From NCBI GenBank assembly GCA_963730185.1, contig CAVSQW010000015.1:480001-544000 (forward strand): 64,000 bases of DNA, given 5' to 3'. The position numbers and the translations under genes were made by a program. Positions 1 to 64,000 of this stretch are shown here, one piece after another. Source of the stretch: an uncultured Gemmatimonadales bacterium. Its GTDB lineage: Bacteria > Gemmatimonadota > Gemmatimonadetes > Gemmatimonadales > GWC2-71-9. The notes under the pieces are model-generated. The model was given only the letters and a program-made list of their open reading frames with translations, searched no databases and was not told the DNA's origin. Every line of letters starts with the position of its first letter. The first letter of the stretch is position 1.

Positions 1-1
1 G

Positions 2-1390
<1,389 letters not shown>

Positions 1391-1397
1391 GCCCCGG

Positions 1398-1429
1398 CGG
1401 GGCCGGAGATGATCCGGCCCCGTTTTCTT
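1398..1429 (+). terminator. Intrinsic terminator after secA
   Basis: Stem CGGGGCCGGA (1398-1407) / TCCGGCCCCG (1413-1422) followed by TTTTCTT. Confidence 0.8.
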
Positions 1430-1477
1430 GTCACCCCGGGGCGGTGTCACGACACCCGGGTTCACCGGTTCGGGGCC

Positions 1478-1483
1478 TACTTT
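1478..1483 (+). promoter_or_regulatory. Putative -10 element (TACTTT) 6 nt upstream of radC ATG; leaderless promoter candidate
   Basis: TACTTT-gggcgg-ATG; same spacing recurs at uvrB, the acyl-CoA ligase and alaS. Confidence 0.55.
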
Positions 1484-1489
1484 GGGCGG

Positions 1490-2176
1490 ATGACCCCGCC
1501 CGTGCGTTCCCTTGCCGCCGAAGTCGACCGGCCCCGCGAGCGCCTCTGGCGCGAGGGGGCCGCCTCATTGACTGCCGCCGAGCTGCTCGCCATTCTGATA
1601 GGAACCGGCACGACTCGGCAGGGGGCGCTCCAAGTGGCGTCCTCCCTTGCCGATACGGCCGGGGGATCGCTCCGGCGGCTGGCCCGGCGGAGCCCCGCCG
1701 AGCTGATGCGGACGGGTGGGATCGGGCGGGCCAAGGCCAGTCGGGTGGTCGCCGCGCTCGAGCTCGGGTACCGGATGGCCCGGGAGGCCCGACCGGCCTC
1801 GAGCCGGATCCGCTGTCCCGAAGACGCGGTGCGGGCGGTGAGCGATCGACTGCGGGACCTCGAGGTCGAGGAATTCCACATCCTCGCCCTGAGCAGCCAA
1901 CACGACCTGCTCAAAGCGGTCCTGGTGACCCGCGGCGTCCTGGACGGCTCGCTGGTGCATCCGCGGGAAGTGTTCCGGGCCGCCATGGCGGAAGCGGCCG
2001 CGGGGATCATCCTGATTCACAACCACCCGAGTGGCGATCCCACGCCCTCGGCGGAGGATCGGGCGGTTACCCGGCAGCTGGTCGCCGCGGGTGAGGTCGT
2101 GGGGATTCCGGTGCTCGACCACGTGATCGTGGCCGGCGACCGGTGGACGAGTTTCGCGACGCAGGGGTTTCTGTGA
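1490..2176 (+). CDS. radC: RadC family JAB/MPN domain protein
   Basis: RPRERL N-terminus, ELLAILIGTG, VHPREVF, HNHPSGDPTPSAED, LDHVIV. Confidence 0.95.
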   Translation: MTPPVRSLAAEVDRPRERLWREGAASLTAAELLAILIGTGTTRQGALQVASSLADTAGGSLRRLARRSPAELMRTGGIGRAKASRVVAALELGYRMAREARPASSRIRCPEDAVRAVSDRLRDLEVEEFHILALSSQHDLLKAVLVTRGVLDGSLVHPREVFRAAMAEAAAGIILIHNHPSGDPTPSAEDRAVTRQLVAAGEVVGIPVLDHVIVAGDRWTSFATQGFL

Positions 2177-4329
2177 CCGAGGCGGTGGTCGACAAGGCAG
2201 GCGAGTTCCGGGCGGCGGTCGAGCGACACGCCGACCGGCTCGATCTCGACTTGATCGATCGGGCGCTCCGCTTCTCCAGCTCGGCCCACCGGGGCCAAAA
2301 GCGGATGTCCGGCGAGGAGTTCGTCTCCCACTCGATCGCGGTCGCCACCATCCTGGTCGGCCAGCTCCTCGACTCCACCTCGATCGCGGCAGCCCTCCTC
2401 CACGACGTCGTGGAAGACTCGGAGGTCAGCGTCGACGACATCTCGGCCGAGTTCGGCACCGAGGTGGCCGAGCTGGTCGACGGCCTCACCAAGATCTCCC
2501 ACCTGACCTTCCGCTCCCGGGCCGACGAGCAGGTCGAGAACTACCGGAAGCTCCTGATCTCGATCGCCCGGGACGCCCGCGTCATCATCATCAAGCTGGC
2601 CGACCGGCTCCACAACATGCGGACCCTGGAGCACCTGCCGGCCGAGCGGCGGGCCCGGATCGCGACCGAGACCCGCGAGATCTATGCCCCCTTGGCCCAC
2701 CGGTTCGGGATGGCACGGGTCAAAGCCGAGCTCGAGGACCTGGCCTTCAAGTTCCTGGAGCCCGAGGAGTACTCCTCGCTGGCCCGCCAGGTCGCGTCCA
2801 AGCGGGCGGAGCGGGAGTCCATGGTCGAGGCCCTCAGGCAGCCGCTCGACGAGGAGCTCCGGCGGAGCGGGATCAAGGAGTTCGAGGTCACCGGCCGGCC
2901 CAAGCACCTCTGGTCGATCTACCAGAAGATGAAGAAACGGGGCACCCCGTTCGACGAGGTGTACGACATGATGGCGCTCCGGGTTACGGTCGCCACCGTC
3001 CCCGAGTGCTATCACGTCCTCGGCGTGCTGCACCATACCTGGACGCCGCTCCAGGAGCGGATCAAGGACTACATCGCCAGCCCGAAATCGAACGGCTACC
3101 AGTCCCTCCACACCACGATCTTCGGTCCCAACGGCCAGCTCTACGAGGTTCAGATCCGGACCCACGAGATGCACCGGACCGCGGAGTACGGCATCGCGGC
3201 TCACTGGCTCTACAAGGACGACCGGCCCAAGCGCGACGAGCTCGACGAGCACTTCGAGTGGTTCCGCCAGCTGCTCGAGCTCCAGCAGGACGCCCACAGT
3301 CAGGAAGAATTCCTCGAGTTCCTGAAACTCGATCTCTACCAGGACGAGATCTTCGTCTTCACCCCGGAAGGCGACGTCAAGCAGCTGCCCAAGGGTGCCA
3401 CCGCGATCGACTTCGCGTTCCACGTGCACACCGAGGTCGGTCTCCACTGCCAGGGCTCCAAGATCAACGGCCGGATCGCGCCCCTCCACCGGGAGATCAA
3501 GAACGGCGACACGGTCGAGATCCTCACTTCGCCCAACGCCAAGCCGAGCCGGGACTGGCTGAGCCACGTGCGGACCGGCCGGGCCCGCCAGAAGATCAAG
3601 CAGTGGATCCGGCACGAGGAAGAGACCCTCAGCGTGGGCCTCGGCAGCGACATCCTGGCTCGGGAGATCCGGCGGCGGCGGCTCACCATGCCCGACGGCG
3701 CCCAGCTGGAGCAGGCCGGGAAGACCCTCGGCCTGGCCGACGGCAAAGCCCTGGAGACCGCGATCGGCCGGGGCGACCTGGCGATCGGCCAGGTCATGCG
3801 GGCCCTGTTCCCGGCCTTGACCGAGGAGGACCTCCGGGAGCCCAAGCCGACCGTATTCGGCCGGATGCTCAACCGGATCCGCCTGGGGCGGGGGATCCGG
3901 ATCCAGGGTATCGACGGGATGCTGGTTCGCTACGCCCAGTGCTGCCAGCCCGTGCCCGGCGACCCGGTGGTGGGCTACGTGACCCAGGGGCGGGGCATCT
4001 CGATCCACCGGGCCGACTGCCCCAACCTGCTCAACCTGAAAGAGGGCGACCGGCGGGTCGAGATCGACTGGCAGGAGCAGGAGGGCGAGTCGTACGCCGT
4101 CCGGCTGGTGGTGAGTGCCCTGGACCGGCGGGGGCTCTACGCCGACATCCTCCAGGCCATCAGCGAAACCGGCACCAACATCCGGCGGGCCGACCTCCAC
4201 ACCAAGGACGGCGGGGCCTTCGGGACCGTCTTCGTGGAGGTGGAGAACCTGCCCCACCTGGCCAAGGTGCTCAAGGCCGTCCGGCGGGTGAAGGGGGTGC
4301 AGACGGTGGATCGGAGGGAGGTCGGATAG
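2173..4329 (+). CDS. relA: Bifunctional (p)ppGpp synthetase/hydrolase (long RSH: HD, SYNTH, TGS, ACT)
   Basis: AALLHDVVED hydrolase motif, KLADRLHNMRT, KDYIASPKSNGYQSLHT, EVQIRT, TGS domain, CCQPVPGD; GTG start overlaps the radC stop (GTGA). Confidence 0.95.
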   Translation: MTEAVVDKAGEFRAAVERHADRLDLDLIDRALRFSSSAHRGQKRMSGEEFVSHSIAVATILVGQLLDSTSIAAALLHDVVEDSEVSVDDISAEFGTEVAELVDGLTKISHLTFRSRADEQVENYRKLLISIARDARVIIIKLADRLHNMRTLEHLPAERRARIATETREIYAPLAHRFGMARVKAELEDLAFKFLEPEEYSSLARQVASKRAERESMVEALRQPLDEELRRSGIKEFEVTGRPKHLWSIYQKMKKRGTPFDEVYDMMALRVTVATVPECYHVLGVLHHTWTPLQERIKDYIASPKSNGYQSLHTTIFGPNGQLYEVQIRTHEMHRTAEYGIAAHWLYKDDRPKRDELDEHFEWFRQLLELQQDAHSQEEFLEFLKLDLYQDEIFVFTPEGDVKQLPKGATAIDFAFHVHTEVGLHCQGSKINGRIAPLHREIKNGDTVEILTSPNAKPSRDWLSHVRTGRARQKIKQWIRHEEETLSVGLGSDILAREIRRRRLTMPDGAQLEQAGKTLGLADGKALETAIGRGDLAIGQVMRALFPALTEEDLREPKPTVFGRMLNRIRLGRGIRIQGIDGMLVRYAQCCQPVPGDPVVGYVTQGRGISIHRADCPNLLNLKEGDRRVEIDWQEQEGESYAVRLVVSALDRRGLYADILQAISETGTNIRRADLHTKDGGAFGTVFVEVENLPHLAKVLKAVRRVKGVQTVDRREVG

Positions 4330-4388
4330 GGAGTCGGGAATTGGGAGTCGGGAGTAGGGAGGGAGTAGGCGGTAGGGAGTAGGCGGAA
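4329..4388 (+). repeat. G-rich heptamer tandem repeat (left arm), consensus GGGAGTM
   Basis: GGGAGTC GGGAATT GGGAGTC GGGAGTA GGGA GGGAGTA GGCGGTA GGGAGTA GGCGGAA, starting in the relA stop codon. Confidence 0.9.
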
Positions 4389-4478
4389 CGGTGGCGGGGC
4401 GGGGTTTGGGTACGGGGGGTGGAAAAATGGTTGGGGGAGGGGGTGTTGGCGGGTTAGCTTGAACGCCCTCGGACTGGA

Positions 4479-4895
4479 GTGACCGTGCCGAAGCCGACCG
4501 TCGTTCGAACCCATCGGGATCTCGTGGTCTGGCAGAAGAGCCTCGACCTCGCGGTCGAGGTCCATGCCTTGGCGGCCGCGCTCCCGCCCGACGAGCGGTA
4601 CGGGCTTCAGGAGCAGCTCCGGCGGGCAGCGGCGTCGATCCCGGCGAACATCGCCGAGGGGGCGGCGCGAGCCCACACCCGCGAGTACCTTCAGGCCCTT
4701 CAGATCGCGCGAGCCTCGGCCGCGGAGCTGGATAGCCATCTGGCCTTGGCCGAACGCCTCGGCTACCTGCCGCGTGGCTCCGTGGCCGACCTGACGCTGC
4801 TGCCCGAGGTGGGGCGCTTGCTCACCGGTCTGATCCAAGCGCTCCGAGCCCGGCAGGAGCGGCGGACCGTGCGCGGGTCCGCCGCCCGACCCTGA
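4479..4895 (+). CDS. Four-helix-bundle protein (23S rRNA intervening-sequence protein / Avd-like family)
   Basis: HRDLVVWQKS...PPDERYGLQEQLRRAAASIPANIAEG...IARASAAEL family signature; start may be GTG 4485 (GGAG at 4476-4479). Confidence 0.9.
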   Translation: MTVPKPTVVRTHRDLVVWQKSLDLAVEVHALAAALPPDERYGLQEQLRRAAASIPANIAEGAARAHTREYLQALQIARASAAELDSHLALAERLGYLPRGSVADLTLLPEVGRLLTGLIQALRARQERRTVRGSAARP

Positions 4896-4911
4896 ACCAG
4901 AATTGCCGCCG

Positions 4912-4962
4912 CCCCACTACTCACCACTCCCTACTCACCACTCCCTACTCCGAGTCCCTATC
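4912..4962 (+). repeat. C-rich heptamer repeat (right arm 1), reverse complement of the left-arm family
   Basis: TCACCAC TCCCTAC TCACCAC TCCCTAC then CCGAGTCCCTATC (4950-4962), ending exactly at the EVE ATG. Confidence 0.85.
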
Positions 4963-5364
4963 ATGCGCTGGTTGCTCAAGACCGAGCCCACCACCTTCAG
5001 TTACGCCGACCTGGTTCGCGAGAAGCGTTCCGTCTGGGACGGCGTCGCCAACCCGGTCGCGCTGAAGCACCTCCGCGCCATGCAGGCCGCCGACGAGGTC
5101 TTCATCTACCACACCGGCAAGGAGAAGGCTGTCGTCGGAATCGCCAAGGTCGTCAAGGGCGCCTATCCCGACCCCAAGGCCGGCGATCCCAAGCTGGTCG
5201 TCGTCGACCTGGTGCCCGTTCGGCCCCTCGAGGGCCCGGTCACCCTCGCCGCCATCAAGGCCGATCCCCGCTTCGCCGGGTGGGAACTGGTCCGGCTGCC
5301 CCGGCTCTCGGTGATGCCGGTGAGCGACGACCAATGGAAGTGGATCACCGCCATGGGTCTCTGA
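4963..5364 (+). CDS. EVE domain protein (PUA-like)
   Basis: [37 protein letters not shown]. Confidence 0.92.
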
Positions 5365-5440
5365 CCCGGCCGCGCCCTCCCGGGGGGCCCGAATGCTCCC
5401 CGCCTCGGGCACCCGCAAGGCCGCCGTCCACACCGGAAGC

Positions 5441-5571
5441 CCCCACTCCAAAGTCCTCCCACTCTCCACCCCCAACGCGCTCCCTCCCACCTCCCCCTCC
5501 GCCCTCCTCCCTCCCACCTCCGACCCCCTCCCTCCCTCCCTCCCTCCCTCCCGCTCCTCCTTCCTCCCCCC
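5441..5571 (+). repeat. Polypyrimidine tract including a (CCCT)n run
   Basis: About 130 nt that are mostly C/T, with a pure (CCCT)n run near 5526-5552. Confidence 0.8.
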
Positions 5572-5624
5572 TACTGCCAACTCCCAACTCACTCCCTACT
5601 CCCTACTCCCAACTCTCTACTCAC
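5572..5624 (+). repeat. C-rich heptamer repeat (right arm 2)
   Basis: TACTGCC AACTCCC AACTCAC TCCC TACTCCC TACTCCC AACTCTC TACTCAC; its reverse complement is in register with 4329-4381. Confidence 0.85.
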
Positions 5625-5642
5625 CATCCTCCCCTCTAGCCC

Positions 5643-5665
5643 CCGAACAAAGGCCGATATACTTT
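5643..5665 (+). promoter_or_regulatory. Candidate operator CCGAACAAAGGCCGATA abutting -10 TACTTT of uvrB
   Basis: 13/17 match to the reverse complement of a site upstream of recA; TACTTT-N6-ATG. Confidence 0.5.
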
Positions 5666-5671
5666 CCGGCC

Positions 5672-7723
5672 ATGTCGCGATTCGAAGTCGAAGCTCCGTT
5701 CGCTCCCGCCGGTGACCAGCCCCAGGCCATCTCCGCCCTGGTCGACAGCCTGACCCGCGGCCACAAGCACCAGACCCTGCTCGGCGTGACCGGCTCGGGC
5801 AAGACGATGACCCTCGCCCACGTCATCGCGCACTACGGGAAGCCCACGCTGGTCATGTCGCACAACAAGACCCTCGCCGCGCAGCTCTACGGCGAGCTCA
5901 AGCAGTTCCTGCCTCGGAACGCGGTCGAGTACTTCGTCTCGTACTACGACTACTACCAGCCCGAGGCCTACGTCCCGGCCACCGACCTCTACATCGAGAA
6001 GGACGCCTCGATCAACGAGGACATCGAGTCGCTCCGGCTCCGGGCCACGTCGAGTCTCATGGAACGGGAAGACGTGGTGATCGTCGCGACGGTCAGCGCC
6101 ATCTACGGCCTGGGCGACCCGATCACCTATCGGAGCAACATGTTCTCGCTCCGGGTGGGCGAAGAGAAGGGGCGGGATCAGATTCTCGCCGACCTGGTCG
6201 CGGTCCAGTACACCCGGAACGACGTCTCGTTCGGTCCCGGCACCTTCCGGGTCAGGGGCGACACCGTCGAGATCTATCCGGCCTACGACGAGCAGGCCGT
6301 GCGGGTCGAGCTCTGGGGCGACACCATCGAGCGGATCTCCAAGGTCCATCCGACCACGGGTACGACCATCAGCCAGCTGGCGCAGTGCGCCATCTACCCG
6401 GCCACCCACTACGTCACCGAGCGGCCGGCGGTGGAGCGCGCCGTCCGGGCCATCCGGGCGGAGCTGGCGGAGCGGTTGCTCGAGTTCCGGACCGCCGGGC
6501 GGCTGCTCGAGGCGCAGCGTCTCGAGTCGCGGACCAACTTCGACATCGACATGCTGCTCGAGATCGGGACCTGTCCCGGGATCGAGAACTACTCCCGGCA
6601 CCTGAGCGAGCGGCGCCCGGGCGACCGGCCGGCCTGCCTGTTCGACTACTTTCCGGCCGATTTCCTGGTGGTGGTGGACGAGTCGCACGTGACCCTGCCG
6701 CAGATCGGCGGGATGTCCAACGGCGATCGGGCCCGGAAGGAGACGCTGGTCGAGTACGGCTTCCGGTTGCCGTCGGCGCTCGACAACCGCCCGCTCCGTT
6801 TCGACGAGTTCGAGCGGCTGGTGCCCCAGTTGCTCACCGTGTCCGCCACCCCTGGCGAATACGAGCTCGGGCTCTCGGGGCCGAACGTGGTGGAGCAGAT
6901 CATCCGACCGACCTTCCTGGTCGACCCGCAGGTCGAGATCCGGCCGGTGAAGGGGCAAGTCGACGATCTGTTGGGTGAGATTCGGGAGCGGGTGATCCGC
7001 CATGACCGGGTGCTGGTGACCACGCTCACCAAGCGGATGTCGGAAGACCTGACCGATTACCTCCAACAAGTCGGGATCCGGGTGCGCTATCTCCACTCCG
7101 ACATCGACGCCATCGAGCGGATGGAGATCCTTCGGGGACTCCGGCTGGGCGACTTCGACGTGCTGGTGGGCATCAACCTGCTCCGCGAAGGGCTCGACCT
7201 GCCCGAGGTGTCGCTGGTGGCGATCCTCGACGCCGACCAGGAGGGTTTCCTCCGGAGCGATCGCTCGCTGATCCAGACCGTCGGCCGCGCCGCCCGGCAC
7301 GTGAACGGCCTCGGGATCCTCTACGCGGACCGAGTGACCGGGTCCATGCGCCGAGCCCTCGACGAGATGGACCGGCGCCGGACGATCCAGCTCGCCTACA
7401 ACGAGACCCACGGTCTGACGCCCACCTCGATCGTCAAGTCGACCGAGGAGGTCCGGCTCACCACCCACGTGGCCGATGCCCGGACCGAGAAGCCCACCCG
7501 TGAGAAGCGGACGCTGTTCGACGATCTTCGCGACCCGGCCCGGCGAGCGGCCGCGATGCAGGCCCTGGAGCAGCAGATGCGCGAGGCGGCGGCCAACCTG
7601 GAGTTCGAACTGGCCGCCATGCTCCGCGACCAGCTCAACGAGCTCCGGGCCCTGGATTCCGGGAACGTCGCCCGGCCGACGGCCGGACCGCCCCGGCGCC
7701 GGGCCCGGTCGGGGAGTCGTTAG
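5672..7723 (+). CDS. uvrB: Excinuclease ABC subunit B
   Basis: [47 protein letters not shown]-terminal UVR domain. Confidence 0.98.
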
Positions 7724-7756
7724 GTGCCTCGCCGATCCGATCTTGGGGCAACCCCG

Positions 7757-8169
7757 GTGCATCGGACGCTGACCGAGGCCGAGCTGGTGGCCTGGGGTGA
7801 GGCGCTGGGCCGGGATCTTCCCCCGGACAGGTCCTCTGGCTCCAGGGCGACCTCGGCGCCGGCAAGACCACCTTGGTGCAGGCCATCGCCCGGGCCCTCG
7901 GCGTGGCTCACCCCGCCACCAGCCCCACCTACGACCTGGTCCACCGGTACGAGGCGCCCCGAGGGCCGATCTATCACGTGGATTGCTACCGGCTTCGCCG
8001 CCCCGACGACGCGGCTGACCTCGACTGGGAGACCCTCGCGAGCGGAGACCTGCTGCTGGTGGAGTGGCCGGAGCGGGCGGAGGCCTGGGCCCCGCCGCCC
8101 ACCCGCCGGATCGGCTTGGCCCACGCCGACGACCCCGACGTCCGGATCCTGACCACGGAGGCACCGTGA
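7757..8169 (+). CDS. tsaE: tRNA t6A biosynthesis ATPase TsaE; frameshift near 7820-7826 (C-run, probable sequencing error)
   Basis: After the shift reads QVLWLQGDLGAGKTT; also SPTY, YHVDCYRL, LVEWPER. Confidence 0.9.
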
Positions 8170-8891
8170 CCGCGCTCCTCGCCATCGACTCCGCATCGGC
8201 CCGGCTGTCGATCGCGGTGCGGGGGCCGGACGGCACGCTCGCGGAGCGGGAGCTGGTCGGAGCGCGCCGGCACGCGGGCCGGCTCGGCCCGCTGGTGGTC
8301 GAGGCGTTGGCCGAGGTCGGCGCCGATCTCGGCCAGCTCGAGGGCGTGGTGGTGAGCGACGGGCCGGGGAGCTTCACCGGACTGAGGGTCACCGCGGCCT
8401 TCGCCAAGGGGCTGGCCCGGACTCGAGGGCTCCCACTCTGGACCGCGTCGACCCTGCTGGTCCGCGCCGTCGGCGCGCCCGGCGCCAGCGGGGGCGGGCT
8501 CGTCGCCGGCGTGGGATCGGCCCTCCGGGGCGAGCTGTACGTCGGGGTCTACCGGGTTATGGGCGAGGCGGTCGAGACCCTCCTCGCGCCGAGGGTGACC
8601 GGCCCCGCGGCGGCGCTCCCCGGCATCGGCGCGGTCGACCTGGTGGTCGGGGACCTCGAGCCGGACCAGCTGGAGGCGTTTCCTTGGGCCCGGACCGCCC
8701 GCCGCATCGGCCCGCCGGCCGGGCTTCCCAGCGGCCGGGTGCTGCTCGGATTGGTGGGCCTGCTGGGCGGGGCGCGGCCGATTGCCGAGCCGGCCGGGTG
8801 GGAGCCCACCTACGGCCGGCCGGCCGAGGCCCAGGCCAAGTGGGAGAGGGAGCATGGACGACCGCTGGTCGTTCCGTCCCGCGACGGCTGA
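8166..8891 (+). CDS. tsaB: tRNA t6A biosynthesis protein TsaB
   Basis: LLAIDSA N-terminus, GPGSFTGLRV, EPTYGR; GTGA overlap with tsaE. Confidence 0.93.
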   Translation: MTALLAIDSASARLSIAVRGPDGTLAERELVGARRHAGRLGPLVVEALAEVGADLGQLEGVVVSDGPGSFTGLRVTAAFAKGLARTRGLPLWTASTLLVRAVGAPGASGGGLVAGVGSALRGELYVGVYRVMGEAVETLLAPRVTGPAAALPGIGAVDLVVGDLEPDQLEAFPWARTARRIGPPAGLPSGRVLLGLVGLLGGARPIAEPAGWEPTYGRPAEAQAKWEREHGRPLVVPSRDG

Positions 8892-9321
8892 CGACGCGGC
8901 CCTCGTCGCCGGGGGAGAGCAGGCCTGTTTCGCCGATCCCTGGCAGGAAGACGGGATCCGTGAAATGTTGCAGGAAGAAACGGTGATCGGGGTTCTGGTC
9001 GACGATCCGAGGGCGAAATCACGCCTTGCAGGATACCTCCTGGCCCGGACGATCGCGGGGGAGGGTGAGGTGCTGACGTTGGGGGTCCATCCGGAGTACC
9101 GTCGGGGCGGCCTGGGTCGGGCGCTCCTGGCGGCGGGTATCGCCCGGATGGTGGCGGCCGGCGCCCGGGTGGTGTTTCTCGAGGTCAGGGAATCGAACCG
9201 AGCGGCGCGGGCACTGTACGAATCGGCCGGGTTCCGCCCGGCGGGTGTCCGCCCCCACTACTATCGTCGTCCGCGCGAGAACGCGCTGGTGCTTCGGTGG
9301 GCCGCCGACGCCCTGGCGTAA
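8854..9321 (+). CDS. rimI: Ribosomal protein S18-alanine N-acetyltransferase (GNAT)
   Basis: FADPW, VHPEYRRGGLG, LEVRESN, YESAGF, RPHYY..PRENA; typical tsaB-rimI synteny. Confidence 0.88.
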   Translation: MDDRWSFRPATADDAALVAGGEQACFADPWQEDGIREMLQEETVIGVLVDDPRAKSRLAGYLLARTIAGEGEVLTLGVHPEYRRGGLGRALLAAGIARMVAAGARVVFLEVRESNRAARALYESAGFRPAGVRPHYYRRPRENALVLRWAADALA

Positions 9322-9427
9322 AACCGGTCCACGTTAGCGTATCTTTGGTTGACCTAACAACTTAGCGGTCCTATAGTTTGGCTGGGTCAGCCGCAAACTC
9401 GACCGTCAGTGTCACCTGGAGGAGTCC

Positions 9428-9907
9428 ATGAGCCGCAGCCTGAACAAAGCCACCCTGATTGGCAACCTCGGTGCCGATCCGGAAGTCCGCAGCACCTCGA
9501 ACGGCGGGCGGGTAGCGACCCTGTCCGTGGCCACGAGCCGCCGGTGGCGCAATCAGTCGGGGGAAATGCAGGAAAAGACCGAGTGGCATCGGGTTGTGCT
9601 CTGGAACAACAAGGGCTCAAATCTTGCTGACGTGGCCGAACGCTATTGCAAGAAGGGCGACAAGGTCTACGTCGAGGGCAGCATCGAATACCGGAGTTGG
9701 CAGGATCGCGAGGGCCAGACGCGGTACACCACCGAGATCTCGGCCCGCGAGTTGATCATGCTGTCCGGTCGGGGTGGCTCAGACGGAGGCGAGTCGTATT
9801 CGCCGTCGAAGGCGACGGCCGGGGCGCCGGTGGCGCCGCCGAAGGACCAGTCCTTCGAAGACTTCCCGGAGGCACTCGATGCTGAGGATGACGATCTGCC
9901 GTTCTAG
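9428..9907 (+). CDS. ssb: Single-stranded DNA-binding protein
   Basis: [25 protein letters not shown]-terminal DDDLPF; SD GGAGGAG. Confidence 0.98.
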
Positions 9908-11096
9908 AGTGTTCGTCGCCGTTTTGGCTTTGGCTGCGGTCGTCGGCCCGTTGTCGACGGCCTCGGCCCAGGCGGCGGCGAAGCCCCAGACCTACACGGT
10001 CAAGCGGGGCGACACGCTGATGTCGATCGCTCGGGAGATGTACGGCGATGCGGCGCGCTGGCAGGAGATCTTCAAGGCGAATTCCGGCCATCTCTCCGAT
10101 CCGCAGAAGATCTATCCCGGCATGGTGCTGACGCTTCCGGCGGCAGGTGGCGCCGCCGCGGCCCCGGCCAAGCCGGCCGAGGAGCCCAAGGCCGCCCCGG
10201 CCCGAGCCGAGCCGCCCAAGGCCCAACCGTCCCGGCAGGAGCCGCCGCGTCGCGAGATCCAGACGCCGCAGCCTCAGCCCGAGCGTCCGGCGATCGTGAT
10301 CCAGGAACCCGAACAGCGGCCCGAGCCGGCTCACGACTCGCTGTTCGTTCGGAGGCGTGGCGTTGACGCCTATACGGCCCTGCGGACCTACCGCGAGCAG
10401 CCGTACCGGCCGCTCCGGCCGGGCGAGTTCTTCAGTGCGGGGTTTCTCACCGAGGACCAGACGCTGCCGTTCGGCCGGGTGCTGGGCGCCGTGACTCCCG
10501 AGCAGATCCGCAACCTGACCGAGCGCGGCACCGTGATGCTCGGAACCACGATCGCCATTCGGCCGCCCGAGGGCGCCCAGTACGCGGTCAACGACTCCCT
10601 GATGATCTGTGAGACTTTCCAGGGTCCCAAGGGCTATGGCGACATCGTCTACCCCACCGGCATGGCCCGGGTCACCGGCCAGAACGACGGTCAGGCGATC
10701 GCGATCGTCGTGTCGGTGTACGGCGCCATCCGGAACGGCCAGTTCGCCCTGCCGGCGGAGAAGTTCGTCCCCGGCGGCAACTCGCGGGCGCAGCCCGTCA
10801 CCAACGGGGTCACCGGCACCATCCTCGGTCAGCGCGAGCCGCGGGAGCTCAAGCACCCGCAGGACTTCATCTTCATCAGCGTCGGCAAGGCCGACGGGGT
10901 GGCGCGAGGCGACATCTTCGAGGTACGTCGGGACGCGCATGCCCGGGTGGGCGCGGCCGACACCATGGACGAGCTGATGGCCACCCTTCAGGTGGTCCAT
11001 GTCCGGGATCATTCGTCGACCGCCAAGATCATCAACGTCGTGTCGCCGGACATCGCCCCCGGAACCCGGGTGGTGCAGGTGGCCAAGCTGCCCTGA
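9888..11096 (+). CDS. Secreted LysM peptidoglycan-binding protein with Pro/Ala linker (start uncertain: 9879, 9888 or 9909)
   Basis: Signal peptide ending ASA-Q; Lys[14 protein letters not shown]...WQEIFKAN...IYPGMVL. Confidence 0.85.
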
Positions 11097-11127
11097 TCGG
11101 GCTGCCGGGTGCGGGGAATCAGTCAAG

Positions 11128-11159
11128 CGAGGCCGGGGGCGACCCGGCCTCGTCGTTTT
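11128..11159 (+). terminator. Intrinsic terminator
   Basis: CGAGGCCGGG / CCCGGCCTCG stem followed by TCGTTTT. Confidence 0.65.
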
Positions 11160-11304
11160 GGCGGCACCAAGCCTCGTCACATCCGGGCCCGGTCCTACTA
11201 TCTTCCCACGCTGTGACGATTTGCGGCGCTCGCGCGTCTCACTCCGAGCGGGTGCGGCCGGAGTCGCCGACGCGCCGGACCCATAGAACCCTCGAGGAGC
11301 CGGA

Positions 11305-12024
11305 ATGGTTCTGACGCTGCAAGCCACGACGCAGGTCCCCGCCAGCGTCTGGGAGCTGGTCCTCTACTCCAGTCTCGAAACCAAGATCGTCCTCGGCGTC
11401 ACGCTGGTGTTCTCCTTTTTCTCCTGGTTCTTGATCGTCTTCAAGGGGTGGCAGTTCCGGCGTCTGCGGCGCCAGGGGGAGCGCTTCTTCCTGGCCGTGG
11501 AGGCGGCTCCCAAACTCCAGGATGCCTACCGGGTGGTCGCCAAGCTTCCGGCCTCGCCGTTCCACCGGCTGTTCCGCGAGGGGATGACGTTCTACAACGA
11601 GATTCGGCCCGGGGTGGTGCTCGATGGGCCGCCGCCTCAGCACCGCGCCTTCGAGCCCACCCAGCTCGAGGCCTTCAAGATGGTGCTCGGCAAGGAGGTC
11701 GCGACCGAACGCGACCAGGCCGGCCGGTTCGTGCCGTGGCTGGCGACCATCGGGAGCGTCAGTCCGCTCCTGGGTCTGCTGGGGACGGTGCTGGGCGTCA
11801 TGGACGCCTTCATCGGGATCAGCACCAAGGGGTCGGGCAACATCTCGGCCGTGGCGCCCGGCGTCGCGGAGGCCCTGATCACCACGGTGGCCGGCCTGGC
11901 TGCGGCGATTCCGGCCGTCATGGCCTACAACTACTTCGCCGGGAAGACGAGCCAGTTCGAGGGCGACCTCGAAGGGTTCGGCGCCGCGCTGGTGGGTTGG
12001 ATGGCGCGTGAGGGGTGGCTCTAG
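11305..12024 (+). CDS. tolQ: TolQ (MotA/TolQ/ExbB family)
   Basis: LATIGSVSPLLGLLGTVLG, VAPGVAEALITTVAGLAAAIPA; first gene of the tol-pal cluster. Confidence 0.92.
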   Translation: MVLTLQATTQVPASVWELVLYSSLETKIVLGVTLVFSFFSWFLIVFKGWQFRRLRRQGERFFLAVEAAPKLQDAYRVVAKLPASPFHRLFREGMTFYNEIRPGVVLDGPPPQHRAFEPTQLEAFKMVLGKEVATERDQAGRFVPWLATIGSVSPLLGLLGTVLGVMDAFIGISTKGSGNISAVAPGVAEALITTVAGLAAAIPAVMAYNYFAGKTSQFEGDLEGFGAALVGWMAREGWL

Positions 12025-12025
12025 C

Positions 12026-12457
12026 ATGGCGGGCGGGTTGGGGAGCGGGCTCGGTGGGCGGCGGCGGCTCGTGCCGAACGCCGACATCAACGTCACCTCG
12101 TTGGTCGATATCGCCTTCGTTCTCCTGATCATCTTCATGATCACCGCGCCGATCATGCAGGGCGGGGTGGACGTGGAGCTCCCCAAGGCGGAGGCCCGAC
12201 CGATCACGTCGAAGGACGGCGTGGTGGTCAGCGTGGATCGGCAGGGCCAGATCTGGGTCGACAACATCCGGGTGTCGTATCCCGAGCTTCAGGCGAGCAT
12301 CCGGCGCCTGGTGGATCAACGGAACACGTCGAGCGTCTACGTTCGGGGTGACCGGAACGTCCCATACGGTACCGTCGTCCGGGTGCTGGCGGCGCTGCAC
12401 GACGCGGGCATCACGTCGGCGGGCCTGGTCACCGAGGAGGAAGACGTCCGCCGATGA
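12026..12457 (+). CDS. tolR: TolR/ExbD
   Basis: INVTSLVDIAFVLLIIFMITAP, VRGDRNVPYG. Confidence 0.9.
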   Translation: MAGGLGSGLGGRRRLVPNADINVTSLVDIAFVLLIIFMITAPIMQGGVDVELPKAEARPITSKDGVVVSVDRQGQIWVDNIRVSYPELQASIRRLVDQRNTSSVYVRGDRNVPYGTVVRVLAALHDAGITSAGLVTEEEDVRR

Positions 12458-13143
12458 GGTTCCGACGGACCGTGGCCATGCCCCGGGGCGGCTTTGCGGT
12501 GGGGCTCGTGGGGACGACGGTGGTGCACCTGGCGGCGCTGGCCGCCTTGGTGGCGAGTGTGATGCTCCGGCCGAAATCCTACCAGCCGACGATCTACTCG
12601 GTCGAGCTGGTGGCGGCCCCGGCGCCGACCCGCGCGCCCAAGCCCCGAGCCGAGACGCCGCCGGCGCCGCCCCCGCCGCCGGTGGCGCCGACCAAGCCCG
12701 AGGTGAAGAAGGCACCGGTACCGAAGCCCAAGGTGCCGAAGAAGATCGATCCCAAGGTGGAGCCGACCACCAAGCCCGTGACCCAGGAGGTCCCGAATCC
12801 CGGGGCGACGCCCAGCACCGGCAACGACGTCGACAACGTCCGGGTGGAAGGGAAGGTCTTTCCTTTCCCGGACTATCTCCGCCGGATCGTGAACGAGATC
12901 CTCCGGCGCTGGTCGGCCCCGACCGGCCTGCCGCTCTCGGCGGAAGTGAGTTTTACCATCATGCGGGACGGTTCGGTGACGAACATCAGAGTCGTGCGAT
13001 CCTCACGGAACTACACCTTCGACCTCGAGGCCGAGGGGGCGGTCGAGCAGGCCGGTGGAGACAAGGCCTTCGGGCCCCTGCCGACCGGTTGGCCGCAGGA
13101 GACCCTCGACGTGGCTTTCCACTTCACCCCGAGGGAGCGCTAA
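12454..13143 (+). CDS. tolA: TolA/TonB-like energy transducer
   Basis: N-terminal TM with His, Pro/Lys-rich spacer, TonB_2-like C-terminus (FTIMRDGSV..VVRSS); between tolR and tolB. Confidence 0.75.
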   Translation: MRFRRTVAMPRGGFAVGLVGTTVVHLAALAALVASVMLRPKSYQPTIYSVELVAAPAPTRAPKPRAETPPAPPPPPVAPTKPEVKKAPVPKPKVPKKIDPKVEPTTKPVTQEVPNPGATPSTGNDVDNVRVEGKVFPFPDYLRRIVNEILRRWSAPTGLPLSAEVSFTIMRDGSVTNIRVVRSSRNYTFDLEAEGAVEQAGGDKAFGPLPTGWPQETLDVAFHFTPRER

Positions 13144-14462
13144 TGCGTCGTTGGCTGATCCTGGGACTGCTCGGCGTGGGGTTGGCGGGCCCGGCCACTG
13201 CGCAGGTACCGGACTCCTCGCGAGCCCAGGCTCGCGACACAGTCGTCCTCTACGGCAAGTACAACCCGGCCGTGCGGCCGGCCATCGTGATCCTGCCAGG
13301 GCCGGGGATCGACTCGGTCCGGTCGATCTTCGCGCGCGACCTCGATTTCAGCGACCGGTTCGAAATCATCGCCCTGCCGGACGGTGGGGCGCCGGTGGCG
13401 GCCACGGATAGCGCGCTGATCAACTACGAGCTGTATCGGACACTTCGCGCCTCGCTGGCAGTCGAGCTCTCAGGCGAAAGTGGAAATGTTACCATCCGTC
13501 TCTTCGATCTTCTCAACGAGCGGGTTCGGAACGAGATGACCGTGCCGGTGGACGGCTCCGGGGTGGGCGAGGCCCGGATGTCGGTGCACCGGATGTCGGA
13601 CGACGTGGTGGGGTGGATCACCGGGCGCTCGGGCGTGGCGGCGACCCGGATTCTGTACCTCAACCGGGTCGACGCCCGGGTCTATCGGGTGGACAGCGAC
13701 GGATACGGCGCGGTGCCGGTGACGCCGCCGGGCCAGCTGGTGGTGTCGCCGACCTGGTCTCCGGACGGGTCGCGGCTGGCGTATACCCAGTTGGGCGGTC
13801 CGGGGCCGGGCGTGATCATGCTTCAGTCGATCGCCACCGGAACCAGGTTGGTGGTCCCGACGACCGACCAGGGGCAGAATATCACCCCGGCCTTTTCGCC
13901 TGACGGGCGGAGCCTGATGTTCTCGCGGATGACCGAGCAGGCGTCGAACCTCTACGCCGTGAACGTGGCCGACCTTTGCTGCGCGGAACGCCTGACGGCA
14001 GGCAGGTTTGCGCAAAATCTATCGCCCGTCTATTCTCCCGATGGCCGGCGCGTCGCGTTCGTCTCGAACCGGTCCGGGTCGCCTCAGATCTACTCGATGG
14101 CGGCCGACGGCACGGACCAGGATCTCCTGGTTCCGTACGACTTTGGATCTACCGGATCGTCGTATGCGCCGGACTGGTCACCTGACGGAACCACCATCGT
14201 GTTTCACCGGGAGTTCGACGGCGTGCCTCAGGTCGTCAGCTTCGATCTGGCCAGCCGGGTGGTACGTCAGCGAACCTCGTCGGGCCGGAACGAGGACCCG
14301 AGTTTCGCCCCCGACAGCCGCCATGTGGTATTCGTATCGAACCGGTCGGGACGAGGGCAGCTCTTCGTCATCGATCTCGAAACCGGTCGGGTCCGGCAGA
14401 TTATCACGCCTGGGGTGGCCCGCCTGCCCTCCTGGTCCCGTTCGCTCACACGTGGGAGATGA
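13143..14462 (+). CDS. tolB: TolB beta-propeller protein
   Basis: Signal peptide, RDLDFSDRF, repeated PD40 motifs (PTWSPDG, PAFSPDG, PVYSPDG, PDWSPDG). Confidence 0.92.
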   Translation: MRRWLILGLLGVGLAGPATAQVPDSSRAQARDTVVLYGKYNPAVRPAIVILPGPGIDSVRSIFARDLDFSDRFEIIALPDGGAPVAATDSALINYELYRTLRASLAVELSGESGNVTIRLFDLLNERVRNEMTVPVDGSGVGEARMSVHRMSDDVVGWITGRSGVAATRILYLNRVDARVYRVDSDGYGAVPVTPPGQLVVSPTWSPDGSRLAYTQLGGPGPGVIMLQSIATGTRLVVPTTDQGQNITPAFSPDGRSLMFSRMTEQASNLYAVNVADLCCAERLTAGRFAQNLSPVYSPDGRRVAFVSNRSGSPQIYSMAADGTDQDLLVPYDFGSTGSSYAPDWSPDGTTIVFHREFDGVPQVVSFDLASRVVRQRTSSGRNEDPSFAPDSRHVVFVSNRSGRGQLFVIDLETGRVRQIITPGVARLPSWSRSLTRGR

Positions 14463-15019
14463 CTGACATGCAGCTGCGATCCCTCGTTCTCGCCGGGCTG
14501 GTGTTTGCCGTCGCGTGCGGTAAGAAGAAGCCCGAGACCACGCCGGAGCCGACGTCCGGACCCGTTGCCCCGCCGCCCGCACCGGCGCCGGCCCCGCCCC
14601 CGCCGCCGCCGGCCGACAACTCCGCCGCCGAGGCCGCGATGCGGGCCGAGCTGATGGGCTCGCTCACGGCGCCGATCCACTTCGAGTACGATCAGGACGC
14701 GATCAGCTCGATGGATGCCGCGATCCTCGACCGGAAGGCCGCGATCATGCAGGCCAACCCGGGCGTCCGGATCCGGATTGCGGGTAACGCCGACGAGCGC
14801 GGCTCCGACGAGTACAACCTGGTGCTCGGCACCAAGCGGGCGACGGCGGCCAAGCGCTATCTCGAGTCCAAGGGGATTGACGCCGGTCGGGTCGACATCA
14901 TCTCCTACGGCGAGGAGCGGCCGGTCGACCGGGGCGAGAACGACGCGGCCTGGGCCAAGAACCGGCGTGACGACTTCGAGGTGGTGTCCGGCGCCGAGCG
15001 CCTGGTCGCGCCCAGATGA
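14459..15019 (+). CDS. pal: Peptidoglycan-associated lipoprotein Pal (OmpA family)
   Basis: Lipobox AVAC, GNADERGSDEYNLVLG.KRA, SYGEERP, WAKNRR. Confidence 0.93.
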   Translation: MTDMQLRSLVLAGLVFAVACGKKKPETTPEPTSGPVAPPPAPAPAPPPPPPADNSAAEAAMRAELMGSLTAPIHFEYDQDAISSMDAAILDRKAAIMQANPGVRIRIAGNADERGSDEYNLVLGTKRATAAKRYLESKGIDAGRVDIISYGEERPVDRGENDAAWAKNRRDDFEVVSGAERLVAPR

Positions 15020-15813
15020 TCCGCCGGCTCGGCGTCGCGGGTCTCCTCCTGGTGGCGGGGTGCGCCACCAAGGGCAACGTTCGACGGGTGGAGACCCAGG
15101 TGGCCGTCCTCCGCGCCGAGACCGCGCGGCAGGACTCGGCCCGTGCCGCCGAGCTGTCCCGGATCATCCGGTTGCAGCAATCCATCCTGGACTCGCTGGC
15201 CGCGGGGCGGCAAGCCCTGCACGTGCTGGATGCCCGGCTGGGCAACGACTTGGTCGACATCCAGCGCCAGCTGCTCCAGGTCCAGGAGCTTGCCGGGCAG
15301 AGCCAGGCCCGGCTTTCCCGGTTGCAGGCCAATCTCGACGCTCGAGCCGCCGCCGCCCAGGTCGAGACCGCGAACGCGATGGCCGACTCGACCCATGCCG
15401 ATTCGGCCGCCGCGGCTCCGCCGCCCCCGATGCAGGCGCCCTCCGCCGATCAGATGTATCAGGGCGCGCTTCAGCAATTCCGCCGGGGCAGCGTGATTCT
15501 GGCGCGGCGGGCCTTCCTGGATTTCTTGAAGACCTACCCGGACCACCCCCTCGTCCCGGACGCGACGTACTACGTCGGTGAGACGTTCGAGACCGAAGCG
15601 CCCGATTCGGCGCTGGCCCGCTACAACGAGGTGGTCAAGCGCTTCCCGCAATCCACCCGGGCGCCGACCGCCCTGTACAAGATCGGGCTCATGGCCGAAC
15701 GTCGACAGGATGCGTCCACGGCACGCGCGACGTACCAGCGCGTCATTCAGCAGTACCCGCGGTCGGAGGAGGCCGACCTCGCCCGCGAACGATTGGCGAG
15801 CCTCAAGCCGTAA
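15016..15813 (+). CDS. cpoB: Tol-Pal associated CpoB/YbgF-like TPR lipoprotein
   Basis: Lipobox VAGC, coiled coil, TPRs (FLKTYPDHPLVPDATYYVGE, APTALYKIG, YPRSEEA); follows pal. Confidence 0.85.
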   Translation: MIRRLGVAGLLLVAGCATKGNVRRVETQVAVLRAETARQDSARAAELSRIIRLQQSILDSLAAGRQALHVLDARLGNDLVDIQRQLLQVQELAGQSQARLSRLQANLDARAAAAQVETANAMADSTHADSAAAAPPPPMQAPSADQMYQGALQQFRRGSVILARRAFLDFLKTYPDHPLVPDATYYVGETFETEAPDSALARYNEVVKRFPQSTRAPTALYKIGLMAERRQDASTARATYQRVIQQYPRSEEADLARERLASLKP

Positions 15814-15825
15814 GCAGGACCCTCC

Positions 15826-18800
15826 ATGGCGCGGTCCCTTGGCGAAATGCCGTTCCTCGATCACCTCGAGGAGCTCCGATCCCGAATCCTGAAGGCGCTC
15901 GCGGCGCTCATCGTCGGCGTGGGTCTCGGGATCTGGCTGGTGGATCGCTTCAAGCTGATCGACATCATCAAGGCGCCGATCACGCCGCTCCTTCCGACCG
16001 GCCGGCTGGTAGTGCAGGGGCCCACCGAGCCGATCATGATCCTGCTCAAGCTCGGGTTCGTGACCGGGCTGGTGCTGGCTTCGCCGGTGATCGTCTGGCA
16101 GATCTGGGCCTTTCTCTCGCCGGCCCTCTACGCCAAGGAAAAGAAGGCGGTCATCCCGTCGCTCTTCGCCGGGTTGGTCCTCTTCCTCACCGGCTCGATC
16201 CTGAGCTTCGTGTACGTGGTGCCCCGGGCCTTGCAGGTCTTGCTCGGGTTCCAGGCCGGCTCCTTCGAGAACCTGATCACGTTCGAGAAGTACTACGACT
16301 TCGTGCTCCAGGTGGTCCTGGCGATGGGGCTGTCGGCCGAGCTGCCGATGGTCATCATCCTCCTGGCGATGCTCGGCGTGGTGACGCCGAAGATGCTGGG
16401 CCGCTTCCGCCGCTACGCGATCGTGTTGTCGTTCGCCGCCGGCGCGGTCCTCTCGCCGGGGACCGACGTCTTCACGATGCTGCTGATGACGGCCCCCCTG
16501 ATTCTCCTCTACGAGGTCGGGTACCTCGGGACCGTGATCGTGCACCGGCGCCGGCTCAAGGCGGCCGCGCGCGCGGCCGCGATCGGGCTCCTGCTCCTCC
16601 TGGCCCTGGCGCCGAGTCGGGCGGAGGCGCAGCGGCCACCGGTGCAGCGGGCCCCACCGGGTCGGCAGGCCGTCGATTCCCTGGCCGACTCCCTCCGCAA
16701 CCGGCCGATCGACTCCGCCAGTGCCCGCCGTCTGGGGCTCCCCACCGCCCCGAGCCTCAGCTTCCCCGCCGCCGACTCCATCATCAACGCCCTGCTCGAT
16801 CTCGAGGGCTTCGAGACCACCCGCTACCGGGCCGACACCGCCCAGGTGAACGCCGTAACGCGGGGCATCAAGCTCGAAGGGCACGCCATGACCGAGCGGG
16901 CCGGCTCCACGCTCGAGGCCGGGATCATCACCTATCGGGAGGGGGACTGCCGGTTCGAGGCGGAGCGGGGCCCCCAGCTCTTTCAGGCGGGGACGGTGGT
17001 CGTCGGCTCGGGGGTCAAGTACGACACCTGCGTCCAGCGCGGTCTGGTGCAGAACGGACTGACTTCGTTTCCGCAGGGAGGGGCCAACTGGTATCTCCGG
17101 GGCAACATCGCGATGGACTCGTCGTCCAGTCGGGTCTACGCCAGCGCCCGGGAGGTGACCAGCTGTGATCTGCCCGAAGCCCACTATCACTTCTCCGCCC
17201 GCGAGCTCAAATGGATCAGCGGGTCGGTGATGGTGGCCCGGCCGGCGGTGCTCTACATCCGCGACGTCCCGATCGCCTGGATCCCGTTCCTTTTCCAGGA
17301 CACCAAGCGGGGCCGACGGTCGGGTATCCTGACGCCCCAGTTCGGTTTCAACGACATCGTCCGGCCCTCGCGCGGCTACAACCGGACCATCCAGAACATC
17401 GGCTACTACTGGGCCCCGAACGACTATCTGGACGTGCTCGGCCGGTTCGACTGGTTCTCCAACCGGTACATCGAATTCGGGCTCGAGGGACAGTACCGCT
17501 GGATCAACCAGAACATGCGGGGCGCGGTCAGCTATTCGAAGAGCAAGCAGATCGGCGCGGGCGGCGGGACCAACACCCGGATCGTCTGGAACAACTCCTG
17601 GACCCGGAACAACACCACGCGGATCAACTGGAACGTTGACTACTCCACCAATTCGCAGATCATCCGGAACAACTCGATCGACCCCCGGTTGGTGACCCAG
17701 GACATCCGGAGCTCGGGGACGATCAGCAAGCAGTACCGGTGGGGCAACCTCAGCATCGGCGGCACCCGGAGCCAGAGCGTGACCGACGGCAGCGGCCGCC
17801 AGACCCTGCCGTCGGTGACCCTGTCGCCCAAGCCGATCGATCTCGGAACGACCTTCACCTGGTCGCCCGACCTGAGCTTCACCATCGAGAACGCGTTCAA
17901 GCAGGCCCGGCCGTCGCTCCTGATTCCCCGCGACGACGGCACCGTCGACACCGTCAAGGTGACCGGCTCGAACCGGGCCGCCAGGTTCAATCTGAACACG
18001 CCCCTCCGGATTGGCGGGTTCAACTGGACCAACTCGATGACCTACATCGATTCGAGCTCGGTCGGCGCCCGGCAGGCGACGGTCCGGATCCCCGACGAGA
18101 GCACCGCCGACCCGACCGACTCGGTGACCGTGCGGCGGCTCAGCAACAGCGGGTTCGGCAGCGGCTTCAATTGGAACACCAGCATCAACCTTCCGATCCT
18201 CTTCCGGAACAGCTGGAAGGTGACGCCCTCGCTCGGCATCACCAACACCACCAGCGGCGACTTCGCGGTCCGGAACGCCCGGACCGACGGGCAGTGGGTG
18301 ACCCAGGGCAAGCGGTTTCAGTTCGGCGTCTCGATGGCGCCGACCTTCTACGGCTTCTTCGGCGGGATCGGCCCACTGGCCCGGATCCGGCACACCATTC
18401 AGCCCAGCCTGAGCTACGCCTACGCCCCCTCCGCCACGGTGCCGCTGGCCTACGCCCAGGCCGTGACCTCGCCGGGGCAAACGCCGCGGCTTCGGAGCGA
18501 TCCGACCCAGACGCTGACCCTGACCCTGAACCAGAACTTCGAGGCCAAGACCCGGCGCCCACCCGGCGACACCACCGACGCCAACGTCAAGAAGGTCCGG
18601 CTGCTGAGCATCCAGACCTCGCCCATCGGGTACGACTTCGAGCAGGCCAAGCTCCCCGGCCGGGCCGGCTGGACCACCAGCTCGCTGACCAATAGCTTGA
18701 TGAGCGATCTGGTGCCGGGGTTCAACTTCTCGATCACCCACGACCTCTGGAAGGGCGTGGTCGGGAGCGACACCGCGACGCTGAGCCCGTTCCTCGCCGG

Positions 18801-19335
18801 GGTTACCGCCAGCTTCTCCCTTTCGGGTCGCACCTTCGCGTCCCTCGGCAAGCTGCTCGGCCTCGGCAACGGCAACGCGACCCCGGACGCCGGCCCGGCG
18901 GCCCAGCCGACGGGGACGGGTTACCCCGACCCGTTCGGACCGGCCCAGGCGCTTCGCCGGGGCACCGGGTTCACCTCGGCCCAGAACTACACCCGGGGCG
19001 GGCAGGGCTTCAACATGTCGGTCAACTACACCTTGAGCCGCACCCGTCCGTCGGTCACCACGCCGAATCCAACCTCGCAGAGCAACATCGCGCTCAACTC
19101 GAGCTTCTCGCCGACTCGGTTTTGGCAGGTGAACTGGACCACGCAGTACAACGGCAGCCAGCATCGGTTCGAGTCGCAGCAGCTCAACTTGACCCGCGAC
19201 CTCCATGACTGGCGGGCGACCTTCTCGTTCACCCGCTCGCCCAACGGGAACTTCGCCTTCTCGTTCCTGATCATGCTCATCGACCTGCCGGACCTCCGGT
19301 TCCCGTACCAGCAGTCGACCATCCAGCCGCAATGA
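15826..19335 (+). CDS. tatC: TatC (aa 1 to ~243) fused in frame, through an internal signal-peptide-like segment, to an LptD-type outer-membrane beta-barrel (aa ~269-1169)
   Basis: TatC motifs MPFLDHLEELRSR, QIWAFLSPALYAKEK, LSPGTD, PLILLYE; LptD-like motifs TSCDLPEAHYHF, RRSGILTP, GYYWAPNDYLD, RDLHDW; no stop between them. Confidence 0.88.
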   Translation: MARSLGEMPFLDHLEELRSRILKALAALIVGVGLGIWLVDRFKLIDIIKAPITPLLPTGRLVVQGPTEPIMILLKLGFVTGLVLASPVIVWQIWAFLSPALYAKEKKAVIPSLFAGLVLFLTGSILSFVYVVPRALQVLLGFQAGSFENLITFEKYYDFVLQVVLAMGLSAELPMVIILLAMLGVVTPKMLGRFRRYAIVLSFAAGAVLSPGTDVFTMLLMTAPLILLYEVGYLGTVIVHRRRLKAAARAAAIGLLLLLALAPSRAEAQRPPVQRAPPGRQAVDSLADSLRNRPIDSASARRLGLPTAPSLSFPAADSIINALLDLEGFETTRYRADTAQVNAVTRGIKLEGHAMTERAGSTLEAGIITYREGDCRFEAERGPQLFQAGTVVVGSGVKYDTCVQRGLVQNGLTSFPQGGANWYLRGNIAMDSSSSRVYASAREVTSCDLPEAHYHFSARELKWISGSVMVARPAVLYIRDVPIAWIPFLFQDTKRGRRSGILTPQFGFNDIVRPSRGYNRTIQNIGYYWAPNDYLDVLGRFDWFSNRYIEFGLEGQYRWINQNMRGAVSYSKSKQIGAGGGTNTRIVWNNSWTRNNTTRINWNVDYSTNSQIIRNNSIDPRLVTQDIRSSGTISKQYRWGNLSIGGTRSQSVTDGSGRQTLPSVTLSPKPIDLGTTFTWSPDLSFTIENAFKQARPSLLIPRDDGTVDTVKVTGSNRAARFNLNTPLRIGGFNWTNSMTYIDSSSVGARQATVRIPDESTADPTDSVTVRRLSNSGFGSGFNWNTSINLPILFRNSWKVTPSLGITNTTSGDFAVRNARTDGQWVTQGKRFQFGVSMAPTFYGFFGGIGPLARIRHTIQPSLSYAYAPSATVPLAYAQAVTSPGQTPRLRSDPTQTLTLTLNQNFEAKTRRPPGDTTDANVKKVRLLSIQTSPIGYDFEQAKLPGRAGWTTSSLTNSLMSDLVPGFNFSITHDLWKGVVGSDTATLSPFLAGVTASFSLSGRTFASLGKLLGLGNGNATPDAGPAAQPTGTGYPDPFGPAQALRRGTGFTSAQNYTRGGQGFNMSVNYTLSRTRPSVTTPNPTSQSNIALNSSFSPTRFWQVNWTTQYNGSQHRFESQQLNLTRDLHDWRATFSFTRSPNGNFAFSFLIMLIDLPDLRFPYQQSTIQPQ

Positions 19336-19402
19336 CGGGCGCGGGCCCGTGGGACACTGGCGTCCGCCCCGATCGGCGGTCCGCATCCTGGGAGAGACAG
19401 CG

Positions 19403-20941
19403 ATGAGCGAAAGCGGCGCGGTGCTCGCGATTGACGGGCGGTCGCTCACCGTCGAGGACGTCGTCCGGTTCGCCCGGGCGCCCGAGACCCGGCTGGCGCT
19501 CGACCCCGGCGCGCGGGAGCGCCTCGCGGCCAGCCGGGCGGTCATCGAAGGCGCGATCGCCCGCGGCGACACCATGTACGGGATCAACACCGGGTTCGGC
19601 AAGCTCGCCAACGTCCGGGTCGGCCCCGAGTCGCTGGGGGCCCTCCAGGCCAACCTGATCCGGAGCCACGCCGCCGGCGTGGGCGACCCGCTCCCGGCCG
19701 AGGTGGTCCGGGCGATGATGCTGCTCCGGACCAACGTGCTGCTCCGCGCGACCAGCGGGGTCCGGCCCAGCCTGGCGCAGGCGGTGGCCGATCTGGCGAA
19801 CGCCGGGATCGTCCCGGTCGTGCCCGAGCAGGGGAGCGTCGGGGCCAGCGGCGACCTCGCGCCGCTCAGCCACCTGGCCCTGGTCTTGATGGGCGAGGGC
19901 GACGTCTTGACTGACGACGGGGGCTGCCGTCCGGCCGCCGACGTCCTGGCGGCCGCCGGACTCACCCCGGTTCGGTTCGCGCCCAAGGAAGGCCTGGCCT
20001 TCATCAACGGGACCCAGGCCCAGACGGCCCTGCTGGCTCTCCTGGTGCACGATGCCTGGGTGGTGTGGCGGACGGCGGTCGCGGCCGCCGCGCTCAGTCT
20101 GGAAGCCCTCCGGGGCACTCCTACGCCGCTCGATCCCCGGATCCACGAGGCCCGGCCCCATCCGGGTCAGATCCGGGCCGCCGCCCTGATGCGCGACCTC
20201 CTCGAGGCCAGTGAGATCCGGGAATCGCATCGGGAGAACGACCCCCGGGTCCAGGATGCCTACAGTCTCCGCTGCAGCCCGCAGGTGCTCGGAGCGGTGG
20301 CCGACGCGATCAGCTTCGCGGACCGGGTGGTGAGCGTCGAGCTCAATGCCTCGACCGACAACCCGCTGGTGTTCGCCGACGGCGACGTGCTCTCGGGCGG
20401 TAATTTCCACGGCCAGCCGGTCGCCCAGGCGCTCGACTTCCTGGGGATCGCGCTGGTGACCCTGCAGGCGCTGGCCGAGCGTCGGGTGGAGCGGCTGGTC
20501 AACCCGGATCTCTCGCAGGGTCTCCCGGCCTTCCTGACCCGCGATCCGGGGCTCCAGTCGGGCTTCATGATGGTCCAGATCACGGCGGCGTCTCTCGTGG
20601 CGGAATCTCGGACACTGGCCTACCCGGCCAGCATCGGGTCGATTCCGACCGACGCGAACCAAGAGGACTTCGTTCCGATGGGCATGGCGGCCGCGTTCAA
20701 GGTCCGGCGGATCCTGCTGAACGCCGCGCGGGTCGTGGCCGCGGAGTTGCTGTGCGGGGCCCAGGGGCTCGAGTTCCTGGCTCCCCTCCGTCCGGGTCGG
20801 GGGGTGGCTCGGCTCCATCGGGCCCTCCGGAGCGACGCCTGGGGGGTGGCTGCTCTGGGGGCCGATCGGCCCCCAGCGCCGGACCTGGCCCGTTTGGAGC
20901 GGGGAGTGCTCGCGGGGGCCTTCGATCCCGAGGGGCAATAG
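19403..20941 (+). CDS. hutH: Histidine ammonia-lyase
   Basis: YGINTGFG, NLIRSHAAGVG, MIO motif GSVGASGDLAPL, RVQDAYSLRC, SGGNFHGQP. Confidence 0.95.
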   Translation: MSESGAVLAIDGRSLTVEDVVRFARAPETRLALDPGARERLAASRAVIEGAIARGDTMYGINTGFGKLANVRVGPESLGALQANLIRSHAAGVGDPLPAEVVRAMMLLRTNVLLRATSGVRPSLAQAVADLANAGIVPVVPEQGSVGASGDLAPLSHLALVLMGEGDVLTDDGGCRPAADVLAAAGLTPVRFAPKEGLAFINGTQAQTALLALLVHDAWVVWRTAVAAAALSLEALRGTPTPLDPRIHEARPHPGQIRAAALMRDLLEASEIRESHRENDPRVQDAYSLRCSPQVLGAVADAISFADRVVSVELNASTDNPLVFADGDVLSGGNFHGQPVAQALDFLGIALVTLQALAERRVERLVNPDLSQGLPAFLTRDPGLQSGFMMVQITAASLVAESRTLAYPASIGSIPTDANQEDFVPMGMAAAFKVRRILLNAARVVAAELLCGAQGLEFLAPLRPGRGVARLHRALRSDAWGVAALGADRPPAPDLARLERGVLAGAFDPEGQ

Positions 20942-21038
20942 GGCCGATCGTCGGCTTGCTCGGCCCCATGGCGCGGTCCTATCTTACGGATTCGCAAATG
21001 GTTGACCGTCGCAATCAGCCGCCAGAGCCCCGAGCCGG

Positions 21039-23129
21039 ATGAACCTCGACAAGCTCAAAGAGTCGGCGCGCAAGTACGAGCAGGGCGGGCAATGGCGACA
21101 GGCCGTTGACGTCTACAAAAAGGCGCTCCGGGAGTTCGAGGAATCAGGCGAGGGGGTCCCCGACCCGTCGCTCTACAATCGCGTCGGCGACCTCGAGATG
21201 AAGAGCGGCGACTCGGGCGCGGCGGTCCGAGCCTACGAGCAGGCCGCCGATCTTTACACCGAGCAGGGCTTTTTTAACAACGCCATCGCCCTTTGCGGCA
21301 AGATTCTCCGGATCAACGCCAGCCGCACGGCCACCTACCTCCGCCTCGCCCAGCTGAACGCCCGCAAGAACTTCGTCGGCGAAGCCCGGAAGAACCTCCT
21401 CGAGTACGTGGACCGGATGGAGGCGCTGAACCACCGGGAAGAAGCCTTCAACTCGGTCCGGGTCTTCGCCGACCAGTTCACCGGCAACCCCGACATCCGG
21501 GTGATGCTCGTCGAGCTGCTCACCACCGCGGCCGACGGCCACGAAGGGCGGACCCAGTTCCGGAAGCTCGCCGAGGAGCTGGAGACCCGGGAAGGCGGCG
21601 TGGTCACGACCAATGGCGGCGACTTGACCCAGATTCCCGACGTCGACACGCCGGCGCCGTCGCCGATGGGGGCCGGGGCGGGCGACCTGGTGTTCATCGA
21701 CGTCGGCGCCTCCGGCCGGGTCCCCGACGCGGAGCCGGTCGAGGGCCTGGAGATTCACCGGCCGGACGAGGGCGACGCGGAGGGCTGGCGGCGCGACACC
21801 AGCCTGGTCGAAGGGCTCGAAGTCATCAGCGGCGGCGTCGACGACGATCCCGACGCGCCGGTCATCTCGGGCGCGACGCCGGCCGATCCCTTCGATGCCG
21901 ACGACCCCGACTCGATGCTGGACATCGACGCCTATCCGCCGGTGGAGGACCAGGGGGAGATCGCCCTGACCTCGGTGGACCTCGACGCGGATGCGGCCCG
22001 GGAGAGCCATCCCAGCGTAGCCATGCCCTTCGAGACGCTCGAAGACGCCACCCACGCCGATCCCCGGCAGGACGCCGTCGAGCCGGACCAAGGCACCGAC
22101 GAGGCGGATCAGGATCTCGTCTTCCTGTCGGTCGACGACGGCGAGGCCGACGACGCGCCGACGACCGCCTCGCCGACGTCGGCGGTGGACGACGATCCGG
22201 CGGTGGCGGCGCGCAGCCGGGCGCAGGTGCTGCTGGACGTGGGCGACCAAGGCGGGGCGGTGGCGGCGCTCGAGGACGCGGTCCAGCGGTTCGAGGCAAC
22301 CGGCCGCTACGACGAGGCCCTCGAGGTGGCCGATCGCCTGAGCCGGCTCGAGCCGTCGGCCGTGTTTCGCTACCAGAAGCGGGTGGAGCTGGCCTATCGC
22401 TGCGGCCGCCGCGACGTGATGCTTCAGGCCTATCTTGGCCTGGCCGACGCGCTCCTTCGGAACGGCGGTACCGACCACGCCGTGGTGGTGTACCGGCGGG
22501 TCCTCGAGCACGATCCCGGCAATGCCGTCGCCCGGGCCGCGCTGGCCAACCTGGCGCCGCCCCCGGCGGTGGCCGCCGAAGAGCCCGAGCCGCCGGCCGG
22601 GTCGTTCGTGGATCTGGGGAGCTTGATCCTCGACGAGCCCTCCAGTCGCGATACCCGGATCCGGGTTGGTCAGGCCGCCCCGATCGAAGACGAGGACCAG
22701 GCCTTTCTCGAAGCCCTGGCGCAGTTCAAGCGCGGGATCGACGAGAATCTCGATGCCGAGGATTTCCAGGCCCACTACGACCTGGGGATCGCCTTCAAGG
22801 AGATGGGACTCCTCGACGAGGCAATCGCCCAGTTCCAGAAGGCGCTCCGGTCGCCGGAAGGGCGGCTCAAGACCTCCGAGCAACTGGGGATCGCCTTCTA
22901 CGAGAAGAGCCGGTTCGCGATTTCCGAAGCGGTCCTCCGACGAGCGGTCGACAGCCTGCCCGGCGGTGACGAGGACAAGATCGGGCTGATCTACTGGCTG
23001 GGGCGGGCGGTCGAGGCGCAACGGCGTCAGGACGAGTCCGTCCGGTGCTACGAGCGGGTCCTGGCCGTCGACATCCGGTTCCTCGACGTGGGGGAGCGAA
23101 TGCAGCGCCTCACCGCGGAGCCCACATGA
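21039..23129 (+). CDS. Multi-TPR protein with long acidic linker
   Basis: N-terminal TPRs, Asp/Pro-rich middle, C-terminal HYDLGIAFKEMGLLDEAIAQFQKA TPRs. Confidence 0.8.
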   Translation: MNLDKLKESARKYEQGGQWRQAVDVYKKALREFEESGEGVPDPSLYNRVGDLEMKSGDSGAAVRAYEQAADLYTEQGFFNNAIALCGKILRINASRTATYLRLAQLNARKNFVGEARKNLLEYVDRMEALNHREEAFNSVRVFADQFTGNPDIRVMLVELLTTAADGHEGRTQFRKLAEELETREGGVVTTNGGDLTQIPDVDTPAPSPMGAGAGDLVFIDVGASGRVPDAEPVEGLEIHRPDEGDAEGWRRDTSLVEGLEVISGGVDDDPDAPVISGATPADPFDADDPDSMLDIDAYPPVEDQGEIALTSVDLDADAARESHPSVAMPFETLEDATHADPRQDAVEPDQGTDEADQDLVFLSVDDGEADDAPTTASPTSAVDDDPAVAARSRAQVLLDVGDQGGAVAALEDAVQRFEATGRYDEALEVADRLSRLEPSAVFRYQKRVELAYRCGRRDVMLQAYLGLADALLRNGGTDHAVVVYRRVLEHDPGNAVARAALANLAPPPAVAAEEPEPPAGSFVDLGSLILDEPSSRDTRIRVGQAAPIEDEDQAFLEALAQFKRGIDENLDAEDFQAHYDLGIAFKEMGLLDEAIAQFQKALRSPEGRLKTSEQLGIAFYEKSRFAISEAVLRRAVDSLPGGDEDKIGLIYWLGRAVEAQRRQDESVRCYERVLAVDIRFLDVGERMQRLTAEPT

Positions 23130-24115
23130 TCTCCGAGGCCGCGCCGGTGACCCTGGCCGAGCTCCAGGCTTCGGTGCAGGACGAGCTCGACCAGGTCCGG
23201 CGCTCGCTCGCCGACCTGGTCGCCGCCGACTTCGGCCTGATCGACGAGGTGAACTCCCATCTCCTCCGGATGCAGGGCAAGCTGTTCCGGCCCACGCTGC
23301 TGCTGCTCGTGAACCAGGCGACCCGGAGTCCCGATCCCCGCGCGGTTCGCCTGGCCGCGGTGGTGGAGCTGATCCACCTGGCCACCCTGGTGCACGACGA
23401 TTCGGTGGACCACTCGGTCCTTCGCCGGGGCATGCCGACGATCAACTCGCTGTTCAGCCACCAGGTCTCGGTGATCATGGGCGACTATCTGTACTCGCGC
23501 GCCGTGATCCAGCTGGTCGAGCTGGGCGACCTTCGGGCGCTCGGGGTGCTGAGCCGGGTCACCAACGAGATGACCATCGGGGAGATGCGACAGCTCCTGG
23601 CCCACGACCCGCTGACCTTCTCCGAGGAGAGCTACGACCTCCTGATCCGGGCCAAGACGGCGTCGCTCCTCTCGGGGGCGTGCGAGTGCGGGGCCCTGAC
23701 GGCGTCTCCGGAACGAACGGCCGCCATGGCCCGCTTCGGAAACGCCCTCGGAATGGCTTTTCAGATCGTCGACGACCTCCTCGACTTCACCGAGGTCGAG
23801 GCCGTTACCGGCAAGCCGTCCGGGCAGGACCTGAAGGAGCACAAAGTGACCCTACCGTTGATTCATGCCCTGCCGCGGCTCTCCCCAACGGAGCGGAACG
23901 ACGTGTCTGGCCTGATGAACACCCCCGTGCCGTCCCCCGATCAAATCGCGGTGGTGGTCGAGCACGTAGGGCAGGCGGGCGGACTCGACTACGCCCGTGA
24001 CCGGGCGATCCGGCATGGCCAGGAGGCCGAGCGGGAGTTGGAGCATCTTCCCGCGAGCCCAGCCCGGGAGCTGCTCCGGGCCAGCATCGCGTACGTGCTG
24101 GACCGCCGCCGCTGA
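23126..24115 (+). CDS. Long-chain trans-polyprenyl diphosphate synthase (IspB/HepT family)
   Basis: GKLFRP, ATLVHDDSVD..LRRG, KTA, AFQIVDDLLD, GKPSGQDL. Confidence 0.92.
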   Translation: MISEAAPVTLAELQASVQDELDQVRRSLADLVAADFGLIDEVNSHLLRMQGKLFRPTLLLLVNQATRSPDPRAVRLAAVVELIHLATLVHDDSVDHSVLRRGMPTINSLFSHQVSVIMGDYLYSRAVIQLVELGDLRALGVLSRVTNEMTIGEMRQLLAHDPLTFSEESYDLLIRAKTASLLSGACECGALTASPERTAAMARFGNALGMAFQIVDDLLDFTEVEAVTGKPSGQDLKEHKVTLPLIHALPRLSPTERNDVSGLMNTPVPSPDQIAVVVEHVGQAGGLDYARDRAIRHGQEAERELEHLPASPARELLRASIAYVLDRRR

Positions 24116-24384
24116 TGAAAGGCCCCCGCCGCCCGCGTTTCTACGCGACCATCCTCGTCACCGGGTTCCTGCTGGGCGGCTTTCTGAACGCCTTCCTCCG
24201 GAAGGTGCTGCCCGACAGCCCGACCAAGGCCTTCTTCACCTTTTCCGTGCAGGGGGAGGTTGGCCCTGTCCCGATCAACCTGCTGGTGGTACACTTCACC
24301 CTCGGTCCGGTGGGCGTCGACATGTCACTCCTGAGTGTCGTCGGAGTCCTCCTGGCCTATCTGGTGGCGAAGTCGCTCTTTTAG
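24115..24384 (+). CDS. Small membrane protein (DUF4321-like)
   Basis: 89 aa with two hydrophobic segments; coupled to the upstream stop (TGATG). Confidence 0.6.
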   Translation: MKGPRRPRFYATILVTGFLLGGFLNAFLRKVLPDSPTKAFFTFSVQGEVGPVPINLLVVHFTLGPVGVDMSLLSVVGVLLAYLVAKSLF

Positions 24385-24399
24385 GCGGAGGCCGGCAGC

Positions 24400-24657
24400 A
24401 TGTTGGGCAACTTGGGTTTTTCGGAAATCATGATCCTCCTACTGGTCGTGCTCTTGGTGTTCGGAGCTCGCCGGCTACCCGAGATCGGGCAGTCCCTGGG
24501 CAAGGGGATTCGGGAGTTCAAGCGGAGTCTGACTGACACGCAGGAGGCGGTGACCAGCGGGATGGACGACCGGCCACAGGTGACCGGGCGTCACATCGAC
24601 GCGCCTCCCTCCCAGCAACAGCCGACCGGTAGCGAGCCGAAGCGGCTGTCGCAGTAG
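24400..24657 (+). CDS. tatA: Twin-arginine translocase TatA
   Basis: LGFSEIMILLLVVLLVFGARRLPEIGQSLGKGIREFK; SD GGAGG. Confidence 0.95.
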   Translation: MLGNLGFSEIMILLLVVLLVFGARRLPEIGQSLGKGIREFKRSLTDTQEAVTSGMDDRPQVTGRHIDAPPSQQQPTGSEPKRLSQ

Positions 24658-24672
24658 TCGAATTGGTGGAGT

Positions 24673-24709
24673 CGAAAGAGGGGGCGGCCATCGGCCGCCC
24701 CCTCTTTCG
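24673..24709. terminator. Bidirectional terminator between convergent tatA and ppiD
   Basis: Perfect 17-bp stem CGAAAGAGGGGGCGGCC / GGCCGCCCCCTCTTTCG with ATC loop. Confidence 0.85.
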
Positions 24710-24728
24710 TGTGCTGGTTGCCGCCGGC

Positions 24729-26590
24729 TCAGAACTGGGCGGCGGAGGTCTGGGCGTTCTGGGCCGCAGTCTTGTAGACCTCGTTCCGGTAGTCGGCCAC
24801 CTTGGCCTTGTCGCGAAGCGCGGTCACGTAGGACTGGACCCGGCTCCGGCGGGCCGTCTGGAGGGCCTGGGCCCGGATCGACGGGAGATTCTTGGCGAAG
24901 TCCGCCGAGTCGGCCGGGAGGTGCTGCAACTGCTGGATCACGTAGACGGCCGGGCCGGCGGCGCCGGGGCCGCTGCCATCGACCTCGATCGGCGGGCTCA
25001 CCGCGCCCTGCCTGAGTCCGAAGGACGCCCCGATCAAGGCGGGGTCGGGTAGGGGGGCGGTCAGGCGGGCGAACGGCCCCAGCACCTGATAGCCGAAGCC
25101 CATGGTCTTGCTCGCCTGCTCCAGGCTGGACCCGGCGGCCGCTTTGGCCAGTTGCTCGCCCAACTCCCGCGCCTTGGCCAGCTTCTTGGACAGCTTCACC
25201 TTCTGCTCGACCTCAGTCTTGATCGCCTCGAACGCCGGGACGCCTTCCTGGTGGAGGCTGTCGAGCCGGAAGACGTAGAAGGCGGTCGGCGATTCGACCA
25301 CCGGACTCTGCTCGTCGGGCTGGGCCTGGAACGCCCAAGTCCCGGCGTCGGGTACGAAGCCGGCGCCAGGCACGAACACCCGGGCCCCCTTGGTCACGGG
25401 GCCGACCTGATGGATCGTGAGACCGAGGGCCCGGGCCGCGGTATCGATCGCGGCCCGGTCGAGCTTCTCGGCTGCCAGGGTCTCGAGCGAGTCGGCTTCG
25501 GCGTCGAGCTTGTCGCGATGCTCGCCGGTCACCTCGATCGGGATCAGAATGTGTCGGGCGTGGAAGCTGTCGGCCTTCCGGCTCTCGACCTTGATGAGGT
25601 GGAAGCCGAACTGGGTAAGCACCGGCTGGGAGAGGGAATTGAGGGGCAGCTTCGCCACCGCGTCGGCGAAGGCCGGCACCACCTGGCTCTTCCCCATCTC
25701 GCCCAGGTCGCCGCCCTCCGCGCCGCTCACCGTGTCGGCCGATTCGCGGCGCGCCACCTCGTCGAACGGCGTGCCACCCTCGATCTCCGTCCGAAGCGAC
25801 TCGGCCCGATCGAGCGCCGCGGCGGTGTCCGACGCCAGAGGCACCCGGGGAATCGAGACGTAGCTCAGGTAGGCGCTCTCGGGCTGCTTGAACTCGTCCG
25901 GGTGCGCGTCGTAGTAGCTCCGGGCCTCGTCGGGCGTGACCGTGGCGGCCTCGTCGGTGACATTCACGGCGGGGTCGATCTTGGCCAGCCCGATCTTCAC
26001 CTGCTCCCGCTCGTCGCGGTAACGCTCCCACAGAGCGGGGTCGGAGATGAAGACGTCGCCGACGACCGACCGGAACAGTTTGGCCTGGAGCAGTTGCTGC
26101 CGATACTGAGCTTCGAGACCGGGAATCACGGACTGGCCGATGGACGAGGCCAGCCAACGCTGGTATTTCTCAGGATCGAACTTGCCGTTGGTCTGGAGCT
26201 CGGGCAGCTGCTGCAGCTCGGGCAGGGGGATGTTCCGGATCGCCTCGGCGACCTCGTCGGGGGTGACGGTCAGGTCGTGGCGGGAGTATCCTGCTGGAAC
26301 AGGATCTCCTGGACCACCTGGTTCCAGACTTGGTCGCGGACCTGGTTGATTTCGTCGAGTCCCAGGTTCTCGTTGGTTCGCTGCTGCTGCTCGTTGATTG
26401 CGTTCTGGACGCGCTGGTCGAAGGTCCGAACGTCGATGGACCGGCCGTTGACTTTGCCGACCGTGGTCCGGGTGAGCAGCCCGCCGCCGCCGGAACCCAA
26501 GCCACTGAGGTCCCAGACCAGCCACATGAAAAAGGCGATGGTCAGGACGAGGATGATCGGTTTGGCGGCGTTTCGAAATGCTTGCATCAT
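24729..26590 (-). CDS. ppiD: PpiD/SurA-like periplasmic parvulin-type PPIase chaperone; frameshift near 26285-26295
   Basis: N-terminal anchor MMQAFRNAAKPIILVLTIAFF then VGKVNG in one frame; GGDLG, PVLTQFGFHLIKV, ARHILI in the other. Confidence 0.85.
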
Positions 26591-26752
26591 CGGGAGATAC
26601 GCTCCGGGTCCCACGCGTGGAGTAAGCGCACAATTCTAACGCCGGAGCCCGCCGCTCTCAAGCGAGCCGTTTGGCACGCCGATTGACAGGCTCTCGGTGC
26701 AGTGAGTAATGTTTCCTCAAATGCGACAACAACTTAGCCGATAGGCCCCAGG

Positions 26753-28612
26753 ATGGCGCCTTCCCGCGAGATCGAGAAACTGCAGCGCCGCTGGCAGGAA
26801 AACCCACTCGGGTTGACCTTCGCGCCGCTGGCCGAGGCCTATCGGAAGGAAGGGCTGTACGCCGACGCGTTGGAATTGCTCGAGATCGGCCTGACCCAGC
26901 ACCCCAACTACGTCCCCGCCCATATCGTCCGGGGCCGCTGTCATCTCGATACCCGATCGGACGCCGAGGCAGCAGCCGCCTTTCAGCGGGTGCTTGACCT
27001 CGACCCCGAGAACGTAATCGCCCTGAAGGGTCTGGCGGAGACATCCGAGCGCTCCAGCCGGTTCGAGGACGCGGCCAGCCACCTGGAGGTCCTGCTCGCC
27101 GTTGATCGCAACAACGACGATGCCCGGGCCCAACTGGATCGGGTTCGCTCGATGCTGGTAACTCCGTCGCCGGGGACGATCGACCCCGAGCCGGTGGTCA
27201 TCGGTGCCGGCCGGCCGGGCGCCCCCGAGCCCGACCAGCCGCCCCCGGCTTCGGAAGAGCTCGAAACCCCGGCACCCCCGATGGAGCCGTTCGTGGTGCG
27301 GGTTGACGCCGAGGAACCTACCGACCCCGGGGTCTCGCTCGAAGGGTCCGAGACCTTCGCCGCGCCCGAGGTGGTCACCCAGGGCGAAGGCCTGCCGCCG
27401 GCCGAACTGGCGGCCGCCGCCGCGGCGGCGGATGAGACGGTCGGGGCCGACCAGCCGGCCGACGAGCCGCTGGCGGACACGCAGGAGCCGGTTCGCGCCG
27501 AGGTGGTCGACGGCGAGGCTCACGACCTCGAGGTGGTGCTGTTCCAACCGGTGGAACTCATGGCCGGCGGCGCCAACGACTACCAGGTCCCGAGCGACGC
27601 CGACGATCTCCATCCGCGGGCCGAGTCCGACGGAGACCCGATGGACGGGATCGAGCTCGAAGGGGAGGGGTTGCGGATCGAGCTTGACGACCAGGCTCTC
27701 GGGGGCAGTGCCGAGGCCCCGGCTCCGGGCGCGGCGGGCGAGGCCAAGCCGAGCCGCGACGACGAGCCCGCCCCGGAAGAGCCGGCCATGGCCGAGGCCG
27801 TCGAGGAGCCGGCCGAGCCGGCTGAGCCGGCCGAGCCGGCTGAGCCGGCCGAGCCCGTCGAGTCGGCCGAGCCGGCGGAGCCCATCGTGCCGGATACCAC
27901 CGTCGACGAAGAGGCTGCGGTCGGCGTGCCGGAGCCCTTCGCATCCCTGGTCGAGGCGGCGGCAGCGCCGTCGCTCCCGGTGGAAGCCCCGCCCGAGCCC
28001 GCCCCCGTCGCGGCGCTTCCGCCGGCCGACCTCGACGGCGGCCCCGAGTTCGACGCCCTGGCCGACGAGGCCGAGCCCCCGGAGCCGGAGCAGTTGCTCA
28101 CCTCCGACGGGAACGACACCCCGGGCGACGAGCCCGAATTGGTGGTGACCGAGTCCATGGCGGAGGTTTTCCTCCGGCAGGGTCACCGGGAGCTGGCGTT
28201 GGCGGTCTATAGCCAGCTCGCGCAGCGTGACCCGCACAACCAGCGGATCCGCGAGGCCCGTCAGGCGCTGGAGACCGAGCTCCGGCCGGCGGCCGCTTCG
28301 GCCCTCCCCGCCTATGCCGCGGCACTCACCGGAGGCCAGTCCGTGCGAGGCTACTTCGAGCAACTCCTCGGCGCGGCCAAGCCGGGGCCGGGGCCCACGC
28401 TTGGCGCGGTGTTTGGCGAGGCCGCCGGCCCCGAGGCCGCCGATCCGGTGGAGGCCGGACCGAGCTACGACGAGTTCTTCCAGGACCGGGGCGGTCCGGC
28501 TGAGATCCCGCGTGCCCGGCCGACGCCGCCGCCCCGGCCGGCCCCAGGCGCCGGGCCGGAGGCCGAAGACATCGAGGAGTTCAACACCTGGCTCCGGGGC
28601 CTCAAGCGCTGA
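26753..28612 (+). CDS. TPR protein with Glu/Pro/Ala-rich low-complexity linker
   Basis: FAPLAEAYRKEG..HPNYVPAHIVRGRC TPRs, VTESMAEVFLRQGH, C-terminal FNTWLRGLK. Confidence 0.8.
   Translation: MAPSREIEKLQRRWQENPLGLTFAPLAEAYRKEGLYADALELLEIGLTQHPNYVPAHIVRGRCHLDTRSDAEAAAAFQRVLDLDPENVIALKGLAETSERSSRFEDAASHLEVLLAVDRNNDDARAQLDRVRSMLVTPSPGTIDPEPVVIGAGRPGAPEPDQPPPASEELETPAPPMEPFVVRVDAEEPTDPGVSLEGSETFAAPEVVTQGEGLPPAELAAAAAAADETVGADQPADEPLADTQEPVRAEVVDGEAHDLEVVLFQPVELMAGGANDYQVPSDADDLHPRAESDGDPMDGIELEGEGLRIELDDQALGGSAEAPAPGAAGEAKPSRDDEPAPEEPAMAEAVEEPAEPAEPAEPAEPAEPVESAEPAEPIVPDTTVDEEAAVGVPEPFASLVEAAAAPSLPVEAPPEPAPVAALPPADLDGGPEFDALADEAEPPEPEQLLTSDGNDTPGDEPELVVTESMAEVFLRQGHRELALAVYSQLAQRDPHNQRIREARQALETELRPAAASALPAYAAALTGGQSVRGYFEQLLGAAKPGPGPTLGAVFGEAAGPEAADPVEAGPSYDEFFQDRGGPAEIPRARPTPPPRPAPGAGPEAEDIEEFNTWLRGLKR
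27806..27883 (+). repeat. In-frame 9-bp coding repeat GAGCCGGCY encoding (EPA)n
   Basis: EPAEPAEPAEPAEPAEPVESAEPAEP in the TPR protein. Confidence 0.8.
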
Positions 28613-29050
28613 ATGCGGGTTACCGTCCTCAACGGCCCCAATCTCAACCTTCTCGGAACCCGCGAGCCGGAGCGCTACGGCCGGGCCACCCTGGCCGAGG
28701 TCGAGGCCCTGGTCCGGACCGAGGCCCAGGGCCTGGGGGCCGAGATCGACTGGTTCCAGAGCAATCACGAAGGTGCCCTGGTCGATCGGATCCAGGCCCT
28801 GGCCGGCGGGGTCGGCGGTCTGATCCTGAACGCGGGCGCCTACACCCACACCAGCCTGGCAATTCGGGACGCGCTACTCGCCGTCCAGGTCCCCTTCGTC
28901 GAGGTGCATCTGTCGAACCTGTTCGCGCGGGAGAGCCGCCGGCGGCGGTCGCTCTTCGGCGATCTGGCGATCGGGGTGATCACCGGCTTCGGCCCGACCG
29001 GATACCTGCTGGCCCTCCGGGCGCTCCATGCCCGCCTGGGCGATGTCTGA
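28613..29050 (+). CDS. aroQ: Type II 3-dehydroquinate dehydratase
   Basis: [45 protein letters not shown]. Confidence 0.97.
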
Positions 29051-30128
29051 GGCCGCGGCCCGCCGGCAGCGGGCCCTGCGCCAGAGCTGGTCGGAGCGGG
29101 AGCTGGACGGCCACCTGATCGTCGCTGGGGCCAACCTCCGCTACCTGACTGAGTTCACCGGCTCGTCGGGGCTCCTGGTGCTCACCGCCCAGGCGAGCGT
29201 GCTGGTCACCGACTTCCGCTACGCCACCCAGGCGCCGGTCGAGGCGGGCGACGCGGCTGAGGTGCGGATCGAGAAGAGTGACCTCTGGGAGGGCGTCCGG
29301 CAGGTGGTCCGAGCGCTGGGGGTGCGGCGGCTGGGAGTGGAGCGCGACCGGCTGACGCTGTCCGACGCGCGCCAGCTGGACGACCTCGGCGGGGCGGAGG
29401 TGGTGCCGACCACCGGGCTGGTGGAGCGGCTCCGGGAGTCCAAGGACCCGGACGAGGTCGCGGCCATCCGAGAGGCGGCGGTGCTGGCGGGCGACGCTCT
29501 GGCGTCGATCCTGAGCTTCATCCGCCCCGGGCGAACCGAGCTCGAGATCGCGGCCGAGTTGGAGGCGGCGCTCCGGCGGCGAGGCAGCGAATGGTTTCCG
29601 TTCCCGTCGATCGTGGCCTCGGGGCCGCGCAGCGCCTTGCCCCATGCCCGTTGCAGCACCCGGACGGTGGAGCGCGGGGAGTGGCTGGTGATTGATTTCG
29701 GGGCCCAGATCCGGGGGTATTGCTCGGATCTGACCCGGACCTTCGTCGTCGGCGCGCCGGCCACCGATCGGCAGCGGGAGGTGTACGAAGTGGTCCGCCG
29801 GGCGCAGGCCCGGGCGCTGGCGGGGATACAGGCGGGACTGACCGGTCGCGAGGCCGATGCCTTGGCCCGTGAAGTCATTGCGGCCGATGGGCTTGGGGCG
29901 GCGTTCGGGCACTCGCTCGGGCACGGTCTGGGGCTCGAGGTCCACGAGGCCCCGCGGCTGTCGCAGACCAACGACCGGCCGCTCCCGGCCGGCGCCGTGG
30001 TGACCGTGGAGCCGGGCGTCTATCTTGAGGGGTGGGGGGGCGTCCGGATCGAAGATGACATCGTGCTCAGGTCCGATGGGGCGGAATGCCTGTCGGACGG
30101 ACGCACCGAACTGGTCGAGCTGACCTGA
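29043..30128 (+). CDS. Xaa-Pro aminopeptidase (M24 family)
   Basis: [53 protein letters not shown]. Confidence 0.93.
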
Positions 30129-30148
30129 ACCGTCGGTCCGAGCATTCA

Positions 30149-30691
30149 ATGACTCCAGAAGAGATCAAAGCGCTGGCCGAAGTGCTCGATAAGGTCCCCG
30201 GGATCAAGGGGATCGATTTCAAGGACGTCCGCCGGCTCACCGAGCTCCTGAGAGCCTCGCCCGAGATCGGGTCGATCGAGCTCAAGGGCTGGTTCGGCAC
30301 CGGGGTGGTGATCACCCGGACGGCGTCGCGGCCGGCCCAGGTCGCCCCGATGGCGATGCTGCCGGCCGCCGGCCAGGCGGCCCCGCCCGGGGCCGGCGCC
30401 CCGAGCGGCGGCGAGGCGGCCGACCCGCCCAAGGCGGCGGCCTCGAGCCTGAAGGAGATCAAGTCTCCGATGGTCGGCACCTTTTATGCTTCGCCCGAGC
30501 CGGGGGCCGAGCCGTATGCCAAGGCGGGCATGCGAGTCACGCCGGGGCAGACGGTGTGCATCATCGAGGCGATGAAGATCATGAACGAGATCGAGGCCGA
30601 ATTCGGGGGCGTGATCCGGGAGATCTGCGTGGACGACGCCCAGCCGGTCGAGTTCGGCCAGGTCCTCTTCCGGGTCGATCCGCATGCCTGA
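30149..30691 (+). CDS. accB: Acetyl-CoA carboxylase biotin carboxyl carrier protein
   Basis: IKSPMVGTFY, biotinylation motif IIEAMKIMNEIE, PVEFGQ.LF. Confidence 0.96.
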   Translation: MTPEEIKALAEVLDKVPGIKGIDFKDVRRLTELLRASPEIGSIELKGWFGTGVVITRTASRPAQVAPMAMLPAAGQAAPPGAGAPSGGEAADPPKAAASSLKEIKSPMVGTFYASPEPGAEPYAKAGMRVTPGQTVCIIEAMKIMNEIEAEFGGVIREICVDDAQPVEFGQVLFRVDPHA

Positions 30692-31877
30692 ACCGGGCGG
30701 TCCCGACGGCCTGACCGGGCCGCCGCCGTTCAACTTCAAGCAGGCCATCTCGCAGATGGTCCAACGGCAGGCGTCCGACCTGCTGCTGAAGGTGGGCCGC
30801 CCGCCGACCATCCGGGTCAACGGAGACCTCCAGGCGCTCCCGATGCAGCCGATCCGCCCTGAGGAGCTCAAGCACCTCGCGGAGCAGATCATGACGCCCC
30901 GCCAGGTGAAGGAGTTCGCCGAGCGCAAGGAGGCCGACTTCGCGATCGGCGTGCCCGGCGTGGGCCGGTTCCGGACCAACATCTACCAGCAGCGGGGAAC
31001 CCTGGCGTTCGCCTTCCGGGCCATCCCCTACGAAGTGAAGACCCTGCGGGAGCTGATGCTACCCGACGTGCTGGAGACGATTTCGCTCAAGCCGCGGGGG
31101 CTGGTGCTGGTCACCGGCATCACGGGCTCGGGCAAGTCGACCTGTCTCGCCGCGATGATCAATCACATCAACCGCCACCGGCGGGTGAACGTCATCACGG
31201 TCGAGGACCCGATCGAGTTCCTCCACCGCGACCAGATGGCCAACATCTCGCAGCGCGAGGTCGGGAGCGACACCCTCACCTTCGGCGGCGCGCTCCGGCA
31301 CGTGCTCCGGCAGGACCCCGACGTGATCCTGATCGGCGAGATCCGCGACCAGGAGACGCTCGATACCGCGCTCAAGGCGGCCGACACGGGCCACCTGGTC
31401 TTCAGCACGCTGCACACCACCGACACGACCCAATCGATCAGCCGGATCCTGTCGTTCTACCCCCCGCACCAGCAGCAGGAGATTCGCTCGCTGCTCTCCA
31501 CCGCGCTCCACGCCATCATCTGCCTCCGGCTGGTGCCGCGGGCCGACGGCCGGGGGCGGGTGCCGGGTGCCGAGGTCCTGATCAACTCGGCGGCCGTGGC
31601 GGAGAACATCCGGAGCCTGGAGAAGTCGCTCAACATTCCCGACCTGATCTCCGAAGGGTCGATCAGCTACGGGATGCAGTCGTTCGACCAGTCCCTGATG
31701 CAGTGGTACAAGAAGGGCGTCATCAGCTATGAGAGCGCCCTGTTCTATGCCACCAATCCGAGCGAATTCGCGCTGCGGGCCGCCGGCGTCACGGCGGCGT
31801 CGGACCGGACCTTCGCCGAAATCGGCGGGTCGGGCGACACTCCGCCCGATCTGACCCGGGACGTGACGCCCTCCTGA
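30684..31877 (+). CDS. pilT: PilT/PilU family type IV pilus retraction ATPase
   Basis: ASDLLL, RFRTNIYQQRG, Walker A GITGSGKST, EDPIEF, LRQDPDVILIGEIRD, TGHLVFSTLHT, GMQSFDQSL. Confidence 0.9.
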   Translation: MPEPGGPDGLTGPPPFNFKQAISQMVQRQASDLLLKVGRPPTIRVNGDLQALPMQPIRPEELKHLAEQIMTPRQVKEFAERKEADFAIGVPGVGRFRTNIYQQRGTLAFAFRAIPYEVKTLRELMLPDVLETISLKPRGLVLVTGITGSGKSTCLAAMINHINRHRRVNVITVEDPIEFLHRDQMANISQREVGSDTLTFGGALRHVLRQDPDVILIGEIRDQETLDTALKAADTGHLVFSTLHTTDTTQSISRILSFYPPHQQQEIRSLLSTALHAIICLRLVPRADGRGRVPGAEVLINSAAVAENIRSLEKSLNIPDLISEGSISYGMQSFDQSLMQWYKKGVISYESALFYATNPSEFALRAAGVTAASDRTFAEIGGSGDTPPDLTRDVTPS

Positions 31878-32021
31878 TTCAGAGGCGGCGGCCCCGTCGT
31901 CCGGATCCGCCCGAGCTCGCGGAATCCTCCCGACGGCGGACGCACGTCGAGCTACCGTTTACCGATCGCCGGCCGGCCCCAGGGGCTGGGCCTCGCAGCC
32001 GAGGAGGGCGATGATGGTGAT

Positions 32022-33382
32022 ATGTTCACGAAAGTCCTGATCGCGAACCGCGGCGAGATCGCCCTCCGGGTCATCCGGGCCTGCCGCGAGCTGGCCATTC
32101 AGACCGTCGCCGTCTACAGCGAGGCCGACCGCGAGTCGCTGCATGTGCGCTTCGCCGACGACGACGTCTGCATCGGTCCCGCGCCCAGCCGCTCGTCCTA
32201 CCTCAACATTCCCCGAGCATCATCGCCGCCGCCGAGATCACTGGCGCCGACGCCATTCACCCGGGCTACGGCTTTCTGGCCGAGAACGCGGAGTTCGCCG
32301 AGATCTGCAAGGCGTCGAACATCGCCTTCATCGGGCCGACGGCCGAGCAGATCCGGCAGATGGGCGACAAGGCTTCGGCCCGCCGCCTGGCCAAGGAGGC
32401 CGGCGTTCCCACCGTGCCCGGCTCGGAAGGCATCCTGACCGACGTCGAGGAAGCCCTCCCCCTGGCGGAGGGCATCGGCTTCCCGGTGATCATCAAAGCC
32501 ACCGCGGGCGGGGGCGGGAAGGGCATGCGGATCGCCCACGACGGCGACCAGTTCACCCAGCTCTTCGGGCTGGCCCAGAACGAGGCGCTCTCCGCCTTCG
32601 GCAACGGCGACGTCTACGTCGAGAAGTACCTGGAGCGGCCGCGCCACGTCGAGATCCAGGTGATCGGCGACCAGCACGGCCGGGTGATGCACCTGGGCGA
32701 GCGCGACTGCTCGGTGCAGCGTCGGCATCAGAAGCTGATCGAAGAGAGCCCGAGCCCGGCGCTCACGCCCGAGCTGCGCCAGCAGATGGGCGACGCCGCC
32801 GTAGCGCTCTCGGCGGCGATCGGCTACGTCGGCGCCGGGACAATCGAATTTCTGCTCGACATCGACGGCAGCTTCTACTTCATGGAGATGAACACCCGAA
32901 TCCAGGTGGAGCATCCGGTGACCGAAATGGTGACCGGGTTCGATCTGGTCAAGGAGCAGATCCGGGTGGCGGCCGGCGAGCCGCTTACCTTCCCGGCCCA
33001 TCTGAACGGGCTTCGGGGCCACGCGATCGAGTGCCGGATCAACGCGGAGGACCCGTACCGCAACTTCCAGCCGTCGCCCGGGCTGATCACCGCCTACCAT
33101 CCGCCGGGCGGTCCCGGCGTCCGGATCGACACCCACGTCTACGCCGGCTACCGGGTGCCGCCGCACTACGATTCGCTGCTGGCCAAGGTGATCGTGCACG
33201 GGCGCGACCGGGCCGAGGCGCTGGCTCGGATGGGGCAGGCGCTCGACAGCTTCATTCTCGAAGGCGTCACGACTACGATTCCGTTCCTGGCACGGGTGAT
33301 CAAGAGCCCCAAGTTCGTCGCGGGCGAGATCGATACCCGGTTCCTCGAACGGGAGAGTCATCTGCTCCGCCCCGAGTCATGA
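32022..33382 (+). CDS. accC: Biotin carboxylase; frameshift near 32210-32220
   Basis: [13 protein letters not shown] in the first frame; [41 protein letters not shown] in the second. Confidence 0.95.
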
Positions 33383-34122
33383 GCATCGACGTCGTCTTCA
33401 CGCCCGCGGGCCTCGCCAAGGACGAGATCGCGGGCAAGGTGGTATTCGTGATCGACGTGTTGCGAGCCACGACGGTCATATGCGCGTCGCTCTTTCACGG
33501 AGCCCGGGGCGTCATTCCGGTCGGCTCGATCGAGGAGGCCACCCGGATGGCCCAGACGCTGGGCCCCAAGGACGTGGTGCTCACCGGCGAGCGGAACGGC
33601 CTCCCGATCGCCGGGTTCGCGCTGGGCAACAGCCCCCTCGAGATGACCGAAGCGCAGGTGAAGGGCAAGACCTTGGTGATGACCACGAGCAACGGGACCG
33701 GCGCGATGCTGGCCACGGCCGGGGCGGCGCAGGTCTACCTGGCCGCCGCGGCGAATCTCTCGCTGGCCGGCGCCCGGGCTCGCGCGGTCGTCGACGCCGG
33801 TGGCCAGGTGGTGATCCTCTGCGCTGGCCGGGCCGGCGCGTTCGGTCTCGACGACGCCTACACCGCCGGCCGCCTGGTGATCGAGGCCCGCGGCGGCAGC
33901 CGGGGCCGGAAGGGCCTCAACGACGCCGCCATGGCCTCGGTGGACTTGGTCCGGCGCTACGGTGAGCGCTGGGGCCGTCCGCTCGGCCTCTCGGCCGCGG
34001 GGCGGCACCTGACCGCGATCGGGATGGGCCACGACGTGCTCGAGGCCGCCAATCAGGACCGCTACCCCGTGCTGCCGCAATTCCACGACCGGCGGATCTC
34101 CGCCGCGCCTCCCGAGTCATGA
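33379..34122 (+). CDS. comB: 2-phosphosulfolactate phosphatase family protein
   Basis: [33 protein letters not shown]. Confidence 0.9.
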
Positions 34123-36368
34123 CGCCCGAAGATCGCCGCCGGCTCGGCGCGCTGTCCGCGCTGGTCCTCGGGATCTTCCTCGGCCTCTGCCTGATCCCGG
34201 GGATGCCGACCGGCGCCCTCGGCCGGACGCTGGGGGGTCTGCTCTGGCGGTCGTTCGGCGCCGGCGCGGTGGGCCTGCCGCTCCTCGGGCTCGCCCTGGC
34301 GCTGGCCGGCTTCGACCGGCTGCCCCGGCTCGACATGAAACGGGCGGCCGTGCTCCTCGGCGGGCTCTCGCTGCTGGTCCCCTTCGTGATCGGGGTGGTG
34401 GTGGGCTCGATCCCGGCGGACTTCGACCCGCGACTGGCCGACTGGTCGGCGGCGGCCCGCGGCGCCGGGCTGCTGCCCGGGCTTCTGGCCTACGGGGTGG
34501 TCGGCCTGGTGGGGAAGACCGGTGGCCTCCTCCTGGGCTTCCTGCTGCTGTCCGCGCTCACCATCCTGACCCTCGCCTGGCATCCGCTCCGGCGGCTGGA
34601 AAAGGTCGAGGGCGAGGAGGCCGTGACCGCGGGCCCCGAGCGGTCGGCCAGGACGCCGCGCCCCAAGCGCGAGCCCAAGTCCGAGTCCGAGTCCGAGCCC
34701 GAGCCCGCGCTGGCGGCCGCGGCGCCGCCCGGTCTGGATGCCGGGCGGAAATCGCGATCCAAGGCCACCTCGCTCGCGGAAGCGGCCACCGCCGGCGAGC
34801 GGCGGCCCGAGGACTCCGATCTGCCGCCGGTCTCGCTCCTCCGCGAGCCGGCGGTCCAGGACACTCAGGCCGACGAGGCCGAGCTGGACCGGCTGGGCAA
34901 CTCCCTGCTGGAGACGCTCCGGACCTTCAAGGTGGACGGGTCGATCGCGGGGCGGACCAGCGGGCCGGTGGTGACCCAGTTCGAGGTCGTGCCGGGACCG
35001 GGCGTCAAGGCCGGTCGAATCGTGTCGCTCGCCGACGACCTGGCGATCACCATGCGGGCCACCAGCATCCGGGTGGCGCCGATTCCCGACAAGGGCGCGG
35101 TGGGGGTGGAGATTCCCGAATCCGACCCGCCGGATGGTCACGCTCCGCGAGCTGCTCGAGGCGACCGAGTGGCACCGGAGCCGGGCCATCCTGCCGGTGG
35201 CGCTCGGGCGTGATCTCGAGGGGAAGCCGGTGGTGGCCGACCTGGCCAAGATGCCCCACCTGCTGATCGCCGGCGCCACCGGCACCGGCAAGTCGGTCGG
35301 CGATCAACGCCATCGTCAGCTGCCTGATCTACCGCCGGCCGGCGTCGCACCTCCGGTTCCTGATGATCGACCCCAAGATGGTGGAGCTGTCGATGTACAA
35401 CGAGCTGCCCCACCTCCGCCACAAGGTCGTCACCAACAACAACGACGCCGCCCGGGTGCTCAAGTGGGCGGTGTACGAGATGAACCGGCGCTACGAGCTG
35501 CTCCACGCCAACGGCGCCCGGAACGTGGCCGACTTCAACCGGAAGGCTGAGGACGGCAAGCCGCTCCGGAACCCGGTCAAGGAACGACCCACCCTGACGG
35601 ACATCTCGGCTCAGGAAGTGACCACCCCGCCGGAGCCCGCGACCCCGGAGACCTACACCGAGGGGATCCTGCCGTACATCGTGATCGTGGTGGACGAGCT
35701 GGCCGACCTGATGATGACGGTGGCCGGCGAGGTCGAGACGCCCCTCGCGCATGCTGGCCCAGAAGGCCCGCGCCATCGGCATCCACCTGATCCTCGCGAC
35801 CCAGCGTCCGTCGGTGAACGTGCTGACCGGTCTGATCAAGGCCAACTTCCCGAGCCGGATCGGCTTCCGGGTGGCCTCCAAGGTCGATAGCCGGACCATC
35901 CTCGACCAGAACGGTGCCGAGGCCCTGCTGGGGAACGGCGACATGCTCTTCCTGCCGCCGGGACGGAGCGAGCCCCAGCGGATCCAGGGCGCGTTCATCG
36001 GGACGGAGGAGACCGAGACCCTGATGAGCTGGTTCCGCGACCGGCGGGAGGCGCGGGAGGCGGAGGAGCGGGCCAAGGAAGACGACATCATCGCGTTCAT
36101 GCGGGCCAAGGAAGCCGAGGACGACGGCGGCGGCCCGTCCGGGGTGGACACCGATCGGGACGATCTCTTCCGCGACGCGGCCGAGGCGTGCGTGCAGAAT
36201 CAGGGCGGGTCCACGTCGCTCCTCCAGCGCCGGCTTCGGATCGGGTACGGGCGGGCCGCCCGGATCATCGATCAGCTTCACAGTGCCGGCATCCTGGGCC
36301 CCCCAGACGGCAGCAAGCCGCGGGAGGTGCTGATCGGGGTGGAGCAGATCGAGGAGTATTGTGAGTAG
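34119..36368 (+). CDS. ftsK: DNA translocase FtsK; three frameshifts near 35118, 35300 and 35750
   Basis: N-terminal TMs, GPVVTQFE, KMPHLLIAGATGTGKSV, MIDPKMVEL, VVDELADLMM, ATQRPSV, gamma domain STSLLQRRLRIGYGRAARI. Confidence 0.93.
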
Positions 36369-36555
36369 TGAGCAGGGAGTTGTGACTAGGGAGGGAGTAG
36401 GGAATCGTGAATGGGGGTGGCCTCTGCTCGGTCCCTGGTCACGACTCACCATTCACGCCCAAATCACGACTCACCACTCACCATTCACTCCCTAATCACG
36501 ACTCACCATTCACCATTCACTCCCTAGTCACGACTCACCACTCACCATTCACTAT
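36361..36555. repeat. Inverted heptamer-repeat element: G-rich arm at the ftsK stop, C-rich arm with a 32-nt higher-order repeat before the next ATG
   Basis: GAGTTGTGACTAGGGA (36377-36392) versus TCCCTAGTCACGACTC (36521-36536); TCACGAC units at 36439, 36464, 36496, 36528. Confidence 0.88.
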
Positions 36556-36561
36556 CCCCCC

Positions 36562-36846
36562 ATGTGTCGAAACATCCGCACCCTCTTCAATTTCGATCCC
36601 CCGGCAACCGATGAGGAAGTGCGGGCCGCCGCGCTCCAGTTCGTCCGCAAGGTGTCGGGTTTCACCCGACCCTCGAAAGCGAACCAGGCTCCCTTCGACC
36701 GTGCGATCGACGACGTAACCCGGGCGGCCCGGCGACTCCTCGGTTCGCTCGAGACCACCGCCGCGGCCCGGAGCCGCGAGGTCGAGGCGGCCCGGCGCCG
36801 GGCCCGCTCGGCCCGCCGCTTCGGTGGGGAAGCCCGACCTTCCTGA
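36562..36846 (+). CDS. DUF2277 family protein
   Basis: MCRNIRTLFNFDPPATDEEVRAAALQFVRKVSG...NQAPF family signature. Confidence 0.85.
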   Translation: MCRNIRTLFNFDPPATDEEVRAAALQFVRKVSGFTRPSKANQAPFDRAIDDVTRAARRLLGSLETTAAARSREVEAARRRARSARRFGGEARPS

Positions 36847-37035
36847 TCGGGGTCCGGGGCGCCCCCGGCCCCCTGGCCCCCGTCTTGCCCGTCCAGCCGC
36901 GACGAGCCGTATCACTGCGCCCCCGGCCCTGCCGGGGTCCGGCGCCTGCCGCGTTCGGCCACGGGCTCTCGCAGCCCGCGGGGGCGGGGGAGCGCACCGG
37001 ATTGCGCGCCGTCCTGGGGGAAGGGGGGACAACCC

Positions 37036-37944
37036 ATGAGCTGGAAACGACTTGGAAGGACGGCCCTCGGGGCCGCGCTGGTCGCGGTGGGGGCCTGTGG
37101 GGGCGAACCGACCGGTTTCTCGGCCTCGGTGTCGGTGAACCGCTTCTTTGCCGGCGCGTACGCGGTCATGCCGAATGGCGCCGCCCCCGCGGCCGGACCG
37201 AAGGCGGGCGCGGCCGCGGCGGCCCCCGCCGATCCCGTGCTGATCAACGCGGTGCTCCGGAGCGGCACCTGGGAGGTGGGGGCCGGCGGTCCGGTCGCCA
37301 CGCTCACGCTCCAGAGCTCGATCGTGACCGGCATGCCGGCCCGGCTCGAGGTCAGCGGTGACGCGCCCTTCAGCCGGATCGTGCTCGCCGTGCCGGGCTC
37401 GGCCGACTACTGGGAGATCACTCTTCCCTCCGAGGTGACCCAGATTCAGGTGGTGGTCACCGGCTCGAGCTCGATTCCGAACACCCAGTTCTCCATGCAG
37501 GCCGGGGTCGGGAGCGCGACCGGTCTGGGCCGGGTGGCCGAGCAGTCGGTGCACGCGGTAGACCTCGGGAACGTGGACGTGGCCGTCGTGCTCCGCTGGA
37601 ACGCCTACAGCGACGTAGACCTCCACGTCATCGATCCCAACGGGCACGAGGTGTACTTCGCCAGTCCGTCGAGTCCCGAAGGCGGGCGCCTCGACCTCGA
37701 CTCGAACCCGGCCTGCCACATCGACGGGGTGAACCAGGAGGTCGTCACCTGGCCCCTCAATGCTGCGCCGATTGGCCAGTACCGGATCGTGGTGGACTAC
37801 TGGTCCGACTGCGGCGTGCCCCGGAGCGACTACGCCGTGACCTACATGGTCCGGGGGCGGACGGTTCAGGTGGTGAACGGCGCCTTCGAGGGACCGACCT
37901 CCCCCAGCGCCCAACACGAGATCGGCACGTTCGCCTTCCCCTAG
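37036..37944 (+). CDS. Lipoprotein with YfaP/DUF2135-like C-terminal domain
   Basis: Lipobox VGAC; LRW...DVDLHVIDPNG...GGRLDLDSN...E. Confidence 0.7.
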   Translation: MSWKRLGRTALGAALVAVGACGGEPTGFSASVSVNRFFAGAYAVMPNGAAPAAGPKAGAAAAAPADPVLINAVLRSGTWEVGAGGPVATLTLQSSIVTGMPARLEVSGDAPFSRIVLAVPGSADYWEITLPSEVTQIQVVVTGSSSIPNTQFSMQAGVGSATGLGRVAEQSVHAVDLGNVDVAVVLRWNAYSDVDLHVIDPNGHEVYFASPSSPEGGRLDLDSNPACHIDGVNQEVVTWPLNAAPIGQYRIVVDYWSDCGVPRSDYAVTYMVRGRTVQVVNGAFEGPTSPSAQHEIGTFAFP

Positions 37945-38102
37945 ACTGGCGGAAGGCGGGTAGGTAGGTGGACGCCTGGAAGGTGGGTTAGCTTGGGGCG
38001 GTCGGCGGATGCAACGTCGGCCGCCCCTGGCGCATCGAACTCGCGAGGCCGGCCCGCCGGTCTCCAGCCGCCCGACCGTCCACCCGACTCCCGGGGGTCT
38101 TC

Positions 38103-40523
38103 GTGACGAACCAGCTTCGGCTCGCTTGGCGCACCCTTCGCCGTCGCCCGATCCTCTCGCTCGCCATCGCGCTCACGGTGGGCAGCGCCCTCGCGGCGAC
38201 GACGATCGCCTTCGCCGTGGTGCGAGGGGTGCTGCTCGAGCCGCTGCCCTACGCGGACCCGGATGGGCTGGTGGCGCTCTGGGAAACGCGGCCCGACCAG
38301 GGGAACGACCGGAACGTGGCCTCGCCGGCCAATTTCTACGCCTGGCGGGAACGGTTGCACTCGGTGGGATCGGTTGCGTCGCTCCTGTCCACCAGCGCCG
38401 CCCTGACCGGTGACGGCGAGCCCGAGCAGGTTGGGATGATGCTGGCCTCGGCTGCCTATTTCCCGATCGTCGGCGCGACGCCCCTGGCCGGCCGGTTCTA
38501 CTCCGAGCGGGAGGACGTGGACGGCGGGCCCAAGGTCGCGGTGATTTCCGAGGGGCTCTGGCGCCGCCGGTTCGGTGGCGACCCGGGCGCGGTGGGCCGG
38601 ACCATCGAGCTCAACGAGACCCGGTACGAGATCGTGGGCGTGCTGCCGGCGCGGTTCGACTTCGCCCCCCGGTACGCCTTCGCCAGCACGGGGACCCGCG
38701 ACGTCTGGGCGCCGCCCCAGTACGACGCCCGGGCCCGGACCTGGGGCGGCCGGTTCCTTCAGGTGATCGGTCGGCTGGCTCCCGGCGCTACGGTCGGCCA
38801 GGCCAATCAGGAGGTCGATCGATTGGCCTCGGCGCTCCGGTCGGAGTTTCCGACCCGGCAGGAGGGCTGGGGCATGCGTGCCGTCGAGCTCAAGACCGAT
38901 CAGGTGGGCGACGTGCGCCCGACCGTGCTGATCGTCTTCGGGGCGGTGCTCTTCGTGCTGCTGATCGCTTGCGCCAACGTGGCCAACCTCCTGCTGACCC
39001 GGTCGGCGGAGCGGCAGCAGGAGGTCGCGGTGCGCGCCGCGCTGGGCGCCGGTCGGGCCGCCATCTTCCGGCAGCTGCTCGGCGAGAGCGTGGTGCTCAC
39101 CGGGCTTGGCGGGCTGGCCGGGCTCGGGCTGGCCTCGTGGGGGGTGACCGCGCTGGTGGCCTCGGCGCCGGACCTGCCCCGGCTCGACGCGGTCCGGCTC
39201 GACGGGGCGGTGATCGGCTTCGGGCTGCTGGCTACCCTGCTGGCCTCGGTGCTGATCGGCCTCGGTCCAGCGGTCCAGCTGGCGGGGCAGGACTTGGCGA
39301 CCTGGCTTACCCAACGATCGACGGCCGGACGGCGGTCGGCCCATCGGCTCCGTTCGACCCTGGTTGCGGCCCAGGTCGCCTTGTCGTTCGTGCTGCTGGT
39401 GGGGGCGGGTCTCCTGGTCCGGAGCCTGGTCAACCGCCTCGGGGTGGAGACCGGGGTGAATCTCGATGGTCTGATGACCGCCCAGGTGTCGCTCCCGGGC
39501 CGCCGCTACGGTGGGCCCGAGCGGCGGAGCGCGTTCTTCGAGCAGCTGGTCGAGCGGGTTGCCGCGTCGCCCGGGGTGGCCTCCGCCAGCATCGCCAGCA
39601 TCGTGCCGATGAGCGGCGACGGGCAGGCGACCTCCTTCCGGGCCCTCGATCTTCCGGCGCCGGCGCCGGGTCAGGAGCCGGTGGCCGATGTCCGCTTCGT
39701 GCAGCACGACTACCACCGGACGATGGGGATCGACGTGCTGGAGGGGCATTCACTCGACGGCAGTGGCGCCGCCGGCGGTCCGGTCAGCGTCCTGATCAAC
39801 CAGGCCGGCGCCGAGCTGCTCTGGCCGGGCCAGTCCGCGATCGGGAAGGAGATCGCGATGGAGTGGGGCGACACGCTGGTCGCGCAGGTGGTCGGGGTCG
39901 TCCGCGACGTGCGTCTGGCCGGTCCCGACCGCCCGGTCCGGACGACGCTCTACTGGGACTACCGGCAGGTCGGGGTGCCGACGCGGATGGTCGTGATCGC
40001 GCGGGCCGCCACGGGCCGCCCGGAAGCGCTGGCGCCGGTCATCCGGACCGCCGTTCACGACTTGGACCCGAACCTCCCCGTCTACAACGTCCGAACGATG
40101 CTGTCCTACTTCGGCGACGCGGTCGCCCGGGCGCGCTTCACCACCGTGGCGCTCGGTCTCTTCGCCCTGCTGGCTCTCGCCCTGGCGGTGCTCGGCGTCT
40201 ACGGCGTGATGGCGTATGCCATCCAGCAGCGGGAGCGGGAGATCGGCATCCGGCTCGCGTTGGGGGCCGATCGCGGCACGGTCGTCGGGATGGTGCTCCG
40301 GGAAGGAACCCGGGTCGTGCTCCCGGCGCTGGCCGTGGGTGTCGTCGGCGCGCTGGCGCTGACCCGGCTGCTCCAATCTCTGGTGTTCGAGGTAAGTCCG
40401 GCCGACCCGGCGACCTTCGGCGCGGTGGGCCTGGTGCTCGGCCTGGCCGCGATGGCCGCGTGCTGGCTCCCCGCGCGGCGGGCCAGTGGGATCGACCCCG
40501 TCGAGGCGATTCGCACCGATTGA
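38103..40523 (+). CDS. Duplicated MacB/FtsX-type ABC permease (ADOP-like), no adjacent ATPase
   Basis: LLEPLPY.DP, LLIACANVANLLL.R...RQQEVAVRAALGAGR, REREIGIRLALGA, WLPARRASGIDP. Confidence 0.88.
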   Translation: MTNQLRLAWRTLRRRPILSLAIALTVGSALAATTIAFAVVRGVLLEPLPYADPDGLVALWETRPDQGNDRNVASPANFYAWRERLHSVGSVASLLSTSAALTGDGEPEQVGMMLASAAYFPIVGATPLAGRFYSEREDVDGGPKVAVISEGLWRRRFGGDPGAVGRTIELNETRYEIVGVLPARFDFAPRYAFASTGTRDVWAPPQYDARARTWGGRFLQVIGRLAPGATVGQANQEVDRLASALRSEFPTRQEGWGMRAVELKTDQVGDVRPTVLIVFGAVLFVLLIACANVANLLLTRSAERQQEVAVRAALGAGRAAIFRQLLGESVVLTGLGGLAGLGLASWGVTALVASAPDLPRLDAVRLDGAVIGFGLLATLLASVLIGLGPAVQLAGQDLATWLTQRSTAGRRSAHRLRSTLVAAQVALSFVLLVGAGLLVRSLVNRLGVETGVNLDGLMTAQVSLPGRRYGGPERRSAFFEQLVERVAASPGVASASIASIVPMSGDGQATSFRALDLPAPAPGQEPVADVRFVQHDYHRTMGIDVLEGHSLDGSGAAGGPVSVLINQAGAELLWPGQSAIGKEIAMEWGDTLVAQVVGVVRDVRLAGPDRPVRTTLYWDYRQVGVPTRMVVIARAATGRPEALAPVIRTAVHDLDPNLPVYNVRTMLSYFGDAVARARFTTVALGLFALLALALAVLGVYGVMAYAIQQREREIGIRLALGADRGTVVGMVLREGTRVVLPALAVGVVGALALTRLLQSLVFEVSPADPATFGAVGLVLGLAAMAACWLPARRASGIDPVEAIRTD

Positions 40524-40668
40524 GACCGGCGGCGCGCCCCCGAAGCCCGTCGACGGGTCGCCGACCAACGGCTTCCGGGGAACGCCCTGCCGGAACGTTT
40601 CACTCGGTCGTGGGCTCCCCGTCGGCCATGCCCATGCGGCGACGGCGGGTCGCCGCTACTATGCTGCC

Positions 40669-42207
40669 ATGGCAACCCTCAATCTGGCGACCCTGCTCCG
40701 GGAACCGGCCGCGGAGCAGCCCGACGCCGTCGCGCTGGTCCAGGGCGATACCGGTTGGACGTACCGTGATCTCGACGACCGGGCCCGCCGTCTCGCCGCG
40801 GGTCTGCTCGATCTCGGCATCCGGCCGGGACAGCACGTAGCGCTCCTGTTCGCCAACCAGCCCGATTTCACCCTCTGCTACTTCGCCTGCCACTACGCCG
40901 GTCTGGTGGTCGTTCCGCTCAACGTGATGCTGACGGCCGAGGAGATTGGGTTCCACCTCGACGACGCGGACGTGGTGGCGCTTCTGGTGGCCGACGACCT
41001 GCTGCCCGCGGCTCGCACCGCACTGGCCCGAGCCGAGACCTGCAAGCACCTCGTCGTGGGACTCGGGCCACGCGAAGACACGCTGCTGCCGCCCGGTACC
41101 GAGCTGGTCGAGGCCCTTTCGGCGCCCGGGCGGCCGCCGGTGGCCGAGCCCGCCGCGACCGGTCCGGACGACACGGCGGTCATCCTCTACACCTCCGGGA
41201 CGACGGGCCGACCCAAGGGCGCCGAGCTCACCCACTTCAACCTCTACTGGAACGCGCATTACGTGGCCCGTCACTTTCTGGCCGATGGGCCGCCGCCGGT
41301 GTCGCTCGCGGCGCTGCCGTTCTTCCACAGCTTCGGTCAGACCGCGGTCCAGAACGCCACTTTCGTGGCCGGCGGCACGGTGGTGCTGCTGCCGCGGTTC
41401 GACGCCGGGGCGGCGTTGGCGCTGATCGACCGGCACCGGGTGTCCTACTTCGCGGGCGTGCCGACGATGTACTTCGGGTTGCTTCACCATCCGGAGGCCA
41501 CCCGATACGACCTCTCCAGCCTCCGCCGCTGCATCTCGGGCGGGGCCGCCATGCCGGTCGAGGTGCTCCGGGAATTCGACCGCCGGCATGGCGTCGACAT
41601 CCTCGAGGGGTACGGACTCTCGGAAACGTCGCCGGTGGCGAGCCAGAACCGGCCCGACCGGCCGAAGAAGCCGGGGTCGATCGGGCTCCCGCTCCGGGGG
41701 GTGGAGTTCCGGCTGGTGGGCGACGACGGCCGGACGATCGAGGCGCCTGAGGTGCCCGGGGAGATCTGGATCCGCGGGCCGGTAGTGATGAAGGGGTACT
41801 ACAAACGTCCGGAGGCCACGGCCGACACCGTTCGGGACGGCTGGCTCCGGACCGGCGACGTGGCCCAGCGCGACGCCGACGGCTTCTACTTCATCGTGGA
41901 CCGGAAGAAGGACATGGTCATCCGGGGCGGCTACAACGTCTATCCCCGGGAGATCGAGGAAGTGCTCTACGGGCACCCGGCCGTGATGGAGGCGGCGGTG
42001 ATCGGGGTGCCGGAGCCGCGGCTGGGCGAAGAGGTCAAGGCGGTGGTGGTGCTCAAGCGGGGGGCCGGGGTCACGGCCGAGGAGCTGATCGCCTACTGCC
42101 GGAGCCGGCTGGCGGCCTACAAGTACCCCCGCCGAGTGGAGTTCGTCGCCGCGCTGCCGAAGGGGCCCACCGGCAAGATCCTCAAGCGGATGCTTCGGAG
42201 CGGCTGA
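40669..42207 (+). CDS. Long-chain fatty acid-CoA ligase (AMP-binding family)
   Basis: YTSGTTGRPKG, EGYGLSET, WLRTGD, DRKKDMVIRGGYNVYPREIEE, LPKGPTGKIL. Confidence 0.92.
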   Translation: MATLNLATLLREPAAEQPDAVALVQGDTGWTYRDLDDRARRLAAGLLDLGIRPGQHVALLFANQPDFTLCYFACHYAGLVVVPLNVMLTAEEIGFHLDDADVVALLVADDLLPAARTALARAETCKHLVVGLGPREDTLLPPGTELVEALSAPGRPPVAEPAATGPDDTAVILYTSGTTGRPKGAELTHFNLYWNAHYVARHFLADGPPPVSLAALPFFHSFGQTAVQNATFVAGGTVVLLPRFDAGAALALIDRHRVSYFAGVPTMYFGLLHHPEATRYDLSSLRRCISGGAAMPVEVLREFDRRHGVDILEGYGLSETSPVASQNRPDRPKKPGSIGLPLRGVEFRLVGDDGRTIEAPEVPGEIWIRGPVVMKGYYKRPEATADTVRDGWLRTGDVAQRDADGFYFIVDRKKDMVIRGGYNVYPREIEEVLYGHPAVMEAAVIGVPEPRLGEEVKAVVVLKRGAGVTAEELIAYCRSRLAAYKYPRRVEFVAALPKGPTGKILKRMLRSG

Positions 42208-45200
42208 TCAGGTCGGGCCGGCGTCGAGCACCTCCCGGATCTTCCGGGCCAGCAGGGCTCCGGTGTAGGGCTTGGCCAGGAACGGCAGGGAGTGGTCGGC
42301 GATGCCCTGCATCACCAGGGTGCTCTCGGTGTATCCCGAGACGAACAGCACCTTGAGCGAGGGCTGGCGCTGGCGGAGCACCGTCCAGAGCTGGGGCCCC
42401 CCATCTCCGGCATCACCACGTCCGTCAGGAGGAGATCGGGAGCTCGGCCCAGGCTGGCGTGGACCTCGAGCGCGTGGCGGCCGTTGCTGGCCTCGACGAC
42501 CAGATAGCCCGCCTGGCGGAGGATCCGGGAAGAGAGAGTCCGGACCTGGGTCTCGTCTTCCACGAGGAGGACGGTCTCCGAGCCCCGCTCCGGGGTCGTG
42601 GTCGGGGTTGGGCGGGCCGGTTCAACGCTGGGCTCGTCCACCCGGGGAAAGGCCACGACGAACGTGCTCCCCGACTCCGGCTCCGACTCGACCGTGACCA
42701 CGCCGCCGGCCTGGCGGATCATCCCGTAACAGGTCGAGAGCCCGAGGCCGGTGCCGTGGCCCGGCGCCTTGGTGGTGAAGAACGGCTCGAAGATCCGGGA
42801 GGCGATCCCGGGCGCCATCCCGTGACCGGTGTCGGCCACGGTCAGCAGCACGCAGGGGCCGGTGATCCGCTCGCCACCTGGGCCGACGCCGTCCCATCGT
42901 TCGGCGCTGGCCGTGGTGATGGTGAGCCGTCCGCCGCCGGTCATCGCGTCACGGGCGTTGACCGCCAGATTCATCAGCACCTGCTCGAGCTGGGCCGGAT
43001 CGGCCCGGATGATCGGGACCTGATCGGCAAGAACGGTGACCAGCTCGATGTCGGCGCCGATCAGGCGCCGGAGCATCCGGTCGACGTCGGTCACCAACCG
43101 GTTCAGGTCGACCGGCCGGGTCTCCACCACTTGCCGCCGGGCGAAGGTCAGGAGCTGGCTGGTCAGGGTCCGAGCCCGCTCGGCCGCCCGGGTGATCTCG
43201 TCGAGGTCACCTCGGGTCGCTTCGTCGGGGCCGGCCGTCTGACGGGCCAGCTCGGCGTAGCCGATGATGGCGGTGAGGATGTTGTTGAAGTCGTGGGCGA
43301 CGCCGCCGGCCAACCGACCCACCGTTTCCATCTTCTGGGCCTGGACCAGCTGGGCTTCGAGATGGCGCTGTTCCGAGACGTCCTGGCCGATCAGCAGCAC
43401 GGTCTCGGGGCGGCCGTCGGCCGACCGGGTGAAGACCGCACTCCGGACCGCGACGGTGCGGGCGGCCCGCGAGGCCGACCGGAGCTGGAGCTCGCCCTCC
43501 ACGATCTCGCCATCGGCCGCCCGCTGGAGCCGGTCCAGGTACTCGGCCGCCGAGGTCCGCTCCGATCCGTCGACCAAGGCCTCCCAGGTGAGCCCTCCGA
43601 CCAGCTCGTCGGGCGGGTAACCCAGCAGCCGCTCCACCTCCCGATTGGCGTAGATCAGCCGACCCGAGGCCAGCTCGAACTGGAGCAGGACCGAGGGGAC
43701 CGAGTCGGCGATCCGCTGGACCGCGAGTCGACTCTCCTCGAGCGCCCGCTCGGTTCGCCGGCGCTCCTCGACGTCGGCCGCCAGCGCCCGATTGAGCCGC
43801 TCCAGCTCCGCGTGGTGGAGACGGAGCCGGCGGAGGTAGGCGATCGCCAGACCCACGACCGCCGCCCCACCGAGGAGGATCGCGATCACCACCGGGGCAC
43901 GGCGATACCAGGGCGATGGCACCGAGAAGGTGGCGGCCGCGGGATGGGCGCCGATCTGGCCGAACAGGCCCTTGCCCTCGACCTCGACCCGGTGGGCCCC
44001 GGGCGAAAGCCGGAAGAGCGAGATCTGCCGGGTCAACGACCAGCCGGACCAGTCGCCCCCATCGAGCCGATACCGGGTCTCGATCCGGTCGGTCGGCGTG
44101 GTGCCCCAATAGGCCAGCGGGGTCCAGCGAAGAAGGACCTCGTCCGGGTAGGGGAGTGGCGTCGCGACGTCGACGGCGGGAGCGGGGAACGACGCCTCCG
44201 CGAGGTCGAGTTGGAAGAGACCCTCACCCCCGGCCAACACCCGATCCCGAAGAGGGAGGAGGGGCCAGAGCCTGGGGTTGTCGAGTCCGGAGCTCCGGTC
44301 GAAGAAGGAGACGGTGTCGCCCCGGAGCTGCCCCAACCCGGCGTGCGTGGTGAACCAGACGCTCCCGTCGGGGCCGATCCGGACCTCGCTCACCTCGTTG
44401 GCCGGCCGGTCCTCACCGAGGTCGACCCGCTCGATCCGGCCCGACGGGGTCAGGTGCCCCAGGCCCAAGCCGTAGAACCGATGGCAGAACCAGACCCCGC
44501 CGCTGCTGTCCACGGCGACGGAGTAGATCCGGGCGCCGACGCCCGCCGGGGTCGCCGGCCAATGAGTCCACTGACCGTCCTGAAGGCGCGACAGCCCCGC
44601 GTCGGTGCCGAACCAGAGCGCGCCGTCGGGGCCCTCCGCCAGGTCGTACACCCGCCCCCCACCCAGCTGGTCCGGCCCGATCCGGGCAAACCGGCGGCCG
44701 TCCCAGCGGAACGCGCCGGGTCCACCGGCCGCCGTGCTGTCGAGTCCGAGGAACCAGACCGACCCGCCTCTGGTGGTCACGATCCGATGGATCCGGGGCG
44801 CGTCGAGTCCGTCGGCCGGGCCGTAGTGGCGCCAGCTGCGGCCGTCGAATCGGAACGCCCCGACGAAGGTCGCTCCACTTCCCACCCAGATGCCGCCGGC
44901 GGTGTCCTGGGCCAGGGCGGTCACGGCGCCGAGCGGCTGGTCGGCGATGCTGGTGGCCTCGATCGGACGGCCCGCAGCCAGCTGCCGCACCAGTCCCCGT
45001 TCGGTGCCCAACCAGAGCTCGCCCGACCGGGCTCGGAGGATGGTGTTGACGAACCCGGTGAACTCGTCCCGCCCCGGGATTCGATAGTGGGTCCAGCGGC
45101 GGCCCGATGCCCGGAAGAGGAAGAGCCCACGAGGACCGATCGCCCAGTAGTCGCCGTTGTCGCGATGGACGATCTGCCGACTCCACTCGAGCGGTTCCGG

Positions 45201-46115
45201 CATCGGGTCGAGCCAGCGCCAGCTGCCGGCGTGTCGGACCGCCGCCCGGCCCTCCCAGAACACGATCAGCGCCTCGCCGGAGGGCGCGAGCGAGAGGGCG
45301 GAAATGGCCATTCCCGGCAGGCTCAGGGCCTCGGGCCGGCCACCGGGCCGCCACTGGTAGAGCTCGGAACCACTCGACCCCGTGCTCAGAATGCCGCCCG
45401 CCTCGGTTTCGCGGAAGATCGACGTGGGGCGGTCGAACCAGCGGGACCATCCGTCGTCACCGCGGAGCCAGACCCCCTCCGGGGTGATCAGCCACAGGTG
45501 GCCGGGTCGGGTTCGGAGCAGCCGCGTGGCCGACAGGGCCAGCAGCCGGGCGAGCGCGGGGGGCACCAGCTCGGCATCCGTCCCTCCGGAGACCGGATCC
45601 AGCCGATAGAGGGTGGAGTCGGCCAGCACGAGGAGCGTGGTCGAGTCGATCGGGGCCAGCCAGCGGGTGTGCCCCTGGGCAGCGGGTCCCGCCATCGGAA
45701 CCGTCGTCATCCCGGTTCGGGCGAGGTGGACCGGGCGGCTGTTGACGACGGCCCAGGCCCCGCCGTGCCCGTCCGGGACCAGCCGTCGTGGTCCGGTGCC
45801 CGGGCCGAGCTCCGGGGCGACGCGATGCCACCGATAGCCGTCGAACCAGCCGACGCCCAGGTCGGTCGCCACCCAGGTGGTGCCATTCGATTCGAGCACT
45901 TCGATCAGGCGCCCCGAGGGAATCCCCGTCTCGGGGCCGAAGCGCACCCAACGCCACTCCTGGCCTTCCGCGGGGATGGCGGCTGCCGCCGGCGCCTGGC
46001 CGCTGGCCGGCCGGCCCACCAGCGCGAGGGCGAACACCGCCCCGCCCACCCTGATCAGGCGGCAAATCGATCGGAGAGCGCCGGGCAGTTGAGAGGCCGG
46101 CGGGCAAGGGACCAT
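42208..46115 (-). CDS. Hybrid sensor histidine kinase (beta-propeller + Y_Y_Y-like periplasmic sensor, TM, PAS, HisKA, HATPase, receiver); frameshift near 42395
   Basis: Repeated GxxWxGT propeller motifs, YRYRL-type [45 protein letters not shown]; the shifted frame continues VLFVSGY..FLAKPY to the stop at 42208. Confidence 0.9.
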
Positions 46116-46237
46116 GATCTCGGGGCGGGTGGAAGCATGTCAAACCTACACCTGAATCCCTGACCTTCGCAGAATCTGGAACCCGGCTCCGATGATTCGG
46201 GTTGTCGGCCGGACCCGCGAGGAGGACAGCTTGGGGC

Positions 46238-46648
46238 ATGCGATCGCCGAACGTGCACCTTCCGTTGGCCGAATGGCGGGACCCGCGTCACCGCCTGGGT
46301 CTCGCCGGCGAGGTCGCCGCGGCCCGGTTTCTCGAGGCGGCGGGGTTCGTGATCGAGGCCCATCGGTTCCGGATGGGCCACCACGACCTCGATCTGGTCG
46401 CCAGGCACGGAACCCTGGTCGCGTTCGTGGAAGTGAAGACCCGGCGCACCACGGCCTTCGGTCATCCAGCGGGCTCGATCGGGTGGCGGCGTCGGCGAGA
46501 TCTGGCCCGGTTGGCCACGCTCTGGGTGATGCGGCACGGTCGGGCGGGGGATCGATATCGTTTCGACGTGGTGATGGTGCAATGGGAGGGGCCTGGTTTT
46601 CCACACGTTTCCCACATTGCGGATGCGTGGAGGGTGGTTGAAAAGTGA
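46238..46648 (+). CDS. yraN: YraN family (UPF0102) PD-(D/E)XK nuclease
   Basis: GLAGEVAAARFL, DLDLVA, FVEVKTR, YRFDVV. Confidence 0.88.
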   Translation: MRSPNVHLPLAEWRDPRHRLGLAGEVAAARFLEAAGFVIEAHRFRMGHHDLDLVARHGTLVAFVEVKTRRTTAFGHPAGSIGWRRRRDLARLATLWVMRHGRAGDRYRFDVVMVQWEGPGFPHVSHIADAWRVVEK

Positions 46649-46663
46649 AAAAGTGCCCCCTTG

Positions 46664-46689
46664 TTTCGGCGAATGTTCGGCAATAGATT
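46664..46689 (+). promoter_or_regulatory. Candidate operator TTTCGGCGAATGTTCGG next to -10-like TAGATT upstream of recA
   Basis: Reverse complement CCGAACATTCGCCGAAA matches the uvrB upstream site at 13/17. Confidence 0.5.
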
Positions 46690-46795
46690 TGGTGCAGGTA
46701 TTCCAGTGAAGCGAAATAGGCCACTTTCTGACAGGTCGATCCGGTCTCGCAACCGAGCCGACAAGCCATCCCAACCGTCTCATCGAGGTCAACCA

Positions 46796-47848
46796 ATGCC
46801 TGTTCAGGAAGCTCGGCAGGACGCCGATCGCAAGAAGGCCCTCAACCTGGCCATCGCCCAGATCGAGAAGCAGCTGGGAAAGGGCTCGATCATGCGGATG
46901 GGGACGGATGTGCCGAAGGAGCGGATCGCCGTGATCCCGACGGGTGCCATCAACCTCGATGCCGCCGTCGGGGTCGGTGGGGTGCCCCGGGGGCGGATCA
47001 CCGAGATCTACGGGCCGGAGTCGTCGGGCAAGACGACGCTCTGTCTCCATCTGGCGGCCAACGTCCAGCGGGCCGGTGGGGTGGCGGCCTACGTGGACGC
47101 GGAGCACGCGCTCGACGTGGAGTATGCCCGTCGGCTCGGCGTCGACGTCGACAACCTGCTCGTGTCCCAGCCGGACACGGGCGAGCAGGCCCTCGAGATC
47201 GTCGAAATTCTGGTCCGGTCCGGGGCGGTGGACCTGGTGATCATCGATTCGGTGGCGGCCCTGGTGCCGAAGGCCGAAATCGAAGGCGAGATGGGCGACA
47301 GCCACGTTGGGCTCCAGGCCCGGCTCATGAGCCAGGCGCTCCGGAAGCTGGCCGGGGCGATCAACCGGTCGCACACCTCGGTCGTGTTCATCAACCAGCT
47401 TCGGGAGAAGATCGGCGTCATGTTCGGGAATCCCGAGACGACCACCGGCGGCAAGGCGCTGAAGTTCTACGCCTCGCTTCGGCTCGACATCCGGCGGATC
47501 GGACCGGTCAAGGAGCGCGAGAACGTGATCGGCAACCGGGTGCGGGTGAAGGTGGTGAAGAACAAGGTGGCGCCGCCGTTCAAGCAGGCCGAGTTCGACG
47601 TGTTGTTCGACGAGGGGATCAGTCATGCCGGCCTGCTGGTGGATCTGGCCAGCGAGGCCAACATCATCCAGAAGTCGGGCGCCTGGTATTCCTACGGCGA
47701 CCAGCGGGTCGGGCAGGGTCGGGAGAATGCCAAGCTGTTCCTCAAGGACAACCCCGAGCTGCTCGCCGACGTGGAGCTGAAGGTCAAGGAGTGGCTGGGC
47801 CTCCGGCCAGCGGAGGTCGAGGCCGAGGATGAAGGCGCCGCCAAGTAG
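46796..47848 (+). CDS. recA: Recombinase RecA
   Basis: [52 protein letters not shown]. Confidence 0.99.
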
Positions 47849-48465
47849 TCCGGTCGAGCGGATCGTCGCCGATTCGCGGATCGAGGGGGCCGTCCGGCTG
47901 GTCATCGAAGGCCGGACGGCGCTCACGGTGCCGATCGAGACCGCCCAGGCGGAAGGGGTCGTCGTCGGGACGGTTCTGGAAGAGGCCTCGTTCGCTCGGC
48001 TCTGCGAGGCCGCGGACCGGGCGGCCGCCTTCCGGACGGCGCTCCGGCTGCTCGAACGGAGGCCGTTCGCCCGGCGCGACCTCGGGCGTCGGCTTCGCCT
48101 CAAGGGACACCTCCCGGCCGCGGTGGACACCGCGCTGGAGCGAGCTGAGCGGGCCGGGCTTCTGGACGACGAGCGGTTCGCCCGGCACTTCGTTCAGACC
48201 CGGACCGCCCGGGGACGCGGGCCGGCCCGCCTCCGGCGGGAGCTGATCATGCAGGGCGTTCCCGACGCCGTGGTCGACCGGGTGCTGGCCGAGGAGGTGT
48301 CCGAGGACGCCAGCCGGGCGGCCATGGAGGCCCTGGCCCGGAAGCGGGCCCAGCCAGCTCCGGGGGCTGGACCGGGAGGTGCGGGTCCGGCGGGTGGTCG
48401 CCTACCTGGCCCGCCGGGGCTATGCCGGGTCGGACGTTCGGCGGGTTGTCCGGGAGGTGGCGTAG
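47829..48465 (+). CDS. recX: Regulatory protein RecX; frameshift near 48352-48360
   Basis: [29 protein letters not shown]; the shifted frame ends [17 protein letters not shown]; follows recA. Confidence 0.85.
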
Positions 48466-48474
48466 CGGAGCGAT

Positions 48475-48579
48475 TGGGGGGATGGGGGGAGACGGGTAAA
48501 GAAGCTGTCCCTCCCCGTCCCTCCCCATCCCTCCCCATCCCTCCCCATCCCTCCCCGTCCCCCGCCCCCCATCCCCCCA
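48475..48579. repeat. 15-bp perfect inverted repeat enclosing five RTCCCTCCCC decamers
   Basis: TGGGGGGATGGGGGG (48475-48489) / CCCCCCATCCCCCCA (48565-48579); decamers 48507-48556. Confidence 0.88.
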
Positions 48580-48591
48580 TATATTGCCCCC

Positions 48592-51229
48592 ATGCAAGCC
48601 AGTACGATTCGCCGCCTCTTCCTGGACTACTTTCGGGACCGGGAGCACCGCGAGGTGCCCAGCTCCTCGCTGGTGCCCGCCGACGATCCGACCCTGCTCT
48701 TCACCAACGCCGGGATGGTGCAGTTCAAGCGCACCTTCCTGGGGCAGGAGCCGCGCGACTATCTCCGGGCGGTCACCTGTCAGAAGTGCGTCCGCGCGGG
48801 CGGCAAGCACAACGACCTCGAGCAGGTGGGCCTGACCAAGCGGCACCACACCTTCTTCGAGATGCTCGGCAACTTCTCCTTCGGCGACTACTTCAAGCGC
48901 GACGCGATCGCGCTTCGCCTGGGAGTTCGTCACCGTCGCCGAGCTACCTCGGGCTCCCTCCCGATCGGCTCTGGGTCACGGTGCACCACACCGACGACGA
49001 GGCCCGGTCGCTCTGGCGGGAGATTTCCGGGCTGCCGGCCACGGCCGATCTTCGGTCTGGGCGACAAGGACAACTTCTGGCAGATGGGCGACACCGGGCC
49101 GTGCGGGCCCTGCTCGGAGATCTACGTCGACCTCGAGTGGAAGCCGGGGCACCAGCCGGCGGCGTGTACACCCAGGCGGAGTTCGAGGAGCTGGCCGAGT
49201 CGGGCCGGTTCCTCGAGATCTGGAATCTGGTCTTCATGCAGTTCGACCGCTCGGCCGACGGGACGCTGACCCCGCTGCCCAAGCCGTCGGTCGACACCGG
49301 CGCCGGGCTGGAGCGGATCGCGTCGGTGCTCCAGGGCGCTGACGACAACTTTCACACCGATCTGTTCGTCCCGATTCTCGATGGGGTCGGGCGAGCTGGT
49401 GGGGACGCCCTATCCGGCGGCATGGCGGGGCCGGGCGCCTCGTACCGGGTGCTGGCCGACCACGCCCGGGCGGTGACCTTCCTGCTCGCCGACGGGGTCT
49501 ATCCGAGCAACGAGGGCCGGGGGTACGTGCTCCGCCGGATTCTCCGCCGGGCGGTTCGGCACGGGTGGCTCCTCGGCCGCCGCGAGGCGACGCTGGCGCC
49601 CGCTGACGCGGGTGGTGATCGAGCTGCTCGGCGGCGTCTATCCCGAGATCGCGGCCAAGGCCGACTTCATCGAGACCGTCACCGACCCAGGAGGAGGTCC
49701 GGTTCCTCGAGACCATCGAGGGCGGGCTCAAGCGGCTGGACGAGCTCTTCGGGGCCGGCGCGAGTTCGATCAGCGGCGACGAGGCCTTCCGTCTCTACGA
49801 CACCTTCGGCTTTCCGATCGACCTGACTCAGCTGATCGCGGCCGAGCGCAACGTGACGGTGGACCTCGAGGGGTTCGAGCCGAGCCCTCGAGGCGCAGCG
49901 CGAGCGCTCCCGGAGCGCTCAGGCCGTCTCCCGCGACGACCCCGGCCGCCGCCGGGGACGACGAAGACGGGTGGCGCGGGGTCGGGAAGGGCGAGCAGCG
50001 GTTCGTCGGGTACGAGCGGACCGAGGCGGATACCGAGATCCTGGCCTACCGGACCACCGGCGACCGGGTGGATCTGGTGCTCCGCGAGAACCCGTTCTAC
50101 GTGGAGTCGGGCGGCCAGGTCGGCGACACCGGGTTGGTCACGGGCGAGGGGTGGACTCTCGCCGTCGAGGGCGTGCGGAAGAGCCCCCGGGGGTCGGTGC
50201 TCACCGGCCGCTGGACGGCCGACCGGCCCTTCGAGCCCACCCGGGTCAAGGCCGCGGTGGATCGCGACCGGCGCCGGAACATCGAGCGGAATCACAGCGC
50301 GACCCATCTGGTGCACTGGGCGCTCCGCCAGCGGCTCGGCGATCACGTGCGCCAGCAGGGCTCGCTGGTCGAGGCGGACCGGCTCCGGTTCGACTTCAGC
50401 CACCACGGTCCGATCGACCCGGGGGAGCTGGAGGCGATCGAGCGCGACGTGAACGAGCAGGTCTGGGCCAACGCTGCCGGTGGAGATTCGGGAGATGGCT
50501 TACCCCGACGCGCTCGCGCTCGGGGCGATGGCCTTCTTCGCCGACAAGTACGGCGACCGGGTCAGGGTCGTGACGATGGGACCGAGCATCGAGCTGTGCG
50601 GAGGCACCCACGTGGGGTCGACCGGCGCGCTGGGGCTGCTGCGGGTTGCCGGCCAGGGCGGGGTGGCGGCCGGGGTCCGGCGGATCGAGGCCGTGACCGG
50701 ACCGGGAGCGTACCAGGCCGTGTCGGCGATCGACCAGCGGCTGACGGAGGCGGCCACCCGGCTCAAGTCGCAGCCCGAGCATCTGGCCCGGCGGATCGAT
50801 CAGCTCCTGGAGGAACGGGCCCGGCTCGAGGAACGCCTGGCCGAGGCGCGAAAGCGCGGCGCCCTCGATGACGCCGCGGGCCGGGAGACCCTGTCGGTGG
50901 ATGGGATCGCGCTCAGCCTGGGCGACACCGATCTCGAGGACCGGAACGAGGTGGCCGAGAACGCCGACCGGTTCCGGAGCGGACGGCAGGCTGGCGTGCT
51001 GGTGCTGTTCGCGGGCGGTGGGCGGGGCGCGATTCACGTGGCCGTGACCGACGACCTGGTCAAACGGGGGAAGAAGGCGGGCGATCTGGTGAACCGGATT
51101 GCCGCCGTGAGCGGTGGCAAGGGCGGTGGGCGGCCCGCCTTCGCCTCGGCCAGCGCCGGCGATCCGACCAAGCTGGGCGCGGCCCGCGAGGCCACGCCCG
51201 GCATCGTGGCGGAATGGCTGACCAGCTGA
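48592..51229 (+). CDS. alaS: Alanine-tRNA ligase; about ten apparent frameshifts (probable sequencing errors)
   Basis: [83 protein letters not shown], in colinear order across alternating frames. Confidence 0.93.
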
Positions 51230-51525
51230 CCGGGGCCTGGCTCGAAGCGCGGTTGGAGGACGGCCCCGAGGTGCTGTCCCGGCGGACCCGCGAGTTCATC
51301 GCGGCCGAGCCGAAGGGCGACGACCTGTCGAGCCGGCTGGCGCGGGCGGCGCGCCGGGCCCTGGCCCGGGCGGTGGCCCACCCCGCCGACCGGGACTCGG
51401 CCCTCGACCTGTTGGCCGCCGACGCCCTGGTGACGCTGGCGTTGGCCGCTCGGGTGGAGAGCGAGCCCGAGGGGCTGGCCGCCTTCGCCGCCGCCATCCG
51501 CCGGGCCGAGGAGGGGAGTGCGTGA
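51214..51525 (+). CDS. Hypothetical protein
   Basis: 103-aa ORF overlapping both neighbours; motif RDSALDLLAADALVT. Confidence 0.65.
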   Translation: MADQLTGAWLEARLEDGPEVLSRRTREFIAAEPKGDDLSSRLARAARRALARAVAHPADRDSALDLLAADALVTLALAARVESEPEGLAAFAAAIRRAEEGSA

Positions 51526-52286
51526 TCGATCTCCACTCGCATCTCCTGCCCGGCGTCGACGACGGCTCGCGATCGCTCGACCAGTCGGTCGCCGTTCTGG
51601 AGCGGATGGCCGCCGGCGGAGTGACCGAGATCTGTCTGACGCCGCACCTCCTGTCCAGCAAGGTGAGCGAGGGTCCGCCGCCGGCTCACGACGAAGCCTT
51701 CGCCGCGCTCAGTGCGGTCGCGCCGCGCTCGATCCGTCTCCGTCGGGGTGCCGAGGTGATGCTCGACAAGGTCCTCACCACCCGGGCGGCGCTCGCTCGC
51801 CGGATCACGCTCGGTGGGGGGCGGCACGTGCTGGTGGAATTTCCCCGGATGGTGGCGCCTCCGGCGGCGACCGCGGCCCTCGGCGGGGTGATCGAGAGCG
51901 GGCTCGTCCCGCTCCTGGCCCATCCGGAACGGTATCCGGCGGTCTCGCCGGCCGTGGTGCAGCAGTGGCGGAGCATGGGGGTGTTGATGCAGGTGGACGC
52001 GACGACGCTCTTCCAGCCGACCAACCGGGGCCTCCGCGCGCGAGACCTGGTGGGACGGGGGCTGGCCGACGTCATGGCGGGCGACAATCATGGCGACGAG
52101 CGGTCGGTGATCGAGCCGTTCCGCCGGCTCGCCGGTTCGGGCGGGGAGGACGTCGCGACGCTCCTGGCGGTGACCAACCCGGCCCGGATCCTGGCCGACG
52201 AGCGAACCGAGCCGGTCGAGCCCTTCGAGGTGAAGGTGTCGCTGATCTCGCGGATGCGGAGCTGGATCGAGGGCCTCCAGCCATGA
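51522..52286 (+). CDS. CpsB/CapC family PHP protein-tyrosine phosphatase
   Basis: MIDLHSHLLPGVDDG, LTPH, LLAHPERY, GDNHG. Confidence 0.9.
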   Translation: MIDLHSHLLPGVDDGSRSLDQSVAVLERMAAGGVTEICLTPHLLSSKVSEGPPPAHDEAFAALSAVAPRSIRLRRGAEVMLDKVLTTRAALARRITLGGGRHVLVEFPRMVAPPAATAALGGVIESGLVPLLAHPERYPAVSPAVVQQWRSMGVLMQVDATTLFQPTNRGLRARDLVGRGLADVMAGDNHGDERSVIEPFRRLAGSGGEDVATLLAVTNPARILADERTEPVEPFEVKVSLISRMRSWIEGLQP

Positions 52287-52852
52287 GGCCCGAGCGGATT
52301 CGAGCCGGCCTCGCCGAGCTGGCCACGCTGGCAGGGCGGATGAGCGAGGAGGCCGAGGTGGTGGGGCGGGTGGCCGAGCGGTTCGCCGCAACGCTGCGGG
52401 CGGGCGGCACGCTGTTCTTCGCGGGGAACGGCGGCAGCGCGGCCGACGCCCAGCATCTGGCCACGGAGTACGTGGTCCGGTTCCGGCGGGCCCGGCCGGC
52501 GTTCCGGGCGGTGGCCCTCACTACCGATTCCTCCCTGCTGACGGCCGCGGCCAACGATCTCGGCTTCGATCAGGTCTTTGCCCGGCAGGTCGAGGCGCTG
52601 GTCCGGCCGGGCGACCTGCTGGTGCTCCACAGCACGAGCGGCGAGAGCGCGAACCTGATCGCCGCGGCGGAGGCCGCCCGCGCGCGGGGCGCCGAGGTGG
52701 TGGCGTTCCTCGGGCGGGGCGGCGGCCGGCTGCGGAGCCGGGCGACCGAGGTTGTGGTGGTCCCGTCGGACGACACGGCCCGGATTCAAGAGCTGCACTT
52801 GGCATTGGAACATCTCATCGTGGACGTGGTGGAGGAGGCGTTGTCGGCATGA
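52283..52852 (+). CDS. gmhA: Sedoheptulose-7-phosphate isomerase (SIS domain)
   Basis: GNGGSAADAQH, ANDLGF..VFARQVEAL, STSGES, TARIQELH. Confidence 0.92.
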   Translation: MRPERIRAGLAELATLAGRMSEEAEVVGRVAERFAATLRAGGTLFFAGNGGSAADAQHLATEYVVRFRRARPAFRAVALTTDSSLLTAAANDLGFDQVFARQVEALVRPGDLLVLHSTSGESANLIAAAEAARARGAEVVAFLGRGGGRLRSRATEVVVVPSDDTARIQELHLALEHLIVDVVEEALSA

Positions 52853-53598
52853 TTTCGTTGGCAGGCAAGTCGGTGTTGGTGACGGGGGGCTCGCGAGGGA
52901 TCGGACGGGAGACGGCGCTGATGTGCGCCCGGGCCGGGGCCAACGTGGGGGTGACCTATCACACCCGCGCGGCGGACGCCGAGGCGGTGGCCAAGCAGGT
53001 GCGGTCGATGGGCCGCAAGGCGTACGCGGGCGGGGGCGACCTCAGCGATCCGTCCGTGGTGGATCAGATCTTCCGGGAGACGAAGGCGGCGTTCGGCGGG
53101 CTCGACGGCTTCGTCGCCAACGCCGGCGTCTGGCCGCCGGACGAGGTGCCCCTGGTCGCGATGACCGACGCGCGCTGGAGCTCCACCATCAGGCAGAACC
53201 TCGACGCGGTGTTCCTGACCACCCGGGCGGCGCTCAAGCTGATCCGTCCGGGCGGCTCGGTGGTGCTGGTGTCGAGCACCGCCGGCCAGCGGGGCGAGGC
53301 CTACCACGCCGACTATGCCGCGACCAAGGGCGCCTTGATCGCGATGACCAAGTCGCTCTGCGTGGAATGCGGGCCGGACGTCCGGGTCAACTGCGTCGCC
53401 CCGGGTTGGGTCGACACGGAGATGAGCGCCGGCTCGCTCGCGACCGATCGGGCCCGGATTGAGGCAACCATTCCGCTCGGCCGGGTGCCACCCGCCGAGG
53501 ATCTGGCCGGGCCGATCCTGTTCATGTTGAGCGATCTGGCCCGGCACGTGACGGGCGAGGTGCTCAACGTCAACGGGGGGAGCGTTCTCTGTGGGTGA
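52849..53598 (+). CDS. Short-chain dehydrogenase/reductase (FabG-like)
   Basis: VTGGSRGIG, NAG, YAATK, VNCVAPGWVDT. Confidence 0.9.
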   Translation: MISLAGKSVLVTGGSRGIGRETALMCARAGANVGVTYHTRAADAEAVAKQVRSMGRKAYAGGGDLSDPSVVDQIFRETKAAFGGLDGFVANAGVWPPDEVPLVAMTDARWSSTIRQNLDAVFLTTRAALKLIRPGGSVVLVSSTAGQRGEAYHADYAATKGALIAMTKSLCVECGPDVRVNCVAPGWVDTEMSAGSLATDRARIEATIPLGRVPPAEDLAGPILFMLSDLARHVTGEVLNVNGGSVLCG

Positions 53599-53658
53599 GT
53601 GGTGAGTGGTGAGTGGTGATTGGGGAGTTGGGAGGGAATGGGGGGTAGTGAGTGGGGG
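53595..53658 (+). repeat. Solo G-rich heptamer arm starting at the SDR stop codon
   Basis: GTGAGTG x3 GTGATTG GGGAGTT GGGA GGGAATG GGGGGTA GTGAGTG. Confidence 0.85.
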
Positions 53659-53702
53659 AACCGCGCGAGGGGGGATGTGGTCTCAGGCGAGCGCGAGGAC
53701 AG

Positions 53703-54887
53703 GTGAAGGGGGGGCGGCTCGAGCGGCTGGACCTTCCCGACGAGGTGGTCGAGATTGCGAGCCGGCTCGAACGGGCCGGCTTCGAAACGTGGTGCGTCGG
53801 CGGCGCGATTCGTGACGCGGTGCTGGGCCAGGGCAAGGCCGACGTCGACCTGGCCACGTCGGCCACGCCGGAGGACGTCCAGCGGATCTTCCGCCGCACC
53901 GTCGCGGTGGGGCTCAAGTTCGGGACGGTGGGCGTCCTGGACCGGAACCGCCAGCTCCACGAGGTGACCACCTTCCGGCGCGACGTGGCCACCGACGGGC
54001 GGCACGCGGTGGTGGAGTACGGCGTGTCGCTCGACGACGACCTGGCCCGGCGCGATCTGACCATCAACGCGATCGCCTACCATCCCCTCGATTACCGGTG
54101 GCGGGACCCATTCCACGGGATCGACGACCTCGAGGCCGGGCTGGTCCGCGCCGTGGGCGATCCGGTCCACCGGTTTCGGGAGGACTATCTCCGAATTCTC
54201 CGGGCCATGCGGTTCGCCACCCGGCTCGGTTTCACCATCCATCCGGCCACTTGGGAGGCCGCCCGGGCCGAGGTGGAGGGCCTGCGCCGACTCTCGGCGG
54301 AGCGGGTCCGGGACGAGTGGTTCCGGAGCCTCGAATCGGCCCGCTCCCTCCGGCGCCTGGTGACGCTTTGGCACGAGTCGGGTGCCGCCCGGGTACTGCT
54401 GCCGGAGCTGTTGCCCCCGTTTCCGCTCGCCGTCGACGCGCCCGACGAGCGCGATCCGCTCCTCCTGACGGCGGCGCTCTGCGAGGATCCGTGCGCCGTG
54501 GTACGCCGGTTGAAATGCTCCAATGCCGAGGTCTCCCGGGTGGAACGGTACACCAGGCCCGATCCCTCCCCCGACGGGGCCGACGTCCGGTCGGTGCGCC
54601 GCTGGCTGGCGTCCGCGGGCGTGGCGGCCGACGATCTCCTGGCGGTGCACCGTCTCCGAACCGGCCGGCCCGCCGACTGGGCGGCCGCGGTGGCCGAGAT
54701 CAGGGCCCGGGGCGAGCCGCTCGGGCGGGGTGATCTGGCGGTCACCGGGACGGACCTCCAGGCCGCGGGCGTGCCGCCGGGGCCGGCCGTGGGCCGGGTG
54801 CTGGGCGAGCTGCTCGATCAGGTGCTCGACGATCCGTCGCTCAACCGCCGCGAGGTCCTCCTGGCCCGCGCCCGAGAGCTCGCATGA
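53703..54887 (+). CDS. cca: CCA tRNA nucleotidyltransferase (class II)
   Basis: VGGAIRD, DVDLAT, RRDLTINA, FREDYLRILRAMRF, LSAERV; no HD domain seen. Confidence 0.88.
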   Translation: MKGGRLERLDLPDEVVEIASRLERAGFETWCVGGAIRDAVLGQGKADVDLATSATPEDVQRIFRRTVAVGLKFGTVGVLDRNRQLHEVTTFRRDVATDGRHAVVEYGVSLDDDLARRDLTINAIAYHPLDYRWRDPFHGIDDLEAGLVRAVGDPVHRFREDYLRILRAMRFATRLGFTIHPATWEAARAEVEGLRRLSAERVRDEWFRSLESARSLRRLVTLWHESGAARVLLPELLPPFPLAVDAPDERDPLLLTAALCEDPCAVVRRLKCSNAEVSRVERYTRPDPSPDGADVRSVRRWLASAGVAADDLLAVHRLRTGRPADWAAAVAEIRARGEPLGRGDLAVTGTDLQAAGVPPGPAVGRVLGELLDQVLDDPSLNRREVLLARARELA

Positions 54888-55600
54888 GCGCCGTGCTGCT
54901 GGCCGCCACGGCGGCTCTGGGGGTCGTCCTCGGCGCGCTGGCGGTGCTGACCGGTGGCAAAGGGCGGGTCCACGCGATCGACGCCACGGTCGGGTTCGGC
55001 GCGGGGTTCATCTTGAGCCTGGTGATCCTGGCCCTGGTGCCCGAGGTCGTGGAGAAGGCCGGACCGCATGGCGTGGCCGCAATCTTGGTGGGCTATCTGC
55101 TGGTCCTGGTGGCGCAGCAGTTCATCGCCCCGCACTTCCACTTCGGCGAGGAGCGGCACCGGGTGAGCCGGGTGGCGGCGATGAGCGCCGTCTTCGCGTT
55201 GGGGCTCCATTCGCTGTTCGACGGGGTGGGGATCGGGAGCGGACTGGTCGTAGCGCCGGCGCTGGGCGTGCTCTACTTCGCGGGCGTGGCGCTCCACAAG
55301 CTGCCGGAGGGGGTGACGGTGGCGAGCCTGATGGTGGCGGCGGGTTGGGGCCGAAAGGGGATCGGGGTCGCGGTCGCGGTCGTGGCCCTGGCGACGCCGC
55401 TCGGCGCCCTGATCGCGCACCTGGCCCGGGGCGCCGCCCCGCTGGGCCTCGGGCTGGCGGCGGGGACGGCGCTCTACGTGTCGGCCTCGAATCTGGTGCC
55501 GGAGATGGAGAGCCGGGGGCGGAAGACGATGGTCCTCACCCTGCTGGGCGGGGTGGCCGTCTTCCTGGTGGTGCGAGCCTTCATCGGGTCGGGCGGATGA
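54884..55600 (+). CDS. ZIP family metal transporter
   Basis: HFHFGEE loop, LHSLFDG, ALHKLPEG, multiple TMs. Confidence 0.88.
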   Translation: MSAVLLAATAALGVVLGALAVLTGGKGRVHAIDATVGFGAGFILSLVILALVPEVVEKAGPHGVAAILVGYLLVLVAQQFIAPHFHFGEERHRVSRVAAMSAVFALGLHSLFDGVGIGSGLVVAPALGVLYFAGVALHKLPEGVTVASLMVAAGWGRKGIGVAVAVVALATPLGALIAHLARGAAPLGLGLAAGTALYVSASNLVPEMESRGRKTMVLTLLGGVAVFLVVRAFIGSGG

Positions 55601-56949
55601 CGGACGACGCCTTCGAGCTGTTCGGCGTGCCGGGCCCACTGGCCGACCGGATGCGTCCCCGCACCCTGGACGAGCTGGTCGGCCAGAGGCAGTTGCTGGC
55701 GCCGGGCCAGTCGTTAGGCGAGGCGATCCGCCGCGGTGACCTCGGCAACACGATCCTCTGGGGCCCGCCCGGGACGGGCAAGACCTCCCTGGCCCGGCTG
55801 GTGGCCCAGCACGCGGGCCGCGAGTTCGTGGCCTTCAGCGCGGTGACGGAGGGCGTCTCCCGGGTCCGGGAGATCATCCGCGAGGCCGACGCCCGTCGTC
55901 GTACCGGCCGGGGGACGATTCTCTTCTGCGACGAGATCCACCGGTTCAACCGGGCGCAACAGGACGCCTTCCTGCCCCACGTGGAGCGGGGCACCATCAC
56001 CCTGATCGGCGCCACCACCGAAAACCCCAGCTTCAGCCTGAACGGCGCCCTGCTGTCGCGGTGCCGGGTGTTCGTGCTCGAGCCGCTCGACGCCGAGGCG
56101 CTGGCCGGGCTCCTGACCCGGGCCTTGCGCGATCGGGATCGCGGGTTGGGGTCCCTCGAGGTGACGGCCGAGCCGGACGCCCTCCAACGGATCGCCGAGC
56201 AGGCCGACGGCGATGCCCGCCAGGCGCTCACCGTGCTCGAGGCGGCCGCGACCCACGTCGGGAAGGGCGGCCGGATCACCGCCGATCTGCTCCCGACGGT
56301 GCTGGCCCGGCGGATGCCGCGGTACGACCGGGCCGGCGAGGAGCATTTCAACCTCCTCTCGGCCTACCACAAGTCGCTCCGGGGCAGCGATCCCGACGGC
56401 GCGCTCTACTGGATGGCGCGGATGCTCGAGGGGGGCGAGGACCCGCGGGTGCTCTTCCGGCGAGCCATTGCCATGGCGGCCGAGGACGTGGGGTTGGCCG
56501 ATCCCAACGCGCTCCGGTTGGCGGTGGCGGCGCACCAGGCGTACGAGTTCCTGGGCCCGCCGGAGGGGTATCTCCCTCTGGCCGAGATGACGATCTACCT
56601 GGCGACGGCGCCCAAGTCGAACAGCACGGTCAAGGCGCTCCACGCCGCGCTGGACCTTGCCCGGGAGACGCCGGCCGCCGGGGTGCCGATGCACCTCCGG
56701 AACGCGCCGACCTCGCTGATGAAGGAGCTGGGCTACGGCAAGGGCTATCAGTACGCCCACGCCCATCCCGGCCATTTCGCCGTCCAGGACCATCTCCCGG
56801 ACGAGCTCAGGGGCCGGGTCCTGTTCGAGCCGGGAGAGCTTGGCGCGGAGCGGAAGGTGAAGGAGCGGGTGGAATGGATCAGGGGGAGACGGGGAGAGGC
56901 GGGGGGAGATGGGGAGGGACGGGGAGGGATGGGGAGAGACGGCGATTAG
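55597..56949 (+). CDS. rarA: Replication-associated recombination protein RarA/MgsA
   Basis: PLADRMRP, WGPPGTGKT, DEIHRFNRAQQD, GATTENPSF, KSLRGSDPD, APKSN, VPMHLRNAPT. Confidence 0.95.
   Translation: MTDDAFELFGVPGPLADRMRPRTLDELVGQRQLLAPGQSLGEAIRRGDLGNTILWGPPGTGKTSLARLVAQHAGREFVAFSAVTEGVSRVREIIREADARRRTGRGTILFCDEIHRFNRAQQDAFLPHVERGTITLIGATTENPSFSLNGALLSRCRVFVLEPLDAEALAGLLTRALRDRDRGLGSLEVTAEPDALQRIAEQADGDARQALTVLEAAATHVGKGGRITADLLPTVLARRMPRYDRAGEEHFNLLSAYHKSLRGSDPDGALYWMARMLEGGEDPRVLFRRAIAMAAEDVGLADPNALRLAVAAHQAYEFLGPPEGYLPLAEMTIYLATAPKSNSTVKALHAALDLARETPAAGVPMHLRNAPTSLMKELGYGKGYQYAHAHPGHFAVQDHLPDELRGRVLFEPGELGAERKVKERVEWIRGRRGEAGGDGEGRGGMGRDGD
56881..56940 (+). repeat. Six G-rich decamers (approx. 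GGGGAGRGAY) in the 3' end of rarA
   Basis: AGGGGGAGAC GGGGAGAGGC GGGGGGAGAT GGGGAGGGAC GGGGAGGGAT GGGGAGAGAC; reverse complement of the decamer before alaS. Confidence 0.85.
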
Positions 56950-56996
56950 GTTTCGGGTGGTCGAACTCAAGAACGGGGTGTCTCATCGCACGAGAG

Positions 56997-58253
56997 ATGA
57001 TCGACGTCGCGCCGCCGGTTGACCGGGCGGTCCTGGTTGGCGCGCCGCGGAAGGGGAGCCCGGACGCGGGGATGCTGGCGGAGCATCTCGCGGAGCTGGG
57101 ACGGCTGGTGGATACCGCGGGCGCGGAGGTGGTGGGGACGCTGTCGCAGCAGGTCGCGTCACCCAACCCGGCCACGCTGATCGGCGAAGGCAAGGTCGAG
57201 GAGCTCCGCGAGCTCCTCACCCGGTCGAACGCCAACTTGGTGATCTTCGACGAGGAGCTTAGCCCGGTGCAGGGGGCGAGCCTCGAGCGCGAGCTCAAGA
57301 CCCGGGTGATGGATCGGGCCGAGGTCATTCTCGACATCTTCTCGACCCGGGCCCGAACCGCGGAGGCCAAGGTGCAGGTCGAGCTGGCCCAGCTCGAATA
57401 CCTGCTCCCCCGCCTGGCCCGGATGTGGACCCACCTTTCCCGGATCCGGGGCGGCATCGGGCTGCGGGGCCCGGGCGAAACGCAGCTCGAGACCGATCGC
57501 CGGATGATCCGGCGGAAGATCCAGCATCACCGGGCCAAGCTGCAGGACGTGGAGCGACACCGGGAGCTGGTCCGCTCGGGCCGACAGACGCTTCCCAGCG
57601 TGGCGCTGGTAGGCTACACCAACGCGGGCAAGTCGAGCGTGCTTCGGGGGCTCACCGGCGAGAAGGACATCTTCGTCGAGGACCGCCTCTTCGCGACCCT
57701 CGACACCCTGACCCGCGAAGTGGACCTGGGCGACGGGCTTCGGGTTCGGGTCACCGACACCGTGGGATTCATCCGGAAGCTTCCTCACCATCTGGTGGCG
57801 AGCTTTCGAGCCACCCTCGAGGAGGCCCGCGAGGCGGATGGGCTGCTCCACGTGGTGGATGCCAGTCATCCCGAGTGGGAGGAGCAGGTCGAGGTCGTGG
57901 AGGAGGTGCTGGGGGAGCTGGAGATCGGCGACCGGCCGGTGCTCATGGTCTTCAACAAGTCCGACCAGCTCTCCGATCCGGACGAGTTCCGGGCCCGGAT
58001 CGAGGCGTTCCACGAACGCGCGGTGCTCACCTCGGCCGTCGAGCCAGGCGGACTGGACACCCTCCGTGCCGCGCTCAAGGACCTGGCCCGCGAGACCCGG
58101 CCCGTGATCCGGCTGGTGGTGCCCGCCACCGACGGCAAGCGGATCGCCGCGGTCTACCGGGCGGGCGAGGTGGTGTCGCGGGAGGATACGCCGGAGGGCG
58201 TCGCGCTGACGGTTCGGATGGAGCCCTGGCGGGCCAAGCAGCTGGAAGGCTGA
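56997..58253 (+). CDS. hflX: GTPase HflX
   Basis: QVELAQLEYLLPRL, RGPGETQLETDRR, VGYTNAGKS, LFATLD, DTVGFI, NKSD. Confidence 0.96.
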   Translation: MIDVAPPVDRAVLVGAPRKGSPDAGMLAEHLAELGRLVDTAGAEVVGTLSQQVASPNPATLIGEGKVEELRELLTRSNANLVIFDEELSPVQGASLERELKTRVMDRAEVILDIFSTRARTAEAKVQVELAQLEYLLPRLARMWTHLSRIRGGIGLRGPGETQLETDRRMIRRKIQHHRAKLQDVERHRELVRSGRQTLPSVALVGYTNAGKSSVLRGLTGEKDIFVEDRLFATLDTLTREVDLGDGLRVRVTDTVGFIRKLPHHLVASFRATLEEAREADGLLHVVDASHPEWEEQVEVVEEVLGELEIGDRPVLMVFNKSDQLSDPDEFRARIEAFHERAVLTSAVEPGGLDTLRAALKDLARETRPVIRLVVPATDGKRIAAVYRAGEVVSREDTPEGVALTVRMEPWRAKQLEG

Positions 58254-58263
58254 CCGGGCGGCC

Positions 58264-59289
58264 TCACATCGGCCAGCGCCGCTCGACCCACCCGTAGGCC
58301 GCCGCCGCCGCGAGGCCCGCGACCGCCAGGCCGGCCCAGGGTGGGATTGGCCCGGCGGTCACGGCCAGGGCCACCGCCCCGAAGCCCAGGTCGAGCCCCA
58401 CCACCAGCCGGGTGACGTCCCGGTGCCCCACGCCGCCCAGCGCGGCCCGCTGATAGGCATGCGAGCGGTGCGCCTGGTACCACACCTCCCGGCGCCCGAT
58501 CCGGCGGAGCAGGGTCACGGTCGCGTCGAAGAGGAACGCCATCAGGAGGATCGCCCAGAGCAGCGCGGACGGGCCCGGCCTGGCCGTCGAGGCGACCGCG
58601 ATCACCCCGAAGCCGAATCCCAGGAAGCCGCTTCCGACGTCGCCCATGAAGATCTTGGCCGGTGGCCAGTTCCACCCCAGGAACCCGGCCGAGGCCGCGG
58701 CCAACACCGCGCTCGCGAACCCGATCGCCGGAGCGCCGAGCATCAGGCCCAGGCCCGCGCCGAAGCCGCCCACCAGCAGGCCCTCCGCCCCGGCGAGCCC
58801 GTCGATCCCATCCATGAAGTTGTAGAGGTTGGTGAGCCAGACGACTCCCAGAATCTGCCCGAACACCCGGACCAGGCCGAGCCGGCCGAGGCCCGGCCCG
58901 GTCAGCTCGGGCCAGGTCAGCCAGCCGACCGCCCACCCGGCGGCGGCCAGCTGGGCGGCGAACCGGACCACGGGACGGAGATCGGTGCGGTCGTCGACCC
59001 ATCCGACCGCCGCGACCAGCGCCCCGCCGAGCCCGGCCGCCAGGAGGAGACGGAGGTCGAGCCAGCCGAGCGCGGCACCGCCGGTCCAGGCGACGAGCGT
59101 GGCGACGACCAGCGCCAGGCCTCCCCCGCGGGGGGTGGGCCGGGTATGGGCGCTCCGCTGGTTCGGGACGTCGAGGACACCGTGCGCGAGAGCGAAGCGG
59201 CGGACCCGGCCGGTGAGCAGCGCGGCCAGCGGGGCGGCGACGGCGGCGCCCGCCAGGGCGGCGGGAAGTCCGTCGGCGAGCGGCCTCAC
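58264..59289 (-). CDS. MraY/WecA-like UDP-N-acetylhexosamine-1-phosphate transferase (WbpL type)
   Basis: DVPNQRSAH..PTPRGGG, GWVDD, NLYNFMDGIDG, PPAKIFMGDVGS, HRSHAYQR. Confidence 0.92.
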   Translation of the reverse strand: MRPLADGLPAALAGAAVAAPLAALLTGRVRRFALAHGVLDVPNQRSAHTRPTPRGGGLALVVATLVAWTGGAALGWLDLRLLLAAGLGGALVAAVGWVDDRTDLRPVVRFAAQLAAAGWAVGWLTWPELTGPGLGRLGLVRVFGQILGVVWLTNLYNFMDGIDGLAGAEGLLVGGFGAGLGLMLGAPAIGFASAVLAAASAGFLGWNWPPAKIFMGDVGSGFLGFGFGVIAVASTARPGPSALLWAILLMAFLFDATVTLLRRIGRREVWYQAHRSHAYQRAALGGVGHRDVTRLVVGLDLGFGAVALAVTAGPIPPWAGLAVAGLAAAAAYGWVERRWPM

Positions 59290-59296
59290 CGCCGTC

Positions 59297-60373
59297 TCAT
59301 CCGTCGGCGCGGGGCCGGCGGGCGGGCCGGAGCAGGCGCCAGGGGCGCCGGAGATCCCGGGCCAGATCGGCGGTGAGGGTGCGGAAGGTCTCCGCCTCGG
59401 GGCCGCCGGAGCCGGGGCCGCCACCGGCCGCCTGGCGGATCAGGGTGATCGAGGCGCCGAAGATGAAGCCGGCGAGCACGGCGATGATGCCCTTGCCGAC
59501 CACGCCGCGCGAATCCGGCCGGACCGGCGGCTCCGGATGCTCGAGCACGGTGATCACCGGGGTATCGCGAACCTCGTCGATCTTCGCCTGCTCGTACGCT
59601 TGCACGACGTTGGTGTAAAGGGTCTGCTGAACCGTCACCGCCCGGGCCAGGCGATCGTGCTGGAACTGAAGCTCGGGCGAATCGCGGAGGGTCCGGTTCC
59701 GTTCCAGGAAGCGCTCCAGTTGGTCCTCGGCCGCGCGGAGATCCTGCTGAACCGCCGCCAGCCGCCCCGCCAGGAACTGCCGTTCGCTCCGAACCCGGCT
59801 CCGGCGGGTGGCGAGGTTGAACTCGTTCACCAGCTCGAGCAGTCGGGCTCCGACCCCGGCGGCGACGTCGGGCGAGTGGAGCGAGACCTGGATGGTGACG
59901 ACGCTGGTCTTGGGGCTGGCGGAGACCGAGACGTCGCCGGCCAGGTGGGTGATGGCGGCGTCGCGCCGGAGCGGGGGTGAGTCGCCCTTGGTCTCGAAAT
60001 AGTCGACCAGCCGCACCGCCGTGTCGCCGCTCGCCACCACCGGTCCACTGTCGACCACGGCGCCGAGGATGGCCCGCGACTGGAGCAGGTCGACGTAGAA
60101 GCTCGGACTCTCGCCGGCGTCCTCGCCGGGGACGGGAATTCCGAACTGGGACGCGATGGCCGAGAGCCCCGAGCTGGCCTTACCGCCCTGGGGGATGAAC
60201 GAGGCCGTGGCGGTCCAGGTCCGCCGGGAGAGCAGGGTCACCGTCGCCACCAGCACCACGGCAACCAGCACGCACCAGGTGATGGTCGCCCGGCCGCGGA
60301 GGAGGGCGTTCACCAGGCCGAGGAGTGACACCTCGTCGTCCTCGCGGGCGGGGGCGTCGGGTCGGTCGGTCAT
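59297..60373 (-). CDS. Polysaccharide chain-length determinant (Wzz/GNVR family)
   Basis: DEVSL N-terminus, two TMs flanking a coiled coil, Pro-rich motif VLEHPEPP..P before TM2. Confidence 0.8.
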   Translation of the reverse strand: MTDRPDAPAREDDEVSLLGLVNALLRGRATITWCVLVAVVLVATVTLLSRRTWTATASFIPQGGKASSGLSAIASQFGIPVPGEDAGESPSFYVDLLQSRAILGAVVDSGPVVASGDTAVRLVDYFETKGDSPPLRRDAAITHLAGDVSVSASPKTSVVTIQVSLHSPDVAAGVGARLLELVNEFNLATRRSRVRSERQFLAGRLAAVQQDLRAAEDQLERFLERNRTLRDSPELQFQHDRLARAVTVQQTLYTNVVQAYEQAKIDEVRDTPVITVLEHPEPPVRPDSRGVVGKGIIAVLAGFIFGASITLIRQAAGGGPGSGGPEAETFRTLTADLARDLRRPWRLLRPARRPRADG

Positions 60374-61611
60374 GAGGCTCCTCCGGGGATACGGGGCCGC
60401 TCGATCACGTCGCACAGCTCGGCCGTCAGTCGGGCCCGGCTCAACCGATCGGCGATGACGGCCTGCGCCCGCCGTCCCATCGCCTCCAACTCGGCCCGCG
60501 ACCGCTCGCGGATCCGGCGAATGGCCGCCACGGTGCCGTCCACGTCGCCGTGGGTCAGGTGCCAGCCGATCTCGTCCCGGGCGACCAGGTCGGCCAGATG
60601 GCTCTCCGCCGGACCAAAGAGGAGGATCGGGCGGGCCACGGCCATCGCGCCATACACCTTGCAGGGGTGGACGATGCCGACCATCGTGTCGCCGATCGTC
60701 ACCGCGTGCAGGTCGGCCGCCGAGAGCGACTCCCGGAGCCCGCTGAGGGGCTGGTAGGGGAGTGAGCGCACGTTGGGCGACCGGTTCTCCTGCACCTCGC
60801 GCTTCCCGATCCCGCCCCCGACGAAGAGGAAGACCAGCCCCTCGTCGTCGGCCAGCACCTCGGCCGCCCGAAGCAGGGTCGTCAGCGGGTTGGCCGGGCT
60901 GTGGTTACCGCTGTACATGACCACGAACCGACCCTCGAGCCCGTGGGCCCGCCGAAAGGTATTCGCCGAGTGGTCGATCGGCGCGGCCACGTCGTCGAGC
61001 GGCCAGGGCGGAAGAACGGTGATCCGGGGCTCGACCGAGGGGAGCTTCGCGACGACCCGCCGGGCCATGAAGCGGTCGAGCACGACCACGTCGTCGGCCC
61101 GGGCCAGTACCCGCCGGTTGAGCGCGTCGAAGGCGCGGACCGCCGGCGAGCCCTGGCGGGCCAGCCCCAGGGCGACCGCCTGGTCCGGGTTGAGGTCCAT
61201 GATCCAGTACTTCACCGCCACCTTCCGGAACCAGCCGATCACCAGCGCCGCGATGCCGCCCATCGGCGGCGAGGTGGTCACGACCACCGTCCCGAGGTCG
61301 GGCGTCCGGAGGCCGACGACGATCGCCTGGGCCAGGAAGAAGAGGCCGCCGAGGACCCGGACCGGGAGCGACCGCTTGCCGAACGACGCCCAGGGTACCC
61401 GCCGCACCTCCACCCCGTCGGTCGTCTCCCGGGCCGGGTAGCGGACCCCGGGATCGTCGTACCCGCGTCCCGACGTCACGACCAGCACGCGGTGGCCCCG
61501 GCGGGCCAGCTCCGCCGCCGCACCGGCCACGTGCTGCCCGACGCTCGCGGGGTCGGGCGGGTAGACCTGCGAGACGAACAGGATCGTCGACCGCCGGGCT
61601 CCATCGGTCAC
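60370..61611 (-). CDS. Glycosyltransferase family 4 (WbuB-like)
   Basis: FVSQVYPPD, TTSPP, MDLNPD, MYSGN, PCKVYGAMA. Confidence 0.88.
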   Translation of the reverse strand: MTDGARRSTILFVSQVYPPDPASVGQHVAGAAAELARRGHRVLVVTSGRGYDDPGVRYPARETTDGVEVRRVPWASFGKRSLPVRVLGGLFFLAQAIVVGLRTPDLGTVVVTTSPPMGGIAALVIGWFRKVAVKYWIMDLNPDQAVALGLARQGSPAVRAFDALNRRVLARADDVVVLDRFMARRVVAKLPSVEPRITVLPPWPLDDVAAPIDHSANTFRRAHGLEGRFVVMYSGNHSPANPLTTLLRAAEVLADDEGLVFLFVGGGIGKREVQENRSPNVRSLPYQPLSGLRESLSAADLHAVTIGDTMVGIVHPCKVYGAMAVARPILLFGPAESHLADLVARDEIGWHLTHGDVDGTVAAIRRIRERSRAELEAMGRRAQAVIADRLSRARLTAELCDVIERPRIPGGAS

Positions 61612-62588
61612 CCGCCGTACTTCTCCAGGTACTGCCCCTCGATCCACCGATAGGTCTTCTCCATTCCCTCGCGGAGCGGAATGGAGGGCTCCCAGCCGAG
61701 CTTGGCCTCGATCAAGGTGTTGTCGGAGTTCCGGCCCATTACGCCCTTGGGCTGGTCGAGCTGGTACCGGCGCTCGAGCTTCACGCCGGCGATGTCCTCC
61801 GCGATGTCCACCAGCTGGTTGATGGTCACCAGCTCGCTGGAGCCGAGGTTGATGGGTTCGAGGATGTCGCTGGCGAGAATGTCGCGGGTACCCTTGACGC
61901 AGTCGTCGATGTACATGAAGGAGCGGGTCTGATGACCGTCTCCCCAGATCTCGATCCGGCCGGTCTTGCGGTGCTTGGCGTCGACCACCTTCCGGCAGAT
62001 GGCGGCGGGCGCCTTCTCGCGGCCGCCCTCCCAGGTCCCGTTGGGGCCGTAAACGTTGTGATAGCGTGCCACCCGGGTGGCCAGCCCGAAGTCTTCCCGG
62101 AAGTGCCGGCACATTCGCTCGGAAAAGAGCTTCTCCCAGCCGTAGCCGTCCTCCGGCATGGCAGGATAGGCGTCCTCCTCACGAAGGGCGGGGACGTCGG
62201 GGCGGGTCTGCTTGTCGGCCGCGTAGACGCAGGCCGAGGACGAGTAGAAGAACCGCTCGACCCGGTGCGCCTGCGCGGCCTGGAGCATGTGGGTGTTGAT
62301 CAGCACCGACAGCATGCAGAGCGCCTTGTTGTGCTCGATGAAGCCGATCCCGCCCATGTCGGCGGCCAGCTGGTAGACCTGCCCGGCGTCGCGGCAGGCG
62401 GCGTCGCACGCGGGACGGAGCCGGAGATCGGCGACGACGTTCTCGACGCCGGGCACGGTCTGGCTCCACTCCCCCAGCGGCTTGACGTCGACCGCGCGAA
62501 CCGGGTGGCCGGCGGCCCGGAGCGCGGCCACCAGGTGGCCCCCAATGAAGCCGCCGCCTCCGGCGACGACGGTGATGCCCTTGCTCAT
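61608..62588 (-). CDS. NAD-dependent epimerase, GDP-mannose 3',5'-epimerase-like
   Basis: GGGGFIG, LAADMGGIGFI, YSSSAC, YGWEK, GTWEGGREKAPAAICRK, WGDG.QTRSF. Confidence 0.88.
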   Translation of the reverse strand: MSKGITVVAGGGGFIGGHLVAALRAAGHPVRAVDVKPLGEWSQTVPGVENVVADLRLRPACDAACRDAGQVYQLAADMGGIGFIEHNKALCMLSVLINTHMLQAAQAHRVERFFYSSSACVYAADKQTRPDVPALREEDAYPAMPEDGYGWEKLFSERMCRHFREDFGLATRVARYHNVYGPNGTWEGGREKAPAAICRKVVDAKHRKTGRIEIWGDGHQTRSFMYIDDCVKGTRDILASDILEPINLGSSELVTINQLVDIAEDIAGVKLERRYQLDQPKGVMGRNSDNTLIEAKLGWEPSIPLREGMEKTYRWIEGQYLEKYGG

Positions 62589-63469
62589 GAAGACCTCTCG
62601 GGAGGGAGATAGGGGTTGATCAGCCGGACCGGCGTGTCGGGACGACGAGGCGCCGACCGGGTTGGATGGTCGAGGACGTGGAGCGCGAACAGATGGTCGA
62701 TCCACTTGGCGCGGCGGAAGATCCGGCGCTGCCGGAGAAAGTTGAAGGGCGTGATCTTCCGGCGCGGGTGGGCGTCGTTGAACTGGTTCACTGCCAGAAG
62801 CTCGCCGCACCAGGGGTTCACGCCCTCTTCCTCGACGTCGTCGAGATAGACCAGGGTGATCGGCAGATAGCGGTCGGCCGGGCCGGTGAACACGGCGAGG
62901 GACTCGACCGCCGACCAGTAGTAGTCCACGTCGACGGCGACGAATCCCACCGGTGCGGACGCGGTGAGCTCGGCGACGAACGCCGGCACGGTCTCCGCGA
63001 CGTCGCCGACCACCAGCCGGGCGTTGGCGGGGAGCCGGGCCGACAGGGCCGCGACGTCGGTTGGGAAGTCGCCCTCGGCGTAGTATTCCGGGTGGTCGCG
63101 ATAGTCCCGGGGCGGCGGCATGCCGCGGCCGGTGTCGAAGCCCACGATCCGGAACCGGATCCCGGTGGCGCGGGTGACCCGGGCCGCCACCTCGCACAGG
63201 TTCAGGAGGCCGGCCCCGGCGGCCACCCCAAACTCGATCGCGGTCACCTCCTCGAGGCCGAGCGCCGCGGCGTAGTCGGCCGCCTTGAGGAGTCCGTACG
63301 CGGTGTGGTGGCGGGGCACCAGGTCCCAGGCCACCTTGGCGCGGAAGCCGCCGAAGGCCAGTACGAACGGCGACATGACATTGAGGTGGAGCGGCTCGGT
63401 GAGCCGCTCGAGGAAGATCCGTCGCCAGATGTGGGGCTGGGTCAGCTTCCGGAGCGTGAACCGGAGCAT
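62585..63469 (-). CDS. Putative TylF/MycF-like class I SAM-dependent methyltransferase
   Basis: IEFGVAAGAG, GFDTGRGMP, LVVGDVAET, VDVDYY.S, YLDD. Confidence 0.6.
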   Translation of the reverse strand: MLRFTLRKLTQPHIWRRIFLERLTEPLHLNVMSPFVLAFGGFRAKVAWDLVPRHHTAYGLLKAADYAAALGLEEVTAIEFGVAAGAGLLNLCEVAARVTRATGIRFRIVGFDTGRGMPPPRDYRDHPEYYAEGDFPTDVAALSARLPANARLVVGDVAETVPAFVAELTASAPVGFVAVDVDYYWSAVESLAVFTGPADRYLPITLVYLDDVEEEGVNPWCGELLAVNQFNDAHPRRKITPFNFLRQRRIFRRAKWIDHLFALHVLDHPTRSAPRRPDTPVRLINPYLPPERSS

Positions 63470-64000
63470 CAGTCGATCTCCCAGCGCGAGGCGCCGTCCC
63501 AGACCCGCCGGAGCCACCGCACGGTTGCGGCGGTGCCGGCTTCCACGTCGATCGGCGGCGGCCCGCAGACGGCCAGAGTCGGCGCCAGCTCGACGACCGA
63601 GGGCGTGATCACGTTGGCCAGGCGGAACGACGTGAAGGGAAATCGGGAGACGCCGATCGTCCGGACCCCGTCGCCGATCAGGGCCAGGGTCCGGGCCAGG
63701 GCCCGCGGCAGGGTCCGGATCCGGGGAGCGTCGAGCGCCCGGCGGAACCCTTCGGCCCAGTCCTCCAGGGCGATGGGCGGGTCGTCGGCCAGATAGAAGG
63801 TCCGGCGGTGCACGTCGGCCGCCGGCGCCTCGAGCAGCCGGCGATACTGGTCGACGGTGTTGCCCACGAAGCCGTACGACTTGAGGGTGGGCCCGCCGGC
63901 GACGTGGACGTAGCGACCGTCGCGCACCAGGCGGAAGAAGGTGAGGTAGTGCGGGTTCATGCCCGGGCCCCAGATGGTGGTGGGCCGGACCAGGCACCAG
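63469..64000 (-). CDS. NAD-dependent epimerase/dehydratase, C-terminal part (5' end beyond the window)
   Basis: RPTTIWGPG, KSYGFVGN; coupled to the downstream ATG (TGATG). Confidence 0.7.
   Translation of the reverse strand, partial: WCLVRPTTIWGPGMNPHYLTFFRLVRDGRYVHVAGGPTLKSYGFVGNTVDQYRRLLEAPAADVHRRTFYLADDPPIALEDWAEGFRRALDAPRIRTLPRALARTLALIGDGVRTIGVSRFPFTSFRLANVITPSVVELAPTLAVCGPPPIDVEAGTAATVRWLRRVWDGASRWEID

Follow-up and report, generated by a model that had tools for sequence, protein, structure and literature searches.

A widespread TatC-LptD fusion gene with a predicted internal signal peptide in uncultured Gemmatimonadales

How can a single open reading frame supply both a TatC protein and an LptD-type protein, and what becomes of the joined product? 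The question is raised by a gene in a 64,000-nucleotide stretch of DNA from an uncultured Gemmatimonadales bacterium (hereafter the window). The gene occupies positions 15826..19335 of the forward strand, to which all coordinates below refer, and encodes 1169 amino acids. A sequence-only reading of the window had described one open frame with TatC first and an LptD-type protein behind it. Reading the frame and matching it to Pfam TatC and LptD_2 bears this out, and every sequence motif cited at the time was located in the translation. The neighbourhood is likewise as described: a run of tolQ, tolR, a tolA/TonB-like gene, a tolB-like gene, pal and a cpoB-like gene (11305..15813) lies upstream and stops 12 nt short of the fusion start, and tatA is found at 24400..24657. 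The tsaE gene near the fusion is frameshifted in the window. A promoter/terminator scan gave nothing exceeding shuffle level (1 vs 0.5; 7 vs 4.0).

The TatC moiety (residues 1-239, 15826..16542) is complete. Pfam TatC (PF00902) matches residues 12-224 over profile positions 1-208 of 208 (E 1.1e-59, 202 bits vs a cut-off of 25.1), and the NCBIfam model TIGR00945 tatC scores 185.8 vs a cut-off of 132.7. In an alignment to 4b4a, F96, E105 and E172 align with F87, E96 and E165 of Aquifex TatC, its signal-binding and cavity residues. At the threshold used, a hydropathy scan picked out five of the six helices of TatC. There is no free cytoplasmic C-terminus after the six helices; instead, TM6 continues into a seventh hydrophobic segment. 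Within this genome, which is 82% complete, the fusion is the only tatC found by profile search and the only LptD-family gene found by LptD_2 search, and tatA is the one TatA/B-family gene found. The TatC half is a putative subunit of a Tat translocase with TatA.

The rest of the frame is predicted to yield a mature LptD-type protein of 901 aa (16630..19332) with a Pro-rich tail, an LptA-like jellyroll region and a barrel region. LptD_2 (PF19838) matches residues 470-940 (17233-18645) over profile positions 2-432 of 464 (E 1.6e-36, 126.4 bits vs a cut-off of 22.5), and the Atlas neighbours of this part are all LptD clusters (0.97-0.99). The proteobacterial NCBIfam LptD models match weakly, and classical LptD (PF04453) was not found in this 82% complete genome. 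A single-sequence PDB search with the LptD part returned nothing relevant, but a profile (A2) matched the solved LptD structures 7omm (E 3.6e-10) and 8h1r (E 3.8e-7) as well as LptA (E 0.0015) over the N-terminal part, where an LptA-like jellyroll is predicted. Cysteines of the LptD half occur only at 375, 402 and 447, with none conserved close to the C-terminus, and by these positions the jellyroll-to-barrel disulfides of the E. coli type are absent. According to the available part of a preprint (bioRxiv 10.64898/2026.10.03.756453), LptD of F. johnsoniae likewise does without disulfides, which are therefore not universal. Bacteroidota-type LptD, as presented there, also has an N-terminal jellyroll-like region and belongs to the same Pfam family, PF19838 matching the Bacteroides control; unlike it, the LptD described here is encoded as a tail of TatC. 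LptE and LptF/G were found in this genome. LpxC was not found at 82% completeness, yet it is present in 15 of 15 genomes of the same genus.

Could the join be an artefact of assembly or sequencing, or could a programmed frameshift end TatC at the junction? The frameshifted tsaE nearby might point that way, as might a 1-nt deletion at 16556 carried by one further contig of each of two other runs, contigs that may represent relatives or short chance matches. Fusion homologues, a search for which had been suggested, nevertheless occur in 103 of the family's 117 other sampled genomes; hundreds of independent assemblies have the identical in-frame join, and the best 120 long TatC proteins listed, from Gemmatimonadales, are all fused. 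A JGI protein is 94% identical across the junction and gap-free, and other contigs of the same two runs (599 and 229 nt) bridge it with 0 gaps, no single contig covering the whole gene. As for frameshifting, slippery heptamers are present at 2/68 junctions vs 2/68 in the control, and there is no enrichment of out-of-frame stops (+1: 32 vs 42; -1: 1 vs 6). The fusion is not an assembly error, and we give next to no weight to either an artefact or a frameshift.

The segment between the halves has the build of a signal peptide. H240-Q269 lies at 16543-16632 with A266-E267-A268|Q269 at its end, just as the sequence-only reading had placed them. Its basic loop, H240-A252 (16543..16581), is the cytoplasmic, positive-inside tail of TatC and is predicted to provide the internal signal with its n-region as well. 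The h-region, I253-A262 (16582..16611), is a predicted seventh helix, oriented N-in, that matches the signal peptides of free LptD in hydrophobicity and length; its uncharged run has a median of 15 residues in fused vs 14 in split proteins and so has not been lengthened into an anchor. The c-region (16612..16632) contains the helix breaker P263 and the predicted signal peptidase I (SPase I) site, and a Pro-rich linker follows. By simple rules, then, the basic n-region, h-region, helix breaker and small -3/-1 residues are all present.

These features recur across 68 fused genomes, which are kin and not independent samples. The loop carries a net charge of +2 to +6 in 67 of them, and P or G stands at -8..-3 in 66. 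At the first Gln past the h-region, the -3/-1 residues are small in 64 of 68 (113 of 120 database fusions), compared with a background of 573/4719 (12%) in LptD bodies. When the next Gln is allowed as well, the pattern is found in 68/68 fused, 22/22 split and 5/5 free LptD proteins and in 118/120 database fusions; these site calls follow our own simple residue rules, with the Kyte-Doolittle scale. Loop length ranges from 7 to 42 residues across fusions, while the site is constant. In this genome, which has two SPase I genes, Gln follows an [ALV]xA site in 138 of the 188 N-termini that look like signal peptides, vs 2.8% in protein bodies, and 58 of the 68 junctions satisfy this [ALV]xA|Q rule. 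The small(-3)/small(-1)|Q pattern in all 68 supports, by inference, the original proposal that the internal segment is an LptD signal peptide with a conserved SPase I site. Some of this conservation could be inheritance from the signal peptide of a free LptD.

The RRRLK ahead of the seventh helix had been likened to a twin-arginine motif. If RRR were such a signal, Tat might take over the last helix and LptD from Sec, or the signal site of TatC might be bound by the stub left after cleavage. RR is found in 60/68 fused junctions, and a loose RR-x-hydrophobic pattern is seen in 26/68 fused vs 2/23 split tails. The Tat consensus is S/T-R-R-x-F-L-K-like, however, and neither RR-x-hydrophobic-hydrophobic nor S/T-RR-x-F occurs in any fused genome (of 68) or in any of the 120 database fusions; the likeness is not supported. 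RR is missing altogether in 7-8 of the 68, and 21 of 23 unfused TatC tails have it. Its distance from TM6 is 0-2 residues in 48/68 and at least 8 residues in 1/68, and a tethered Tat signal is described as requiring a spacing of about 8 residues at the least between RR and the helix preceding it (PMC5449189, available part). Dual Sec-Tat membrane proteins do exist and, as portrayed in that part of the same paper, resemble the fusion in being polytopic, in having basic residues before the last helix and in exporting a large domain. The fusion differs from them in its lack of a Tat consensus, its too short loop, its natural predicted SPase I site and its hydrophobic last helix, TM7 being Leu-rich where the final helices of dual-targeted proteins are weakly hydrophobic. 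We regard Tat targeting of the tail, or binding of the stub, as very unlikely.

LptD might instead be made mostly from an internal start, either the in-frame GTG at 16540 or a codon nearby, with the long frame mattering for TatC only. Some in-frame start codon is indeed present in this zone in 41/68 fused genes; the other 27 have no in-frame ATG, GTG or TTG there, and the codon at the position of 16540 is GTG, ATG or TTG in only 19/68. GTG accounts for 54 of the zone's 104 Val codons vs 777 of 1543 in TatC, which is background use, and an SD-like motif is seen in only 7/68 genes, with none at 16540 of the window. TatC, moreover, would still come as a fusion. These counts speak against the independent start at 16540 that had been suggested, and there is very little chance that internal initiation is the main source of LptD.

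We favour cleavage of one long precursor, which the sequence pattern makes quite probable. Sec would thread the chain and insert TM1-6 co-translationally, with the basic loop kept on the cytoplasmic side; the h-region would go in N-in and initiate translocation of the remaining 900 aa. Through a cut by SPase I at A268|Q269, the inner membrane would keep a TatC extended by a short seventh helix, and LptD would be freed for the outer membrane, where BAM would fold it and it would pair with LptE. The new N-terminal Gln would probably be capped as pyroglutamate. A search of this 82% complete genome gave no plant-type glutaminyl cyclase (PF05096); a lipoprotein encoded in it is most like Bacteroidota glutaminyl cyclases (E 2.6e-62). 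The product had been called self-processing, which is a misnomer, since the cutting would be done by the cell's signal peptidase. In the available part of PMC5449189, a periplasmic reporter was released by way of an SPase I site that had been introduced behind the final helix of a polytopic protein.

Natural systems offer partial parallels. The closest precedent is FbcH of Bradyrhizobium japonicum, reportedly described by Thony-Meyer, James and Hennecke in 1991 as a cytochrome b-c1 precursor made from one gene and cut in two at an internal signal sequence. FbcH shares with the fusion a single frame, a polytopic first protein and an internal signal sequence; its two products are said to be inner-membrane subunits of one complex, whereas here they belong to the Tat and Lpt machines and to different membranes. 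Flaviviridae polyproteins have internal signal sequences cut by host signal peptidase (PMC7601889, available part) but differ in being viral, in using the eukaryotic ER and in having no homology to the fusion. With supplements and subscription papers outside the search, no published description of a TatC-LptD fusion was found, and the words 'fusion' and 'fused' have 0 occurrences in the available text of a paper on TatC diversity (PMC3827258). Database names, where given to the fusion proteins listed, are TatC only, so that LptD may be scored as missing. Should cleavage be confirmed, the gene would encode a natural bacterial polyprotein giving an inner-membrane protein and an outer-membrane barrel in most of a large uncultured family; LptD would be exportable as the tail of a polytopic membrane protein, and a seventh helix would be tolerated by TatC.

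Elsewhere in the phylum, tatC and lptD are separate, adjacent and usually overlapping; adjacency holds in 9/9 genomes examined outside the order. These split pairs have the same gene order and homologous proteins, but a stop and a new start (ATGA, GTGA or TAG-GTG overlaps) part the genes and LptD has its own n-region, with a signal peptide ending small-x-small|Q in 22/22 pairs of the order. Loss of the stop/start overlap in an ancestral coupled pair is the likely origin of the fusion. The halves are separable: on the tree, fusion has occurred three times and re-splitting four times, and the TatC half has been lost three times. Equal, 1:1 production of the two proteins, which had been put forward as an outcome, does follow from a single gene; the repeated fission and loss argue that it is not essential.

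The same history bears on whether cleavage might be absent, slow or regulated, LptD staying tethered through TatC-TM7 for a time or TM7 forming part of the Tat translocase. Retention of the fusion in 103 of the 117 genomes, the Pro-rich linker after the site and the single TatA/B gene found in this genome would fit such a role. Yet the site is as canonical as that of free LptD, the loop ahead of TM7 can be anything from 7 to 42 residues long, and there have been about seven fissions or losses. TatA and TatB helices have the opposite orientation to an N-in TM7. We find this improbable. It is similarly unlikely that selection maintains the fusion as a connection between protein export and the building of the outer membrane, with delayed or regulated cleavage holding LptD at the inner membrane via TatC until hand-over to BAM, and/or with the seventh helix working in a single-TatA-subunit Tat translocase.

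The fusion itself is probably close to neutral, though some selection for it might lie behind its persistence in ~88% of the family. With its repeated fusion, fission and replacement, it would be a clean example of a gene fusion that is neutral and made possible by the signal peptide that was kept. Genomes that lost the TatC half carry, elsewhere in the genome, a tatC of another family's type.

A single open frame of 1169 aa (15826–19335, + strand) encodes a complete TatC (PF00902, residues 12–224, E 1.1e-59) followed by an LptD-family protein of the PF19838 type (LptD_2, residues 470–940, E 1.6e-36), in agreement with the sequence-only reading, which had described TatC and an LptD-type protein in one frame. 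Residues F87, E96, and E165 of Aquifex TatC align with F96, E105, and E172 of the fusion. A profile built from 81 LptD parts matched solved LptD structures (7omm, E 3.6e-10; 8h1r, E 3.8e-7) as well as LptA, and the Atlas neighbours of the LptD part were LptD clusters without exception. C-terminal cysteines are missing from the LptD part, a likeness to the F. johnsoniae LptD, which lacks disulfides according to the available text of a preprint (bioRxiv 10.64898/2026.10.03.756453). Upstream lie tolQ, tolR, tolA/TonB-like, tolB-like, pal, and cpoB-like genes, the run previously proposed, and a gene for an aromatic amino acid lyase (PF00221, 19349–20941) lies immediately 3′. Elsewhere in the window, tatA is preceded by a DUF4321-like gene (the pair spans 24115–24657), and tsaE (7724–8169) is broken across two frames near 7830, probably by a sequencing indel.

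The fusion is real, not an artefact, and it is widespread. An order-wide search gave a stop-free single match over the junction in 100 of 117 other genomes of the same family (f1), and an in-frame junction was also present in G042, G062, and G043 once these loci were cut out, giving 103 of 117 (including two unpublished genomes, G092 and G213). The remaining genomes had separate genes or two matches (11/117, among them G209, left out of the closer look) or no match (3/117). When the TatC part was run against proteins of 642–2046 aa, 909 matches were obtained; all 120 listed carry PF00902 and PF19838 together, and every one whose organism is named comes from Gemmatimonadales or Gemmatimonadota. 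Fused homologues, which the sequence-only reading had proposed to look for, are found both in the family and in databases. Over the junction, a JGI protein aligns gap-free at 94% identity. Contigs from two public runs span the junction with 0 gaps; a 1-nt deletion at 16556 is listed for one other contig of each run, which may be a relative or a short chance match. The source genome, 82% complete, contains one tatC, one tatA, one LptD_2, LptE, LptF/G, and two SPase I genes. No LpxC turned up in this incomplete assembly, but 15/15 same-genus genomes have it. The LptF/G family gave three matches (G000:C14:53219–55828), seemingly one gene in two pieces, possibly through a frameshift.

Simple rules and the Kyte-Doolittle scale were used to compare junctions among 68 fused genomes, 22 split pairs, 5 free LptD, and 120 database fusions. 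G032 (L030) was left out of the split pairs because of a frameshift in the LptD signal-peptide region just past the start, either an assembly error or a pseudogene. The top 8-residue hydropathy window was 3.20 in fused, 3.06 in split, and 3.17 in free LptD, and the uncharged run in fusions was not extended relative to the comparison sets. At the first Gln past that window, positions −3 and −1 were small in 64/68 fused, 19/22 split, 5/5 free, and 113/120 database sequences, against a background of 12% of Gln in LptD bodies; with the next Gln also allowed, the counts were 68/68, 22/22, 5/5, and 118/120, residue −1 of the 68 fused being A (58), G (9), or S (1). P/G precedes the site in 66/68 fused genomes. 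The loop before the hydrophobic region ranges from 7 to 42 residues, and the longest (G062, L051) is Gly/Asp/Pro-rich and acidic, with the site still present. Across the source genome (crude gene set), Gln follows an [ALV]xA site in 138 of 188 signal-peptide-like N-termini vs 2.8% in bodies, a Q-rule-like pattern. Since small-x-small|Q at junctions coincides with this genome-wide Gln at +1, the junction bears what looks like this organism's hallmark of signal cleavage. The Q-rule is reported for Bacteroidetes, and Gemmatimonadota go unmentioned in the available text of that report (PMC5837995). Beside lptF/G, and on the other strand, is a gene (L122:252–1163, G000:C14:55951–56862) for a lipoprotein whose closest resemblance is to Bacteroidota glutaminyl cyclases.

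The RRRLK segment, which precedes the predicted seventh helix (TM7), had been likened to a twin-arginine motif that could bind TatC's own signal site. A loose pattern is indeed commoner in fusions (26/68 vs 2/23), but the strict motif occurs in 0/68 and 0/120 fusions, RR is also present in 21/23 unfused TatC tails, and in 48/68 fused genomes it lies only 0–2 residues from TM6, so this role was rejected. For Sec-to-Tat hand-off, the available text of PMC5449189 reports that this spacing must be at least about eight residues and that the final helices are weakly hydrophobic. Independent initiation of LptD within the junction, suggested earlier for the GTG at 16540, fared no better: 27/68 fused genomes lack a possible in-frame start in this zone, GTG usage there equals background, and no SD-like motif precedes 16540. 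Frameshift exit was likewise discarded, with slippery sites and out-of-frame stops both unenriched.

An ordinary enzyme is the most likely agent of processing. TM1–6 of TatC would be inserted by Sec, the basic tail would set TM7 N-in, and the LptD part would be threaded outward until SPase I cut at the predicted site A268|Q269. The exposed Gln would probably be cyclised and the freed LptD folded by BAM, leaving TatC with a 29-residue extension that may persist or be trimmed. The cleavage step has experimental precedent, in that an SPase I site engineered behind a polytopic protein's last helix freed a reporter (available text of PMC5449189). TatB-TatC fusions in the accessible part of PMC5102672 are engineered ones only. 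Literature searches, supplements being outside their scope, found no published description of a TatC-LptD fusion, which is apparently unpublished. The fusion would work in the manner reported for the Bradyrhizobium FbcH precursor, but the products of the fusion belong to unrelated machines in different membranes, which sets it apart from that system.

Outside the order, 0/42 phylum-sample genomes (one unpublished, G297) had a TatC frame >451 aa, and lptD lay directly 3′ of tatC in 9/9 cut-out loci. Within the order, most split pairs share an ATGA or GTGA overlap or sit end to end as TAG-GTG. In f2, another family, 2/31 genomes (G035, G079) have a frame >1000 aa. A tree built with FastTree from 94 LptD parts (2 of 96 dropped as too short), rooted on f2 and read by eye, placed f1 in a single clade (support 1.0), most simply explained by fusion at its root, and contained two separate f2 fusions, each known from a single assembly. 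The two halves are separable: the tree shows four re-splits (G009+G002, G138, G022, G041+G084), and the TatC half was lost three times (G201+G247, G053+G255, G048). Where it was lost, lptD sits behind cpoB and has a signal peptide of its own, and tatC lies elsewhere. These tatC genes group with that of G104 and an additional copy from G080 in a single clade (1.0) nested within f2 TatC, which suggests that a foreign tatC was gained first and the fused tatC deleted afterwards. The f2-type gene (L102–L106, L119, L120) is the sole tatC in G048, G053, G104, G201, G247, and G255; G080, which is still fused, has it as an extra copy. G035, whose main tatC is fused, also carries a stand-alone tatC with tatA behind it (G035:C2, L040), and the two genes ahead of it encode RR-containing N-termini.
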